Notes under the pieces: model-generated | What the model was told of the DNA's origin: nothing | Database searches by the model: none | The model's input: only the letters and a program-made list of their open reading frames with translations | Made by a program: the position numbers and the translations under genes | Source of the DNA: an uncultured Phycisphaerales bacterium | GTDB lineage: Bacteria; Planctomycetota; Phycisphaerae; Tepidisphaerales; Tepidisphaeraceae | NCBI GenBank assembly: GCA_963758525.1 | Contig: CAVWVQ010000003.1 | Span: 4,000,001 to 4,064,000, forward strand | Length of the DNA stretch: 64,000 bases | Direction: 5' to 3' | Shown: in pieces, positions 1 through 64,000 of the stretch | Numbering within the stretch: position 1 is the first letter of the stretch | How the letters are laid out: each line of letters opens with the position of its first letter

Positions 1-677
1 CCCGTTTTTCATCGTGCCGGCTTGCGTCTCCTATCTGACCGCCTTCTACATGGCTCGCTGCTGGATGCTCATTTTCTGGGGCAAGCCGCGCGACGTGGCG
101 ATCCATGACGCGGCGCGTGAATCCCCGCTTTTGTGGGGGCCTTTATGCGTGCTGGCGTTCATGACGATCGTCAGCGGCAAATATCTCAACGTCCAGCCGC
201 TGCTCGAATCGTCGATCAAGGAAACCCAGGCGATCTGCCGTGACGATCAGATTCGCGACGACTTCTTCGAGCTGCGCGAAGACTTCCCCGGCTTCAGACG
301 CGTCTGGCCCACTAATCTGGCGGCCGATGCTGATGATCCGCTGTTGGACGCCGTCCTCGCCGCCGCCCGCGTCGAGCGACACTGGATGCGCTGGAGCTTC
401 CTGATCGGCATGGGATTGGCGGCGCTCATCTACCTGCGCGGCTATGCCTTCACGCGCATATTCATGCGCGTGCCGCCGGTCCGGTGGATCAATCGCTGGC
501 TCATTGAAGGGATGTATTTCGACCAGCTCTACGGCGCTGTGATCGTTGGAGCAATCAGAGGGCTGTCGAAATTCTGCGACTGGTTTGATCGAAGCATCAT
601 CGATGGTTCTCTCAACCGCGTTGCCTCACTTGCGCGCGCGCAGGCCCGGCAGCACGGGCTCCTTAATAACCTGGGCG
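1..677 (+). CDS. nuoL: NADH-quinone oxidoreductase subunit L, C-terminal part (5' truncated by window; 3' end probably affected by an indel)
   Basis: LTAFYMARCWMLIFWGKPR...ESP and YFDQLY...FDRSIIDG motifs typical of the NuoL C-terminus. It directly precedes nuoM, and the frame runs on into nuoM without a stop. Confidence 0.8.
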
Positions 678-2280
678 ATGAACCATCAGTTGTCCATTCT
701 CCTGCTTCTCCCAACTTTCGGCGCAGCAGCGATTCTGTTCCTCCCCAGCGCCAAGCCGATGCGTTGGACGGCACTGGGTATCACCCTCTTCACGTTCATC
801 TTCGCGCTCACGCTGCTCTTCCGTTTCGACGCGCATTCGTCGACAACCTTCGGCTTCCGCACCCGCCACGGCGACGTCCAACTCGTGGAACGCGCGGCAT
901 GCGTGCCGTCGCTTCATATCGAATATCTCGTCGGCATCGACGGCCTGTCTCTGCCCCTGATTCTGCTCACGACGTTCCTTTTCCCGCTTGCCTGCGCCGC
1001 GTCGTGGAAGATCGACAGGTCACCCAAACTCTATTTCGCGTTGCTGCTATTTCTAGAATCAGCAATCCTGGGCGTCTTTCTTTCGCTGGATCTGTTGATC
1101 TTCTGCGTCTTTCTTGAAGCTTCTTTCGTGCCGGTCTATTTCCTGATCGGCGTCTGGGGCGGCCCGCGGAAGCGGTCCGCGGCAATCAAGCTGCTCTTCT
1201 TCATGCTCATCGAATCAGCGGCGATGCTGACCGCGCTCATCGCCATCTATGCCAGTACCCACTGCTTCGACATGATCCGCCTGCCCGGGCTGTTGGCCGC
1301 GCCGTTTGCCTCCGCTGACGCGCCATCGCACCTCCAGACGCTGCTGTTTCTCCTGTTGATGTTCGCGATCGCGATTAAGCTGCCTGCCGTCCCGTTTCAT
1401 ACCTGGCTGCTCGACGCGCAGGCGCAGGCCCCGACGGCCGTCAGCATGATCCTCGCCGCTCTGCTGCTCAAAATCGGTGGCTACGCGATCTTCCGCATCG
1501 CCTATCCGTTCTTTCCGGCTGTGGCGAGACACCTCTGGTTCCCCATCGCACTGATCGGCACGATCAGCGTGCTGTACGGCGTGCTCTGCGCGATGTCTCA
1601 AAATGATTTCAAGAAACTCCTCGCATACAGCTCCATCTCGCAAATGGGATTCATCACGCTTGGCGCCGCGATGATCACGCCGGCAGCGGTCAACGGAGCG
1701 ATCTTCCTGATGGTCGCGCACGGCATCACCAGCGCCATGATGTTCTTCAGCGCCGGCGTTCTCGCTGACCGCGCAACACCAGGACCTCACCCGTCTCGGC
1801 GGACTCGCTTCGGCGATGCCCCGGTTCTCCGGGCTGTTCGCCGTCGGATGTTTCGCGGCCATCGGGGTGCCGCTGCTCTGCGGATTCGTCGGCGAGATCC
1901 TGATCATGCTCGGAATCTTCCAGGCCTTGCGGCCCGACGCAGTACTGTTCGTTTCCGGCTTCGCCTTTCGCGGAAAAATCGACACGCTTGCCATCCTCGC
2001 GGCGCTGGGTCTCGTGCTGGCAGCCGCCTGCATGCTCAGGACCATGCAGCGCATCTTCTTCGGACCTGACAAGGCGCAACAAGGGGATTTCCCCGATGTC
2101 GATCAGCGCGAGACAACAGTTCTGGCATCTCTTGCCACCGCGGCAATGCTGCTGGGGATTTTTCCCAGCATCTTCGTCTTCTCGATGACCGGCAGAACCG
2201 TCGACGCGTTCTTTGGACTTTTCGACAAATCATCCGTCCGAACTTCTAACGTGCCGCCTGACCTTGAAGCGTCGCCGTGA
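678..2280 (+). CDS. nuoM: NADH-quinone oxidoreductase subunit M (frameshift near 1775)
   Basis: GIDGLSLPLILLT, KLPAVPFHTWL, KKLLAYSSISQMG and HGITSA motifs. Continues in a second frame as QDLTRLGGLASAMP...GFVGEIL. Confidence 0.88.
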
Positions 2281-2405
2281 TGGAGCCCCCAGCGCGCCAT
2301 AGCCGCAACGCCTTGCGAAGATTGCAATGGGTCGCGGCCAAGAACGCTCCGGCGCGAGCGTGCGCAAATTTCCGAAGGCGTCTTCTTGCGTCCGTCGAGT
2401 TCATC

Positions 2406-3155
2406 TCACCGACGCTGATAAAACGGCTTCACCGACCGCATGTATTTGCTCACGCCGTCATCTGGGCGGTCGCTCATCTGCATAAAATCGATGATCTCGC
2501 CGGGACGCGCGACGGTCTGGGCAACCATTCCGATTTCGTTGATCAGCGACTTCCAGTCGCCAGTCATGTCGATGCCGATCATGATGTGCGGAGTCGGATC
2601 CAGCTTGGCGAACACAGCTTGAGCGAGGTACGCGGCCTTCACTGTCGCCTCTTTCGTCAACAGCGGTGCAATCGCGTCCGTGATATGGCTTGGATATTCC
2701 CTGGGCTGCGACAGCAACACCTTCTGTCCGCCAACATTCTGCGTCGGGCCAAGCTTCATGATCGATCCGTCGAGAATCGACTCGACCTCGGTTGCGGTGA
2801 AAATTTTTCCGTAATCCGAGCCGGGATTCATCACCAGATCGGCGCCGCGCAGCATGGTGAAGAGTGCTCGTCCGTTCATCGCCATGTAGGGCGATTCAGT
2901 TTTGACGAACGCCGCGATGCGCTCCTTGGACGTAAAGATCGGCACGTGCGGCTTGTCCTGCACCTCGACCAACTGGATTTGCACCGCGGTTGTTCCCTCC
3001 GGCGCGTCCGCGCTGCTCTCCGGCGATTTTCGTCCCTCGCCAATGACAAGCAGGTCGTGCTCCGTCAGCGCCCGGTAAAACTCCGGCCGGGCCGCGGGAT
3101 CTGTTGTGGCGGAAATCAGGAGCCGTTCGATGTCGTTAGAGGGCGTGAATGCCAT
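2406..3155 (-). CDS. SseB family protein (SseB plus SseB_C domains)
   Basis: PIFTSKER and LVMNPGSDYGKIF motifs, plus a C-terminal VKAAYLAQ...PHIMIGID domain. Confidence 0.8.
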   Translation of the reverse strand: MAFTPSNDIERLLISATTDPAARPEFYRALTEHDLLVIGEGRKSPESSADAPEGTTAVQIQLVEVQDKPHVPIFTSKERIAAFVKTESPYMAMNGRALFTMLRGADLVMNPGSDYGKIFTATEVESILDGSIMKLGPTQNVGGQKVLLSQPREYPSHITDAIAPLLTKEATVKAAYLAQAVFAKLDPTPHIMIGIDMTGDWKSLINEIGMVAQTVARPGEIIDFMQMSDRPDDGVSKYMRSVKPFYQRR

Positions 3156-3221
3156 GCTCGGAATTGTAGCTCGATTCGTCCAGACATGGCGGCCAGACGC
3201 GCTCGGTCTTGCTATAAACTG

Positions 3222-3328
3222 GGTTAGCCGCGACGCGCAGCGGAGCGCGTATTCAAACCAGAAGCACCTTCAGGTCAGCCTCGCGCAACCCACACGAATA
3301 CGCGCTCCGCTGCGCGTCGCGGCTAACC
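3222..3328. repeat. Palindromic REP/MITE-like element, family A (33-bp perfect inverted arms)
   Basis: GGTTAGCCGCGACGCGCAGCGGAGCGCGTATTC at 3222-3254 and its reverse complement at 3296-3328. A second copy lies at 61907-62013. Confidence 0.92.
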
Positions 3329-3359
3329 AGGCTGAATTTGGATTCGGAAGGGATAACCC

Positions 3360-4127
3360 ATGCATAGCAAACAACCTTCGCCCGGCGTTCGCATTGAGAA
3401 CCTTACGTGGCTTGAGGTGCAACAAGCTCTGGAGTCCGCGCACACCGTCCTGATTCCCATCGGCGCCGCCTGTAAGGAGCATGGGTTTCACCTTCCGATG
3501 AACACCGATCTGTTGTGGGCCAACTATCTTGTGACGCGCGTTGTCGAGCGGTGCGCAGTGCTGGCTCTGCCGACCGTGACCTACGGATACTACCCCGCGT
3601 TCGTGGATTACCCGGGTTCAGTAAGTATTGCCGAAAGTGTGTTTCGGGGGACGGTAATCGACATCTGCCGCAGCTTCGCCCGGCACGGCGCAAAGCGGTT
3701 TTATGTGCTCAACACTGGCATCAGCACCATCGCATCCCTGCAAGTTGCCCAGTCGATATTGCAGGCGGAGCAAATCGCGATGACGTACACCGACCTGCGA
3801 AAGCTTACGGTCGAGGCGCGTCGGAGTATTGAACGCCAGCCGTTTGGCTCTCACGCCGACGAGATCGAAACTTCGGTGATGCTCTACATCGCTCCAGAAG
3901 TTGTCCGAATGGAACGCGCGGTTGCGGAGCTGGCCGCCGATCGCCCGGGGCCGCTGACCCGCAAGGCAGATGGAGAGGGCGTCTACTCGGCCAGCGGCGC
4001 CTGGGGTGACCCGACGCTCGCGACCGCCGAAAAGGGCAAAGTGGTCGTCGAAGCAATGGTTGAAGAAATTGTGCGTGCGATCAACCGTCACACATCAGAA
4101 GAAGCGCGAGATCCACCACCGGGTTAG
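3360..4127 (+). CDS. Creatininase / creatinine amidohydrolase family protein
   Basis: PIGAACKEHGFHLPMNTD, YPGSV, HADEIETS and GDPTLATAEKG motifs. Confidence 0.88.
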   Translation: MHSKQPSPGVRIENLTWLEVQQALESAHTVLIPIGAACKEHGFHLPMNTDLLWANYLVTRVVERCAVLALPTVTYGYYPAFVDYPGSVSIAESVFRGTVIDICRSFARHGAKRFYVLNTGISTIASLQVAQSILQAEQIAMTYTDLRKLTVEARRSIERQPFGSHADEIETSVMLYIAPEVVRMERAVAELAADRPGPLTRKADGEGVYSASGAWGDPTLATAEKGKVVVEAMVEEIVRAINRHTSEEARDPPPG

Positions 4128-4145
4128 CTTTGGGCTCGGAGCCGG

Positions 4146-4718
4146 TCATTGGCGCTTCACCGGCTCGCCCCTTGTGAGCAGTTCCAACCGTCCGGTGTCG
4201 GGATGCATGATCAGGCCGTGAACGGCAATGTCACTGGGCAGCAGCGGGTGATTGCGGATCATTTCGACGCTGGCAAGGACTCCCGCCTGGGGGCTTTCAA
4301 AGCCTTTGAGCCATTGCTGGAGATCGACTCCGGCGTGACTGAGCATCGTCAAGGTGTCGGCGGAAATTCCGCGCTGCTGAACTTTCTGGAGCACTTCCCC
4401 CGCGGTCAGCCCGGTCATGCCGCACCCGTGATGTCCCACGACGGCGATCTCTTCTGCGCCCAATTGATAGACCGCCACCAGCACGCTGCGCATCACCGAT
4501 CCAAACGGATGGCTCACGACGGCGCCGGCTGTCTTGATCATCTTCACGTCGCCGTTGCGAATTCCCATTGCCTTGGGCAACAGCTCGACCAGCCGGGTAT
4601 CCATGCAGGTGATGACCACCAGCCGCTTGTCCGGCAGAGGACTGGTGAGGAACGCCTCGTACTCTTTGCTGGCCACGAAGGCGGCGTTATACGCGAGAAT
4701 TTCAGGAAGGGCGGACAT
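4146..4718 (-). CDS. Beta-class carbonic anhydrase
   Basis: Zn ligands in TCMDTR and HHGCG, plus VHGLIMHPDTGRL. Confidence 0.9.
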   Translation of the reverse strand: MSALPEILAYNAAFVASKEYEAFLTSPLPDKRLVVITCMDTRLVELLPKAMGIRNGDVKMIKTAGAVVSHPFGSVMRSVLVAVYQLGAEEIAVVGHHGCGMTGLTAGEVLQKVQQRGISADTLTMLSHAGVDLQQWLKGFESPQAGVLASVEMIRNHPLLPSDIAVHGLIMHPDTGRLELLTRGEPVKRQ

Positions 4719-4737
4719 GGCGGCGCAGTGTAACGGG

Positions 4738-4848
4738 AGAAGGCAAAATGCAGAAGGCGGAAGACCGAAGTCAGGAGCAAGGAGTCAGGAGCCAGAAGAA
4801 AAAAGGAAGAGAATGAAAAATGAAAAATAGAAAGTGAAAAATGGAAAA
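4738..4848. repeat. Degenerate purine-rich heptamer tandem repeats
   Basis: Units such as TCAGGAG/CAAGGAG/CCAGAAG, followed by AATGAAA/AATAGAA/AGTGAAA/AATGGAA, in intergenic DNA. Confidence 0.7.
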
Positions 4849-4961
4849 CGTGGGGCGTTGGTGCGGGTAATTCACCCGTTGCGTCCGTAATCGACGGTGT
4901 ACGTGTCTCCGTCGCGCTCCGATCCCGACTCGGCTGCGCGCCCGATGTCCAATCGCCGGCT

Positions 4962-5924
4962 TCACTTTGCGTGAGGGACGTTCATCGCTTCGATCTCTGC
5001 CTCCACTTTAGCGCGATCAAAATCGGCCGGGATTTTCTTATCCTGGTTGGCCAGGAGTTCGTCCAGCGTCGGCCGTTGCGAGGGAACGCCGTCGGGGGGG
5101 ACATCGCCTTTGGCGATCCAGACGATGCAGTTCAGGATGCACTTGCGAAAGTCGTCCTGGGCCCAGTTCCAGTGGTAGTGCCCGCCGGTGCAGCCGAAGC
5201 CGCGGTTGGTCGTCTCCTTGTTTTCGGAAACCCAGACGATCGTTTCCGGCAGGCGCTTGCCAATGCCGGCGCGAACGGCAGGGTTGCCGCCGTGCGCGTC
5301 ATCCTTGCCCTGGCGTGTCGAATCGGGAGGCACCGCGTAAATGATCGGGGTAACGCCCTCCATGTCGGGGCGGAAGCGCATGTGATAATAAAATTCGTCC
5401 TTATTCGCGAAGGGCTTCACGCCATTGGCGACAGGATGCTTAGGAATCTCTGCGAAGTCAGCCTGCCAGACAGGATTCACCGACCAGTACGCTTCAAAGT
5501 ATCCGCCGATCCAATCGAGAAATTCCTTGCCGCCCTTGTCCTTGGGAACCTCGACCGCGTAGTGAATGCATCCAATGCCAACGCCCTTTTTCGTCAGGGC
5601 GTCCACTTCCGCCAGGTGGGGGATCACCATGTGGCCCGGCCCGCCGTCGCAGTACATCACAATCGCGTCCGCCCCATCAAACGCATGCGGATCTTTCGGC
5701 CAGCCACCGGTGTAGACGCGGTCGTCGAAGTTCGGCATCCCCTCCTTCAGCAATTTTGCCAGCAGCATGCAGCCGGCTTTCTGCTCGTGCTGCGCGAACC
5801 CGTGGCTGGGGGTGCCGGCAACGAACACGACCATTTTCTTCGCGGGCGCCGCGTCATCGGCGCGGAGTGCCGAAGGAATCGCAAGGCACGCCAACATCAG
5901 AAAAAAGCAGGAAATGATGCGCAT
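4962..5924 (-). CDS. Secreted ThuA-like (glutamine amidotransferase-like fold) protein
   Basis: Signal peptide, then GTPSHGFAQHE, GCIHYAVEV, DEFYYHMRF and RGFGCTGGHYHWNW. Confidence 0.82.
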   Translation of the reverse strand: MRIISCFFLMLACLAIPSALRADDAAPAKKMVVFVAGTPSHGFAQHEQKAGCMLLAKLLKEGMPNFDDRVYTGGWPKDPHAFDGADAIVMYCDGGPGHMVIPHLAEVDALTKKGVGIGCIHYAVEVPKDKGGKEFLDWIGGYFEAYWSVNPVWQADFAEIPKHPVANGVKPFANKDEFYYHMRFRPDMEGVTPIIYAVPPDSTRQGKDDAHGGNPAVRAGIGKRLPETIVWVSENKETTNRGFGCTGGHYHWNWAQDDFRKCILNCIVWIAKGDVPPDGVPSQRPTLDELLANQDKKIPADFDRAKVEAEIEAMNVPHAK

Positions 5925-5971
5925 GGAAGGTTCTCCTCGTTGAGGATGATACCTCTCGCAAGTCAAAAGGT

Positions 5972-6430
5972 TTACTGCGCGCTGAGAAACGCGGAGAGCT
6001 CGTCAGCTGACATGAAGCTTCCCTGCCGAAGAACCTTTCCATCGCTGTCGACGATCACGATCGATGGGATCGTACTGATTCCGTACTTGGCCGCCGGGTC
6101 CTTCGCGCCGGCGGAATCAACGTCCATCGCCAGGGGAATGAACTTGGTGGTCGCCAGGCTTGCGACGCGCGAATCCGGCCAGGCGCTGCGTTTCATTTCC
6201 TGGCAGGGGGGACACCAGGTTGCGGAGAAGTCGATCAGAATGGGTTTGCCAGTTTTCTTCCCCTCCGCCAGGGCGGCGTCGTAGTCTGTGCGCCAGGGAA
6301 TATGATCATCCGCGGCTACGTTGGATGCCGAAGCCGAAGGCGACGACCGGGAGCAGCCGGAGAACGCCAGGACTCCGGCAAGAATCACAGGCACGCATAA
6401 CAATCCGCGCAACTTGATGCTTGTGTTCAT
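5972..6430 (-). CDS. Thioredoxin-family lipoprotein
   Basis: Lipobox LAFSGC and active-site DFSATWCPPC. Confidence 0.88.
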   Translation of the reverse strand: MNTSIKLRGLLCVPVILAGVLAFSGCSRSSPSASASNVAADDHIPWRTDYDAALAEGKKTGKPILIDFSATWCPPCQEMKRSAWPDSRVASLATTKFIPLAMDVDSAGAKDPAAKYGISTIPSIVIVDSDGKVLRQGSFMSADELSAFLSAQ

Positions 6431-6449
6431 TTCACTCCTCCAAAATCCG

Positions 6450-8153
6450 TCAGTGGATAAACCGCATCTCGCCAAAATCGGGGACGATATTCACCGGCAC
6501 TTTTGCCACCTGGTATCCCGCCGGCCAGTAGACGAAGAACGCCTTGCCCAGCATGAATTCCGCCGGCACGCGGCCGCCTTCCACAAAAGGCAATCCTTCG
6601 CTGGGAAGTTCCACGGGCGCAGTCCAGTAGCGCGCGTCTCCGCTAATGGCTGAATTGTCGCCGAGCACGAAATATTCCCCCTTGTTCAGATGAACGATTT
6701 TATCCGGACTCGCCCAGAACGCATCCCGCCCTGGAACGCGGTTCAGATAATAGATATTGCGCGAGAGGGTGACGTGCTCAAGCGTGCAATTCTGCTTTTC
6801 TCCCACAATTCGCACGGCCGGCGTCGGCGCTGGCGAGCGATTGACATAATCCGTATAGAGCGACGCGACATCGGGATGATATTCCGCGTCATTCGTCCGG
6901 ATGAGCACCTTGCCATTCACCCGCAACGTCACTCGATAATCGACATTCTCCAGCTCCAACTGCACCGGCGCGCTTCCCGCCAGGTCGCTTGAGGCGACCG
7001 CGGCCCCGCCGACCAGTGTTTCTCCCACCACCTGCAACGGCGAGCTTTGCCGCATCTTGCCATGGAGCAGTTCCACCTTGCCCGGAGTAATCCGCGCCGT
7101 GAACACATCATCGCGCTTCGTCAGTTGCATCTGCAACGCTCCGTCGCCGGAGCGCCGCGTGTAGAAACAGCTCAGCTTCAGGTCGCTCACCGAGATCGGC
7201 CGCCATCCGCTGCGCGTCTGCTCCTGTTCGTCGTAGGCCAGCCAGTCGGTGAGAGCATTGGTCGATGGGTTTGCGTTCGCGTCAAATGTCAGCGCCTGCG
7301 GACCCTCCGGATTGTCCAGCGTGAACGAGCGCAGCGGCCGGCCTCGATCGTCGAGCACGCGCCAGGCATTGGGCCCGGCGCTGGCGGTCCAGGGCTCGCG
7401 CCACGCGCTCTGATCGAGATCCTGGCTTCGATCCAGATGCGGAAGAAAGTCGTTGTCGTCGATGACGCGCCACAGACGCTCCTGTGCGTACGCGGGGCGG
7501 CGCGCTATCGTAAACTTGTCGGCATTGACCACCGTGAAGCCATCCGCGCCAAACGACAGATCCGCAGGCTGCCGACTCGTGTAGACGCTTCCATCGAGAA
7601 TCACCACGCTCTCGCCCGGCAGCCCCACCAGCCGTTTGATGTAATTCACCGAATAGTCCGGATCGAGCGCGTCATGCTTGGCTTCCTCATTGGGGCTCTT
7701 GAAAACCACCACGTCCCAACGGCTCGGTCCGGAAAAAAGATACAGATACTTCAGCACCAGAATGCGGTCCCCGAACCGCACTGCCTGCTCTTCGTCGCTC
7801 GGCATCGCGTACCCGCAATTGGGGCAGTGATACGTCATCGTGCGCAGCGCGCTGCTGGGAATATCCGAGTCGTCCGACTGTCCGGTGCTGTAGCCCACGT
7901 CCCAGGTATATCCGCAATCCGGACAATGCAGCCGCATGTGCGCGCCGTAGAGCGTTGGCGCCATCGACCCGGTCGGAATGACAAACGCCTCCACGACGAA
8001 GCCGCGGAAGATAAACGCGAGGATAAACGCAACGAGGATCGACTCGACCGTCTCCTTCACGTGCGGCTCTTGCGAAGGGCGGTCGCTCGAACGCTTCCTG
8101 GGAACCGCCTGCCCGGCAGCGTCCGGTGTCTGCGAATTGGTCGAAACAGCCAT
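6450..8153 (-). CDS. lepB: Signal peptidase I (long form, with paired CxxC motifs and a large insertion)
   Basis: EAFVIPTGSMAPTL (catalytic Ser), NYIKRLVGLPGE (catalytic Lys), YFVLGDN..SGDARYW and GKAFFVYWP. Confidence 0.9.
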   Translation of the reverse strand: MAVSTNSQTPDAAGQAVPRKRSSDRPSQEPHVKETVESILVAFILAFIFRGFVVEAFVIPTGSMAPTLYGAHMRLHCPDCGYTWDVGYSTGQSDDSDIPSSALRTMTYHCPNCGYAMPSDEEQAVRFGDRILVLKYLYLFSGPSRWDVVVFKSPNEEAKHDALDPDYSVNYIKRLVGLPGESVVILDGSVYTSRQPADLSFGADGFTVVNADKFTIARRPAYAQERLWRVIDDNDFLPHLDRSQDLDQSAWREPWTASAGPNAWRVLDDRGRPLRSFTLDNPEGPQALTFDANANPSTNALTDWLAYDEQEQTRSGWRPISVSDLKLSCFYTRRSGDGALQMQLTKRDDVFTARITPGKVELLHGKMRQSSPLQVVGETLVGGAAVASSDLAGSAPVQLELENVDYRVTLRVNGKVLIRTNDAEYHPDVASLYTDYVNRSPAPTPAVRIVGEKQNCTLEHVTLSRNIYYLNRVPGRDAFWASPDKIVHLNKGEYFVLGDNSAISGDARYWTAPVELPSEGLPFVEGGRVPAEFMLGKAFFVYWPAGYQVAKVPVNIVPDFGEMRFIH

Positions 8154-8188
8154 CCGAGCATGGTAAGGGGAGGGACGGAGCAGGACAA

Positions 8189-8542
8189 TCAGCGTGGTAA
8201 CGCGCACCACCGACAACTGCACTTCTCCCCGGCCATGACCGCGGGTCTGAAATGCCGGTCCACCGGACAATGCTCATCGGCTGACTTGGCTTTGTCGCGC
8301 GTGGGGCACCCGCATCCGTCCACCGCTGGATCCCGGTCAATCAATTGCAAAAATGGTGTTCCGCAGTACGACACGCCGCGCCGGAGGACGCGCATCGAGC
8401 ATGTCTCGCAGGCGGCGGCTCGAGAAGTCCAGGCAACCGCCGTGGGGGTAATCCCCAGTCGCCGCAGTCGAGCGGAAGCTCCTTTCGCCATTGCCCGGGA
8501 GATCGAGCGAAACGAATTCGTCGGGCATGTGAAGCAAGCCAT
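8189..8542 (-). CDS. Small Cys-rich hypothetical protein (117 aa, 11 Cys)
   Basis: ATG at 8542. CxxC x2, CGC and CxCxxC motifs. It fills the gap between the SGNH gene and lepB. Confidence 0.65.
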   Translation of the reverse strand: MACFTCPTNSFRSISRAMAKGASARLRRLGITPTAVAWTSRAAACETCSMRVLRRGVSYCGTPFLQLIDRDPAVDGCGCPTRDKAKSADEHCPVDRHFRPAVMAGEKCSCRWCALPR

Positions 8543-8549
8543 GCACTTA

Positions 8550-9214
8550 TTATCGGATCTTCCCAGAAGAGTCTTGCACAGTTTCCCAGCGCATTTCTGC
8601 AGCCGTCGAAGGCTGCCAGAGTCGATGCCGCTCAGCTCAGATTTGTCCAACTCGATCCCAACCGGACTCGCACGAAAGATGGTGGCAAAAAACACGCACG
8701 CCGCCAGGTACGATCCGGCGGTGTTCGGATGGCTTTTGTCGCGGTCGTGCAATGTCAGCGTCGGCTTGTCGCGCAGCCAACGCTGCCATGCGACTCCGAC
8801 GGGCGCGATGAGCGCGCCAAGTTCGCGGCCGATGCTTACGTAGGCGTCGGTGAGTTCATCCTGCCTATCGAGTTCCCCGGCTCGCGACCACGTCAGATAG
8901 AGTATGGTCCTGGCCTTGCGACGGCGTATTTCAGCGTCGAACAGCCGGATGCTCTCATGCATCCGCTGGCGGTTCTTCAGCGGCAGCGTGCTCTGTTCCT
9001 GAAGCACGACATAATCCCACGCCGTCCGCTGAATCGCTTCGATCGCCACGCCTTGCTTCCAATGCGTTTTGAGCGCCATCCCATTGGCAATCACACGTTG
9101 GCTCTCAAACTTCCTGGGCGGCTCGGAAGATGCGGCCAGACGACTGATCATCGTCGGCAGATCGTTGCGGTTGGTGAAGCTGTTGCCGATGAACAACGCT
9201 TTCGTAGCCGGCAT
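8550..9214 (-). CDS. SGNH/GDSL-like hydrolase (DUF4886-like); probable 1-nt deletion near 8590
   Basis: LFIGNSFT, WDYVVLQEQS and DKSHPNTAGSYLAACVF. A shifted frame gives the expected ending WETVQDSSGKIR-stop. Confidence 0.8.
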
Positions 9215-9287
9215 CAAAGTCCTTCGGGTTTCCAGGGCCAGTGAGTGCCGCGCACGGCTACGAGAGCCCACCCGCAATTGCCAGCAC

Positions 9288-10278
9288 TCATTCCCCGACC
9301 GGCGTCCAACTGCTGTCAGGGTTGTAAGCGGTAATATGACGGGCGATCTGATTCGTATCGATGCCAAGGTCCTTCTGGTACACCTTTCCGCGCTGGTTCA
9401 CGATAAAAGTCATAATCCCCGACGATCCGTATTCCGCCGGATAGGCTATCAGCGCAAAGCCGGCCACCATGTTTCCGTTGATCGTGTAATCGTATTGGCC
9501 GCCCGGCGCAGCCGGACCTTGCCGCCTCAACACGCGAAAGCGATAGCCGTGATACGGCGCCGGCTTCCCGGGCGTTGGCTCATAGCCTTCCATTTTCGCC
9601 TGCGCGACGAGCTGCGCGAGCGGGCTGGGGTCCTGACCGGCGGAGGCAGTCCAGTACAAGCCGTCCATCTTTCCCGGCGTGCTTAAAATTTTCTGGGCGT
9701 ATTTGACCACGTCGCTGCCGTCCCAATCCCTGCTCGCGTATTCGCGCTGGGCGTCCACGTAAATCCGACAGATTTGTATCGCCTCCAGCTCATTTTTCCC
9801 GATCCGTCGAGCGAGGATCTCCGCCTTGCCGGATTCGGTATCGAGGAACCACTTGCCGTCCGATCTCCGCACGATCGGAATCGGGAAACGCCAGTCATCT
9901 TTGCCGACATGGAGGATGGACGTCGAATCATCCATCTTTTCCAGTTGCGCACGTTCGCTCGCGCGGGCGGCAAAGTCTTTGAAGGCGTTCGCGTCTTCGA
10001 CCTTGTCGCCTGAAACCAGTTCTTTCCATGCCGGGCCAAGAAGCTGATGCACTCGTTCATGGTCCTGCACTTGACGGCGGCCAGCAGCGCGGTCACCACT
10101 GCATCATCGCTGTCAAACAACGGCTGGCCGCGACCGGGTTCGCCGGGCGCTGCGCCGACGTCTGAGCTGAGATCGGGACCGTCGGCGAACTGGCGGTGCA
10201 TCCGCTCGTGACCAACATGCTCCCGCCAAACAGACCCGTCACAAGCCATCCGAATATTCCGCGCCGTGGGATTTTCAT
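9288..10278 (-). CDS. DUF2950 family protein (N-terminus broken by frameshifts)
   Basis: WRFPIPIV, EILARRIGKNEL, DGLYW, PYHGYRFRVL, YGSSGIMTFIV and YQKDLG. The lipoprotein-like N-terminus is in another frame from 10278. Confidence 0.85.
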
Positions 10279-10343
10279 AGGTCTCTGCTCGCGATCGATG
10301 TCCGATTGATCCTCTGCAGCCAGCCGGTGATCCGCAATGGTGG

Positions 10344-10700
10344 CTATCGATGTCCGCCGCCGCCGCCCGAATGTCCTCCGCCGCCGCCACCAAAGTGTCC
10401 GCCGTCGCTGAAATGTCCCCCGGCACGTGCTCCGAGGGATGCGCGGCCTCTTGCGCCTTCGCGGTCGCCGCCGTCGTGACCAAACGCGTGATAGTCGTGA
10501 TAGTGGTGATAGTCGTGATAGTGGTGATCCCTGTCATACCATCCGTAGTAGCCGCCGTAGCCATAGTCGTAGTAACCCAGTTGGCCGTTCCACTCAGGAC
10601 TGTCGTCGTAACCGACGGGGACGCAACCGACCGCACTCAGCAGCATGGCCACGGCAAGCGGTAACATCCACATCGCCGCTCTTCGTTTTGTCCTTGTCAT
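10344..10700 (-). CDS. Small lipoprotein with Tyr/His-rich middle and Gly-rich tail
   Basis: Lipobox SAVGC, then YYDYGYGGYYGWYDRDHHYHDYHHYHDYH and GGGGGGHSGGGGGHR. Confidence 0.7.
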   Translation of the reverse strand: MTRTKRRAAMWMLPLAVAMLLSAVGCVPVGYDDSPEWNGQLGYYDYGYGGYYGWYDRDHHYHDYHHYHDYHAFGHDGGDREGARGRASLGARAGGHFSDGGHFGGGGGGHSGGGGGHR

Positions 10701-10829
10701 GATTGCATCTCCGCCCCAGCCAATCATATTAGATGTGCGCAGCCGATTTGCGGAACGCCAATTCTTGTCGCCGGCGGACGGGGTTCCACGGCGTGTGGCC
10801 AAAAACAGGAGTCGGCCTTCTGCCTCTCT

Positions 10830-10884
10830 GTAGCACAGCCGTCTCGGCTGTGATTTCGGGCCACAGCCGAGACGGCCGTGCTAC
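10830..10884. repeat. GTAG-type REP doublet, family B
   Basis: GTAGCACAGCCGTCTCGGCTGTG with an inverted copy ending GTGCTAC. A second copy lies at 53385-53437. Confidence 0.9.
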
Positions 10885-10954
10885 GCAAGTGCGTCAATTG
10901 TTGCTAGAAGATGCACGGCAGCGGGGGAGTCGGTAGCATTTCAACGGGCAACGC

Positions 10955-12613
10955 ATGCAATTCCAAACTGCCGCGCAAATTCCGGGGGACGTGGCACGCG
11001 CTTCTGAGGTGGCGCGGGTGCTGATCAAATACGGACTTGCCGAATGGCTCAAGGGAACAGAGTGGGAGCCGGTGCGGCGGATGCTCACCAGCCATGCCGG
11101 CGAGATTCTGACGGACCAGGATTTTGCCGTTCGCGTTCGGCTCGCGCTCACTGACCTTGGCACCACCTTCGTCAAGCTGGGGCAGGTGTTGGGCACCCGG
11201 CCGGATCTGGTCGGCCCGGAAGTGGCTCATGAGTTGTCGCGCTTGCAGAGCGGGACGCCTCCCGATGCGCCCGGGGTTGCGCTCGCAACGATCGAGAAGG
11301 AACTGGCGCGGCCCATCGCCGAATGCTTCCTCGACTTTGAACCGACGGCGATGGCCTCGGCGTCGATCGGGCAGGTGCATCGCGCCAAGCTGCTCGACGG
11401 ACGCCCCGTGGTTGTCAAGGTGCAGCACCCTGGCATCGAAGCGACGATCCGCCGCGACCTGAGCATCCTTTCCACGTTTGCCGCGCTGGCAGAGCGACAG
11501 GAGGAGCTGAAGCACTATCAGCCCGTCGCGGTGGTGCGCGAGTTTCGCCAGACGCTCATGCGCGAGCTCGATTTCCGCCGGGAGATGCGCAATCTTCAGC
11601 AGTTCCGCCAGAACTTCACCGCCGATGAGACGGTTGCATTTCCCAAACCCTATCCGGACATGAGCGGCGGCCGGGTGCTGACCATGCAATTGCTGAAGGG
11701 GACCAGCGTGGGCGACGGGACGAAACTGCGTCAGAAGCAGATTGACTGCGCGGCCGTGGCGCGCCAGGGAGCCGGGGTGTTCGTGCAGATGATTTTCCGC
11801 GACGGGTTTTATCATGCCGATCCGCATCCGGGGAATATTCTGGTCATGAGCAAGGGGCGCGTCGGAATACTCGATGCCGGGATGGTGGGGCGGATCGACG
11901 ACGAGCTGCGCGAACACATCGTGGAGATTCTGCTGGCCGCCGCCGATCGCGACGCGGCGCGGCTCGCCGACGTTATCGCCATCATCTGCAAGGCGCCGGC
12001 AACCCTCGACCGCGCCGGCGTGAGCGCCGACCTCATGGAAGTCTTCGGCCAGTACGGCACGCAGGCGGTCGATCAATTCGACGTCGGCGGCGCGCTCACC
12101 GCCGTCACGAGGATTCTGCACGAATACAAGCTGTTCATGCCCAGCCGGCTCTCAATGCTCATCAAGTGCCTGATCGTCTTGGAGGGAACCGGGAAAGGGC
12201 TCAGCGCCAATTTCAGTTTGGCCGAGCTGCTCGCGCCCTATCGTCGCCAGTTTGTGCTGCGGCAATTCTCCCCCGAAACCTGGCTGCGCAAGGCCAAGCG
12301 CCTGAAGCGCGACTGGGAATTGCTGGCTGAATCAATTCCGCGCGGTTTCAACAATCTGCTGGAACAACTGCAGGCAGGGCAGTTCGCCATTCGTTTCAAA
12401 GATCCGCAGTTGGAAACTTCGGTCAACCGGATGGTCTATGGCTTATGCACCAGCGCGCTGCTGCTTGCCTCGGCAATGCTGTGGGTGCATGACGTACCCC
12501 CGACCATTCATGGGACATCCATTCTCGGCGCCGCCGGTTACCTCGTCGCCATGTTTCTCGCCGCCCGCGTGCTCTGGCAAATCCGCGGGTCGGAAAAAGG
12601 GAACAAGGATTGA
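10955..12613 (+). CDS. ABC1/UbiB (AarF) family atypical kinase
   Basis: FVKLGQVL, ASASIGQVHRA, VVKVQHP, FYHADPHPGN and LDAGMVG, with two C-terminal TM helices. Confidence 0.92.
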   Translation: MQFQTAAQIPGDVARASEVARVLIKYGLAEWLKGTEWEPVRRMLTSHAGEILTDQDFAVRVRLALTDLGTTFVKLGQVLGTRPDLVGPEVAHELSRLQSGTPPDAPGVALATIEKELARPIAECFLDFEPTAMASASIGQVHRAKLLDGRPVVVKVQHPGIEATIRRDLSILSTFAALAERQEELKHYQPVAVVREFRQTLMRELDFRREMRNLQQFRQNFTADETVAFPKPYPDMSGGRVLTMQLLKGTSVGDGTKLRQKQIDCAAVARQGAGVFVQMIFRDGFYHADPHPGNILVMSKGRVGILDAGMVGRIDDELREHIVEILLAAADRDAARLADVIAIICKAPATLDRAGVSADLMEVFGQYGTQAVDQFDVGGALTAVTRILHEYKLFMPSRLSMLIKCLIVLEGTGKGLSANFSLAELLAPYRRQFVLRQFSPETWLRKAKRLKRDWELLAESIPRGFNNLLEQLQAGQFAIRFKDPQLETSVNRMVYGLCTSALLLASAMLWVHDVPPTIHGTSILGAAGYLVAMFLAARVLWQIRGSEKGNKD

Positions 12614-12787
12614 AGTGGAACAGGCGGGCCCCGAGTACTGTGCCGCCGAGATTCGATCAGTTAGGATAGAAAGCATGCGTCTTCGGTTCACAAGTTGATG
12701 ATAATACTGAATGCGGAACCGAAGGAAGCAGATGAGAGCAGTTCGTGGCCAGCCGTTTCGACACGCTGAACTGCGAAAATGAGGTGA

Positions 12788-13045
12788 ATGGCGATGGTTG
12801 CGACAATCGTTTTCAAGGGCGTCGTTCATGGAAAGACCATCGAATTGGATCACGAACCGGGTCTGCCAGACGGACAGCAGGTCAATGTGACGGTTCAGCC
12901 CACTGCCGAAAGCCGGATGCTGGCACCCGGTGAAGGGCTGCGACGTTCGTTTGGGGCGTGGGCGGAGGATGCGGACGAACTCGATCAGTTCCTTGAGTGG
13001 AATCGCCAGCGACGAAAGTTAGGTCGTGAGGAACTCGGTTCATGA
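12788..13045 (+). CDS. Putative antitoxin
   Basis: Small protein (KGVVHGKTIEL..PGLPDGQQVNV) whose stop overlaps the PIN toxin start (ATGA). Confidence 0.75.
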   Translation: MAMVATIVFKGVVHGKTIELDHEPGLPDGQQVNVTVQPTAESRMLAPGEGLRRSFGAWAEDADELDQFLEWNRQRRKLGREELGS

Positions 13046-13440
13046 GCTTCCTCCTCGACACAGATATTTGTTCTGCCTATCTCAAAGGTGATCGTTTGGT
13101 GGGGAATCGTTTTCTGCAGTATACCGGCGGTCTGCGCGTCTCAATGATCACGCTGGGAGAGCTCTATACCTGGGTTTTGCGAGCAAAGGCTTCGCCAAAA
13201 CGAGCGCAGGCGCTCATTGACCTGCTGAACGACGTGACCGTGCTGGATGTGACGTCAGACGTAGCACACAAGTTCGGAGAGATGCGGGCTGACTTGCTCG
13301 AACGGGGCTTGCCGCCCTCGGATTTGGACCTGCTAAATGCGGCCACCGCGCTTGTACATAATCTCACCTTGGTTACTCATAACACACGCGACTATCTGAC
13401 GGTTCCCGGTCTGCATCTCGCGGACTGGCTCATTCCGTAA
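13042..13440 (+). CDS. vapC: VapC PIN-domain toxin
   Basis: FLLDTDICS, ITLGEL and DLLNAATALVHNLTLVTHNTRDY. Confidence 0.92.
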   Translation: MSFLLDTDICSAYLKGDRLVGNRFLQYTGGLRVSMITLGELYTWVLRAKASPKRAQALIDLLNDVTVLDVTSDVAHKFGEMRADLLERGLPPSDLDLLNAATALVHNLTLVTHNTRDYLTVPGLHLADWLIP

Positions 13441-13476
13441 ATAGTCTACGCGCTCGCCGCAAACCTCCATCAGTGC

Positions 13477-14219
13477 TCATCGCCCCGCGACAGTCGTTCT
13501 CTCTGTCGTTTCGGCGGTCTGAACTTTTCCGCGAAGCTCGGCGCGGATCGCGTTGGCGCGGTCCAGCGTCATGGAGCCGTCGGGGCTGCTGCCGACGATG
13601 CAAAAGAGCCCGCCGCCGGAGGTGAAAGAGGCGATGGGATGGCCCGCTTCGATTTGATCGAAGGACGCGTTGTTTTTCGCGGTGGCAACCATGCGAGCGG
13701 GGAGTGAGAAGACCGAGACGTCTTCCTTGCCGCGCTTGAACACCAGATGCGCCGAATCCTGCGAGCCGACGGGGCAGATCAAAGCGCCCGGAAGCTCCAG
13801 TCATCGCCGGGCGATCCCGCCAGGACGGGCCAGCCCAGACGCCGGCTCAGCACGGCGGCAATCGCCGCGTAATTACTGCGGGGAATGCCGGGCATGTGGT
13901 GATCCTCGTGGCTGCAACACTCGTCGTGACGGTCCACCAACTCAGATGCCAGCGGTTCGGGCAACGTTGCCGCGGCGACTTGCGTCGGCGGGGTGACGCC
14001 ACGCATCCGATATCCCACCAGTGCCAGGCCGATCAGCACCACAGCCGCCGCCGCGAGCGCGAACCGCAAGGCGCGTCTCGCCACGCCGGATGGCGAACGC
14101 GACGAGGCGCTGCGGACGCGCTCGATCAACTCCGGGGGCGCAACATCATCTTTCCAGGCGCGGCGGATCGCGTCCTTCAATGCACCATCATCGAACGTTT
14201 CAAAATCCTTCGGTTCCAT
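13477..14219 (-). CDS. Transmembrane anti-sigma factor (frameshift near 13787)
   Basis: Lies downstream of the ECF sigma, with APPEL.ERV, one TM helix and an extracytoplasmic domain. One extra G in the CGGG run joins the halves as FRGALICPVG...AHLVF. Confidence 0.78.
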
Positions 14220-14332
14220 CGCACTTCGCCCACTCGCCCGCGCCGCCACGTTTCGCCCCCTTGCGAACATTATCAGACACCGGGAATCAGCGCGTGCATT
14301 GCTACGGGCTCTTAACCGCTCGTGCCGCTTCG

Positions 14333-14875
14333 CTATTCCCGGATCATCCGCCTTTCCTGCCCGAAGGCGTGCAATGATTTGAGCAGCAACTGGCGAGCGC
14401 GGTGCAACCGGCTCATGACCGTGCCAATCGGAGACTCGATGGCCTCGGCAATTTCCTTGTAAGAGAAGTCTTCCACGGCCCACAGCATCAGCACCGCCTG
14501 ATATTCTTCCGGCAGAGCATGCAAGGCCTTGACCAGCTCCTCGTCCATGTTCTGAAACTGGTCGCGCACGATCGGAATGCCGGCGCCGTGGTCATCGCCC
14601 CACGTTTCCAGCGACTCGGCATCGGCTGATCGAGGCTGATGGCTTTCGCGCTCCGCCCGGCTCAAATGCACGTTGCGCATGATGCGCACGAGCCACGGGC
14701 GAATCCCATATTCCTTGAGGTCGAAGCTGTCGCGCGAACGCAGCGCACGCAGAAACGTCTCCTGCACCAGATCGCATGCACGGTCGGAGTTGCGCGTCAG
14801 CCGGCGCGCGGTCCGATAGAGCATGTCCATCTGCTCCATCGCCAGCGCCTCGAATTGAGCTTGCGAAAGTTTCAC
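14333..14875 (-). CDS. ECF RNA polymerase sigma factor
   Basis: LYRTARRLT..DLVQETFLRA, WLVRIMRN and SYKEIAEAIESPIGTVMSRLHRAR. Confidence 0.93.
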   Translation of the reverse strand: MKLSQAQFEALAMEQMDMLYRTARRLTRNSDRACDLVQETFLRALRSRDSFDLKEYGIRPWLVRIMRNVHLSRAERESHQPRSADAESLETWGDDHGAGIPIVRDQFQNMDEELVKALHALPEEYQAVLMLWAVEDFSYKEIAEAIESPIGTVMSRLHRARQLLLKSLHAFGQERRMIRE

Positions 14876-14954
14876 CGATCCGCACCCGAGTCGTTACTCA
14901 ATCATCCACCGCAATCGCGCGCTACCGAATCACACTTCTGAAAACCGTTTGTTG

Positions 14955-15088
14955 AGGGTTCAGGGTGTCAAGTTCAGCACTATTTTTCGCTGAACCCTGA
15001 ACCCTGAACCCTGAACCCTGAACCCTGAACCCTGAACCCTGAACCCTGAACCTGAACCCTGAGACCCTGAACCCTGAATCCTGAACCC
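14955..15088. repeat. Heptamer tandem array (CTGAACC)~14 with a short inverted arm
   Basis: 8 perfect units at 14990-15045 plus 6 further units, some variant. Inverted arm AGGGTTCAGGGTGTCAAGTTCAGC at 14955-14978. Confidence 0.95.
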
Positions 15089-15099
15089 GCACGCTTTCA

Positions 15100-17598
15100 T
15101 CAAAATTCGATCCGATCGTCCTGATCTTCGATGGATGTCTCTTCATCGTTTTGCACAAATGCCGTGTCGAGCGATCTTACAGTCTGTTCCTCGGAAACGC
15201 CTTCGATAAAGTTGGCATCTTCCGCCTCCCCCGGCGCGGAATCTTCCGCGATCGTCAGTTGCCGCTCCGGCGGCGCCTCTGCCGTCACGCTTTGATCCTC
15301 CGTTGCGGTCGTATCATCTTCCTGAAGTTCGGCCGAGTCGGCGCCCTCACTGATCACTGGCAATTCCCCGCTGCCGATCGTGTCAAGTTCGCCGGTTTGA
15401 TGAGTTGTGGGCGGTTGACTTGCGGGCGGCGCGGGGCTGAGGTTGGCGATGAGCGAGGTATTCAACAGCGCCGCCAGGCTGGCGACGGTCGCCCGTAGCG
15501 CGTCGTCGGAGAGGTCCGGCGCAAGATCCGTCAGCTCCGTCGAAAGCGGCCGCATCTTGTGAAGTTCGGGAATCTCCGGGCGTCCGCACAGGCGCGGAGA
15601 CGCCAATCGGTGCCGGAGCGTGTCCGAAATGGACTTCAGGCGTGCATCGACCCGGCGCAATCTTTTTGCGGCCGCGTCGAGCGCGGCATTGCAGTCCGTA
15701 TAGGTCTTGGCGTATTTCGGAGGAACGATCAGGGCGCCGGTCAGTTCGTGCCGGCTCGAGCGCGTTGCGATCGCGGCAATGCTTTCGGTTGCCTGACGGG
15801 ATTTCTGTTGCAACGCGTCGCGCTCGGCCGCAAGCCGCGGAACCAGCGCGACCGCGCGCGTCAGCAGAAAGTGGGTCGCGAGCCGGGCTTTATAACTCGA
15901 CAATTCCGTCAATTCCGCGATCAGCGCATCCCATCGGTGGTGGGCGCGCCGATGCGCCGCGCGCGCCGCCTGTTGCGCTTCTATCCCGGCGAAGAGGTTC
16001 AACATGCGCCCGCACCACGATTCCGCTTCATCCGCCAACACCGATTGCAGCTTGGGCAGCAGCGTGGTTGTCTGCTGACAGGCATATTCCAACTGCAGCA
16101 GCGGCTCGTCGACACTCTCGGCAAGCTTGATGATGATCGGCGCGGCCGCATTGTCGCCGCCAGGAAGCATTGCAGTGGCGCTCCCGTTGGCTCCGTGACC
16201 GAGCACCGAGTCGTCCGCTGCATTGCGAACCTCGATCGCGCCGCCGTTGCTCGCGCTGACAACGATCGTTGTCGCGCCCACCACGACTTGCTGCTCCAAC
16301 TGGAATGGCCCGAACGCGCCTTCCGCGGACTTGACGAAATAGCCGCCGACCGCATCGCTGTTCAGGCTCGCGATCTGCTGCTCCAGTGCCGCAGCCTTTG
16401 AGAAGAGGTCGATATATTCGCGCCACCGGCCGATCGTTCGCAGCGCCAGCACCTCGGCCCGCGCGCGCAGCAGCGCCGGCTCCAACGCCGCCATGGTTTC
16501 CGTCGCCGTATGTCGGGCAAATTCGACGTCGTCGTCCGCTTCCGCAAGCTTTTGCTTCAAATGCCGCGCGATGACGCACTCGTCCGCAAGCGCATTGGGC
16601 GGCCGCTTGAGATCGATCGAAGCCAGTTGCGCCCGCAACGTTGCGAACCCCTGCGCCGCCTCAGTGTAAGCTGTCGGCAAATGCAGCAGTGACGGCCCCA
16701 ACTCCGATGCCGATGGAATGAGTTGTGCCGCTTGCTCCGCGCTATCAAATTCCGCGGTCACCAATCCCGAGAGCTTGTCGGTTTCGACCGAGAGTTGCGT
16801 CATCGCCGGCGTCAGCTCCGCCGATTCAGCGAGCACCGTCTTCGCCCAGGCCTTGAGCCGGCGCACGTGTTCCCAGGATGGAACCGAAGCCGGGAGATCC
16901 AGGGCGCACTGATCGAATTCGTGAGCCCGATTCCGCAGCTCGGCGGGAATGTCGGGCTCCAGAAAGAGTCGCATTGCCACGCGCGTCTGATGGCCAAATG
17001 CCCGAACCTGCTCGACGTTCGGCCCCGCTGCCTCGCCGGAGAGCGCCGCGATGAGCTCGGCCATCGCGCGACGCATCTGTTCGAGCGTTGCCGGCCCAAA
17101 CCGGTTGATCCGCCCCAGCGGCTCGCCTCCCGCGTTCCGTGAGAAGTCCCCCCGCGCATCGAGAGGGAGCAGCCCCGGGTTGTCGCTCAACCATTGCAGC
17201 GCGATCATATTGACCACCGCTGCCGGGTCGTACGTCCGCCACGCCAGGTACTCGCCGATGCGTTGGATCACGTCCGCGAGGGTGTCCGCGATCTGCCAGT
17301 TGGAGGTGAAAGGCACGCCGTCCGGGGAGATGTTCGGGTGGAATACGTTGACGAGCGGCCGCACCAGCGGCGCCTGAGTCGGATACCCCGGCGGGATCCA
17401 GATCTCCATCGGCACCGCGTTCACGTATTGCAACTGCTCGTCGGCATCGAGCACCAGCGAGCGAACGCGGAAATCCACCTGATAATGCGAGGGAGGATCG
17501 CCGCGCAACGCGGAGACAGCGACAAACGGGTGATATGCGAACGCCCGGTGCGCCCGAGCCACTCGGCGCGCAGCCGCTCGATCTGGCTGTCGCTCCAC
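15100..17598 (-). CDS. Ubiquitin-conjugating enzyme (E2/UBC)-fold protein lacking the catalytic Cys, fused to long helical regions and an acidic tail
   Basis: GDPPSHYQVDF...IPPGYPTQAPLVRPLVNVFHPNI...W...LADVIQRIGEYL...N..A..W matches the E2 pattern. The expected Cys after HPNI is absent. Confidence 0.8.
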   Translation of the reverse strand: MERQPDRAAARRVARAHRAFAYHPFVAVSALRGDPPSHYQVDFRVRSLVLDADEQLQYVNAVPMEIWIPPGYPTQAPLVRPLVNVFHPNISPDGVPFTSNWQIADTLADVIQRIGEYLAWRTYDPAAVVNMIALQWLSDNPGLLPLDARGDFSRNAGGEPLGRINRFGPATLEQMRRAMAELIAALSGEAAGPNVEQVRAFGHQTRVAMRLFLEPDIPAELRNRAHEFDQCALDLPASVPSWEHVRRLKAWAKTVLAESAELTPAMTQLSVETDKLSGLVTAEFDSAEQAAQLIPSASELGPSLLHLPTAYTEAAQGFATLRAQLASIDLKRPPNALADECVIARHLKQKLAEADDDVEFARHTATETMAALEPALLRARAEVLALRTIGRWREYIDLFSKAAALEQQIASLNSDAVGGYFVKSAEGAFGPFQLEQQVVVGATTIVVSASNGGAIEVRNAADDSVLGHGANGSATAMLPGGDNAAAPIIIKLAESVDEPLLQLEYACQQTTTLLPKLQSVLADEAESWCGRMLNLFAGIEAQQAARAAHRRAHHRWDALIAELTELSSYKARLATHFLLTRAVALVPRLAAERDALQQKSRQATESIAAIATRSSRHELTGALIVPPKYAKTYTDCNAALDAAAKRLRRVDARLKSISDTLRHRLASPRLCGRPEIPELHKMRPLSTELTDLAPDLSDDALRATVASLAALLNTSLIANLSPAPPASQPPTTHQTGELDTIGSGELPVISEGADSAELQEDDTTATEDQSVTAEAPPERQLTIAEDSAPGEAEDANFIEGVSEEQTVRSLDTAFVQNDEETSIEDQDDRIEF

Positions 17599-17871
17599 GC
17601 GACCGGGATCATTGCGAACGCCGGCGGCGGCAACGCAATCCGCCCCACGACCGCGGCAGACGTATCATTCCGCATGCGAGTCTTCCAAAGGTTCAGCGGC
17701 CCGCAACTTTGACGTCACGCGCGGACCGCGCTGCATCGACGAAGCATTCCTCGTCCGCCGGTATCGCGGGGAAGAAAAACCATCGACCGAACTTATCACA
17801 GACGCGCCCGTGACACCGCGCGGCGGCGCGGTTTGTGCGTCGCTCAAGATGTGCCTATACTACCGGCCTTC

Positions 17872-17944
17872 GGGGCCGTAGCTCAATTGGGAGAGCACTG
17901 CCTTTGCAAGGCAGGGGTTGTCGGTTCGAGCCCGTCCGGCTCCA
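17872..17944 (+). tRNA. tRNA-Ala(TGC)
   Basis: GGGGCCGTAGCTCAATTGGGAGAGC, anticodon arm CTGCC-TTTGCAA-GGCAG, GGTTCGAGCCC T-arm and an acceptor stem with the G3:U70 pair. Confidence 0.96.
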
Positions 17945-17980
17945 TTTCGTGTAAAAGACAACATTGTCACACGCTGGATC

Positions 17981-18005
17981 AAGCCTCGCTTTGCGAGGCT
18001 TTTTT
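17981..18005 (+). terminator. Rho-independent terminator after tRNA-Ala
   Basis: AAGCCTCGC-TTT-GCGAGGCTT hairpin followed by a T-run. Confidence 0.85.
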
Positions 18006-18200
18006 CATGGAATGCGCATGCGAAGCCGGTTTCAGAAATACGCGCGGTGGCATCACCAAATCGGGCGGACGAAGCCGAGGCTGCCTGGGCTTGAGCCCCG
18101 TCCACCCCGTGCAGCCGATTGTGCGGCGCGCCAAGGTGTCAGGCGCCATCGCGCGACTACAATCGCAGAGCCGAAGTGAACACAACGCAACGGCAAACTC

Positions 18201-18794
18201 ATGGCGAAGACGAAGCGACAGCGCAAGAGAAACCAGAGCCACAGGGCGGGTGACGCGCTGCTGGTGATCGATGTCATCAACGATCTCGAGTTTCCCGGCG
18301 GGGACAATGTGCTTCCGTGGGCCATGAAAATGGCGAAAACACTTTCGTCCTTCCAGGCAAAAGCCAGACGGGCTGGGATGCCGGTGATTTACGTCAATGA
18401 CAACTTTCAGATGTGGCGCAGCAACTTCAATGACGTGATTCGCCACTGCGAAAGACGCGGGGCAAGAGGCGCCACAACAACCAGGCGGATGCGGCCCAAG
18501 GCGACCGACTACTTTATTCTCAAGCCGAGGCATTCGGCTTTCTTTGCCACATCCCTGTTGCCGCTCCTTCAAGATCTGAACGTCAAGCGGCTGATTCTCT
18601 CTGGAATCGCGACCAATCTCTGCGTTCTTTTCAGCGCTCACGACGCCCAGATGCTCCGCTTTCCAATGGTGGTGCTCTCCGATTGCTGCGCTGCTGAAAG
18701 CGATTTCGATCACGACGTGGCGCTGGGTCAATTGAAGCGGTTCTGCGATGCCGAGGTGTGTCTCAGTACGGAGTTCCGGATCAAGAAGAGATAA
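18201..18794 (+). CDS. Isochorismatase-family cysteine hydrolase
   Basis: ALLVIDVIND, KPRHSAFFAT and GIATNLCV. Confidence 0.9.
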   Translation: MAKTKRQRKRNQSHRAGDALLVIDVINDLEFPGGDNVLPWAMKMAKTLSSFQAKARRAGMPVIYVNDNFQMWRSNFNDVIRHCERRGARGATTTRRMRPKATDYFILKPRHSAFFATSLLPLLQDLNVKRLILSGIATNLCVLFSAHDAQMLRFPMVVLSDCCAAESDFDHDVALGQLKRFCDAEVCLSTEFRIKKR

Positions 18795-18997
18795 GTCGCC
18801 TCTCCTTTTCTCTTTCCTCACCCAAGTTTTCGTCAGCACCGTTCCCCCGCGCGGCATCCAAGCGGATCGCAACGCCTACAACATGCGGTGATCGCGCATC
18901 GACTGTGCCGGGTCGCGCGTGATCGCTGCCTCTGGAGTTCATCCGCCGGCCGGAAGGCTGCTTCCGCTTCTTCGAATTGCTGTTCGATCGCCGGAGG

Positions 18998-20554
18998 TCA
19001 TTGAGCGGGTTGGGCCGATGGAGGCGGATAATTCTTCGCCGCGTCGTCGATCACGACTACCCAATCCTCGCCGGACGGCCTCTTTGCCAACTCGAGTTTG
19101 CCCGGATTTGGCGCGTGGTTCATCAGCGGTTCGCTCTGGCCCGTTTCCGGACTGAACCATAACGCATTCAGGAATTTCGCATCGATCACGCTTGTGTTGA
19201 CGGTAATTGCCTGCGGAGCACTCAGGTACACCATGATGTAACTTGCACCCTTCCCCCCGGCGATCACGTCCCGGGTCGCCTGCACGCGGTCGGCGATCTT
19301 TTTCCCCTGCCCGGCAAGAATCAAACTCTGATCCGGAATGCGCTGCAGATACGGACGCGATGAGAGAAGCGGTTTGATGTACTGCAATTGATCCACCGCT
19401 ATGGTGTCCAACGCTAGGGTCCATTTGGAAACGTCGGGCGGCCAGCCTTTGAGCATCCACGGCTGCGCCGTGTGCGGCGTCATCTGCCATAGGGCGTTGT
19501 GCCCGTACGCATAGCCGAACGCGCCGGCAAAGACCGACAAATAGAGCGATCTTCTCTGAATGACCGGCGGCTCGCGGGTACCAATCTCATAGCGGTGTTC
19601 GGCAACCATCGTCGGCTTCAACGCCGCCAACCCGAAATCCGCGGCGACGTGCCTGGTAAGATCCGCGGACTCGCCCCCCTTCCCTGACTTCACCTGCGAC
19701 ATATAAAAGTCGAGCCAGGGCGACGCCTTGGCAAGCGATTGCGACGAAGAGCGATCGGAACACGGATGAACGGCCACCAGATTCTTTCCCTCGCACCCGT
19801 CCTTCAAACCGCTGCCGATCGCGTTGACCCGATCGACCTCGACATTTGGAGGCGTGGACTCTCCGCCGGCAACAAGAATCACATTGGCCCGGGTCTTGTA
19901 CCTGGCTCCCAGTTTCAATCCGATCGTGTGCAACTGATCGAGCGAGTAGGTGTTCATCGTTCCGGAAGTCTTGCCGCCCCACATTGCATAGAGCATCACG
20001 TACATGCCTAATCCGGCGGATTCGTCCACGATCCGGTCGCACCACGCGAAATATGCCGGGTTCAGATCCGTCTTCTCCTGCCCGCCATAAGCCCGCTGTC
20101 CGAATGCGTTCTCGCTGGCGGCCTGTGGATAAAAATCGAGACAAAACATGACACAGTTGAAGCCATGCCGGCGCCGGTCGTGGAGATAAGCGTCAATCTC
20201 TTCGTTGGTCAGCGCATTGAGGTTCCAGGCAGTGTCTGCCAACAGGAAAAAAGGGTTGCCGGTGCGAGCGTCGACAAGGAAATGGTGGTTATCGCTGACT
20301 TTCAGTCCATTGGGGGATGACGTCCCGGCCTGAGAATCGGGAGGCGATGTCGGAGGCCTCTGCGCTGCGGCGACGGCAACCTGTGCAAGGAGGATGCCCG
20401 AATAGGAGCAAAGAACAATGATCGCCCGAAAACGTTCACCGAGCGACGAGAGATGAGTCATTTGACGCTTTCGGTTGAGATGGTGCTCGCAACGGGCAAT
20501 TTCGGGGATTTCGGTCGCCGCTGGCCGAAGCAGTAAGAAAATGGGCATTTTCAT
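18998..20554 (-). CDS. DUF4038 / GH140 (apiosidase-like) glycoside hydrolase with a C-terminal small beta domain; start uncertain
   Basis: PFFLLADTAW, NPAYF..DRIV, WLDFYM, KPTMVAEHRYE, GYAYGHNALWQ, RIPDQSLI and DWVVVI. Confidence 0.8.
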   Translation of the reverse strand: MKMPIFLLLRPAATEIPEIARCEHHLNRKRQMTHLSSLGERFRAIIVLCSYSGILLAQVAVAAAQRPPTSPPDSQAGTSSPNGLKVSDNHHFLVDARTGNPFFLLADTAWNLNALTNEEIDAYLHDRRRHGFNCVMFCLDFYPQAASENAFGQRAYGGQEKTDLNPAYFAWCDRIVDESAGLGMYVMLYAMWGGKTSGTMNTYSLDQLHTIGLKLGARYKTRANVILVAGGESTPPNVEVDRVNAIGSGLKDGCEGKNLVAVHPCSDRSSSQSLAKASPWLDFYMSQVKSGKGGESADLTRHVAADFGLAALKPTMVAEHRYEIGTREPPVIQRRSLYLSVFAGAFGYAYGHNALWQMTPHTAQPWMLKGWPPDVSKWTLALDTIAVDQLQYIKPLLSSRPYLQRIPDQSLILAGQGKKIADRVQATRDVIAGGKGASYIMVYLSAPQAITVNTSVIDAKFLNALWFSPETGQSEPLMNHAPNPGKLELAKRPSGEDWVVVIDDAAKNYPPPSAQPAQ

Positions 20555-20761
20555 AGATGAGAGAGCGCCTAAATTATCAAAAGAATGGCTTTCTGTCTTT
20601 CACGGGACTCAATTTACTACAGAAAACGGGCATTCTGCACTTTTGCAATGAATTGTTTTTTTTCTTGTCTTACAGCACAGATGTTGTAATGTATCTGCTT
20701 GACGTACGGACTTGGGCAGGTCCATACGGGGTGAAGCCTCATCGCGGCGGAGGAGAATAGC

Positions 20762-23700
20762 ATGGCGGCAGGAACACGTCTGGCTCCCGGTCAGACTGTC
20801 GGTAATCGGTATCCTAAAGAATACTCGGCTCTGAGTCGGCGACGCAGACTGAAGCTCGCGGCGGCGGTTCTGCCATTGTCGGGGATGATCCTGAGCGGTG
20901 AATCCGCGCGGGCGCGACCAGAATCAAGGCTGACACCAACACATTAAACCTCGGTACGGACTGGATCGGTAACACCGCGCCGACCGCGGCGGACGTCGCT
21001 TCGTTCGACACCACGATTTCGGGCGGCAACATCGGCAGCCTCAGCCTGGGAGCCAACCTGAGCTGGCAGGGGCTGACGATTGGCAGCGTCAACGCGGATG
21101 CGGTGATCACCGCCGGCAACACGCTCACGCTCGGCAGCGCCGGCATTAACATGAGTGCCGCCAGCAACAATCTGGAAATCAGCTCGGGACTCACGCTGCT
21201 GGCAAATACGAGCCAGCTCTGGAACGTTCAGACGGGTCGTACGCTTACCCTGGATACCGGAACCTTCACGCGCAGCGCCGGCGCAACCCTGAATGTGCAG
21301 GGCGCGGGCACCGTCGCCACTTCCAATATCTCCAATGACGCGACCGGCATCATCGGCGCGTGGGCGAGCTTCGGCACCGGCGGATCCACGAAATATGCGA
21401 CCGTCAGCGGCGGTAACATCGCGGCTTACACCGGCACGGCAGCGGCCGACGGGTCGGGACTGACCGACACCACCGGAACTGTGAACTACGATCTGGCGAC
21501 CTTCGGGGGCACGGTTCCCGCCACCGTTTCGGCAAATACCATCCGCTACACGGGCGCTAGCGGCACGACGGCGCCCGGGGCCACCTCCTTTTCCGTCAAC
21601 GGGCTGATGAACGCGGGCAGCGGGGCATGGACCATCGGCACCAACACGCTCACGATCGGCGGCAACAAGGAGCTGATCGTCAACTCGGCGAACAATGCCA
21701 TCACCATCTCGAGCATCATCGCCAACAACGGCGGCGGAGCTTCGTCGCTGACAGCCACCGGCGGAAATATCCTCACCCTCTCCGGGGTGAACACGTTCTC
21801 CGGCGGTCTGACAGTCGATAATGGGGCCACTGTCACGGCCGGCACGTCAGCAAATTCGACGGGCTCGGGCGGCGTGGTGGATAACGGCACATTGAACCTC
21901 ACGGTCGGCGCCGTGACGTATACGGGTCTTTCCACCAGTTTGGCGGGCTCGGGCGTGGTAAACGTCACGCTGGGCACGGGAAGCAATACGACCGTCCTCA
22001 GCGGCAATTACTCCGGTTTCACCGGCACCTGGAATATCGGCGTGGGCGCCACCGCGGGGGCCGGTAAAGCGCAGATGACCGGCGCGGACAATGCGGCGGC
22101 AACCATCAACGTGCTCGCCAACGGCACTGTATATGCTTCCTCCTCAACGACGCATAACGCATCGATCGTGCTCAACGGCGGTGACACGGGTGAATCGTAC
22201 GGCCAACTCCGTCTCGAAGGCGGCGCCAACTGGGCCGGTTCCGTCACGCTCGCCGGGGCAATCACGGGGAGCGGCGACGCCTTTATCGGCGGCAATGGCA
22301 CCGGCACGATCAGCGGCAACATCGGAGAAACAGGCGGACCGAAAGTATTGAGCGTCATCGGCTCCGGGACCATGACCCTCTCGGGCTCAAATACGTATTC
22401 AGGCGGAACGGTACTCAATGGTGCCGGCACGCTGAGTATTTCCAGCGACGGAGCGGGGGGCAGCAATACCAACCTCGGCGCAACCACCTCAGGCATCACC
22501 TTCAACGGAGGTGCCCTGCAGATCACCGGCACCGCCATCACCGGCTTCGGCTCGCACACGCCGACGATTAATGCCGGGAAAGTTTTCTCGTTGGACATCA
22601 ACAACGCCGCCAACACCTTCACTTACAACACTGCAATCACGGGCACGGGCGGCATCACCAAGAACGGCGCGGGCACGCTCACCCTCGGCGGCAAGATCAC
22701 CGAGACAACCGCAAACGGCATCATCACAGTCGGTGCGGGGACGCTCAATCTCACAAACACAGGTGGCAACTCCGCCACGCTCGTGAATCTCAACGCCGGC
22801 ACGATCGACATCGGCGCGGGCAACCTCACGATTACTCCCAGCACCGCTGGAGGCAACGTCCTTCAAAGCACCGCGATCACGGGAACGGTAACGGTCAATG
22901 CCACTGGCGGCGGCGCATTGATTCTGACGCAGAACAACGCAGCTGACGGCGGAAACGTCGGCATCGCCAACGGCGGAACGCTGGCGATCAACGCGAAGAT
23001 CACTGGTGCAAACGCGTTTGAAGCATATAACAGCAACAATGGAACCGGTGTCGTCGTTCTGGGTAATGCAGCCAATGATTTCACCGGCAACGTGCTGATC
23101 AATTCCGGTGTCCTCCAGGTCACAAGTGTCGGAAATCAAAGCTCGACGACCAGCAACCTTGGAGCGGGAACGACGATCAGCTTCGGCAGCACGAGCGCCT
23201 CAACGGGCACATTAAAATATATTGGCACCGGCGAAGTCAGCAACCGCATCATCAATCTCAGCGGCAGCACTGCCGGGGGCACTCTCGATGCCTCGGGCGC
23301 CAGCGGCACTTTGGAATTCTCCAGCAATCTGACCGCTGTTGCGGGTGCGAAGACCCTCACGCTGCAAGGCTCGGGGCTCGGCAAGTTTTCCGGAAATCTG
23401 GTCAACGGCAGCGGGACCGTTGCCATTGCCAAAGGCGGTGCCGGGACTTGGACGCTGAGCGGAGCCGCAAATACGTATGGCGGCGGAACAACCGTCAATC
23501 TTGGCACCTTGTCGTTCGCGGGAGCGGGGGCATTCCCCACCAGTTCCAACCCCGTCACACTCAACGGCGGCACCTTCCAGATTTTGCAGGACGGAGCGGG
23601 CAGCGCCGGAACCATCTCACTCGGCAACGCGGTAACCGTCGCCACCGGCACAACCCTAACAGTCGCCGTCGGCAACAACACCGGAAATACTGGCAACACC

Positions 23701-26700
23701 GTGGCGTTCGGAGCGCTCAATAACGGCACCACCGCCAATAACCTGACCAGCACCATCAACTTCACCGGCGCCAACAGCTATCTCCAGTCATACACCAGCC
23801 TCGGACTCTCAGGATCGTCCGGCGGCGCGACGACTCTCGCGCCCAGCACGGGTGTAACCATTTCTGGAAATGTGACGAACCAGGAATCCGGTTCCGTTAC
23901 CGGCCACTATGACACCCTTGTCCTCGACGGGACGAGCACCGGCAATGCGATCAATGGCACCATTGCGGACAGTGGCGGTTATGCCAGCGTCGGCAACGGC
24001 GACACCCGCGTCACCAAACAAAACAGCAGCACTTGGACGCTTGCAGGCTCGAACACCTACCACGGCGCGACCACCCTGACCCTCGGTACCCTGAACCTCA
24101 ACAACAACTCCGCTCTGGGCTCCAGCGTCCTCACCGTCAACGGCGGCGGCATCGATAACACTTCGGGCACCGCGAAGACGCTGGCCAATCAGTTTATCAT
24201 CGGCGGAAGCTTCGCCGTCTTCTCAGGCGGGGAGACTGCCACCAGCAATCTGACCTTCAGCACCGCCTCAACCACGACCACGGACATCAGCAAGACGATC
24301 ACGTTGAACGGCACCGGCACGACACTGGATCTCGGGCAGATGACGCTGACCAACAATAACAACGCCGGCCGCACGCTTACGGTCAATGGCGCGGGGAACA
24401 CGCTGGTTCTCGGGGCCTTGAACCTGGACAGCGGCGGCAACACGGCAAGCACGCAAATCATCAACGGAAGCGGTAACGTAACCATCAATGGCGCAGTCGC
24501 TACCGGCACCTCCACCGTCGCACAAAGCCTCAGCTATTCCGGCACCGGCACGCTCTCGCTCGGCGGGGCAAATTCGTATGCGGGCGCGACGACGGTGAAC
24601 AGCGGCACCATGGATTTCACCGGCGGCACCAGCACCGGCAGCACGTCGCTCGTCGTTCATGGGACGACAGCCGTTCCGGCGGCGTTTAAGATCGAAACCG
24701 GTGCGTCGGAGACGATCGCCGGTGGTATTGCGATCGCTCAAGTGACCGGCGACACCAACGGCTCGCTCACCATCGCCGGCGGGACCCTGGCCGAGACGGG
24801 CGCTAACGCTTTCACCGTGGGTGACAATAATGGTGGAAACGGCGGCACCGCAAGCGGCAGCGTCACGCAAACCGGCGGCACGCTGAACCTTGGCACCGTC
24901 GGCACTCCGAGCGGCTACGCCTCTGTCGGCGCGGCCAACGTGGGTACGTACACGCTCAGCGGCGGGACCATTAACTCTTACACGACTGCCGGGTTCAACA
25001 TTGGCGACCGCACCGGCTCGACAGGCACCATGACGGTCAGCGGGACCGGCGTGTTGAATGTGCTTACCAGCGACGGACTCTACATCGGCAAAGGTGGAAC
25101 CGCCGCCAACACCAGCGCGACCGGCACTTTGAATGTGAATAGCGGCGGGGCAGTCAACACTCCCAAAATCAGCTTCGGAAATGCCGCCGGGACCACCGGC
25201 ACCAATGTCGGCACGCTCAATCTCAACGGCGGCACGCTGACGGTGGGAACCTCCGGCATCAGCAAAGTCGGCAGCATGTCCAACCCGACAATTCATATGA
25301 ACGGCGGCACGCTCAAATCGAGCGCTGCCTTCGCCCTCGGCGCCAACATCGTTATTGATGTTGATACCGGCGGCGCGTTTGTGGATACCACCGGCGGTAC
25401 GATCACCGCCAGCAGCGCGTTTCTCCTCGGCAACGGCGTGGGGGCCTTGACCCTCACCGGGGGAAATTCACTCATCCTGCCCACGGGCAACACGTATACG
25501 GGCACCACGACGATTACAGGCTCTGCCACCACGCTCAAGTTCAGCGGCGCAACCTCGCTGGTCAACAGCGTTGCAATTGGGACCACCGCCCTTTTCGACC
25601 TGAATGGCAACAGCCAGTCAGTCGCGGGGCTCAATAACGTAGCCGGGGCCGGCGGGGCAGTGATTGCAACGGGAACGGCGGGGAAAACCCTCACGTTGAA
25701 CGGCAGCGGAGCCTACAGCTTTGCCGGCGTCTATTCCGGCGGCGTCGCCGCGGGAACCTCGGGAACCGGCACCCTCACCGTCGCTCTCACCGGCGGCGGT
25801 TCGCAGACCCTCACGGGCGCAAATACGTATACGGGCGCGACAGCGGTCAACAGCGGATCGCTCATTCTCGGGAGCGGCGGCCGCCTCGCCGCGACGGCCG
25901 TGACGATTGCCAGCGGCGCGACTCTCGCCGTCACTCCCGGCGTTGCCAGCGCAACCAATGCGGTGAGCACCTCGTCGCTGGCGTTAAATTCCGGCAGCAA
26001 CTTCAGCATGGCAGACGGCGTCGCGAGCACCGCGACCGTCGGTACCACCGGCACGCTCAGCGGCGCCAACTTCACGTTTGACCTGGGTGGCAGCACCACC
26101 GCAACCGATACCCTTACGATCGGTGGCGCCGTGACCCTGGCAGCGGGCAACACGATTACGATTAACGGTTTCGGCACGACCGCCCCCACGGCTGCCAGTT
26201 ACACTCTGATCGGAGGCGCATCGGGACTCGGGACCGCCGCCGATTTTACCCTGACCAACACCAGGGTGGCGTTCAACGGCTCTTATTATCCGATTTCGCT
26301 TAGCAACTCTGCGACCGCTGAGAAACTGGTCGTTGGTGCCGCCGGCTCCGGTGCCCTCTACTGGAATGGCACGACCTCGCTCTGGAACAGCACAACAAAC
26401 TGGAACACCGATGCCACGAGCAGCACCAACGCCGGGGCAACTCCGACCGGTGCTACCGATGTCTTTTTCTCCACTACAACTCCGTCGCCGGGGAACCTGA
26501 CCAACACGCTCGGCGTCGCGACCGCAGTCAACAGCATCAATTATTTGAGTACCAGCGGCGCGGTCACCATCGGCAACAGCGGCACTTCCTATGGCCTGAC
26601 AATCGGCGCAGGCGGCATCAGCGATGCCAGCGCAAGCGCCCAACTCATCGGGACCAGCGCACAATCACCCTTGCAGCGGCGCAGAGCTGGAACAACAGCA

Positions 26701-29700
26701 ACGGCGGCACTTTGACCGTCACCGGTGGCGTGACTGCGGGCGCCAACCTGCTTACCTTTGCTGGAAGCGGAGCGACCACGATTTCTGGAGCGACCGCTTT
26801 CACAACCAGCGTCGGCGCTACCGTCAACAGCGGCGCCGGCGCGGTGACGATTTCCTCGCCCATCACCGTTGGCGGAACTTCCACGTTCACCAACAACAGC
26901 GGCAACACGCTCGCCCTCGGAGCGGTAACCGCCGCAGGCAACGCCCTCACCGTCACGGGTTCCGGAGCGGCAACCCTTGCATCGCTCAGCAGCACGGGCA
27001 ACGTGACGTTCAGCCAGACGGGCGCAATCGGAGTCACGGGCAACATCAGCGGAACGTCAACCCTGACAACAAGCGGCGGAGCCTTGACGCTGGGTGGAGC
27101 CACCAACGTCGTCAAGACGCTCAACATCAACAGCACCGCCGTCGTGGATATTGGCTCGGGCAGCCTTTCCATCAGCAATTCGGGGAGCACGACGCTCACA
27201 TCGTCCACCGGCGGCACTCTCAACGCCACGGGCGGTGGTGCGATCACCATCTCCACCGCCGGCGGCACAAACTACGGGGACAACAAAGTGGCCGCCGGGA
27301 AAACGCTGACGGTCAATGCCAAACTAACCGGTAGTGGAGGTTTCGAGATTTTCGGCGACACCGGAACGTTCGTCCTGGCCAACAACGCCAATGACTTCAC
27401 CGGAGACATTCTCTACAGCAATGCCGGCACGATCAGCGTTTCCTCGATTGGCAATGCGTTAGCGGCGGGCGGAATTGGCGCGGGAACCAACCTCTTATTC
27501 ACTTCTAACGGAACATTGGCCTACACGGGCGCGGGCGAGAGCACCAATCGCGTCATCCAGCTGACCGGCGGTGCAAACATCGGCGGAACCATCGACGCTT
27601 CCGGCACCACAAGCAGCGGCAGCCCGCTGAAGTTCACCGCCAACGTGCAAAACAACGCGTCGGCCGCGGGAACCAACCTGCTCACGCTGCAGGGCAGCGG
27701 GTTCGGAGAAATCGGCGGCACATTAACCGATAAGACGGGCGCTCCGACCTTCAAGACCGGAATCAACAAACTGGGCACGGGCACGTGGACCCTTTCGGGG
27801 GCAAACACATATACGGGCGTCACGGCGATTGCAAACGGCACATTGATCGTGACCGCGGCCGGAAATCTTGGCGCTGGCGCACTCTCGATGGGCACCGGCT
27901 CCTCCGGCAGCATCGGCACGGTTGGCAACCTCACTCTGAACAACAGCACGACGGTGAGCAGCCTTGCGGTTCAATCCAATACGTCGGATACGACAACATC
28001 GACGAACATCGAGCAACTCCTCATCGCCAGTGGCAACACCCTGACGGTCAGCGGGGCCGCAATCGTTGGGGTCACGGGCGGCGCCTCCGCGACCAACACG
28101 GCGTTGAGCACCGGCGCCACGGCCGGCGCGGGCGGCACTTTGACAGTCAACAACTCCTTCACGGCCGGAATCGCGGCGACCAGCGCCGTCGGGAACAAGA
28201 CCGTGGTAGACCTTTCGGGCCTGAGCGCCTTCAATGAAAATCTGGTCGGCGGATCGCTGCTCGTTGGGTTTGGTCAGGACGATGGGGCGACGATGACCCT
28301 GGCTGCCACCAACACGATCAACGTGGCCACGATTTCGGTCGGCGACAGCAACGGAGCGAACTACGACCTGGCGACCGGCGCGGTGAGCACCCTGAATCTC
28401 GGGACCGGCGTGAACACGCTTCACGCCAGCACGATCACATTGGGCACCGGCAAGGGCGGCGGCGTGTTGCAGTTTGCCGGCGGTAACGGTTCGGTGGCCA
28501 TTGATGGGACCGGAGGCTCGGGTACGTCGAATATCACGCTCGGTAACGCCAGTTCGGTCACCTCTCAGGGAGGACCGAGCGGACTGTTGTTGGCCGGCCA
28601 TAGCGCGACCGTCAGCGCGGGCACGGTAACGGTTGCTGAAAAGACCGGCAGCGTCGGGGGCACCGTCTCCGCGTCGGTAACATTCGATACCGGAACCTTC
28701 AATGCCGCCAGCATTCAGATGGCGCTGAGCACCGGCGCATCGGCTGCCACCGGAGGCGCCACCGGCACCTTCACCGTGGGCGGGCCGACCGCCAATTCTG
28801 CTGCCACCGGCATCGTAAACGACAGCGGCAACTTCATCCTCGCCGGGAATACCAACTCGACCGCCGGCGCGACCGGCATCTCGACGGGCTCCCTGATCAT
28901 CAACGGCGGCACCGTGAATGTGAACACCGCCGCCTCCGCGACGGGCGGCATCTTCGATACAACCACCACTACAACCGGAAGCAGCGCCACCACCCTGACG
29001 CTGGCCGGCGGCACTCTCGATCTTCACGGCGGTGTCATTGGTGGCACCACGGTGGGCGCCGGCAAGAAAAATATCGGCACCCTCAACTTCAAGAGCGGCA
29101 CCCTTCAGAATGTGGCCGAGATCAACGGCGGCGCCACGGCTCTGACCAAGATCACCGATGGCACCGCGACTGCCGGAACCCTGGTCCTCGCGGGAGTAAA
29201 CAGCTACTCGGGCGGAACGACGATCACCGCCGGCACACTGCTGGCGAACAGCACCGACACCACCAACGGGTCGACCGGCTCCGGAGCCGTATCGGTCAGC
29301 GGCGTCCTTGCCGGAACCGGCGTGGTCAAAGGGGACATCACCGTAAACAGCGGCGGACACCTCTCCGCCGGGGCCGGCGTCCCCCCGAATGGGACCACCG
29401 CGACCGCACCCGGCCAGCTTACAGCGAACACCGGGACCACGGCATTCGCCAACGGATCGAATTTCGACGTGAAGGTGAACGATGTTGCTGGCGCTGCCGG
29501 GACCAACTGGGACCAGGTGCTGATGAACCTTCTCTCCGTCAGCGGGACAGACACGATCAACCTGTACGGATTGACTGCCGGCAACGTCGCCGGGCCGACG
29601 CCCAACTTCAACGGCACCACCCCATTCACGATAACGATCGCAACGTTGACGGGCGTCACACAGAGCGCGCTGCAGACCGACATTGCGGCCCTGAGCCTGA

Positions 29701-29921
29701 ACACCAGCAATTTTACCGCCAACAATCCCACCGCCTTTGGCGACGGCTTCAGCCTGGTCGCGGTCGGGGATACGTTTGGCGGCAGCTTCCCGAACGGCTC
29801 CGACCTGCAGATCAATTACAACGCCACTCCCGAGCCGGGGACGGCGATGCTGGTTCTTGGTGGTGTTCTGCCGATGCTGATGCGCCGTCGCCGTCGGTCC
29901 CGGCAACTGCCCGCTCAATAG
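20762..29921 (+). CDS. Giant (~3050 aa) autotransporter-associated beta-strand-repeat protein with PEP-CTERM; frameshifts near 20913 and 26662
   Basis: RBS GGAG and a signal peptide. Many G.GTLTLSG.NTYSG.T repeats. Ends TPEPGT-hydrophobic-RRRRR. The frames join as ..ARA/ATRIKADTNTLN and ..ITLAAAQSWNN. Confidence 0.88.
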
Positions 29922-30285
29922 AAGAAGCCGGACGCTCCGGCCTTCACCCCTGCTATGACTTGTATTAGCGCGCTGTCTCGCTCAAGGCGAAGAACCGGGG
30001 GTGCAAGCACCGCCCGGCGTTCAACCCAACCGCTACGCACCGGTCCGGGAGGTCCGCTCATTCTCCAATAGCGGGTGGCGCCGGCGAACGCCGAGGGTGC
30101 TCGCGCCCTCGGTCTCTTCGAAATCGAATGCAGGAATGCCACCGTGTGCGGGGAGAAGCTGCGCAGTTGGGATGTCCTCGATCAGTGCCGTCGGGTTGGG
30201 TCAGCACACTCGCCTCGGGCGGGATACCTTCTGCTCTACCCTTGGGATGTCAAAATAGCTTCGGCGATAGTTCAAAGTTTCGTAC

Positions 30286-30756
30286 TCACTTCAAATGCCA
30301 CAATATCGCCGGGCTCGCGCCTTCATTGGGGACCGCGACCAGGGTTTTGCCGTCGGGTGATAACGCAACGGTGGCGAAAACCGTCTCCTTGGAGAAGAGG
30401 CCGATCGTCACCATCGGCTTGCCCGTTTTGCTGTCGGCGACACACACACAATTGTCGGCCATCGTGTTCCATGTTCCGTAGGCAAAGCGACTGCCGTCGG
30501 GCGCGAACGAGGCTTGTTGCAGTCGATAGATCTCGTGCTTGTATCCCTCCAGCGTGCCGGCGGACTTGCCGTCGGCGGCGCTCCACAGTGCGATGTCGTT
30601 TGCCGCACCCGTCGCGATGAGTGTGCCATCCGGCGAGATCGCGGCCGTCTTGGCCCGCGCCAGTTGCACGGCATCCTTTACGGTGGGATCAGAGTACGCG
30701 GCCGAACACAAGAGGCACACCGCGCCAATAGCAGCGATGAGAAAACGAAGTTTCAT
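30286..30756 (-). CDS. Secreted protein with 2-3 WD40-like repeats
   Basis: Signal peptide, then AISPDGTLIATG, SFAPDGSRFA and ALSPDGKTLVA. Confidence 0.75.
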   Translation of the reverse strand: MKLRFLIAAIGAVCLLCSAAYSDPTVKDAVQLARAKTAAISPDGTLIATGAANDIALWSAADGKSAGTLEGYKHEIYRLQQASFAPDGSRFAYGTWNTMADNCVCVADSKTGKPMVTIGLFSKETVFATVALSPDGKTLVAVPNEGASPAILWHLK

Positions 30757-30923
30757 GCATCCTCGCGACGTGATACTTCTCCCTCAATCGATCGTATGAG
30801 ATGGAGATTCTACACGACGTTGCTTTTCGTACGCAACGATACCTCTCTGCGTGCTCACTTTTGTGAGGCACGAGAGTCGCGCCCACACGCGGCAACTCAG
30901 AATGCGAAGGGGACACCACGCCC

Positions 30924-30961
30924 TTGACAAGGATGATATGTGTCACATAGTATGCAGCATA
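30924..30961 (+). promoter_or_regulatory. Sigma70-type promoter with two overlapping palindromes (candidate PadR operator)
   Basis: TTGACA (30924) - 18 nt - TAGTAT (30948). Palindromes TATGTG-T-CACATA and TATGC-A-GCATA. Confidence 0.7.
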
Positions 30962-30974
30962 GAGGTTATTCCAG

Positions 30975-31307
30975 ATGAAACTCGAAACTGAACTGATGCG
31001 GGGCGCGGGGCCATTGGCGGTGCTTCGGCTGCTTGAAGGGGGCGAGCGATACGGCTACGAGCTGATCGGTTTACTCGAACGTCGAACCGATGGCGTTCTG
31101 GCGATGGGGCAAAGCACGCTCTATCCGCTGCTGTACAACCTCGAGGCAAAAGGATTGGTGGACGCGCGCTCGGCGGTCGCGGACAACGGCAGGCCCCGCA
31201 AATACTATCGCCTGACCGAAAAGGGGAAACGGCGGTTGGCACGCGATCGCAAGCAGTGGGAGGCAATTTCCATTGCCATGGGCAAGCTGGGAATTGCCGG
31301 GGCGTGA
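30975..31307 (+). CDS. PadR family transcriptional regulator
   Basis: YGYELI, STLYPLLYNLEAKGLV and RPRKYYRLTEKG. Confidence 0.93.
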   Translation: MKLETELMRGAGPLAVLRLLEGGERYGYELIGLLERRTDGVLAMGQSTLYPLLYNLEAKGLVDARSAVADNGRPRKYYRLTEKGKRRLARDRKQWEAISIAMGKLGIAGA

Positions 31308-31318
31308 GTTCGTAAGAG

Positions 31319-33154
31319 GTGAAGAAACCCATGTCTGATGGCGTCTTTCCAACCTTCCAGAAGCTCAGCCAGACTCCGCTGCGCGACATTGCGCGCGGCA
31401 GGGTCACCGGCCGACTCGACTGGAAATCGCACCTTGCCACGGCGGGTTTGCCGCAAGCTGCTGCTGAATTGATTGGACGGGTGGTGAAGCACACCAGGCT
31501 TTTTCGCCTCGAAAAAGCGGCGGTTGCCGATGAAATGATCGCTCATTTCCTCGATGGACTGGCTGCGGGAACCAGCACTGAGCAACTGATCGAAAGCTTC
31601 GGCGATGAGCGTGTGGCCGCCCGGCTGATCCGTCGCTCCAAGCGGCGCGGACGAGCATGGCCGTGGCAAGCCTGGAGCGTCAGCATCCGCGCGATGGCGG
31701 TTGTGCTGGCGATCTACGCGGTGCTGCTGATCCGCTTCTGTCTCGGCCGGCCAAATCCCTCCGTCGATTATGTCGCCCGCTTGAATGACTCAATCGCTCA
31801 TACCGCGCAAAGCGATCGGGCCTGGCCGCTGTGGCGGCAGGCGATTTTGGAATGTTCCGACGGCGCAAAAGATGGCCGGCTGACGTTCTCGGAAGCGATC
31901 CTTCCCACCGGGAATGAGAAGCCGTCGTGGCCGCAGACGGTACGGTGGCTCGATGCGCACGCGTCGGCGATGGAGATCGCGCGCCAGGCGGGGCGAAAGC
32001 CGGCGATGGGTTTTATCCTCGGAGCTGGAGGATCCGCAAACGACCCTGACATGAAATTCAGTTTCGCGGATCAGACGCCCCATGAGCCGCTGTTCCGTGT
32101 GCTGCTGCCGCATTTGAGTTATCTCCGCAGCGCCGCGGAGATCGTATCGTCCGACGCCAGACTGGCGGCCCAGCGCGGCAGCGGCGCGCTGGTCGAGGCT
32201 GATCTCCTGTCGATGATCGGGTTGGGCAGGCAACTGCGAAACGCAGACGGATTTGTAGTCACACAAATGGTCGGCCTCGGTGTCGATACCCTCGCCTTGA
32301 CCCGGCTCCGAGTCGTTCTGCTTCACTATCCCAATCTGCTCAGTGATGAGCAGTTGATCGATTTTGCACATCGTCTTTCCGGTCCGCGAGTCGCGGCCGA
32401 TTTGATGACAGTCAAATATGATCGGTATGTTTTCGAGGACTTTGTTCAACGCTTGTACACCGACGATGGGCACGGGGATGGGCACATGACCCTCGCCGGG
32501 TTGCGCGCGCTGCCGATGATTCTGACGAAACACGGCGAAAATCCGATCGACATACCGGCTTACGCCGCCGCGTCAACGATCCCATTCCTCAGCGTATCCC
32601 GGGCGGAGATGATGGCGGAATACAATCGATTGATGGATCGGACCGAAGCGGACCTTCGCCAACCCATCCGGAACATCGACCTTCACGCCGTGCAGTCGAC
32701 GATTATTGCTTTAAAGATTTCTCCGATCGAACGCATCCGCTTCACAATTCTGCATGCGCTGGTGCCGGTGTTCACGGGCGCCCAGAAGGGTTGCGAGAAA
32801 TACCTCGGCCTGCGAGATGGCACCGTCGTCGGAATCTCGCTGGAACTCTACCGCCGCCGACATGGAAGATATCCTCAGTCCCTAAACGAGTTGACCCCGG
32901 ACCTGTTGCCGGCGATTCCCGCCGATCGCATCACAGGCCAGCCTGTGAAGTACCGGCTGATCGACGGCAAGCCGGTCGTCTACAGCGTCGGCGCGGATCT
33001 CGTCGATGACGGCGGCAAAGCGCCAGACTGCAGCCAATTGACAGGACATTTCACGAATTACTCGCCAGCCGCCTGGGGTCTGGATCCCAGGGAAGTGCCG
33101 CGCGGCGACTGGCTGCTCTTCCCGCCAGAGTCGACAGACGCGGATGCGGACTGA
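31319..33154 (+). CDS. Single-pass membrane protein with a PadR-associated (HAAS-like) N-terminus and a pseudopilin-C-like C-terminal motif
   Basis: EMIAHFLDGL...IESFGDERVAARLIR, one TM helix, and LELYRRRHGRYPQSLNEL...YSVGADLVDDGG. Confidence 0.65.
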   Translation: MKKPMSDGVFPTFQKLSQTPLRDIARGRVTGRLDWKSHLATAGLPQAAAELIGRVVKHTRLFRLEKAAVADEMIAHFLDGLAAGTSTEQLIESFGDERVAARLIRRSKRRGRAWPWQAWSVSIRAMAVVLAIYAVLLIRFCLGRPNPSVDYVARLNDSIAHTAQSDRAWPLWRQAILECSDGAKDGRLTFSEAILPTGNEKPSWPQTVRWLDAHASAMEIARQAGRKPAMGFILGAGGSANDPDMKFSFADQTPHEPLFRVLLPHLSYLRSAAEIVSSDARLAAQRGSGALVEADLLSMIGLGRQLRNADGFVVTQMVGLGVDTLALTRLRVVLLHYPNLLSDEQLIDFAHRLSGPRVAADLMTVKYDRYVFEDFVQRLYTDDGHGDGHMTLAGLRALPMILTKHGENPIDIPAYAAASTIPFLSVSRAEMMAEYNRLMDRTEADLRQPIRNIDLHAVQSTIIALKISPIERIRFTILHALVPVFTGAQKGCEKYLGLRDGTVVGISLELYRRRHGRYPQSLNELTPDLLPAIPADRITGQPVKYRLIDGKPVVYSVGADLVDDGGKAPDCSQLTGHFTNYSPAAWGLDPREVPRGDWLLFPPESTDADAD

Positions 33155-33291
33155 CGCATGCGGCCTCCGCAGCACGATCGGCTCTGTGTGCTACTCCCTC
33201 TGCCGGTACCGCCGTGAATAGTTCCCCGGTAAATTACGAACAAACAGAGCCGCGAAGACGCGAAGCAAAGCCGCGAAGGAGGACGCGCTTA

Positions 33292-33451
33292 CTCCCTCGC
33301 CCGGTACTCCGGGAGAGGGCAGGGGTGAGGGTGATTTCGAACGTATGAAGTCGTCGGATACTCGGAAGTGAGTTTCTCGCGCATGCGGGATTCATTCTCC
33401 GTTCGAAATCACCCTCACCCCAACCCTCTCCCGGAAGTACCGGGCGAGGGG
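33292..33451. repeat. Long palindromic element, family C
   Basis: CCCTCGCCCGGTACTCCGGGAGAGGG..GGGTGAGGGTGATTTCGAACG with a ~52-bp inverted copy. Relatives at 45614, 57292 and 61776. Confidence 0.9.
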
Positions 33452-33696
33452 GTTGGCGTGCGCAGACGGTTACGCACGAGCCGGCGGCAGCCCAGCGTTT
33501 TATTAGAGCGGTGAGGTGCGGCACTTGAAGAAGCTCAGGAGTCTCCGCGAGCACCTGATCCGGTTGCTCTTCGGGCAGGAGATGGCCGCAATCAAATTTC
33601 GTCGCCTGTTGCGGGGGGCTCACCGCGGTGGTGCCACCAAAACCGAGAGGGAGAGCGTTCGGGGGTCGGCTTCTGATCTGAAAACCATTTCCGCCT

Positions 33697-34176
33697 TCAC
33701 CGCGTGGGGACGACGGTGGCGTCCCTTCGGTGGAGCTCTCCGTTTGCGTCAAATGAATAGCCGCGATGGCTCAATTCGCCGATGACCATGTCAATCCATC
33801 GCGTCAGGTATTCGTGATTCGGCCCCGGCTGCTCGGCGTGTTGCGAGTAGTCGTAGTCACGCCGCTGATTCAGATCGCGCAGAAACACTTCGAGTTGATG
33901 CGAGGAAGCGTCGGAGAGCCGTAGCTGGCCGCTCTCAAACTGCTCCGTTCGCAATGGCTTCTCCGTCGTCGACGGCGCCGGGCGATCAGACGCTGTGACG
34001 GTGACCGTGACAGTGATGGGAGCTGTTGTTGGAACGTCAACGGCGGCCGAAGCGCTTGCTGGTTCGCTCGAACCGCAGGCAGGGCTTGATTGCGCCCACG
34101 ATGCTAATGCGCAGAAGCCGATTGAAAGCAGCCCGCCCGCAACACACTTCCGCCAAGCCGATCTGGAGATCGTCAT
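33697..34176 (-). CDS. Hypothetical secreted protein
   Basis: Signal-peptide-like N-terminus, S/T/P linker and helical C-terminus. Confidence 0.55.
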   Translation of the reverse strand: MTISRSAWRKCVAGGLLSIGFCALASWAQSSPACGSSEPASASAAVDVPTTAPITVTVTVTASDRPAPSTTEKPLRTEQFESGQLRLSDASSHQLEVFLRDLNQRRDYDYSQHAEQPGPNHEYLTRWIDMVIGELSHRGYSFDANGELHRRDATVVPTR

Positions 34177-34209
34177 GAGTGATCCTGTTAGACTGCGGTG
34201 TCGACCCCC

Positions 34210-34881
34210 TCAAGCGCCGTTGCCCTTTTGCGCGGCGGCGAGTTTCTGAGTGGCGGCATCAACGGCGCTTTTGGCGGCGGCGTACGCCGGGTCTTCCCCC
34301 AGCTTGGCGTGGAACTGGGTGACCAGCGCAGCCTTTGCTTTTTCCGCATCCATCAGTTTTGCGTGAGCCGTGCCAACTGCCGGATCGTCCGCCAGGGCTG
34401 CTGTTTGAAGTTGATGCATCGCCGAATTGGCCTCCATTGCCTCCTGGGATGCTGCCGCCACCTGGTCGTCCGGGGCGCTGTTGGATCTCAACTCAGCAAC
34501 GGCCGCCTGAGCTTTGTCGCTCTTGGCCTTGGCCTCAATATAGCTGGGATCCTTTTGCATCTTCTCCATTACCGGCGCGAGCGCGGCATCGTAGGCCGTC
34601 TGGGCGTCCTTCACTTCCTTATCGGCGGCAGCGTATTCGGGCGACGCCTCGAAATCGGCTTGAGCTTTCTTGGTGGCCGCCACGAGCGCCGCACGGGCGT
34701 CTGCGAGCTCCTTTTGTGCCGCGGTCACCGCGCCGGAGTTCACCGGCGGCGTCACGGGCTGTTGCTGCGCCGGTTCCGGCGGCGGCGTCGTTTTGTTCTT
34801 TTTCTTGCCCAACGCAGATGGGCTCATCCACGGCAACATCGCCAGACAAACCACCATTACAGTGATGCGTTCGATTTTCAT
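34210..34881 (-). CDS. Secreted Ala/Lys-rich coiled-coil protein
   Basis: Signal peptide [15 protein letters not shown]..., with repeated DPxY..AK helical units. Confidence 0.72.
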
Positions 34882-34959
34882 GATAAACCCTCGCGCTGTT
34901 TCCCCGCACACGGTAAAGGTACCGCCATTGCTCAGTGGATACCAGCAATATCTTTCCGC

Positions 34960-35423
34960 CCGTTGCACGATATCGGCAAGGTCGGCATTCCCGATTGCGT
35001 CCTGCTCAAACCGGGTCGGCTGAGCGACCGGGAGTTTGAGATCATGAAAACGCATGCCATGCTGGGAGCGCAAACTCTCGATGCGGCGCTGCGACAGTTT
35101 CCGGCGCGAAATTTCTGGAAATGGCGCGCGACATCGCAGCCACCCATCACGAGCGGTTTGACGGCACCGGCTATCCAAAGCGACTGGCCGGTTGTGCGAT
35201 TCCCCTGTGCGGCCGGATCGTGGCGCTGGCGGACGTATACGATGCGCTGACATCAAGGCGCGTTTACAAGGCCGCGTTCACCCACGACATTGCCAGCTCC
35301 ACGATCATGGCGGAGGTCGGTGCGCACTTCGATCCCGATATCGTGAACGCTTTTGCGGCCCGCGAACGAGAGTTCACCCTGATCCGGGCAGAGTTCGCCG
35401 AACGTCAGGCCGTCGCCGCCTGA
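34960..35423 (+). pseudogene. HD-GYP phosphodiesterase C-terminal fragment
   Basis: Begins abruptly at [18 protein letters not shown] and [14 protein letters not shown] are present, with a frameshift near 35105 and no room for the 5' part. Confidence 0.82.
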
Positions 35424-35517
35424 TTGCGGCATGCCGCCGACCGGTTTTCGAGGGTCGAGTGGCTCGTTTCAATAGAAAATGACAGTCATGAAGAGCCTTC
35501 TTGTCGTCGCTTTCGTG

Positions 35518-35895
35518 CTACCGAATCTGACTCTTGAGATCCTCAATTGACAAGCCGGCGAGTGCCTCGGTCAAGATGGCGATTGCGTCCCGGACTTTGT
35601 CACACTCCGCGAGGAGAAAGTCGGCCTGTTGCTCAACTGCGACTATCTGTTCAAGGCTGGCGAGCGTGGTGGCGATTCGTGGCGAGAACGCGGAGATCAG
35701 GCCGCGGAGCTTATGTGCTGCCTTTTGGAATCTCTCAGCGTCACCTTGCCCGGCCGCGTTGTGAAGGTTGGCGACATGCCCGTGGACGGTTTGCTGAAAG
35801 GAATCGATCAGCTTGTGCAAGAGCAGTGGGTCGCCGCCGCACGTCGCGAGAAGCGTGGCCGCGTCGAGTTGATCTGGGCGGAGCAACTGTCGCAT
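35518..35895 (-). CDS. HPt (histidine phosphotransfer) domain, standalone or remnant
   Basis: [15 protein letters not shown] and AAHKLRG. Confidence 0.75.
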
Positions 35896-35903
35896 GCGGC
35901 GTC

Positions 35904-36050
35904 CACACCAAACGCGTCCGCGAGGATTTCAGCAGCGGCGTCCGTAGCGGCGTGAACGGCACGCCGAACTTTTTCATCAATGGCAGGCGGCACGATGGTC
36001 CGTGGGACCTGGAATCATTGACCGTTGCCATCGCGGGCGAACTGGAATAG
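35904..36050 (+). pseudogene. DsbA-like oxidoreductase C-terminal fragment
   Basis: [29 protein letters not shown]. The N-terminal CxxC part is missing. Confidence 0.75.
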
Positions 36051-36309
36051 CGGCGTCCCGTGGCTCGAACACATGCAACGTTGCCGCAGCGCCACGAAGC
36101 CCAGCGCATCGCCTGGAAAGAGGCGGGCGCAGATCGCGCGGACAACCGGCTGATTGTGAAACGTTGAATTATCCGCGATCGCCCGCTCAAGAGCGCGCGA
36201 TCAGCGTGGAGTGTTTTCCGGAGAAACCAACATGCAAACCGTTGAAATCCCACGACGTGAGTGGCAGAGTTACTTCGATCATCTCAACAAGCTCATTCCA
36301 GGACTCATC

Positions 36310-37145
36310 ATGACTACAGCAGCGATCCGAACCACCCAATTGCCCGATGGCCAGGTCATGCCCGTATTGGGCATGGGTACGTGGCACATCGGTGAAGATC
36401 CACGGCGGCGGGACGAGGAGATTACCGCGCTGAAGCTCGGCCTTTGAACCTGATCGACACCGCTGAGATGTACAGCGACGGCGTAGCCGAGGAGATAGTC
36501 GCCCAGGCGATCGCCACCCGCCGCGATGACGTCTTTCTCGTCAGCAAGATACTGCCCGAGCATGCGACGCGCTCGGGCACGATCGCCGCGTGCGAGGCGA
36601 GCCTCCATCGGCTCGACACGGATCGTCTCGACCTCTATCTGCTCCACTGGCGCGGGGCGATCCCGCTGGAGGAAACGATCGAATCCTTCGAGTCTCTCGC
36701 CGACCGCGGAAAGGTTCGCTATTGGGGCGTCAGCAACTTTGACCTGACTGACATGGAGGATGTAGTCCGTCTGGATCACCGCGACGTCACCACCGATCAG
36801 GTTCTCTACAACCTGGCCCATCGCGGGATCGAATACGACCTGCTGCCATGGTGCCGGCGACGCCGCATCCCGGTCATGGCCTACTCGCCGATCGAGCAGG
36901 GCCGGCTGATCGATCACCCCGCGCTGAGGCGCATCGCCGAACGTCACCGCGTCACGCCCGCGCAGATCGCGCTGGCGTGGGTGCTGCGCTCGGATGGCGT
37001 CGTCGCTGTCGCCAAGGCGTCGTCGCCCGCGCACCTGCAGGAGAATCGAGCTGCGATTGACGTCAAGCTGAGCAACCACGACCTGCAGGAGCTGGACCAC
37101 GCCTTTCCGCCGCCAAAGGAAAAACAAACGCTCGATATGCACTGA
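36310..37145 (+). pseudogene. Aldo/keto reductase, frameshifted near 36444
   Basis: MPVLGMGTW, LIDTAEMY, LDLYLLHW and WGVSNF. The junction LGL/NLIDTAE seems to lack about 3 codons as well as being out of frame. Confidence 0.78.
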
Positions 37146-37620
37146 ATCGGGCTGCCGGTCGTCGTGCGCGTGGCTACGCTGTGAGCGGCGACGGCTTCGA
37201 CCTGGAATCCATCGGGCGGCGTTGTATCGGCAGCATGTCACGATGCAATTGAATCGCCCGCTGAATCAATAGCACCGTTTTCACCGGAACGAACGCCGCG
37301 CTCACGATCGCCTCGGCGATGACGAAGGGCTCCAGCTTCGCTACCGAACCGCCAACCGACGACCAGACCAGGCGCCGCCACGGCGCAGAGAGTTGGGGAG
37401 GGTCCATACCCGGACGGATATGGCCGAGCCGACCCGCGCGGAAACACCGGCCGCGGCATCTCTCGGATCCAACGCCGCCAGCCGCAGGGTATCCAAGTCA
37501 CTTGAACTGGAAGCCAAGGCAGCGGCCACCACGCACGCCATTGGCCGGCAACGAACTGCCTTGCCGACTGTTTTAGATGTTGGGGCAAAGCAAACGGAGC
37601 ACTTACAGGGAATCCGCACG

Positions 37621-38397
37621 ATGAAACGACTGATCTTGGCCGCATGCGTCTTTCTCAGCATTGGAACGGGTGTCGGTGCGATTGCGCAAACTCCGACGCA
37701 ACCGACGACCAAACCCAATCGGGCGGAGCCGACGTCCACGACGACGCCGGACAACACACGTTATCTGAACAGGCCCGCGATGCTGACCAATTGTGAAAAG
37801 CAGGTCGCGCCGTTTAAGGACAAGCCTTGCGACATCATTTTCATCGGGGATTCCATCACCGCGGGATGGCTGGGCAATGGGAAGCAAATCTGGGCGGAGA
37901 AATATGTGCCACGCAACGCGCTCGATTTTGGGATCGGAGGCGACAAAACACAAAACGTGCTGTGGCGGCTGGAAAATATGGACGTCAAGCACCTGCGGCC
38001 CAAGGTGGCGGTCGTGTTGATCGGCACGAACAACACGATGAACACGCCACAGGAGATCGGCGACGGGGTGAAGGCAGTGCTGGACGATACACAGTCCGAC
38101 TTTCCAGGAGTAAAGATCATCCTCATCAGCATCATGCCCAACAGAAGGGCCAACGAAAAAATGATGGCGGCAAACACGATCATCAAGCAGTTCGCCGACG
38201 AGAAGACGGTTTACTATCTCGACCTGGTTGCGCGGATGCCGCCCGTTGAAACCACTGGAGCGGACGGCAAGACCGACACCAACTGGAAAGGCCTGGGAAA
38301 GGATCATCTGCACCCCGATGCCGCCGGGTACAAGATCTGGGCTGACGCGATGGAGCCGCTGTTGAGCAAGTTGTTGGCCGGTGAGCAAGGAAAGTAA
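37621..38397 (+). CDS. Secreted GDSL/SGNH esterase (PAF-acetylhydrolase-like)
   Basis: FIGDSIT, GIGGDKTQNVLWRL, LIGTNN and DHLHP. Confidence 0.9.
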   Translation: MKRLILAACVFLSIGTGVGAIAQTPTQPTTKPNRAEPTSTTTPDNTRYLNRPAMLTNCEKQVAPFKDKPCDIIFIGDSITAGWLGNGKQIWAEKYVPRNALDFGIGGDKTQNVLWRLENMDVKHLRPKVAVVLIGTNNTMNTPQEIGDGVKAVLDDTQSDFPGVKIILISIMPNRRANEKMMAANTIIKQFADEKTVYYLDLVARMPPVETTGADGKTDTNWKGLGKDHLHPDAAGYKIWADAMEPLLSKLLAGEQGK

Positions 38398-38499
38398 TCG
38401 GACCGGCCGAACGACCGATGCCAACATGCTCTCTCTGGAGAATACGCCGCTGACACTCAAGGGCGTTTCCACCAATCGCCGTATCGCACGCCGCAATGC

Positions 38500-39945
38500 C
38501 TACTCTTGCACCTCAAGACATAGCACCGATGCGATCGCATCCGGTGCCTTTTCCGGCAACTTAATCGTTGCCCCGCCACCATCGGACGTCACGGTTAACG
38601 GCGTATGCTGAGCATCGGCCAGCATATACGCTTTGATGATCTTCCCTTTGACGGCGGGAAGCATGAACTTCTCACCGGGCCATTTGAAAATGTGAATGTA
38701 AATTTTGTCGGCCGTGCCCGGGCCGCTGGACGATTGCGTCGTGCAACGCCAGTCCTTGCCCGATGACATGGTCTGCTGGTGGCCGTAGCCATCCTTCCCC
38801 TTCACCTGCTGTCCGAATTCTTCGCCGAAGCAGGAGCGGCCGGCGCCATAAATCGCTTCGCCATTGGTCTTCAGCCACGCTCCAATGGTCCGTAACCGAT
38901 CCACCTCCGGCTCGGGAATGACGCCTTCGGCCGTCGGCCCCACGTTCAACAGATAATTCCCGCCTTTGCTGACGATATCCACCAGGTTGAACAGCAGGGT
39001 TTCCGGGGTCTTGAAATTCGTGTCGTAGCTTTTGTAGCCCCACGTGTCGTTCATGGTCATGCACGTTTCCCAGTCGCGGCCGGGGAAGCCGTTGGCGGGG
39101 ACGCGCTGCTCCGGCGTCTCGGTGTCTCCCTTGAAACCGCCGCCCAGGCGGTTGTTGATGATCAGCTCGGGGCGGAGATTCAGAACCGGGTAAAAGTAGG
39201 CGGCCCGCGCCGGCGTCATGTCCTTGGGCGTATCGAACCAGAGCACCGCCGGCGCCTTACCATAATTGGTCAACAGCTCGCGCACCTGCGGCACGGCGAT
39301 GTTCTTCATGTACTGGTCGTAATCCCCATCCTGCGCTTTGTCCCAATGTCCTCCGCCGTAGGCCGCGCCGCCAGGATGATGCCAGTCCTGCGCCTGCGAA
39401 TAATAGAAGCCGAGTCGAATGTCGTGCCTGTCGGCTGCTTCGGATAACTCCTTCAGCGGGTCGCGGTGGAACGGCGTGGCATCATAGATGTTGTAATGAT
39501 CGACGGCGGTGTGGAACATGCAGAAGCCGTCATGATGCTTGGCGGTGATGACCATGTATTTCATCCCCGCATCCTGGGCGATCCGCATCCACTCATCGGC
39601 ATTGAATTTCACAGGATTGAACTGCTCCGCGTACTTCGCATAGACGTCGACGGGAATTTTCCCGCGATTCATGATCCATTCGCCGATGCCCTTGATCTGC
39701 TTCCCGTCGTACGTTCCCGCCGGGACGGCATACAGCCCCCAGTGAATGAACATGCCGAACTTCGCCTGATGCCACCAGTGCATCCGCGCTTGCGCCTGCT
39801 CCGGCGTTTCATTCGCATGCGGCGGCTGGTCATTGCCGGTCGGCGCAGTCGTCGCGTCATCCCCGAATGAAAATTGGGTGCTGATCAGGCACAAGATTAA
39901 CGGAAGAATGATCAGACGGAGTGGGGCATGTGCGCGTCGGTTCAT
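38500..39945 (-). CDS. GH29 alpha-L-fucosidase
   Basis: AKFGMFIHWG, TAKHHDGF, LWFD, WETCMTMNDTWGY and GGNYLLNVGP. Confidence 0.93.
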   Translation of the reverse strand: MNRRAHAPLRLIILPLILCLISTQFSFGDDATTAPTGNDQPPHANETPEQAQARMHWWHQAKFGMFIHWGLYAVPAGTYDGKQIKGIGEWIMNRGKIPVDVYAKYAEQFNPVKFNADEWMRIAQDAGMKYMVITAKHHDGFCMFHTAVDHYNIYDATPFHRDPLKELSEAADRHDIRLGFYYSQAQDWHHPGGAAYGGGHWDKAQDGDYDQYMKNIAVPQVRELLTNYGKAPAVLWFDTPKDMTPARAAYFYPVLNLRPELIINNRLGGGFKGDTETPEQRVPANGFPGRDWETCMTMNDTWGYKSYDTNFKTPETLLFNLVDIVSKGGNYLLNVGPTAEGVIPEPEVDRLRTIGAWLKTNGEAIYGAGRSCFGEEFGQQVKGKDGYGHQQTMSSGKDWRCTTQSSSGPGTADKIYIHIFKWPGEKFMLPAVKGKIIKAYMLADAQHTPLTVTSDGGGATIKLPEKAPDAIASVLCLEVQE

Positions 39946-40273
39946 AACTGAAACGGTACCGCAGAAAAATTGCATGTTCAATCGCCGAGACGGGCCTGCA
40001 TCTTCCCCTGCCTCCCGACAGCCCGCTCTACACTCTTGCCGGACACAAGATCGAAGAGCTTTCGTATCGCAGCTTCGCCAAAAACGTCGCCGGCAATCTC
40101 CGGTCCGGCCGCGTCTTTGGCATTCCGATCAAGGGTCGAATCGCCGTCCAGCGTTTCGCTCGAGGCGAATCGTCCGCTAGAATCCCACAAGCATGATTCG
40201 CCCGGAGCGGTCGTTCCAACGTCGCCAGAACGCAAATGAGATTCGTGGCACATCGTCCAACCCAAGGAGCCCG

Positions 40274-41824
40274 ATGATGCTCGCAATCGCGAAAAGAATC
40301 GCTTTCGCCTGCCTGCTGCTGTCTCCGACGGCCGGAATTCATGCCGCCGAGCTAAAACTCGCCTCCATTTTCTCCGACCACATGGTTCTGCAGCGCGAGA
40401 TGAAGGTTAATGTTTGGGGATGGGCAGATCCCGGCCAGACCGTCGAGGTGCAGTGCGCTGGTCAAAAACGAGTCGCGACGGTTGAACCCAGCGGTAAATG
40501 GATCCTCCAATTGGATCCATTGCAAACCAGCGACCAGCCGCAGGAACTGATTGTCACCGCAGGCGCGGCCACGCTGAAGCGATCCGATGTGCTCGTCGGA
40601 GAAGTATGGCTCTGCAGCGGTCAGTCCAATATGGAATGGGCTCTGGCCCGTTCGACCGGCGGTCCGGACGCGGTGGAGCACTCAGACAATCCAATGCTCC
40701 GCCTGCGCACCATTCCGCACAACAGCCAGTTGTCGCCGCAGGATGACGTGTCGACGAAATGGGTGCAGTCCGGTCCGAATGTGACCGGGACTTTTTCCGC
40801 CATTGCCTGGTGGTTCGGCAGCAAGCTGCAAAAGGAGTTGAGGGTTCCGGTCGGCATCATCAACGATTCCTTCGGGGGCACGTCCATCGAAAGTTGGATA
40901 CCTCTGGAAACCCTCAAGCAAGGCCCCTGGCCGCAGGATCAACATACGGACATCACGCTGGCCAAAGCAAACTACGACCTGCGCAAGGCGAAGATGCAGC
41001 CGGTCATGGATAAGTATCTCCAGGACAAGGCCCTCGCGATCAAAGAGAAAAGGCAGCCGCCGGATTTTCCTTCGGGTTGGCCTGGGGATTTTCGCGGGCC
41101 AAGCGTGCTTTGGAATGGAATGGTGGCCCCGCTTCGGAAATTATCGATTCGGGGCGTCTTGTGGTACCAGGGCGAGTCGAACGCCTATCCGGGCGTCGCA
41201 AATACTTACAAACTATTGCTTCCAGCCCTGATTAAGGATTGGCGATCGGGCTTCGAGCAGCCGGAACTGCCGTTCATCATCTACCAGATTGCTCCCAATC
41301 GTAAGCCGCAGACCGATCCCAACGAAAACAGTGGGATCGCGGTGATACAGGAAGCGGAGTTGAAAACTTCGCTCGCCACGCCACGCACGGCCCTGGTCGT
41401 CACCATGGATCTGGGGGAAACAAACGTCCATTACCCCAACAAAGAGCCGGCGGCTGAACGCGGGATGAAAGCGGCGCTGGGAATCGCCTACGGACGCCAG
41501 GTTGAAGACTCCAGCCCCACATTCAATAGCCTGCAAATCCAAGGGAATGAGGCTGTGGTGCATTTCAATCATACGGACGGTGGACTCGCTACGAATGGCG
41601 GAGCGGTGAGCGGCTTCGCAATCGCCGGCGAAGATCGCAACTTTTTCTTCGCGGATGCGCGGATCGAAGGCGACACGGTGATCGTTTCAAGCCCGCGTGT
41701 ATTGCATCCCGTGGCGGTGCGCTACGGATGGGCCGATTTCCCGAAAGTGAACCTTTTCAGCAAGGCGGGCCTGCCGGCATCTCCCTTTCGGTCGGACGAT
41801 TGGCCGCCCTCCATGCGACCATAG
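40274..41824 (+). CDS. Sialate O-acetylesterase (SASA) family protein
   Basis: FSDHMVLQR, GEVWLCSGQSNME, WYQGESN, AVRYGW and PASPFRSD. Confidence 0.92.
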   Translation: MMLAIAKRIAFACLLLSPTAGIHAAELKLASIFSDHMVLQREMKVNVWGWADPGQTVEVQCAGQKRVATVEPSGKWILQLDPLQTSDQPQELIVTAGAATLKRSDVLVGEVWLCSGQSNMEWALARSTGGPDAVEHSDNPMLRLRTIPHNSQLSPQDDVSTKWVQSGPNVTGTFSAIAWWFGSKLQKELRVPVGIINDSFGGTSIESWIPLETLKQGPWPQDQHTDITLAKANYDLRKAKMQPVMDKYLQDKALAIKEKRQPPDFPSGWPGDFRGPSVLWNGMVAPLRKLSIRGVLWYQGESNAYPGVANTYKLLLPALIKDWRSGFEQPELPFIIYQIAPNRKPQTDPNENSGIAVIQEAELKTSLATPRTALVVTMDLGETNVHYPNKEPAAERGMKAALGIAYGRQVEDSSPTFNSLQIQGNEAVVHFNHTDGGLATNGGAVSGFAIAGEDRNFFFADARIEGDTVIVSSPRVLHPVAVRYGWADFPKVNLFSKAGLPASPFRSDDWPPSMRP

Positions 41825-42017
41825 GAAGACCGGTCCAGCGCGATCAGCTTGACATGCTCCTGCAATGGTACAACAGCACCAGTATCTTAAGCGGCATGTC
41901 CACTCCGGATGCCGCATCACTTGCGGTGTTCCAGGCCGACGCCCTTAATGGCGGGTATACTTATTCTCTTTGTGCGCGCCGACCAGTAAAGTCGTGTGAC
42001 GTTGATGGTATCAGAAC

Positions 42018-43772
42018 ATGTCCCTTGACAGCCGCTCTTGTGATTCATTGTTGAGGTTTGCACCAGTGAAGACGTGGCGAGACGCTTTTGGTCATTGGTT
42101 TGTTGTTGCGGCGTTGAGCGTTGCCGGTAGTTGTACCGCGTGGGCGGCAGGAGCGACGTCGGGAGATGACGGGGCGGTCCAATTGCTCAACGCGCGGCCC
42201 GAGAGCGCTGAGGCAAGGGACGCGCGCATGGCGTGGTGGCGGGAGGCGAAATTCGGCATGTTCATCCACTGGGGGCTTTATGCGATTCCAGCGGACGGAG
42301 AGTGGCATCTGCGGTCCCACCAGATGCCGGTGGCGGAGTATGCGAAGCTCGCCGCGCAATTCAATCCGACCCTGTTCAATGCGGATGAATGGGCGGGCAT
42401 CGCCCATGACGCGGGAATGAAGTATCTGGTGCTGACGACCAAGCACCACGACGGCTTTGCGATGTTTCACTCGCGGGCGAGCGATTTCAACATCTGCGAT
42501 GCCACGCCGTTCAAGCGCGATCCCCTGAAGGAACTTTCCGAAGCGTGTCCCCGGCACGACCTCAAGCTGGGCACGTACTATTCGGTGATTGCGGACTGGA
42601 GCCATCCGGGCGGCGGCGCGGGGTGCCCGAAATGGGATCACGCGGCGCAGGATGGCAGCATGGACGATTACATCAACAAGGTCTCATTGCCGCAGGTGCG
42701 CGAGCTGCTGACCAACTATGGGCCGATTGCGGTGATGTGGTTTGATTCCGACGGGGCGCGGCCGCAGACGATGGAGCAGGCATCACGCTACGTGCCGCTG
42801 TTGAAATTGCAGCCCAACATCATCGTGGATCCACGGCTGTTGTGGGTCCGGGGTGATTTTAATACTGCGGAAGGCCACATCCCGATGATCGCGCCGACCG
42901 GCGACTGGGAGCTCTGCGACCGGACCAACGGCAACTGGGGATACACGCACGCGCCAGCGAAGCCGCTGAAGAGCCTGCTGCACGAACTGGTGGAGGCGTG
43001 GGGCAAAGGGGGCAACGTGCTGTTGAATGTCGGGCCAACCGCCCAGGGCGTTATTCCGGCGGACTCGGTGGAGCGGCTGCACCAGATAGGCCAGTGGCTG
43101 AAAACCAATGGCCAGGCGATCTATGGCTCCAAGGCCGGCCCGTTTGAATATCTCCCGTGGGGGTGGACGACGCGCAAGGGAGACATGCTGTATCTGCATG
43201 TTTTTGACTGGCCGGCGGACGGACAACTTCGCCTGCCCTCGGACACGCCGATTGATAAGGCGTTCCTGCTGGCGCGTCCTGGCGAGGCGATTGCGGTGAG
43301 CGTCGCGCCAGGATTGACCACGCTGACGGTGCCCGCCGCGGCGCCGGATCCAAACGTCTCGGTGATTGCGCTGCAGATGAAGGGAGAGGTGAAACCGACG
43401 CTATCGCTGCTGCTGAACAAACCGGTGACCGCTTCGGAAGGACAGAAGGGAGCCGCGGCCGCGGTGGATGCCGACGACGCCAGCGCATGGCGGCTGGACA
43501 AGAGTACGCACGCCACCCTGGAAGTGGACATGGGCGCGCCAGAGACGTTTTCGGTGATGCGCCTTTCGACTCCGTTCACGAAGGCGCGGTCGATGCTCCT
43601 GGAGGTGCAGGAGGGAGGAGGCTGGAAAACGGTATATGCGGAGAAGCACCCGTCGGGAACGCAGTGGACGGTGCAGGTTCCCAAGACCCGCGGGCAGGTG
43701 GTGCGGCTGACGATCGATACGGCAGAGCCGGGGATTCGGGTGGCGGTGTTCGAGTTGTTTCCGCCGCTGTAG
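42018..43772 (+). CDS. GH29 alpha-L-fucosidase with a C-terminal F5/8 (CBM32-like) domain; start uncertain
   Basis: AKFGMFIHWG, TTKHHDGF, MWFD and GGNVLLNVGP. C-terminal KPVTAS..AAVD...LEVDMG. Confidence 0.9.
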   Translation: MSLDSRSCDSLLRFAPVKTWRDAFGHWFVVAALSVAGSCTAWAAGATSGDDGAVQLLNARPESAEARDARMAWWREAKFGMFIHWGLYAIPADGEWHLRSHQMPVAEYAKLAAQFNPTLFNADEWAGIAHDAGMKYLVLTTKHHDGFAMFHSRASDFNICDATPFKRDPLKELSEACPRHDLKLGTYYSVIADWSHPGGGAGCPKWDHAAQDGSMDDYINKVSLPQVRELLTNYGPIAVMWFDSDGARPQTMEQASRYVPLLKLQPNIIVDPRLLWVRGDFNTAEGHIPMIAPTGDWELCDRTNGNWGYTHAPAKPLKSLLHELVEAWGKGGNVLLNVGPTAQGVIPADSVERLHQIGQWLKTNGQAIYGSKAGPFEYLPWGWTTRKGDMLYLHVFDWPADGQLRLPSDTPIDKAFLLARPGEAIAVSVAPGLTTLTVPAAAPDPNVSVIALQMKGEVKPTLSLLLNKPVTASEGQKGAAAAVDADDASAWRLDKSTHATLEVDMGAPETFSVMRLSTPFTKARSMLLEVQEGGGWKTVYAEKHPSGTQWTVQVPKTRGQVVRLTIDTAEPGIRVAVFELFPPL

Positions 43773-44072
43773 AAATCGCGTATGGGTCCGAAGGCATGAT
43801 CAGTGGTGTTGTCTGGGTGGTGCTGCTCTCGAAGCCATTTACCTTGTGCGAAAGGCGGGCGGCCGTCGCACCGAAGGCAGTTGAACACGAGAGCGCAAAG
43901 CAGTAGCTACATCCAGCCAAGACAACGGACTTCGCTTTTTTATTTCATCAGTTCGAAGCACCGATATTTGCCCCGAAATCTGCCCCAGAACAGCGAGCCG
44001 CCAGAGATTCTGAACCTGCGACCTGTCGCCGCGGCGACCGTTCTGCGGACCGGTTCAACCACTGCCTTCTAA

Positions 44073-44146
<74 letters not shown>

Positions 44147-44395
44147 GACGTTTAGTCACAGTCTAGCGGCGAAGAGAACCGTTGCAACAAGTCGCCGCTT
44201 GAAGAGCGGCTGCCGCCGGGGGGATGGTCTCAGTCAGCCCTCGAAAGAGGATTTCAGTGAGCCGACGATGTGCGCTGAGGAATACAACACCGTCGCATGG
44301 GACGGCGAGACTTGGGGGCGGGCGCGGGTCGCTGCCGTCTGGTTAGGGAGGCGCATGGCGTTGCCTTTTTGGGTTGTACTCTTACCCTCGTACGC

Positions 44396-45304
44396 ATGAG
44401 CGATCTGAAGATTGGATTGATCGGCGGGAGTGGACTGGGGGATGCTCTTGGCTCGGGTCAGGAGGCGGTTGCGCACGAAGTGGAGACGCCGTTTGGGCCG
44501 CCGAGCTCGAAGATTCTGGAATCGACGTGGGAGGGGCTGTCGGTGCTGATGCTCTCGCGGCATGGGCCGGGGCATTTGTTGAATCCGACGCATGTGCCGT
44601 TTCGGGCGAACATTTTTGCGCTGAAGAAGCTGGGATGCACGCACATCATCGCGACGGGAGCGGTGGGATCGCTGCGCGAGGAGATGAAGCCGCGCGATCT
44701 GGTGATCGCGGATCAGGTGATCGACAAGACGTCGCGGCGAGCCAGCACGTTCTATGATCAGGCGGCGGTGCACGTGGATTTTGCCGAGCCGTTTTGCCCG
44801 GTGCTTCGGCAGATTCTCATGGAGGAGGGAGCGGCGTTGACGTCGCACGGCGTGCATGGCCGCGGCTGCTACGTTTGCATGGAGGGGCCGGCGTTTTCGA
44901 CGCGGGCGGAGAGCCTGATGCACCGGATGTGGGGCGGGGACTTGATCGGAATGACGGCCATGCCGGAGGCGAAACTGGCGCGGGAAGCGGAGATCAGCTA
45001 CGCGCTGGTCGCACTGGTGACGGACTATGATTGCTGGAAGCGTGCGGCTGCCGGCAGCGCGCCTGGCGCGGAGCTTCCCGATGCGGGCGAGTTGATGAAG
45101 GAAATCATTGCGAATCTGACAGCCGCGTCGGAGAATGCGATGGCCTTGATCCGCCGAGCCGTGGGGCGGATCGCGAAAGATCGGGACACGCTGCCTGCGT
45201 CCCCGGCACACGATGCACTGAAGCTGGGGATCTGGTCGGATAAAACGCGCATTGCGCCGGATGAGATCGAGCGCTTGATGCCGTTGTGGGGTAGATATTT
45301 CTAG
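44396..45304 (+). CDS. mtnP: S-methyl-5'-thioadenosine phosphorylase
   Basis: IGLIGGSG, TPFGPPS, RHGPGH, EGPAFSTRAES, GMTAMPEAKLAREAE and VTDYDCW. Confidence 0.93.
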   Translation: MSDLKIGLIGGSGLGDALGSGQEAVAHEVETPFGPPSSKILESTWEGLSVLMLSRHGPGHLLNPTHVPFRANIFALKKLGCTHIIATGAVGSLREEMKPRDLVIADQVIDKTSRRASTFYDQAAVHVDFAEPFCPVLRQILMEEGAALTSHGVHGRGCYVCMEGPAFSTRAESLMHRMWGGDLIGMTAMPEAKLAREAEISYALVALVTDYDCWKRAAAGSAPGAELPDAGELMKEIIANLTAASENAMALIRRAVGRIAKDRDTLPASPAHDALKLGIWSDKTRIAPDEIERLMPLWGRYF

Positions 45305-45496
45305 CCGAACGTCTCCCGAAATACGGGGAGACGATGATACTGAAGCGATCCGCGCAGCCGGCGAGATCTTGAAGCGCGGAAGCCGAGCAGCCATACGAGA
45401 TGAACTGGTGATCTATGGAGCTTTTTTCGAGCCGGGCTCGCGACGAAGCAGGTAGGGCAATCTCGCTGTTTCGATCATTACTCTGGTCGCCCTCGT

Positions 45497-45560
45497 GTAG
45501 GGCGGGATTCATCCCGCCTTCTGTTCGCAAGACAGGGAAGCACGGCGGGATGCATCCCTC
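45497..45560. repeat. GTAG-type REP doublet, family D (second arm degenerate)
   Basis: GTAGGGCGGGATTCATCCCGCC ... GGCGGGATGCATCCC. Confidence 0.7.
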
Positions 45561-45613
45561 TCCGCTCGAGGCTGCCAGCGAAACTCCTGTCTATGGAGAA
45601 GGCCCTCCGTTCG

Positions 45614-45716
45614 CCTCTCCCGGTATTCCGGGAGAGGGACAGGGTGAGGGTGATTTCGAGCACCGATGGCGCTCGACATTCCAAATCACCATCACCCCAA
45701 CCCTCCCCCGGAGTAC
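45614..45716. repeat. Family C palindromic element (degenerate)
   Basis: CCTCTCCCGGTATTCCGGGAGAGGG..GGGTGAGGGTGATTTCG ... AAATCACCATCACCCCAACCCTCCCCCGGAGTAC. Confidence 0.85.
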
Positions 45717-45754
45717 GACTCGACGAAGCTCGTCACGGGCCAGGGGAGGGGAAA

Positions 45755-48700
45755 ATGAGCTGCCGAAAACGCGGTCGTCGCTTGCACGTCAACGCCGTGC
45801 ACGCGGCCGGGGCTCTGCGCTCGTTTTGGTTCTTGCATACCTCATAGTGGCGTGTTTTGGCATCGTCGCGCCGGTGCAACGGGCTTGCGCAGGAACAGGT
45901 CGTTGCGAATACCCCGCCTGACGATCTTCCGTCGGCGGAGCAGCCGCAGGGTGTTTTTGTGCGGGAATCGGCGGCGGCGCTGGACACGTTTCAAAACGGG
46001 CAGCGAATGGAGCGATTGAAGGAGTGGGCCAAGGCCGCGGATTTTTATCAGGAGGTGATGGAGAAATATCGCGACCGGGTGATCCCCTCGGCGCAGGACG
46101 CGGATCATCACGCGACGCAATACGGCAGCATCGTGCAAATGGTGCAGGAGCAGCTTGCGAAGTGGCCGGCGGAAGGGCGCGACGTCTATCTGGCCCGGTA
46201 CGAAGTGCCCGCGGCGGCGCTGCTGAGCTCCGCCAAAGGGGTTGACGACACGGCGCTGCATCAGGTCTACGAACGCTATTTTGTCACTGAATCGGGAAAG
46301 GCGGCGGGTATCGCGCTGATGGACGGATATCTGGAGAACGGAGAGTTTCGCGCCGCGGCGAGCATCGGTGAGCGGCTCATCAAGTGGCATCCGGATATCG
46401 CGCCAAACGCGGCGGCGGTGCTCTACCGCACGGCGCTGGCCTATTTTTTTGCGGAGAATGCGCACGGCGCCATCTCAATCCTCGAGAAGCTGCAGGCGGA
46501 GCATCCGAACGATCGCGGAATCATTCGCGGCCAGGACGTGGTGCTGGTCGATTCGCTGCGTGCGGAATTCAAATCGAGCGCGGCGGCCGCCAATCATCCC
46601 AACGGCGATGCCGACGCCAACTCCTGGCCGATGGCGTGGGGCGATGCTTCCCGTTCGCGCATTTCGACGGCCCAGGGGAAGCCCGGAATCCGGCTGTTTA
46701 CCATCCCGCTCTCCAAGCCGCTCTATGCCAATTCGGCCGGCTTGCAACCCGCCCAGCGCGCGAGCCTGGAGCAGACGTTTATCCAGCAGGTGGCCCAGGG
46801 AAGCACGATCGGCGTGATGCCCGTGACGGATGACGGGGCGCTGTTCTTCCAGGACGGGCAGCGAATCTACGCTCGGAATCTCGACAGCAATCTCCCGTTG
46901 CCGGGCTGGTCGCAAACGTATCCGACGACCGGCGACTATCTGCTGCCCAACGCGGCCGGCTCTTCGCGAACAAGTCAATTGACGATCACGGTCACGCGGC
47001 ATGAGGTTCTGGCGGTGATGGGCCAGGCAGACCGCGAGGCGTTGTCGATGGGAATGCCCGGCCAGAGCGACCCCCGGCTGGTCTGCCTGGACCGCGACAC
47101 GGGCAAGGAAAAATGGGTTGCTTCTCCCAGCGCGTTTCCGGATTCGGCCGCGGCATTGCGCGACGTTCAGTTGACTGGCTCGCCCCTGGTCGTCGGGCAG
47201 AGCGTTCTGCTGCTCGGCCACGGGGGGTCTGCCAAGCAATTGCAATTTGACGACACCTACGTTGTCAGCCTTAGCCTGGCGACCGGCAAGTATCAATGGT
47301 CATGCTACATCGCCAGCGCCAATGTGGGCGGGTTGGCCGGTGTGTATTCGATTCTCGATGACAACAGTTCCCATCTGGCATATGCCGACGGGCTGGTCTT
47401 TGCGCAGACGAATCTCGGCGCGATCGCCGCGGTGGATCCGTTCAGCGAATCGCTGGTGTGGGTTGACATTTATCCAACGCGCGCCGGCAACGTGGAGGCG
47501 GCGAATCCTTTCCAGCCGATGCTCGGGCAGCAGCCGGCGGGAGGGCGACGGATGCCCTGGACGAGCAATCCGGTGATCGCGTCGCAAGGCAGGATTTTTA
47601 CGCTGCCGTCGCAGGGGAAGGATCTGCTGATTATCGATTCGATGACGGGCGCGCCGTTGAAGCGCATTGCACTCAGTGACATGAAGGATTGCGACACGTT
47701 GCTGGGAGTGGTGGGCGATCGCGTGATTCTCAGCGGAGAAAAAGCGGTGATCGCGATCGACTGGAAGCAATACGATCCGCGCACCTTCAAGAGCGACGAC
47801 CTGCACGACATTCACTTCGACTATTCCTCCATTCGGGGACGCGGTTTCGTCACCACCAATCGGATCTACATCCCCCTGAAAGACCGGCTCTACTGGCTCG
47901 ACCCGACCGCAAACATGGTGGTGGGGGCGTACCCCGCTTATCCGCGCGAGTGGGAAGACGGCCAGGGGCCTGGCAATGTGCTGGTGACAGACGATCACGT
48001 CGTCATCGCCGGTGCGACATCGGTCGACGTGTATACCGACCTTTCGGTGGCGCGGGGCAATCTCGATCAGTTGATCGCGTCCAACCCGTTGGATCCGGAG
48101 TTGAGGCTGCGCTACGCGGTGCTGATGTTTGGCGCCAAAGACGCCGACGCCACGCTCCAGCGGCTGGATGAGGCAATCGCTTTGATGGGCGGTCCCGCGA
48201 TGCTGCGCACTGGTCCGCAGCGCGATGAGCTGTTCGGGCATGCGATGAGTTTTGCTGGAAGCCTTGCTTCCGACGAGCGGCCGGGGATGCACGAGCGATC
48301 GCTGAAGTTTTACGAGCGTGCGGCGGTTGCCGCATCGACGCCGTTGCAGCAGGTCCGCTGCCGGCTCGACCGCGCGCAACTGGCCATCGCGATGAAAGAT
48401 CCGGGCACGGCGATCAAGGTGTATCAGGAAGTGCTGTCCGACGAGCGGCTGCGAACGGTTTCGCTGACGGACGCGCAGACGTCGTCGCCGACGCTGGCGG
48501 CGCTTCTGGCCGAGAAGGGGATCGCGGGAGTCATCAAAACGAATCCTGAAGCGTATGCGCCATTCGAACAGGCAGCGGCTGACGCGCTGGCCGACGCGAA
48601 GCGGGCGAGCGACGATCTTCCGGCGCGCCTGATGACGGTGGCCAAGACCTATCCCAATTCGTCGGTGGCGGCGCAGGCGATGCTCGCGGCGTCTGATGCC

Positions 48701-50590
48701 TATGAATCGGCGGGGAATCCGCGCATGGCGTTGCAGGTGGCACGGCAGCTTTATTTCCGCACGCCCGACGGCGCTGCGGATTTGCCGCGCATTCTGGAAA
48801 CGATGGCGCGCAACTATCTGGTGATTCCGGGCCGAACGGACGTGGTGATGGCGGCCGAGGCTCGGCTGGCACAAGGCGCGGCGCTGCCGGGCGATCCGAT
48901 GCTGGAAAAGCCGTTGCGGCTTCCGAACAACCAGATTCTCGAGCGCATGCATTTCTCGGAGGCGCTGGAACAGGTTCGCAAATACAGCGGCGCTGAAGCG
49001 ATCCGGAATCTACCTGATTTCCGGTTGCCGATGCCACGGCACATCACTCTGGCGGACGGGCGCAACGTGCGGATGAATCCGTTTCGTCCGGCCGGACCTG
49101 AGAGTGTGATCAACGACATTCAGTCTTTGGTGCGCCCGCTGCGCAATGTTGCGCGGACGGACCGGATCGTCGCGCTGGGCACCAATGGCAAGTTGCAGAT
49201 ATTCGCGCCCGGCCGCTCGCAGCCGCTGGCGCTTGCCGATGTTCCGGCGGACGAAGCGCCCAGCCGCTGCGCCTGGCTTGGGAACAACCTGCTCGTCTGG
49301 GGACCCGCGCAGATGTCGTTGTTTGCCGAGGACGGCGGCCCGGCGCTGTGGACGCTGAACGTGAGGCAGCTTCCGACAACGGAAGTCATCCATGGAGCCG
49401 ATCCGGCGCCAGCGCCGGCGCCGGTGGCTGACGCAAACGCCGCGATCATTTTCGCCGGAAATCGGCGGGGCATCATGATCCGCGGAAGAGGGAGGGTCAT
49501 CGTCAATCCGGGGATGATGCGGGTGATGGGCAATCCCGTCGTCGCGCCGCCGCCGCAGCCTGCCCAGGCCGCGCCGGAGCAGATGGTCGATGTGATCCCG
49601 GTGGGGGATCGCGTGTTGCTCTCGACGTCGGCCGGGCGAATCGTCTGCGCCGACCTGGCGCAGGGAGTTGTGGTCTGGCAGATGCGTCTGAGCGAACAAC
49701 CGATCGACCGCCTGGTGGCGAACGAGGATTTCACGGTCGCGCGCGTCACCGATGGAACATCGGTCCGGCTGGTGGCGATTGACACGTTCAGCGGGGAGCC
49801 GCGCGGCAGCAAGAGCTTCGTCGCCGGCGATAATCTGGCTACGCCGGTCAATTTAGCATTGTCGGCGGATGGGACGCTGGTCTACACGCTTCCCGACCGG
49901 CTGTGTTTGAAGAATCTCTACGCCCCATGGCCCGATCCATCGGACCGCGAGGTGATCGCCGGGTCGAACAGCACGCCGTATCGCGTCGGAGACGACTCCG
50001 CTTCACAACCCGATCAGCTTGTGATTGCCGAGGGGCGGATCCTCGCGCTGGCTGACGAGGGCACCCGGAAAGTCGTGCGCGTGCATTCGCTGGAGACGGG
50101 AAATCCCATTCCCCTGCGCTTCGCATCGCCGCAGGGAAACCAGCAGGTGGATCGCGTGCTGGATGCGGGCGCGACGTGGAAGGTGGCGCTGCGCGTGGTG
50201 GGGTCTCATCTGTATGTCATCGCCCCGGATATCGAGGCGTCATACAACCTCGATCAGCCGGCCGAGACGTGGGTGGAAACCCCGCGCGGCGATGCTGACA
50301 CTCGCGACATCATGATCGGGAAAAGGCACCTGGTGATCATCGTCGGGCCAGTCGCCGCCGAGAACGACAATCCGGGCGATCCGCCGACGTATATCGTGCG
50401 CATCATCGGCCTTTACCCCGCCACGGCCACGACGACGCAGGAGGCCGGCAAAATCGATTTCTTTCCAAGAGTGAAAGATCCGGGCGTCATGACCGGCGAC
50501 TGGCAGGGCGTCGACGGGGGATTCTGCTACCTCACCGCAGACCACAAGCTGCACGAATTGATGGGGGCGGCGGATGAAAACGGGAAGTGA
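45755..50590 (+). CDS. Large secreted PQQ-like beta-propeller / TPR protein (N-terminal frameshift; start uncertain)
   Basis: WPMAWGDASRS, LVCLDRDTGKEKW, TNLGAIAAVD and TPR-like helices. The signal peptide lies in an adjacent frame near 45810-45886. Confidence 0.8.
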
Positions 50591-50604
50591 CCGGGACGCC
50601 GTTT

Positions 50605-50925
50605 GAGAACCCGGGGTCAGGGTTCAGGGTGTCAGGGGTCAGGGTTCAGCGAAAAACCGGGGTAGGGTTCAGGGTGTCAGGGGTCAGGGTTCAGCGAAAA
50701 ACCGGGGTAGGGTTCAGGGTGTCAGGGGTCAGGGGTCAGCGAAAAACCGGGGTCAGGTTCAGGGTTCAGCGGAAAACCGGGGTCAGGGTTCAGGGTGTCA
50801 GGGGTCAGGGTTCAGCGAAAAACCAGGGTAAGGGTTTAGGGCGTCAGGGGTCAGGGTTCAGCGGAAAACCTAGATGCTGAACCCTGAACCCTGACACCCT
50901 GAACCCTTGAACGATCCTGAACCCT
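50605..50925. repeat. Higher-order G-rich minisatellite built from GGGTTCA heptamers, with an inverted arm
   Basis: Six units, five of 45-46 bp and one shortened, consensus GAAAAACCGGGGTCAGGGTTCAGGGTGTCAGGGGTCAGGGTTCAGC. They are followed by GCTGAACCCTGAACCCTGACACCCTGAACCC. Confidence 0.95.
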
Positions 50926-53191
50926 ACACGATTGAGATCTCGAGATCATTGAGCGTCAACTTCCTCGCGGCGATTAGTTTGGCCAGGGCAGTGGCGTCGG
51001 TGACGCGGGTGAACGAGAATGTCTGATTCTTGCTCAAATCCGTCAGGAACAGGTTCTGGATCGTATGGCCGGCGACGCCGAAGGCGGTTCCGCTGTTCTT
51101 GGTCTTGGTGGTGCCAAGCTGGAGTTTGCCGAGTGTCCACGCGGCGATGTTCGAGGCGGAATACCCCAGAACGTCCTTGCGGCCGGTCGACTTGACCGAA
51201 CCGATGCTGGCGTGTCCGGAAAAATCGCTCTCGACGCCCGGCAGCGCCGCGTTGGTCTCCAGCGAGCCGACGCCTGCGAAGATGTCGCTGGCGGAGATCC
51301 CGCGGGCAGTAATCGCCCCGATGTTTCCGGTGGAAATGATGTCGGCGTCGACGATCTCTCCCCTGACACGAAGCCTTGTGAGGTCGTCGCGCTTCGGCGT
51401 CAAAGCGCCCGTCAGGCGCAGCACGCCGCCGAGGCTGCCATCGATGCGGAGATTGCCGATGGAGGGGACTGACAGCGCGCCGTCCATGTCGCCGCGGAGG
51501 TGAAGGGACGGGATGGCGGCGGCGAACGTTCCGGAGAAGGTGGAGTCGATGCTCACGACGTTGAGCGTCGGCAGCTTGCCGTTGACGGTCCAGTCGCCGC
51601 CGATGGATCCGCGTACTTTGATTGCGCCCAGCGCGTGTGACGCGGCCGAGAGATTCAATCCGACGGAGAAGTTTCCCTTGGCAAAAACGCTCCTGATCGA
51701 CGGCGCGGTGATGACGACGGTCGGATCCTGATTGATCCAGTTCTCCACCTTGAGCGCATCGATCGGCGCGGCCGACGTGAACGATTCCTCGGCAAGCGTG
51801 GTGCCCTGGAACGACGTGCGGCCGCCGGATCCAACGGCGATGGTGCCGTCCTCCGCGGAGTCGACCTCGAGCGTGTGCACTGCGCCGCTTGCGGAGAGGT
51901 CGCCGACGAGCAAGGCATGATGCAGGCGGACCTGTGCGGCGCTGCCGGTGATCGTGACGTCGCCGATGGCGACGGATTGTTTGGCGGAAGCGGGGCCGTT
52001 GATGATGATTGATGAGCGGGCGGTCGTATCCGTGGCGGTGACGCCGTCCAGTTCCACATCCTGACCGCGCACCGCGCCTCCGCGGTAGACCAGTCCGGAG
52101 CCGGAGAACGTGGCGACGGTGCTGCCCGGGCCGCCGACAGAGAGCGTGCCGGAATTACCATTAAAATCCTGATAGGAGACCGCGTGAGGATGTCCCGCGC
52201 CGAGCTGGATATCCAGCGTCTGGGAGCCGACGACGTGAACGCGCAAGACCTGAGTGACGGAGGTTCCGCTGGGCCCGGTCGCGGTGACGGTGATGTGCGC
52301 AAAGCCGGTCCGGCCGGGAACGGCGCTGAGCGAAAGTTGCTCGCCGGTGATGCTGGTGGTGACCAGGCGGGTGTTGTCGCTGACCGCGGTGATTTGCAAT
52401 TGCGGAGCCGCCACGGTTTGCACTGAACTGACGTCGACCAGATTGCTGGGAGCGGTGCCGCCGCCGGCTGTCAGAAGGGGCAGATCCGTAAAGGAATTGG
52501 CGCCGATAGTCGCCGAGACTGTCGGAAGCGCGTTAATCGACTGGACGATATTCAAACCCTGAACGACATCGCCGAAAACCGTGAAGCCGCCATTTTGATT
52601 ATCGAGTGCCTGGGAATTGTCGGCGACGTTGAAGAAGTACTGGCTGGTGGCGCTGTTGGGATCGCCGGCGACCTTGGCCATGGCGATGGTGCCCAGGACG
52701 TTGGAGAAGACAGGCTCATTCTGCACCGGCGCGAAAGTCTGAATGGCGGCTCCGGTCGGGGTGAACCCGCCGCCCTGCACGACGAAGTCCGGGACCGATC
52801 GATGGATGATCGTGTTGTTGTAGAGGCCCTGATTGACATATTGCAGAAAGTTGGCAACCGTCAACGGCGTGTCTTTATTGAAGAGCTGAACTTCGACCGA
52901 GCCCAGCGAGGTGTCAAACTGCACGAACGTGCCCGTGGTTTGCGGGTCGGTGAAGTTTTGCGAAAGATCGACTGTTGTGGAGGTATTGGTTGTGGTCAGG
53001 GTGACGGGAGCGATCTGCTGCGTGACCGAGACGGACAGAAGCGTGCGCGATTCGAGGCACTCAACAGCAGCGGCCAGTCGCTCGCGCCGCGTCTTCTGCA
53101 AATCGCTGCAGATACTTTCGGCTGGAGCTTGAGACGTGTGATTGGCCGAGAGACGACGGAACGGGGGGATACGAAGCGCTGAAAATCGCAC
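50924..53191 (-). CDS. Exported cyclophilin-type peptidyl-prolyl isomerase with a LEPR-XLL motif and beta-rich C-terminus
   Basis: RBS GAGGAG plus GTG start. ECLESRTLLS, TPLTVANFLQY, IHRSVPDFVVQGG, GTIAMAK, SATSQYFFN and GGFTVFG. Confidence 0.88.
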   Translation of the reverse strand: MRFSALRIPPFRRLSANHTSQAPAESICSDLQKTRRERLAAAVECLESRTLLSVSVTQQIAPVTLTTTNTSTTVDLSQNFTDPQTTGTFVQFDTSLGSVEVQLFNKDTPLTVANFLQYVNQGLYNNTIIHRSVPDFVVQGGGFTPTGAAIQTFAPVQNEPVFSNVLGTIAMAKVAGDPNSATSQYFFNVADNSQALDNQNGGFTVFGDVVQGLNIVQSINALPTVSATIGANSFTDLPLLTAGGGTAPSNLVDVSSVQTVAAPQLQITAVSDNTRLVTTSITGEQLSLSAVPGRTGFAHITVTATGPSGTSVTQVLRVHVVGSQTLDIQLGAGHPHAVSYQDFNGNSGTLSVGGPGSTVATFSGSGLVYRGGAVRGQDVELDGVTATDTTARSSIIINGPASAKQSVAIGDVTITGSAAQVRLHHALLVGDLSASGAVHTLEVDSAEDGTIAVGSGGRTSFQGTTLAEESFTSAAPIDALKVENWINQDPTVVITAPSIRSVFAKGNFSVGLNLSAASHALGAIKVRGSIGGDWTVNGKLPTLNVVSIDSTFSGTFAAAIPSLHLRGDMDGALSVPSIGNLRIDGSLGGVLRLTGALTPKRDDLTRLRVRGEIVDADIISTGNIGAITARGISASDIFAGVGSLETNAALPGVESDFSGHASIGSVKSTGRKDVLGYSASNIAAWTLGKLQLGTTKTKNSGTAFGVAGHTIQNLFLTDLSKNQTFSFTRVTDATALAKLIAARKLTLNDLEISIV

Positions 53192-53384
53192 GCGTTGGCT
53201 CCTCAATCTGGTTAATCTGCTTGAGGACACGAAGTTACAAGCCCACGGCAGACTTGTCCACAAGCAGGATGCGCGCCCAACACGTCAATCGGCAGATAAC
53301 CGCGCGCTTCCCTACATTGGCGAGGGACCGAGCACGATTGAACCGGCTCAATCAATTTTTGAAGCCCTCCGAGGACGGTTCTCC

Positions 53385-53437
53385 GTAGCACAGCCGTCTC
53401 GGCTGTGATTTGGGGCGACAGCCGAGACGGCTGTGCT
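53385..53437. repeat. Family B GTAG-type REP doublet
   Basis: GTAGCACAGCCGTCTCGGCTGTGATTT ... ACAGCCGAGACGGCTGTGCT. Confidence 0.9.
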
Positions 53438-53483
53438 CGTAATTGCAATCGATTCCACGCGCTCGTACGCGTTACTTTAGAGT

Positions 53484-53906
53484 TCAGTCGAATAACGGCG
53501 CCGGTCGCCGCGCCGGGGTCTTCTCGCGAGGACCCTGTATCGGACGGACGAAACTCGCGCTGACCACGCAAAGGTCGCTCGCGAGCGGCTGCCAATAGGT
53601 GATGGCACAGAGCATCGCGGGGGCGTTTGAGGATTTTGGCAACTGAAGGATGAATTGCTCACCGTCCAGCCAGTAGTTGCCGTCAACAAACACCACGCCG
53701 CTGGCGGTCACGCTGCGAAGCGAGACGCTCCACGCCCGCTGGCGCGAGCCATTGGAGCACGGGCGAACCCTTCCACGGGCGGCGAGAACCGCGCGTGGCG
53801 GCCGACTGACCGGGCACGGCTCGCGCCCGATTCGGAAGGCGGGATTAAATTGCTCGAATTGCAGGCTCTTGACGGCCTGCTTCAGCACATCCTCCGACAA
53901 ACGCAT
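53484..53906 (-). CDS. Hypothetical protein, possibly a degenerate PilZ-like beta-barrel
   Basis: SVSLRSVTASGV, GEQFILQL and LCAITYW...SASF resemble PilZ strands, but there is no clear RxxxR or DxSxxG. Confidence 0.5.
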   Translation of the reverse strand: MRLSEDVLKQAVKSLQFEQFNPAFRIGREPCPVSRPPRAVLAARGRVRPCSNGSRQRAWSVSLRSVTASGVVFVDGNYWLDGEQFILQLPKSSNAPAMLCAITYWQPLASDLCVVSASFVRPIQGPREKTPARRPAPLFD

Positions 53907-54138
53907 ACAAAACCTCCACAACCGTTTCTGATCCGCGCACGCGCCAGCCCGCATTGCGCGGTGCACCCAGGACGAATGTCGCCTGCTCGATCCGCCAAAC
54001 CCAAGGCGGTAACCCAGGAATCCGCAGCCCAAATCTCCGCGCCGTCAAGTGCCGCAGCAGGAATGCGCGGCACTCACCGGTATCGGATATTACGCATCAG
54101 CGAATCGGACGGTTCGATTGCATCGATCGTCCCGAGCG

Positions 54139-55485
54139 TTATTTGCTGAGCATCGTTCGCTCGATGAACCCCGTGTCGACGTCGCCGCTCTGGAAGTTCT
54201 GATTGTCCATGATCTGCAGCAGCAACGGAATCGTGGTTTTTATCGGCGAAACATGAAATTCCGTCAACGCCCGCCGCATGGTGGCAATCGCCTCGACACG
54301 AGTCGGGCGATGCACGATCAGTTTGCCGATCATGCTGTCATAATTCGGCGGGATGCGATATCCGGCATAAACGTGAGAATCGATTCGCACGCCGGGCCCG
54401 CCCGGAAGCCGCAGTTCCTGGATGACGCCCGGACAGGGTGCGAAATTCCGCTCCGGGTCTTCGGCGTTGATGCGGCACTCGATGGCATGTCCCGCCCGCG
54501 GAACCTGATCCTGCGAAAAGCCGAGCTTTTCGCCGGCGGCAATCCGAATCTGCTGCTTGATCAGATCGAATCCGGTAACGGCCTCGGTCACGGGATGCTC
54601 CACCTGGATGCGGGCATTCACTTCAAGCAGATAAAAGTTCTGCTCGCCGTCAACGAGAAATTCCACGGTTCCCGCGTTGGTGTATCCCGCTTTCTGAATC
54701 AAGCGCACGGCCGCGGCGCACAAGGCATCGCGGACTTTGGGGCGAAGCCTGGGGCTGGGGGATTCCTCCACGAGCTTCTGATGCCGTCGTTGCAGCGAGC
54801 AATCCCGCTCCCAGAGATGAACGGCATTGCCATGTTGGTCGGCAAGGATCTGCACTTCGACATGCCGGCCGAACTCGACGTATTTCTCGATATAGACCGT
54901 GGAATCCTTGAATGCGTTCTCCGCCTCGGATTGCGCCTGGCGGAGCCCGGCCTGGAGGGAAACGTCGTTGTGGGCGATGCGCATCCCGCGCCCGCCGCCG
55001 CCTGCGGCAGCTTTAATGATCACGGGGTATCCGATTTCGCGCGCCACTTTGAGTGCAGTCTTGTCATCGCCGACAGCGCCTTCGCTCCCCGGCACCGTCG
55101 GCACCTTCGCTTTCCTGGCGAGCCGCTTGGCTTCCACCTTGTCTCCAAGCGCGGCCATCGCGGCTACGGGCGGGCCGATGAATTCGATCTTGCAGCTTCG
55201 GCAGACGTCCGCGAAGTGGTCGTTCTCCGCCAGAAATCCATATCCGGGATGAATTGCCTGTACATCGGCGATTTCCGCCGCCGCGATGATTCGATCGATC
55301 TTAAGATAGCTCTCTGAAGGAGGCGCCTCGCCGATGCAGATCGCCTGGTCGGCAAATTGAAGATACGCCGCATCTCGATCGGCGACGGAGTAGACCACCG
55401 CCGTCTGAATGCCCATTTCACGGCACGCACGGATGATGCGCAGCGCAATCTCGCCGCGATTGGCTATGAGAATCTTGGAAAACAT
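54139..55485 (-). CDS. accC: Acetyl-CoA carboxylase, biotin carboxylase subunit
   Basis: [40 protein letters not shown] and [10 protein letters not shown]. Confidence 0.97.
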
Positions 55486-56012
55486 TACTTGGGTTTGACC
55501 AGGAAAAGCACCGTGCCGTACTCGACCGGCTGACCGTCCTCGACGCAGACCTTGTGGATGGTGCCGCGAACACCGGCCTGATGGGGGTTGAACATCTTCA
55601 TCGCCTCGATGATGCACACGTCGGTCTGCTCATCGACTTCGCTGCCCACTTTCACGAAGGGCGCCTCCCCTTGCTTGGGAGCCTTGTAAAAAGTGCCGGG
55701 CATCGGGCTGGTGATCTTCAGCAATCCGGCATCGTCCGCGGGCGCCGCGCTGGGGGCGGCCGATGAAGACGGGCTCGGCGGCGCTGCCGCCGGAGGCGGA
55801 GCGATCGGCGCCGCGCTCGTCGACTGCGAAATTCCCACCGCGCCGCGCTTGAGCGTGACGCGCTGATTGCCTTCGCGGAGTTCGATCGTGTTCAGATCGT
55901 TGGCGGCCATGAGCTTCACCAGTTTTTCCAGCAGCGAGACATCCATCGGGCTGCCGGAGATCGCGGCGCGCGCCGCCGGTGACGGGCTCTTTTTCGGACG
56001 TTTTTCACTCAA
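55485..56012 (-). CDS. accB: Biotin carboxyl carrier protein (start uncertain, 55946-56027)
   Basis: SPMPGTFY, biotinylation motif EAMKM and an Ala/Pro linker. Confidence 0.95.
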
Positions 56013-57141
56013 GATGGCACCCTTCAAAGCTCCGGTCGAGTGTCGAGAGCACTTCGTGTCCGGAGTGTGTAATCAAAACATCATCCTCAATGCGAACGCC
56101 TCCCTCGCCGGGCAGATAAATTCCCGGCTCGACCGTGACAATCATGCCCGGCCGAAGCTCATCCTCTCCGCCGTTCTTCCGCATGGTCGGTAGTTCGTGA
56201 ATCTCGCGGCCAATACCGTGCCCCAGTCCGTGACCGAACTGTTTGCCGAATCCCGCTTTTTCGATGACGCCGCGCCCGACGCGGTCAGCCTGCAACGTGG
56301 TCACGCCGGGCCGAAGGAAGGCGATCGCCGCCTGCTGCGCCTCCAGCACGACGCTGTAGATCGTTTTCATCCGCGCGCTCACCCGGCCGATCATCAGTGT
56401 CCGGGTGAGATCGCTGCAGTATCCCTTGTAGATGGCGCCCCAGTCGAACAGCAGCGGGGCATCACGCTGAACCAGGACCTCGCCCGGCCGATAGTGCGGC
56501 AGCGAACTGTTTGCTCCCGTGGCGACAATCGCCGGGAAACTGCTGTCAGACGCCCCGCGGGACCGCAGCTCAAAAACCAGCAGCCCGGCCAGATAATTTT
56601 CCGAAAGGCCGACCTTGATCGCGCTGCGGATCGCCTCGAATGCCTCCTCGGCCACGCCCACCGATTTGCGAATCAGATCGATTTCGTGATCGTCCTTCAC
56701 CTTGCGGACGTTGGTCATCACGTCCTCGAGCGGGACCAGTTCGACCGGCTTGGCGTCTTTGATTGCGTGAACGGCGCGATCGAGCGCATGCACCTGTCCG
56801 AATGCCGTGAAGTTCGCCTCGAAGCCGACGCGCGTCACCGTCGCTTCCACCAGCGCCTTGGCCAGTGCGTCCGACATTTTCCCCTCGCGCATCCTGACCT
56901 TCAGCCAGCCGGCTTCCTGCTCGGCCTGCTCCTGATATCGGAAGTCGGTGACGAGGATGAATTCCTTCTCAGTGAGCAGTCCGACCGAATCGTCGCCGGT
57001 AAAGTTCGTCAGATACGCCAGGTCCGGCGCGTGCGTGAGAAGCAGTCCGTCCAGCTTGAGCGCCTTCATGGCGTCGCGGACGCGCTTCTGCCGCACCTTC
57101 AAATATGCTTTGGCCCGACTGACTACCGTGGTCGCTACCAT
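56005..57141 (-). CDS. Xaa-Pro aminopeptidase (M24B)
   Basis: TDFRY, GYCSDLTRT, HGLGHGIG, TVEPGIY and GVRIEDD. Confidence 0.93.
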   Translation of the reverse strand: MVATTVVSRAKAYLKVRQKRVRDAMKALKLDGLLLTHAPDLAYLTNFTGDDSVGLLTEKEFILVTDFRYQEQAEQEAGWLKVRMREGKMSDALAKALVEATVTRVGFEANFTAFGQVHALDRAVHAIKDAKPVELVPLEDVMTNVRKVKDDHEIDLIRKSVGVAEEAFEAIRSAIKVGLSENYLAGLLVFELRSRGASDSSFPAIVATGANSSLPHYRPGEVLVQRDAPLLFDWGAIYKGYCSDLTRTLMIGRVSARMKTIYSVVLEAQQAAIAFLRPGVTTLQADRVGRGVIEKAGFGKQFGHGLGHGIGREIHELPTMRKNGGEDELRPGMIVTVEPGIYLPGEGGVRIEDDVLITHSGHEVLSTLDRSFEGCHLE

Positions 57142-57399
57142 CCTGGAGACTCACCTTCCGTCCGCTCTGCGGGAAAAGAGTGCAAACGGTAATGGAATTC
57201 GCCGGGTCCTGTCAATTGACGGCGGTTTTGGATCGACGATGAGCGGCGATGGGGGGCCGATGCGGGCCGGTGGGGGCGTGCTCGTTTTTACTTCCCCCTC
57301 CCCTGGTACTCCGGGGGAGAACTCCCGGAAGATCGGGCACTTCGGCATTGCGCAGGTTGTCTGTGTCCGAACAGGCGGTAAGCTACTAAATTGGATGAG

Positions 57400-57699
57400 A
57401 TGACTGCCGTAGCCGCAAGACTATTGGACGAATTCGAAAAGCTCGCCCCCGAAGAGCAATTGCTCGTTCGCGAACGCGTCATCTCCCTGACTGAAAGCGT
57501 GCAGCATAAAGCGATTCAATACCTGCGCGGCGCAAGCCAGGGAAAAGGGCTGCTGTTCAAACTTCTGATTGAGCGAGCAGGGGAGCGCGAGCGCGGCTGG
57601 GGACATCGTCCTCGATACTTCGCTCTGGCCGACAACGAGGCGGGCGCGGACCGACGGCAGGCATCAATCGTGAAGCAGATAATGCTCCCACCAAAGTAA
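57400..57699 (+). pseudogene. Degenerate toxin-antitoxin module (antitoxin-like ORF running into a PIN-toxin remnant)
   Basis: A small helical ORF, followed by out-of-frame IVLDTS (57605) and then LADNEAGADR, resembling a VapC N-terminus. Confidence 0.55.
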
Positions 57700-57737
57700 G
57701 GATCCGAACAGCAATCAAATCCTCTTGATGACGAGGA

Positions 57738-58604
57738 TTACGTTGCCTTATCCAGCTCCCGCATCTGCTCGTCGGTCAACCGCACATCCCCGGCGGCGCA
57801 GTTTTCCTCCAGGTGCTTCACGGTGGAGGTCCCGGGGATGGGGAGCATGACGGGCGATTTTTTCAGCAGCCAGGCGATGGCGATCTGGGCGGGCGTGGCG
57901 TTGTCGGCTTTGGCGGCGCGGTCGACGGGGCCGCCGGTCTGGGCGAGCTTGCCGCTGGCGATGGGGAACCAGGGGATGAAGCCGATCTTCTCGGTGGTGC
58001 ACCAGGTAAGCACCGGCTCCGAGCCGCGGTCGGTCAGGTTATAGCGGTTTTGCACCGTCGCGATTGGCACAATCTTGCGAGCGGCTTTGATGTCGTCGAC
58101 CGAGACCTCACTCAGCCCGACGTGACGGACTTTCCCTTGCTTCTGCAGGTCGCGGAGCAGGCCGAACTGTTCGTCGGCAGGCACTTTGGGATCGATGCGG
58201 TGGAGTTGGAAGAGGTCGATCGTGTCAACGCCAAGGCGGCGCAGGCTCATCTCGCACTCCTGCCGAAGGTATTCGGGCCGGCCCACCGGATGCCACTGGT
58301 CAGGGCCGGTCCGAACGAGGCCGGCTTTGGTGGCAATCAGCAGATCATCGGAATACGGATGCAGCGCTTCGCGGATCAATTCTTCAGCGACGTATGGGCC
58401 GTAGCTGTCGGCAGTGTCGATCAGATTCACGCCGAGCTCGACGGCGCGCTGCAGAACGCGAATCGCTTCGTCGTGATCCTTCGGCGCTCCCCAGACGCCT
58501 TTGCCCGTCAGCTGCATCGAGCCGTAGCCGAGCCGATGGACGGTCTTATCTCCCAGTTGAAAAGTGCCGCTGGATTCGATGGATGAGGCAGTTGCATTTG
58601 TCAT
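57738..58604 (-). CDS. Aldo/keto reductase
   Basis: RLGYGSMQLTG, IDTADSYGP, DLFQLHRID, GLSEV and PIPGTS. Confidence 0.92.
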   Translation of the reverse strand: MTNATASSIESSGTFQLGDKTVHRLGYGSMQLTGKGVWGAPKDHDEAIRVLQRAVELGVNLIDTADSYGPYVAEELIREALHPYSDDLLIATKAGLVRTGPDQWHPVGRPEYLRQECEMSLRRLGVDTIDLFQLHRIDPKVPADEQFGLLRDLQKQGKVRHVGLSEVSVDDIKAARKIVPIATVQNRYNLTDRGSEPVLTWCTTEKIGFIPWFPIASGKLAQTGGPVDRAAKADNATPAQIAIAWLLKKSPVMLPIPGTSTVKHLEENCAAGDVRLTDEQMRELDKAT

Positions 58605-58754
58605 GTTGGACTCTCCTTCGGCGCATCGTAGGACCCGCGAGAACGGAGATTCAAGTGGCAGGCTCGACACCGTAACGATACAGCAGCCTGGCGTTCGGCG
58701 ATGCCAAACGGCCGTACGCGATCCCGTCGGGTCCGCAGTAACCGAGAAATGCAG

Positions 58755-58850
58755 AACACGAATCGACACGAATTCGCACGAATCTCCATGAAGCAGATTT
58801 CCTCGCGTTTATTCGTGAGATTCGTGTGTTGTTCGTGCAGATTCGTGTTC
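58755..58850. repeat. Inverted short-repeat cluster CACGAAT / ATTCGTG
   Basis: Three CACGAAT copies at 10-nt spacing, mirrored by four (A/G)TTCGTG copies. Confidence 0.8.
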
Positions 58851-59027
58851 CTCTTCATGGACTCGCGCGGAACCGCGGATTGACAGCGCGTGTTTGCGTA
58901 ATGTCCGTTTAGATACACGGCCGCCGTTTATACACCCCGCGTGCTTGCGAAAAATCCTTGGAAGACTGATGCTACTTGCCGTTGTCGGTTGACGCCTTTC
59001 GGGCCGGTGGCTCAAAGGAAGTGACCT

Positions 59028-59762
59028 ATGACCACGCAATGGGTTCTCGGTTGGTGGAACCTGATCTTCATCATGCCTTTCGGGCTGGGGCTCTTGTACC
59101 TCGGGCTCTACACGATCAGCGGCTGGACGTTCGGCGAGGCCGGCGCCGATGCTGGAATCGACCATGATGTCGACGTTCATCTGGACGCGGCTGGACACAT
59201 GTCGTTCGAGCATGACGTCGATGCCGGCGATGCTTCGGCGGAGACTCACCTCGATGGGCACGACGCGGAGGCGAACGGGCCAGGCGGATCATCCTCGCTG
59301 CTGGCGGCGCTCGGTTGGCTCGGCGTCGGCCGGGTTCCGCTGAGCCTGGTGTTGATGGTGCTCATGCTCTCCTGGGGCGCGATCGGTTTCTCGGCGAATC
59401 GACTGATGATGGGGCGCGCAATCGAAGAGTCTTTCCCGATCGCGCTGGTGATTGCCGTTTCCGGCAGCGTGATGATCACGCGCGTCGTCAGCGCGCTGGT
59501 CGGGCGATTTCTGCCGACAAATGAAACGTATGCGCGGCGGCGGCATGAGCTGCTCGGGTCGGTCGCGGAGGCGTTGTATCCGATCGATTCGACATTCGGC
59601 ATGGCATGCGGGCGCGATGCCGGCGGGCAGCCGTTTCAGGTTGCCTGCCGGACTGAAGAGGGGCGTCCGCCCGTCGCCAAAGGGGTTCACATCAAACTGG
59701 TTGGCTATACCGCGAAGGATCGGCTGTTCTACGTCGTTCCCGCGAACGGAGATAAATCATGA
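59028..59762 (+). CDS. YqiJ/NfeD-like membrane partner of flotillin
   Basis: TM helices, a His/Asp-rich loop, WLGVGRVPL and a C-terminal OB-fold-like region. Overlaps the flotillin start. Confidence 0.8.
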   Translation: MTTQWVLGWWNLIFIMPFGLGLLYLGLYTISGWTFGEAGADAGIDHDVDVHLDAAGHMSFEHDVDAGDASAETHLDGHDAEANGPGGSSSLLAALGWLGVGRVPLSLVLMVLMLSWGAIGFSANRLMMGRAIEESFPIALVIAVSGSVMITRVVSALVGRFLPTNETYARRRHELLGSVAEALYPIDSTFGMACGRDAGGQPFQVACRTEEGRPPVAKGVHIKLVGYTAKDRLFYVVPANGDKS

Positions 59763-61684
59763 TGCTCGTACTCTTTTTTCTCGTCGGGGCGGTGCTGGCG
59801 ATCGGGCCGTGGTTCCTGCCGCAACTGGGGTCTTCGGCGCAGGTGGCCATGACCGGCGCGGGGCTGGTGGTGCTGATCATCGTCTCGATTGCCGCGGTGA
59901 TCACCAAGCTCTATCGCAAGGCGTCTGCCAACATGGCGTTTGTCCGCACCGGCATGGGCGGGGTGCGCGTGATTCAGGACGGCGGCACGATCGTGCTGCC
60001 GGTCGTCCATCAGATGGTCCCCGTTTCCATGGAGACGATGCGGCTCAACGTGGAACGCCGCGGCCCGCATGCGCTGATCACGAAGGACAACCTGCGCGTC
60101 GATCTTTCGGCCGAGTTTTACATCAAGGTTCACGCCAACTCCGATGACATCCTGCAGGCGGCCCGATCGCTGGGCGCCCGCAACGTGCAGCCCGACGCGG
60201 TGAGCGAACTGGTGCAGGAAAAACTCGTCAGCGCACTGCGCACCGTGGCGGCGACGAAGGAGCTTGTCGAACTGCATGCCAAGCGGGATGAATTTGCCAG
60301 CGCCGTGCAGCAGATCGTCACCCACGATCTGTCGAGCAACGGGCTGACGCTCGAATCCGTCACCATCTCCTCGCTCGATCAGACCGATCCGAGCCAATTG
60401 CAGGAGAAGAACGTATTCGACGCGCAAGGCCTGCGGAAGATCGCGGAAATCACGCAGAAGGCGCGCGTGGAACGGAACATCATCGAGCGCGAAGCCGAAC
60501 GGCAGGTGCAGGAGAAGAACGTTGCCACCACCAAAAAAGTACTGGAATTGCAGCGCGACCAGGCGGAGTTCGAAGCCGAGCAGAAGATGAAAGTTGCCAA
60601 CGTCCGCGCTGCTCGCGAGCGCGAGGTGGCGGAGTTCAAGCTGGCGCAGGACGAGTCGATGAGCCGGCGCAACATTGAGAAGATGAAGAATATCGAGACC
60701 AGCGAGGTGGAGCGCACGCTGGCGGTGGAGCAGGCGCAGGTGGCCAAGCAGATCGCATTGATCGCCAAGGTGCGGGAGCAGCAGACCGCCGAGATCATGA
60801 AGAAGCAGACGATCGAGGTGGCCGAGCGAAGCAAGGAGGTGGCGGTTGCGGAAAAAGAGCGCGAACGCGCGACGGCGCAGGCCGAGCAGCTGACGGCCGA
60901 GGCGCAGCGCGAGTCCGCGAAGCAGAAAGTCATCACCGTCCAGGTGAGCAGCGAGGCCGACCGCGAGGCGCAGAAAAAACTCATCGCAGCGCAGCAGGTG
61001 ATCAGCGAAAACAAGATTCGCGAGGAGACCACCGCCGACGTGCAGGCGTACATGGCTGTGAAAAAGGCGGAAGCCGAGCGGCAAGCCGCCGAGGCGATCT
61101 ATCAGGCGAAACTCCGGCTCGCCGAGGGCGACGCGCAGTCGAACGTGAAGCGGGCTGAGGGCGAGCGGGCGATGAAGATGGTGGACATCAACGTCGAGCG
61201 GGAGAAGGTGAACGTGGAGCAGGCCCGCGTTGAAGTCGAACGGCAAAGCCTGGCCAACAAGAGCGAGTTCGAGGAAGCCGCGCTGAAGTTCGAGTTGGAG
61301 AAGCTCCGGATCGACGCGGAAAAAGAGGTTCGCGTTCAGGCCGCGCAGGCGATGGGGAACATGTGGAACAAGGCCCAGGTTCAGCTCTTTGCCGATCCCG
61401 AAACGATGGCCCGGATGAGCAGCCAATTCATGCGTGCCGCCAGCCTGGGGAACGCTGCCGACGGGCTGCTTCGGACCTTGCCGCCGCAGAGCCAGGAGAT
61501 GCTTTCCGGCCTCGCGTCGGCGGTTGCCTCGCAGTTGTCCCCCAAGGCTGCTGCCGCGGTAGCGGAGCACGTAGCCGGGAACGGCGGGGGACACGTCGGG
61601 ATGCCGGTGGCGACGGATGTTCCGCTGACTGCGAAGGCGCCCGCAGAAACACCTTCGACGAGAAAAGAAGGGCGCGCGGGTTAG
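59759..61684 (+). CDS. Flotillin / SPFH (YqiK-like) protein
   Basis: AFVRTGMGG, LITKDNLRVD, GLTLESVTISSLDQT and NVFDAQGL, with an AE-rich coiled coil. Confidence 0.92.
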   Translation: MMLVLFFLVGAVLAIGPWFLPQLGSSAQVAMTGAGLVVLIIVSIAAVITKLYRKASANMAFVRTGMGGVRVIQDGGTIVLPVVHQMVPVSMETMRLNVERRGPHALITKDNLRVDLSAEFYIKVHANSDDILQAARSLGARNVQPDAVSELVQEKLVSALRTVAATKELVELHAKRDEFASAVQQIVTHDLSSNGLTLESVTISSLDQTDPSQLQEKNVFDAQGLRKIAEITQKARVERNIIEREAERQVQEKNVATTKKVLELQRDQAEFEAEQKMKVANVRAAREREVAEFKLAQDESMSRRNIEKMKNIETSEVERTLAVEQAQVAKQIALIAKVREQQTAEIMKKQTIEVAERSKEVAVAEKERERATAQAEQLTAEAQRESAKQKVITVQVSSEADREAQKKLIAAQQVISENKIREETTADVQAYMAVKKAEAERQAAEAIYQAKLRLAEGDAQSNVKRAEGERAMKMVDINVEREKVNVEQARVEVERQSLANKSEFEEAALKFELEKLRIDAEKEVRVQAAQAMGNMWNKAQVQLFADPETMARMSSQFMRAASLGNAADGLLRTLPPQSQEMLSGLASAVASQLSPKAAAAVAEHVAGNGGGHVGMPVATDVPLTAKAPAETPSTRKEGRAG

Positions 61685-61775
61685 AACGACCGGCTGGTGC
61701 GCGAACGCGGAATGCGAGCGGGCTGATAGATCCTGGTTTCCGTTTAGAGGCTGTTTCAGAATTTCGAGCGACCTT

Positions 61776-61892
61776 CCCCCTCTCCCGGTACCCCGGGAGA
61801 GGGCGGGGGTGAGGGTGATTTCGAACGTCAGACGCCGCTGGTCCTCGAAATCACCCTCACCCCAACCCTCTCCCGGAGTACCGGGAGAGGGA
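61776..61892. repeat. Family C palindromic element
   Basis: CCCTCTCCCGGTACCCCGGGAGAGGG..GAGGGTGATTTCGA ... TCGAAATCACCCTCACCCCAACCCTCTCCCGGAGTACCGGGAGAGGG. Confidence 0.92.
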
Positions 61893-61906
61893 GTAATGAA
61901 ACGGAC

Positions 61907-62013
61907 GGTTAGCCGCGACGCGCAGCGGAGCGCGTATTTGTGGGAATCGTGCGAGGGTAACATCGCGTCTTCAGTCGTTCGAATACGCGCTCCGCTGCGC
62001 GTCGCGGCTAACC
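61907..62013. repeat. Family A palindromic element
   Basis: 32-bp arms identical to those at 3222-3328, with a different spacer. Confidence 0.92.
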
Positions 62014-62059
62014 CAACCGCAAATGAGCGTTGTGACGAGTCCGGACGCAAAGGAATCCC

Positions 62060-62474
62060 ATGGGCTGGAAAGAAGATCTCAACTACGGCCTGGCGGCTTT
62101 CGGCGTGCAGATTCCCGCAGCGCTCCCGTTGACGGATTTGCCCGCAAAGCTGCTGGCCGCTCCCGCGCAACACCGCCGGTCTGGTGGCCGCCAGCGCGGT
62201 GCTCTTTTACGCGGCAGAACGGGACCACAACCCCAAGGTGAACGACATCTGGGACGCGTTTGTCTATTGCTCGACGTGCCTCAGCGTCGGCTACGGCGAC
62301 ATCTTCGCAAAAACCCCCGTCGGCAAGATCCTCGGCAGCGCCTTGATGACGATCGGCCCGGCGCTCTCCGGCGCCGCGCTCGACAGCGCGGGCGCTCAAG
62401 GTCACGACGCGCTGCAGGCCGAAATTCTCGCGACCCTCAGGGCGATCCTGGCGGAGTTGCAGGTTGCACGTTGA
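62060..62474 (+). CDS. Minimal two-TM potassium-channel-family protein (frameshift near 62168)
   Basis: AE...NPKVNDIWDAF, filter SVGYGD and TPVGKILG. Confidence 0.8.
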
Positions 62475-62959
62475 CTGCGTGAACGGTTGATTTGTGCCGC
62501 GAGTCGTTCCATCAAACTCTCCGACTAGAGACCGCTCGCAACTGATCACCCGGCGCGATCAACTCATGCATCAACATCTCCATGCTGGGGGATGCGAATT
62601 TTGGATTTGTCATCGAACTTACCTTGCCTGGCCCGAATCCTGCGAAATTCTCGCCTTCAGCGCATCCGCGCTGGACATGGAAAGCGTTTGTCCGCCGAGA
62701 AGGATCGCCGCTCCCGGTCTGTTGTCGTAGATCGGCTGCCGCAATTGGGAAATGCAGGCGTCAAGGGCAGACCCGGACGGAAAGCCCGCTCCCCACGGAT
62801 GCCGTCGAAAAATCAGGCGCACCCGCGCGCGATGGATGTCAATTAATTGGCATAACCGAGGGCACTTCGGTAGAGTCTTTGCGGCCACGTATTCGAGGTA
62901 CGAGGGAAGCGTAACGTCACCTTCCACAGCAGACTCACAACTCAGGGATTTTACAGCAA

Positions 62960-64000
62960 ATGCTGAAATACATTGCCTGCGCAATCGATTTCGCTGCCAC
63001 TGTCGTTCGAGCCAATCGCAACACGCGCCACACGCCGCGGTCTTCCGGCAGAGCATGGGCGCGAATTGAGGGGCTGGAATCACGGCTCTTGCTGTCGACA
63101 GACGAGCCCACCGCTTCGATCAATACTCCGACCACCTGGGCGGCGGCCGGTTCTCCTTACAACCTGACGGGAACGGTGACCATCGCCGCAGGCGGGAGTC
63201 TGACGATTCAGTCAGGCGTCATGGTCACGCATTCCAACATAATTGGGGCCGAGTTGGATGTGGCCTCGGGCGGCACGCTTTCGGCCAATACGGTCGACTT
63301 TGAGGCCCCGGTGGTTGCTAAAGACGGCTCGCTCGGCTCTGTCGCCAATAGCACGTTCGGCGAGTCTCCCGAATTTGATCTGACGTCCCTGACAATCACC
63401 AGCGATGTGTTCAATGCGAACCCCACCGTCGATCCGACGTATGTTCCCAACCTCGGAGCCGGCGGCAATACGTTCGCCAGCGGGACGGTGGTCAATGTGA
63501 ATGGTCAGAGTGTGAACGTCCCGGTCAGTTGGCCGCTGATCACGAACGTGACGAGTTATAACGTGACGGGAAACGTGAACGTTGTTTCCGGCGGCGCGCT
63601 GACGATCGCGAACGGGGTGATGGTCACGCATTCCAACGTCATCGGGGCGGGATTGACGATCGCGACCGGCGGCATGCTGACGGCCGATACCGTGGATTTC
63701 GAGTGCAGCGTAACCGCTCATGATGGATCGCTTGGATCCGTGGACAACAGCACGTTTGGCGTGAGCAGCGAATTTGACGCTACGTCCATTACGCTCAGCA
63801 ACGATGTGTTTAACGCGAATCCGACCGTCGATCCGACGTTTGTGCCGACTCTCGCGGCAAACGGAAATACGTTCGTGTCCGGCACGGTCGTCAATGTAAA
63901 TGCCCAGAGCGTCAATACGTCGATCACCTGGCCGCTGATTATGAACGTCGCCAGTTACAATCTCGGCGGGACAGTGAACATTGTGGCCGGAGGATCGCTG
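62960..64000 (+). CDS. Large extracellular LEPR-XLL protein with 133-aa tandem repeats (3' truncated; absent from the ORF track)
   Basis: Open frame from ATG 62960, with IEGLESRLLLS and TTWAAAGSPYNLTGTVTI. ATGGTCACGCATTCCAAC recurs at 63221 and 63620 (399-nt period). Confidence 0.85.
   Translation, partial: MLKYIACAIDFAATVVRANRNTRHTPRSSGRAWARIEGLESRLLLSTDEPTASINTPTTWAAAGSPYNLTGTVTIAAGGSLTIQSGVMVTHSNIIGAELDVASGGTLSANTVDFEAPVVAKDGSLGSVANSTFGESPEFDLTSLTITSDVFNANPTVDPTYVPNLGAGGNTFASGTVVNVNGQSVNVPVSWPLITNVTSYNVTGNVNVVSGGALTIANGVMVTHSNVIGAGLTIATGGMLTADTVDFECSVTAHDGSLGSVDNSTFGVSSEFDATSITLSNDVFNANPTVDPTFVPTLAANGNTFVSGTVVNVNAQSVNTSITWPLIMNVASYNLGGTVNIVAGGSL

Follow-up and report, generated by a model that had tools for sequence, protein, structure and literature searches.

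The window, a stretch of 64,000 nucleotides from a planctomycete genome of the family Tepidisphaeraceae, carries on its reverse strand a gene whose product joins an E2-like head, a long helical rod and an acidic tail (Table 1). The open reading frame 15100..17598 named in the original prediction is present on the (-) strand and encodes 832 aa, but the start assigned to it does not hold. In full-length homologues a Pro-rich segment, a conserved Trp and helix 1 come first, and in the window the gene starts with ATG 17675 in ORF 17421..17675, which lies in a different frame. Thirty residues of this ORF align with the N-terminus of the homologue A2 (P0003, 68% identical to the window protein) with a score of 135, against a score of only 13 for the first 17 residues of ORF 15100..17598. 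A one-base frame break near 17554 thereby places helix 1 outside the long ORF. This break is probably an assembly error, as judged from the sequence, since the E1 gene of the same genome is broken in a similar sequence context and its TM-FHA gene, compared with intact homologues, likewise shifts frame. That the source-genome copy is instead a true pseudogene with a real frameshift is unlikely. Such a reading would account for the displaced helix 1, and the sequencing reads of one run cover only about 16451-17067 of the gene, with the frame break outside; but the other 815 codons are open and 63–68% identical to intact homologues, two operon genes of the source genome show the same type of break, and rpoB is split in other few-contig assemblies. 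The family-level reading would be unaffected in either case. No promoter-like site occurs at a suitable position for the gene, and terminator-like sites are at chance level.

Table 1. Features of the pseudo-E2 gene and its flank, in window positions
Feature	Position	Strand	Basis
Full pseudo-E2/rod/tail gene, about 858 codons, one frameshift in the assembly	15100..17675	(-)	
True N-terminus: Pro-rich segment, conserved Trp, most of E2 helix 1; in another frame than ORF 15100..17598	17556..17675	(-)	homology to P0003
Frame break at a short run of G, probably an error of long-read assembly	17553..17555	(-)	
E2/UBC-fold domain without catalytic Cys	17158..17594	(-)	sequence matches, AlphaFold model, alignment
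HPN motif of the pseudo-E2 head	17332-17340	(-)	
Catalytic-position codon, Pro96	17311-17313	(-)	
Antiparallel helical rod, predicted, about 550 aa, helices up to about 70 residues; family-specific	15463..17121	(-)	model
All-beta insert, 7–8 strands, carrying the YF..GxFGPF hairpin	16123..16344	(-)	models
Disordered acidic tail	15103..15440	(-)	model, alignment
tRNA-Ala(TGC), divergent, 197 bp upstream of the pseudo-E2 gene	17872..17944	(+)	

The N-terminal part of the protein matches Pfam UQ_con at E 2.8e-4, which is weaker than the curated cut-off, and Ubc13 at E 6e-7. An AlphaFold model made on P0003 (mean pLDDT 88.3) has the UBC fold, and its head (residues 20-168) best matches UBE2S (Z 13.0, rmsd 3.0 Å, 136 aligned). 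Canonical E2s score above UEV-type structures against this model, with Z 10.8 for FTS and Z 8.9 for the UEV-like domain of VPS37A, and TSG101 is absent from the 50 listed structure matches. One helix after the E2 core is kept (152-160 in P0003 numbering). In the family alignment the catalytic column never holds Cys (0/56 rows) and contains 15 residue types, including Ser in five rows and Tyr in seven, and no conserved Ser, Tyr or Cys stands at or beside it. The HPN motif is near-invariant (H 55/56, N 56/56) and His44 is invariant (53/53). Cys is found elsewhere in the E2 domain of 29 of 54 homologues, at one strand position in 20 of them and never in the catalytic column, while the window protein has Pro96 at the catalytic position and an E2 domain wholly free of Cys. 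Alignment and model together strongly support a head that is an E2-fold domain without a catalytic nucleophile, hereafter a pseudo-E2. The UBC pattern, the Cys-less domain and the pseudo-enzyme assignment of the original prediction are thus all borne out, and the checks suggested with it, modelling of the N-terminus and a search of the homologues for Cys at the catalytic position, came out in its favour.

The origin of the head is evident from the source genome itself, which encodes a Cys-bearing E2 in a ubiquitin-like (Ubl) operon. Head and operon E2 align without gaps over 132 aa (30% identity, E 1e-19), and a profile-profile comparison gives a probability of 99.9; on these alignments the pseudo-E2 head descends from a planctomycete operon-type E2. 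When conservation in the family is compared with that in 28 active E2s, 31 positions conserved in the active enzymes are relaxed in the pseudo-E2s, among them the ICxGDH active site, the YPR loop and the NIKSPL loop, and 21 conserved positions are common to both. A further 12 are newly conserved in the pseudo-E2s, mainly on helix 1 and the adjacent hairpin, where they form a face comprising Q26, E33, W34, R35, R39, H44, L77 and Y79 (P0003 numbering). Alternatively, the contacts made by the conserved helix-1 residues could be with the rod and not with a partner. In five close pairs, among them G006/G081 (genomes are denoted by G numbers), dN/dS is 0.02–0.12 for the E2 domain and 0.10–0.32 for the rod, so that the dead E2 domain is the most constrained part of the protein and, by this measure, the head is under purifying selection. 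Three deeper comparisons are saturated (0.31–0.35 and 0.47–0.60, one undefined for the head); for G000/G005 the values, higher and saturated, are 0.31 and 0.47. Quick trees of E2 sequences bring the 21 pseudo-E2 rows together on a single long branch (support 99–100), separate from other Cys-less E2 variants, which suggests that bacterial conversion of an E2 into a Cys-less variant occurred more than once.

The mostly helical character of the remainder, also anticipated by the original prediction, is upheld by a model of window residues 166-717 (pLDDT 90.3) with long antiparallel helices and an insert of 7–8 strands. Foldseek searches of the rod against the PDB and a viral structure library returned nothing at E 0.001 or better. 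The weak rows were BAR-PH and DH-PH proteins at E 0.04 or worse, with TM-scores of 0.14 or less against the query, and they hinted at a PH-like reading of the beta insert. The ESM Atlas gave no usable match for rod or insert, a result that says nothing on absence or novelty. In a wide search the best fold match of the rod was to spectrin repeats (Z 11.3, rmsd 8.7 Å, 275 aligned), and Pfam Spectrin_Anc-1 gave a single match in 62 rows (E 0.005); yet the score range is generic for helical bundles, and the family rod differs from spectrin/plakin repeat rods in having a beta domain inserted. A helical stretch of SdeA, the best PDB sequence match of the rod profile (E 0.008), was likewise deemed generic. 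As modelled, the rod and its insert appear to lack a clear solved structural relative. The insert had been described as GYF-2-like. The GYF_2 layout is a beta-hairpin followed by a helix. Both models place strands rather than a helix after GPF, and Pfam GYF_2 matched none of 62 members at E 0.01, nor the insert alone at E 10, and the GYF-2-like identity is thus unsupported. Apart from UQ_con, no Pfam domain matched in more than one of the 62 rows. Within the rod a basic cluster of K591, R593, T596 and R602 is near-invariant, Cys517 is partly conserved (43/62; Val in the window protein and P0003), and Cys550 occurs in only 28/62. A TM-like stretch is seen in just one of the 62 full rows.

The tail is acidic and disordered in the model, as had been claimed, with a composition of 24% D/E and 4% K/R over 43 tails of the family. 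Of 34 tails, 14 have an acid-flanked hydrophobic patch within their final 30 residues and three have one in the preceding 30; shuffled tails gave a mean of 2.3 and a maximum of 8 in 1000 shuffles. The pattern, a regular expression, was written after the tails had been seen, and the window protein, whose last residue is Phe, falls outside it. The patch was present in 8 of 15 carriers of the fusion with a Ubl operon and in none of four without (p 0.10), the latter having short tails of 10–53 aa. We take the patch to resemble SUMO-interacting motifs (SIMs). The background on SIMs taken from PMC12687455 gave no consensus.

A word-indexed search found 15 proteins, 14 besides that of the window, and an exhaustive search gave 681 matches at E 0.001 or better, of which the best 150 were listed. 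The family alignment comprises 62 rows, hand-picked for long coverage from 165 proteins plus the window's own stretch. Among 101 genomes of the window's family the fusion occurs in 23, and 46 of the 78 others have an E2-domain match alone (the unpublished G002 is counted among these 46 and in the Ubl tally below). With a rod-only profile, strong matches were absent both from 215 genomes belonging to the other families of the class, where one match of 50 residues came up at E 5e-5, and from 400 genomes of the phylum, with one match at E 8e-5. Within these searches the fusion gene is confined to one family, likely Tepidisphaeraceae. Longer fused forms were absent from 7988 candidates, which is weak evidence. 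In the 20 loci compared, a given protein neighbour recurs in 3–4 loci at most, and tRNA-Ala(TGC) lies directly upstream in the window and in 6 of the 19 other loci. In the fusion-protein tree (22 proteins, G062 left out) congeners are mostly sisters, and the broad groups are similar to those of an RpoB tree built without G013, G043, G048 and G093, which had no RpoB, and with G063 dropped. As far as these trees can be read, the pattern is the one that vertical inheritance and repeated loss would give, and not that of a mobile island. No PADLOC or NCBIfam profile matched P0001 or P0015. A known anti-phage Ubl system (Bil, Bub or CBASS Cap2) was rejected for lack of a profile match and given a stand-alone gene beside a tRNA. 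The fusion is undescribed in the literature searched and in Pfam, NCBIfam and PADLOC, with the supplements of Burroughs et al. 2011 a source that could bear on novelty, and the pseudo-E2 family is real, conserved and, so far, apparently undescribed.

The original prediction called the gene an orphan. Locally this stands, as the 64-kb window is free of E1, JAB and Ubl genes and all genome-wide matches fall elsewhere, but it fails for the genome, which has a complete Ubl operon at C3:2133967-2139231, 1.9 Mb from the pseudo-E2 gene. The operon encodes a YukD-like Ubl that ends in Ala-Gly and has a weak SUMO-like Pfam match (E 0.0066), together with E1, JAB, TM-FHA, FHA-RING and the Cys-bearing E2. 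In 20 loci the pseudo-E2 gene is never inside or adjoining such an operon; in G061 it lies about 9.7 kb upstream of a JAB gene, with both genes on one strand. The catalytic Cys is present in each of the 21 operon-type E2s taken from carrier loci and G090, as it is in 23 of 23 E2-only loci examined. A second, Cys-bearing E2 is found in 19 of 23 carriers against 46 of 78 non-carriers (Fisher p 0.048, with kin not independent) and a Ubl in 18 of 23 carriers (enrichment p 0.14); for genomes at least 90% complete the comparison is 6/7 against 41/66 (p 0.41). The search for Ubl machinery in carrier genomes proposed with the original prediction gave a divided result, with an active E2 in 19 of 23 and the machinery missing from four assemblies. 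In these four (G081, G009, G013 and G074; 71, 94, 86 and 78% complete) no Ubl, cognate E1 or active E2 was found, and about 3.5 such misses are expected from incompleteness alone. The co-occurrence with an active E2, read with these expected and observed misses, counts against the adaptor role proposed below. A clade of five genomes in the fusion tree (support 1.0) is without the main-type operon; three have no Ubl, cognate E1 or active E2, and only a divergent second operon type was found in G075 and G006. If misses are independent, incompleteness would hide the main operon from all five with a probability of about 3e-5, and every operon from the three with a probability of about 0.009. In the RpoB tree, in which G013 is missing, the operon-poor genomes do not form a single clade, and there may therefore have been two losses.

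We favour, with a probability of about 0.5, a reading of these sequences and models in which the protein would be an adaptor with two binding ends and no enzymatic activity, which holds partner proteins and does not hand on a ubiquitin-like tag. An operon-type E2 would have been duplicated, followed by decay of its catalytic and E3-facing surfaces, and a new putative binding face would have become fixed on helix 1 and the adjacent hairpin. The helical rod would serve as a rigid spacer, and the terminal acid-flanked hydrophobic patch of the tail may act as a second, short docking motif. The head probably has a partner outside the Ubl cascade, either in place of the cascade or as well as it, since constraint on the head persists in genomes that yielded no cascade.

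The main rival reading, possible but held only tentatively, is that the protein is an unlinked accessory of the YukD-like Ubl-E1-JAB-RING-E2 pathway, either a reader or regulator of the Ubl or its conjugates, or a partner in E2 pairing in the manner of Mms2-Ubc13. The direct descent of the head from the operon E2 suits this reading, as do the presence of a Cys-bearing E2 (19/23) and a Ubl (18/23) in most carriers, the weak SUMO-like match of that Ubl and the closeness of the G061 fusion gene to JAB (about 9.7 kb). The enrichment of the tail patch over upstream sequence (14/34 against 3/34), if the patch is a SIM-like motif, and its occurrence in carriers with the operon (8/15) rather than those without (0/4) point the same way. 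However, the gene never adjoins the operon, 46 of 78 genomes have an operon E2 and no fusion, the enrichment for Ubl is not significant (p 0.14; nor at 90% completeness or above, p 0.41), the tail–operon link stands at p 0.10 with a post hoc pattern that the window protein does not match, and the catalytic cleft and YPR loop are not conserved. The Ubl pathway called for by the claim of a reader or scaffold, as first made, is present in the genome and in 19 of 23 carriers, but the claim itself is no more than possible and is weakened by a gene that is never in the operon, by relaxed active-E2 surfaces, by four of 23 carriers without the machinery and by the 46 of 78 non-carriers with an operon E2. 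A more specific version, that the dead operon-E2 copy, the 550-residue rod and a SIM-like tail capture proteins tagged with the YukD-like Ubl and deliver them to a partner, is rather doubtful; the protein would then be a Ubl reader with an origin independent of eukaryotic UEVs and a downstream effector of the planctomycete E1-E2-RING-JAB system.

Residual enzymatic activity, through a non-Cys nucleophile as in Bub E2s or a Cys relocated to the rod in a HECT-like manner, is highly improbable. The near-invariant HPN (H 55/56, N 56/56), the invariant His44 (53/53), the partial conservation of Cys517 (43/62) and the invariant Ser oxyester of Bub E2s reported in PMC11601596 would be in keeping with it, but conserved Ser, Tyr and Cys are all absent from the catalytic column and its neighbours, both the window protein and P0003 have Val in place of Cys517, and Cys550 is found in no more than 28/62 rows. 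A column with no Cys, 15 residue types, five Ser and seven Tyr argues against a Bub-type Ser-oxyester route. A bacterial membrane-remodelling scaffold, TSG101/ESCRT-I-like or BAR-like, is very unlikely. The joining of a pseudo-E2 to long helices, the weak BAR-PH/DH-PH rows and the VPS37A UEV-like match (Z 8.9) recall such proteins, but those rows have TM-scores of 0.14 or less, canonical E2s outscore the UEV-type rows, no neighbours are conserved, a TM-like stretch occurs in one of 62 rows, and the model retains a helix C-terminal to the E2 core where, according to PMC8428793, TSG101 lacks two C-terminal helices.

The closest known relatives of the head remain those of the Ubl-E1-JAB-RING-E2-type operons noted in Planctomycetes (PMC4197634; PMC3417536). 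The operon E2 has gapless whole-domain homology to the head and the GDPP, FHPN, W and LPxD motifs in common with it, while the pseudo-E2 differs in the loss of Cys, the eroded active-site surround and gateway loop, the new helix-1 face, the fused rod and tail and a gene outside the operon. The UEVs of TSG101/Vps23 and Mms2/Uev1 likewise have an E2 fold without the catalytic Cys, and TSG101 also has a helical region. HPN is lost in Mms2 and TSG101 but retained in the pseudo-E2 family. The origin of the family from a bacterial E2, as we infer from sequence comparison, is independent of eukaryotic UEVs. The TSG101 UEV is without the two C-terminal E2 helices (PMC8428793), whereas the helix after the E2 core is kept in the pseudo-E2 model. 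With descent from a bacterial E2, HPN and the C-terminal helix kept and a rod that is an antiparallel bundle, the analogy to TSG101 drawn in the original prediction is weak. AKTIP/FTS is described in PMC8428793 as a UEV that keeps its C-terminal helices and binds a non-ubiquitin partner; it has the fold in common with the pseudo-E2 head (FTS Z 10.8), but AKTIP has no fused rod and no homology is seen beyond the E2 fold. In bacteria an RWD-like 'inactive' E2 of 6E/Bub operons was predicted (PMC1779556), likewise an E2 fold without Cys; subsequent work demonstrated that it works through a Ser oxyester (PMC11601596). In BubB the Ser is invariant and the gene shares an operon with E1 and Ubl, and the pseudo-E2 family has neither feature (Ser 5/56; 20 loci). 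Bil and Bub operons differ in gene make-up, as described in PMC11601603.

Cys-less E2 folds are known in eukaryotes, with TSG101 and AKTIP as examples given in PMC8428793, and few bacterial systems come as close to eukaryotic ubiquitination as the planctomycete Ubl-E1-E2-RING-JAB operons, on the accounts given in PMC3417536 and PMC4197634. No description of a reader or accessory of these operons was found in the literature searched. If the adaptor reading is right, the step taken by eukaryotic UEVs and AKTIP, from a duplicated E2 to a binding module on a scaffold, would have happened in bacteria too, and the Tepidisphaeraceae protein may represent either an effector of the Ubl tag or an E2 fold leaving the pathway altogether.

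The window's own genome encodes a complete operon for a ubiquitin-like protein (Ubl), whose YukD-like Ubl ends in Ala-Gly; a second ThiF-like gene lies outside this operon. The Ubl is present in 64 of the 101 genomes of the family and is therefore common rather than sporadic. A divergent second type of Ubl operon, with a Ubl of 53-56% identity, occurs at loci L056, L065 and L067 of the family genomes G075, G006 and G080, the last of which carries both types.

The sigma/probable anti-sigma pair downstream of the fusion gene is not kept beside the fusion gene's homologues at the 20 loci compared for neighbours. A short tandem heptamer repeat (window about 14990-15090) stands right behind the fusion gene's stop codon. 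Elsewhere in the window, the overlapping reading frames of the PATR-repeat gene possibly reflect another frameshift.

Locations of the Ubl operon and other genes
Feature	Location	Strand	Remark
Ubl-E1-JAB(TM)-TM/FHA-FHA/RING/TM-E2 operon	G000:C3:2133967-2139231 (= L011:9967-15231)	-	complete
Second ThiF-like gene	G000:C3:4568443-4570837		in two pieces; close to JAB gene
Small gene then PIN-domain gene	window 12788-13440	+	VapBC-like pair
ECF sigma factor and probable anti-sigma gene	window 13477-14875	-	directly 3' of pseudo-E2 gene; anti-sigma frameshift-split
Large PATR-repeat autotransporter-like gene	window 21103-29921	+	two overlapping ORFs

Further Cys-less members of the same bacterial E2 family bear different C-terminal parts (P0122/P0143/P0163/P0165; P0104/P0127/P0128/P0131/P0133/P0152; and P0120, with a fused FHA domain). 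These variants occupy separate parts of the tree, which suggests that E2 inactivation occurred repeatedly.
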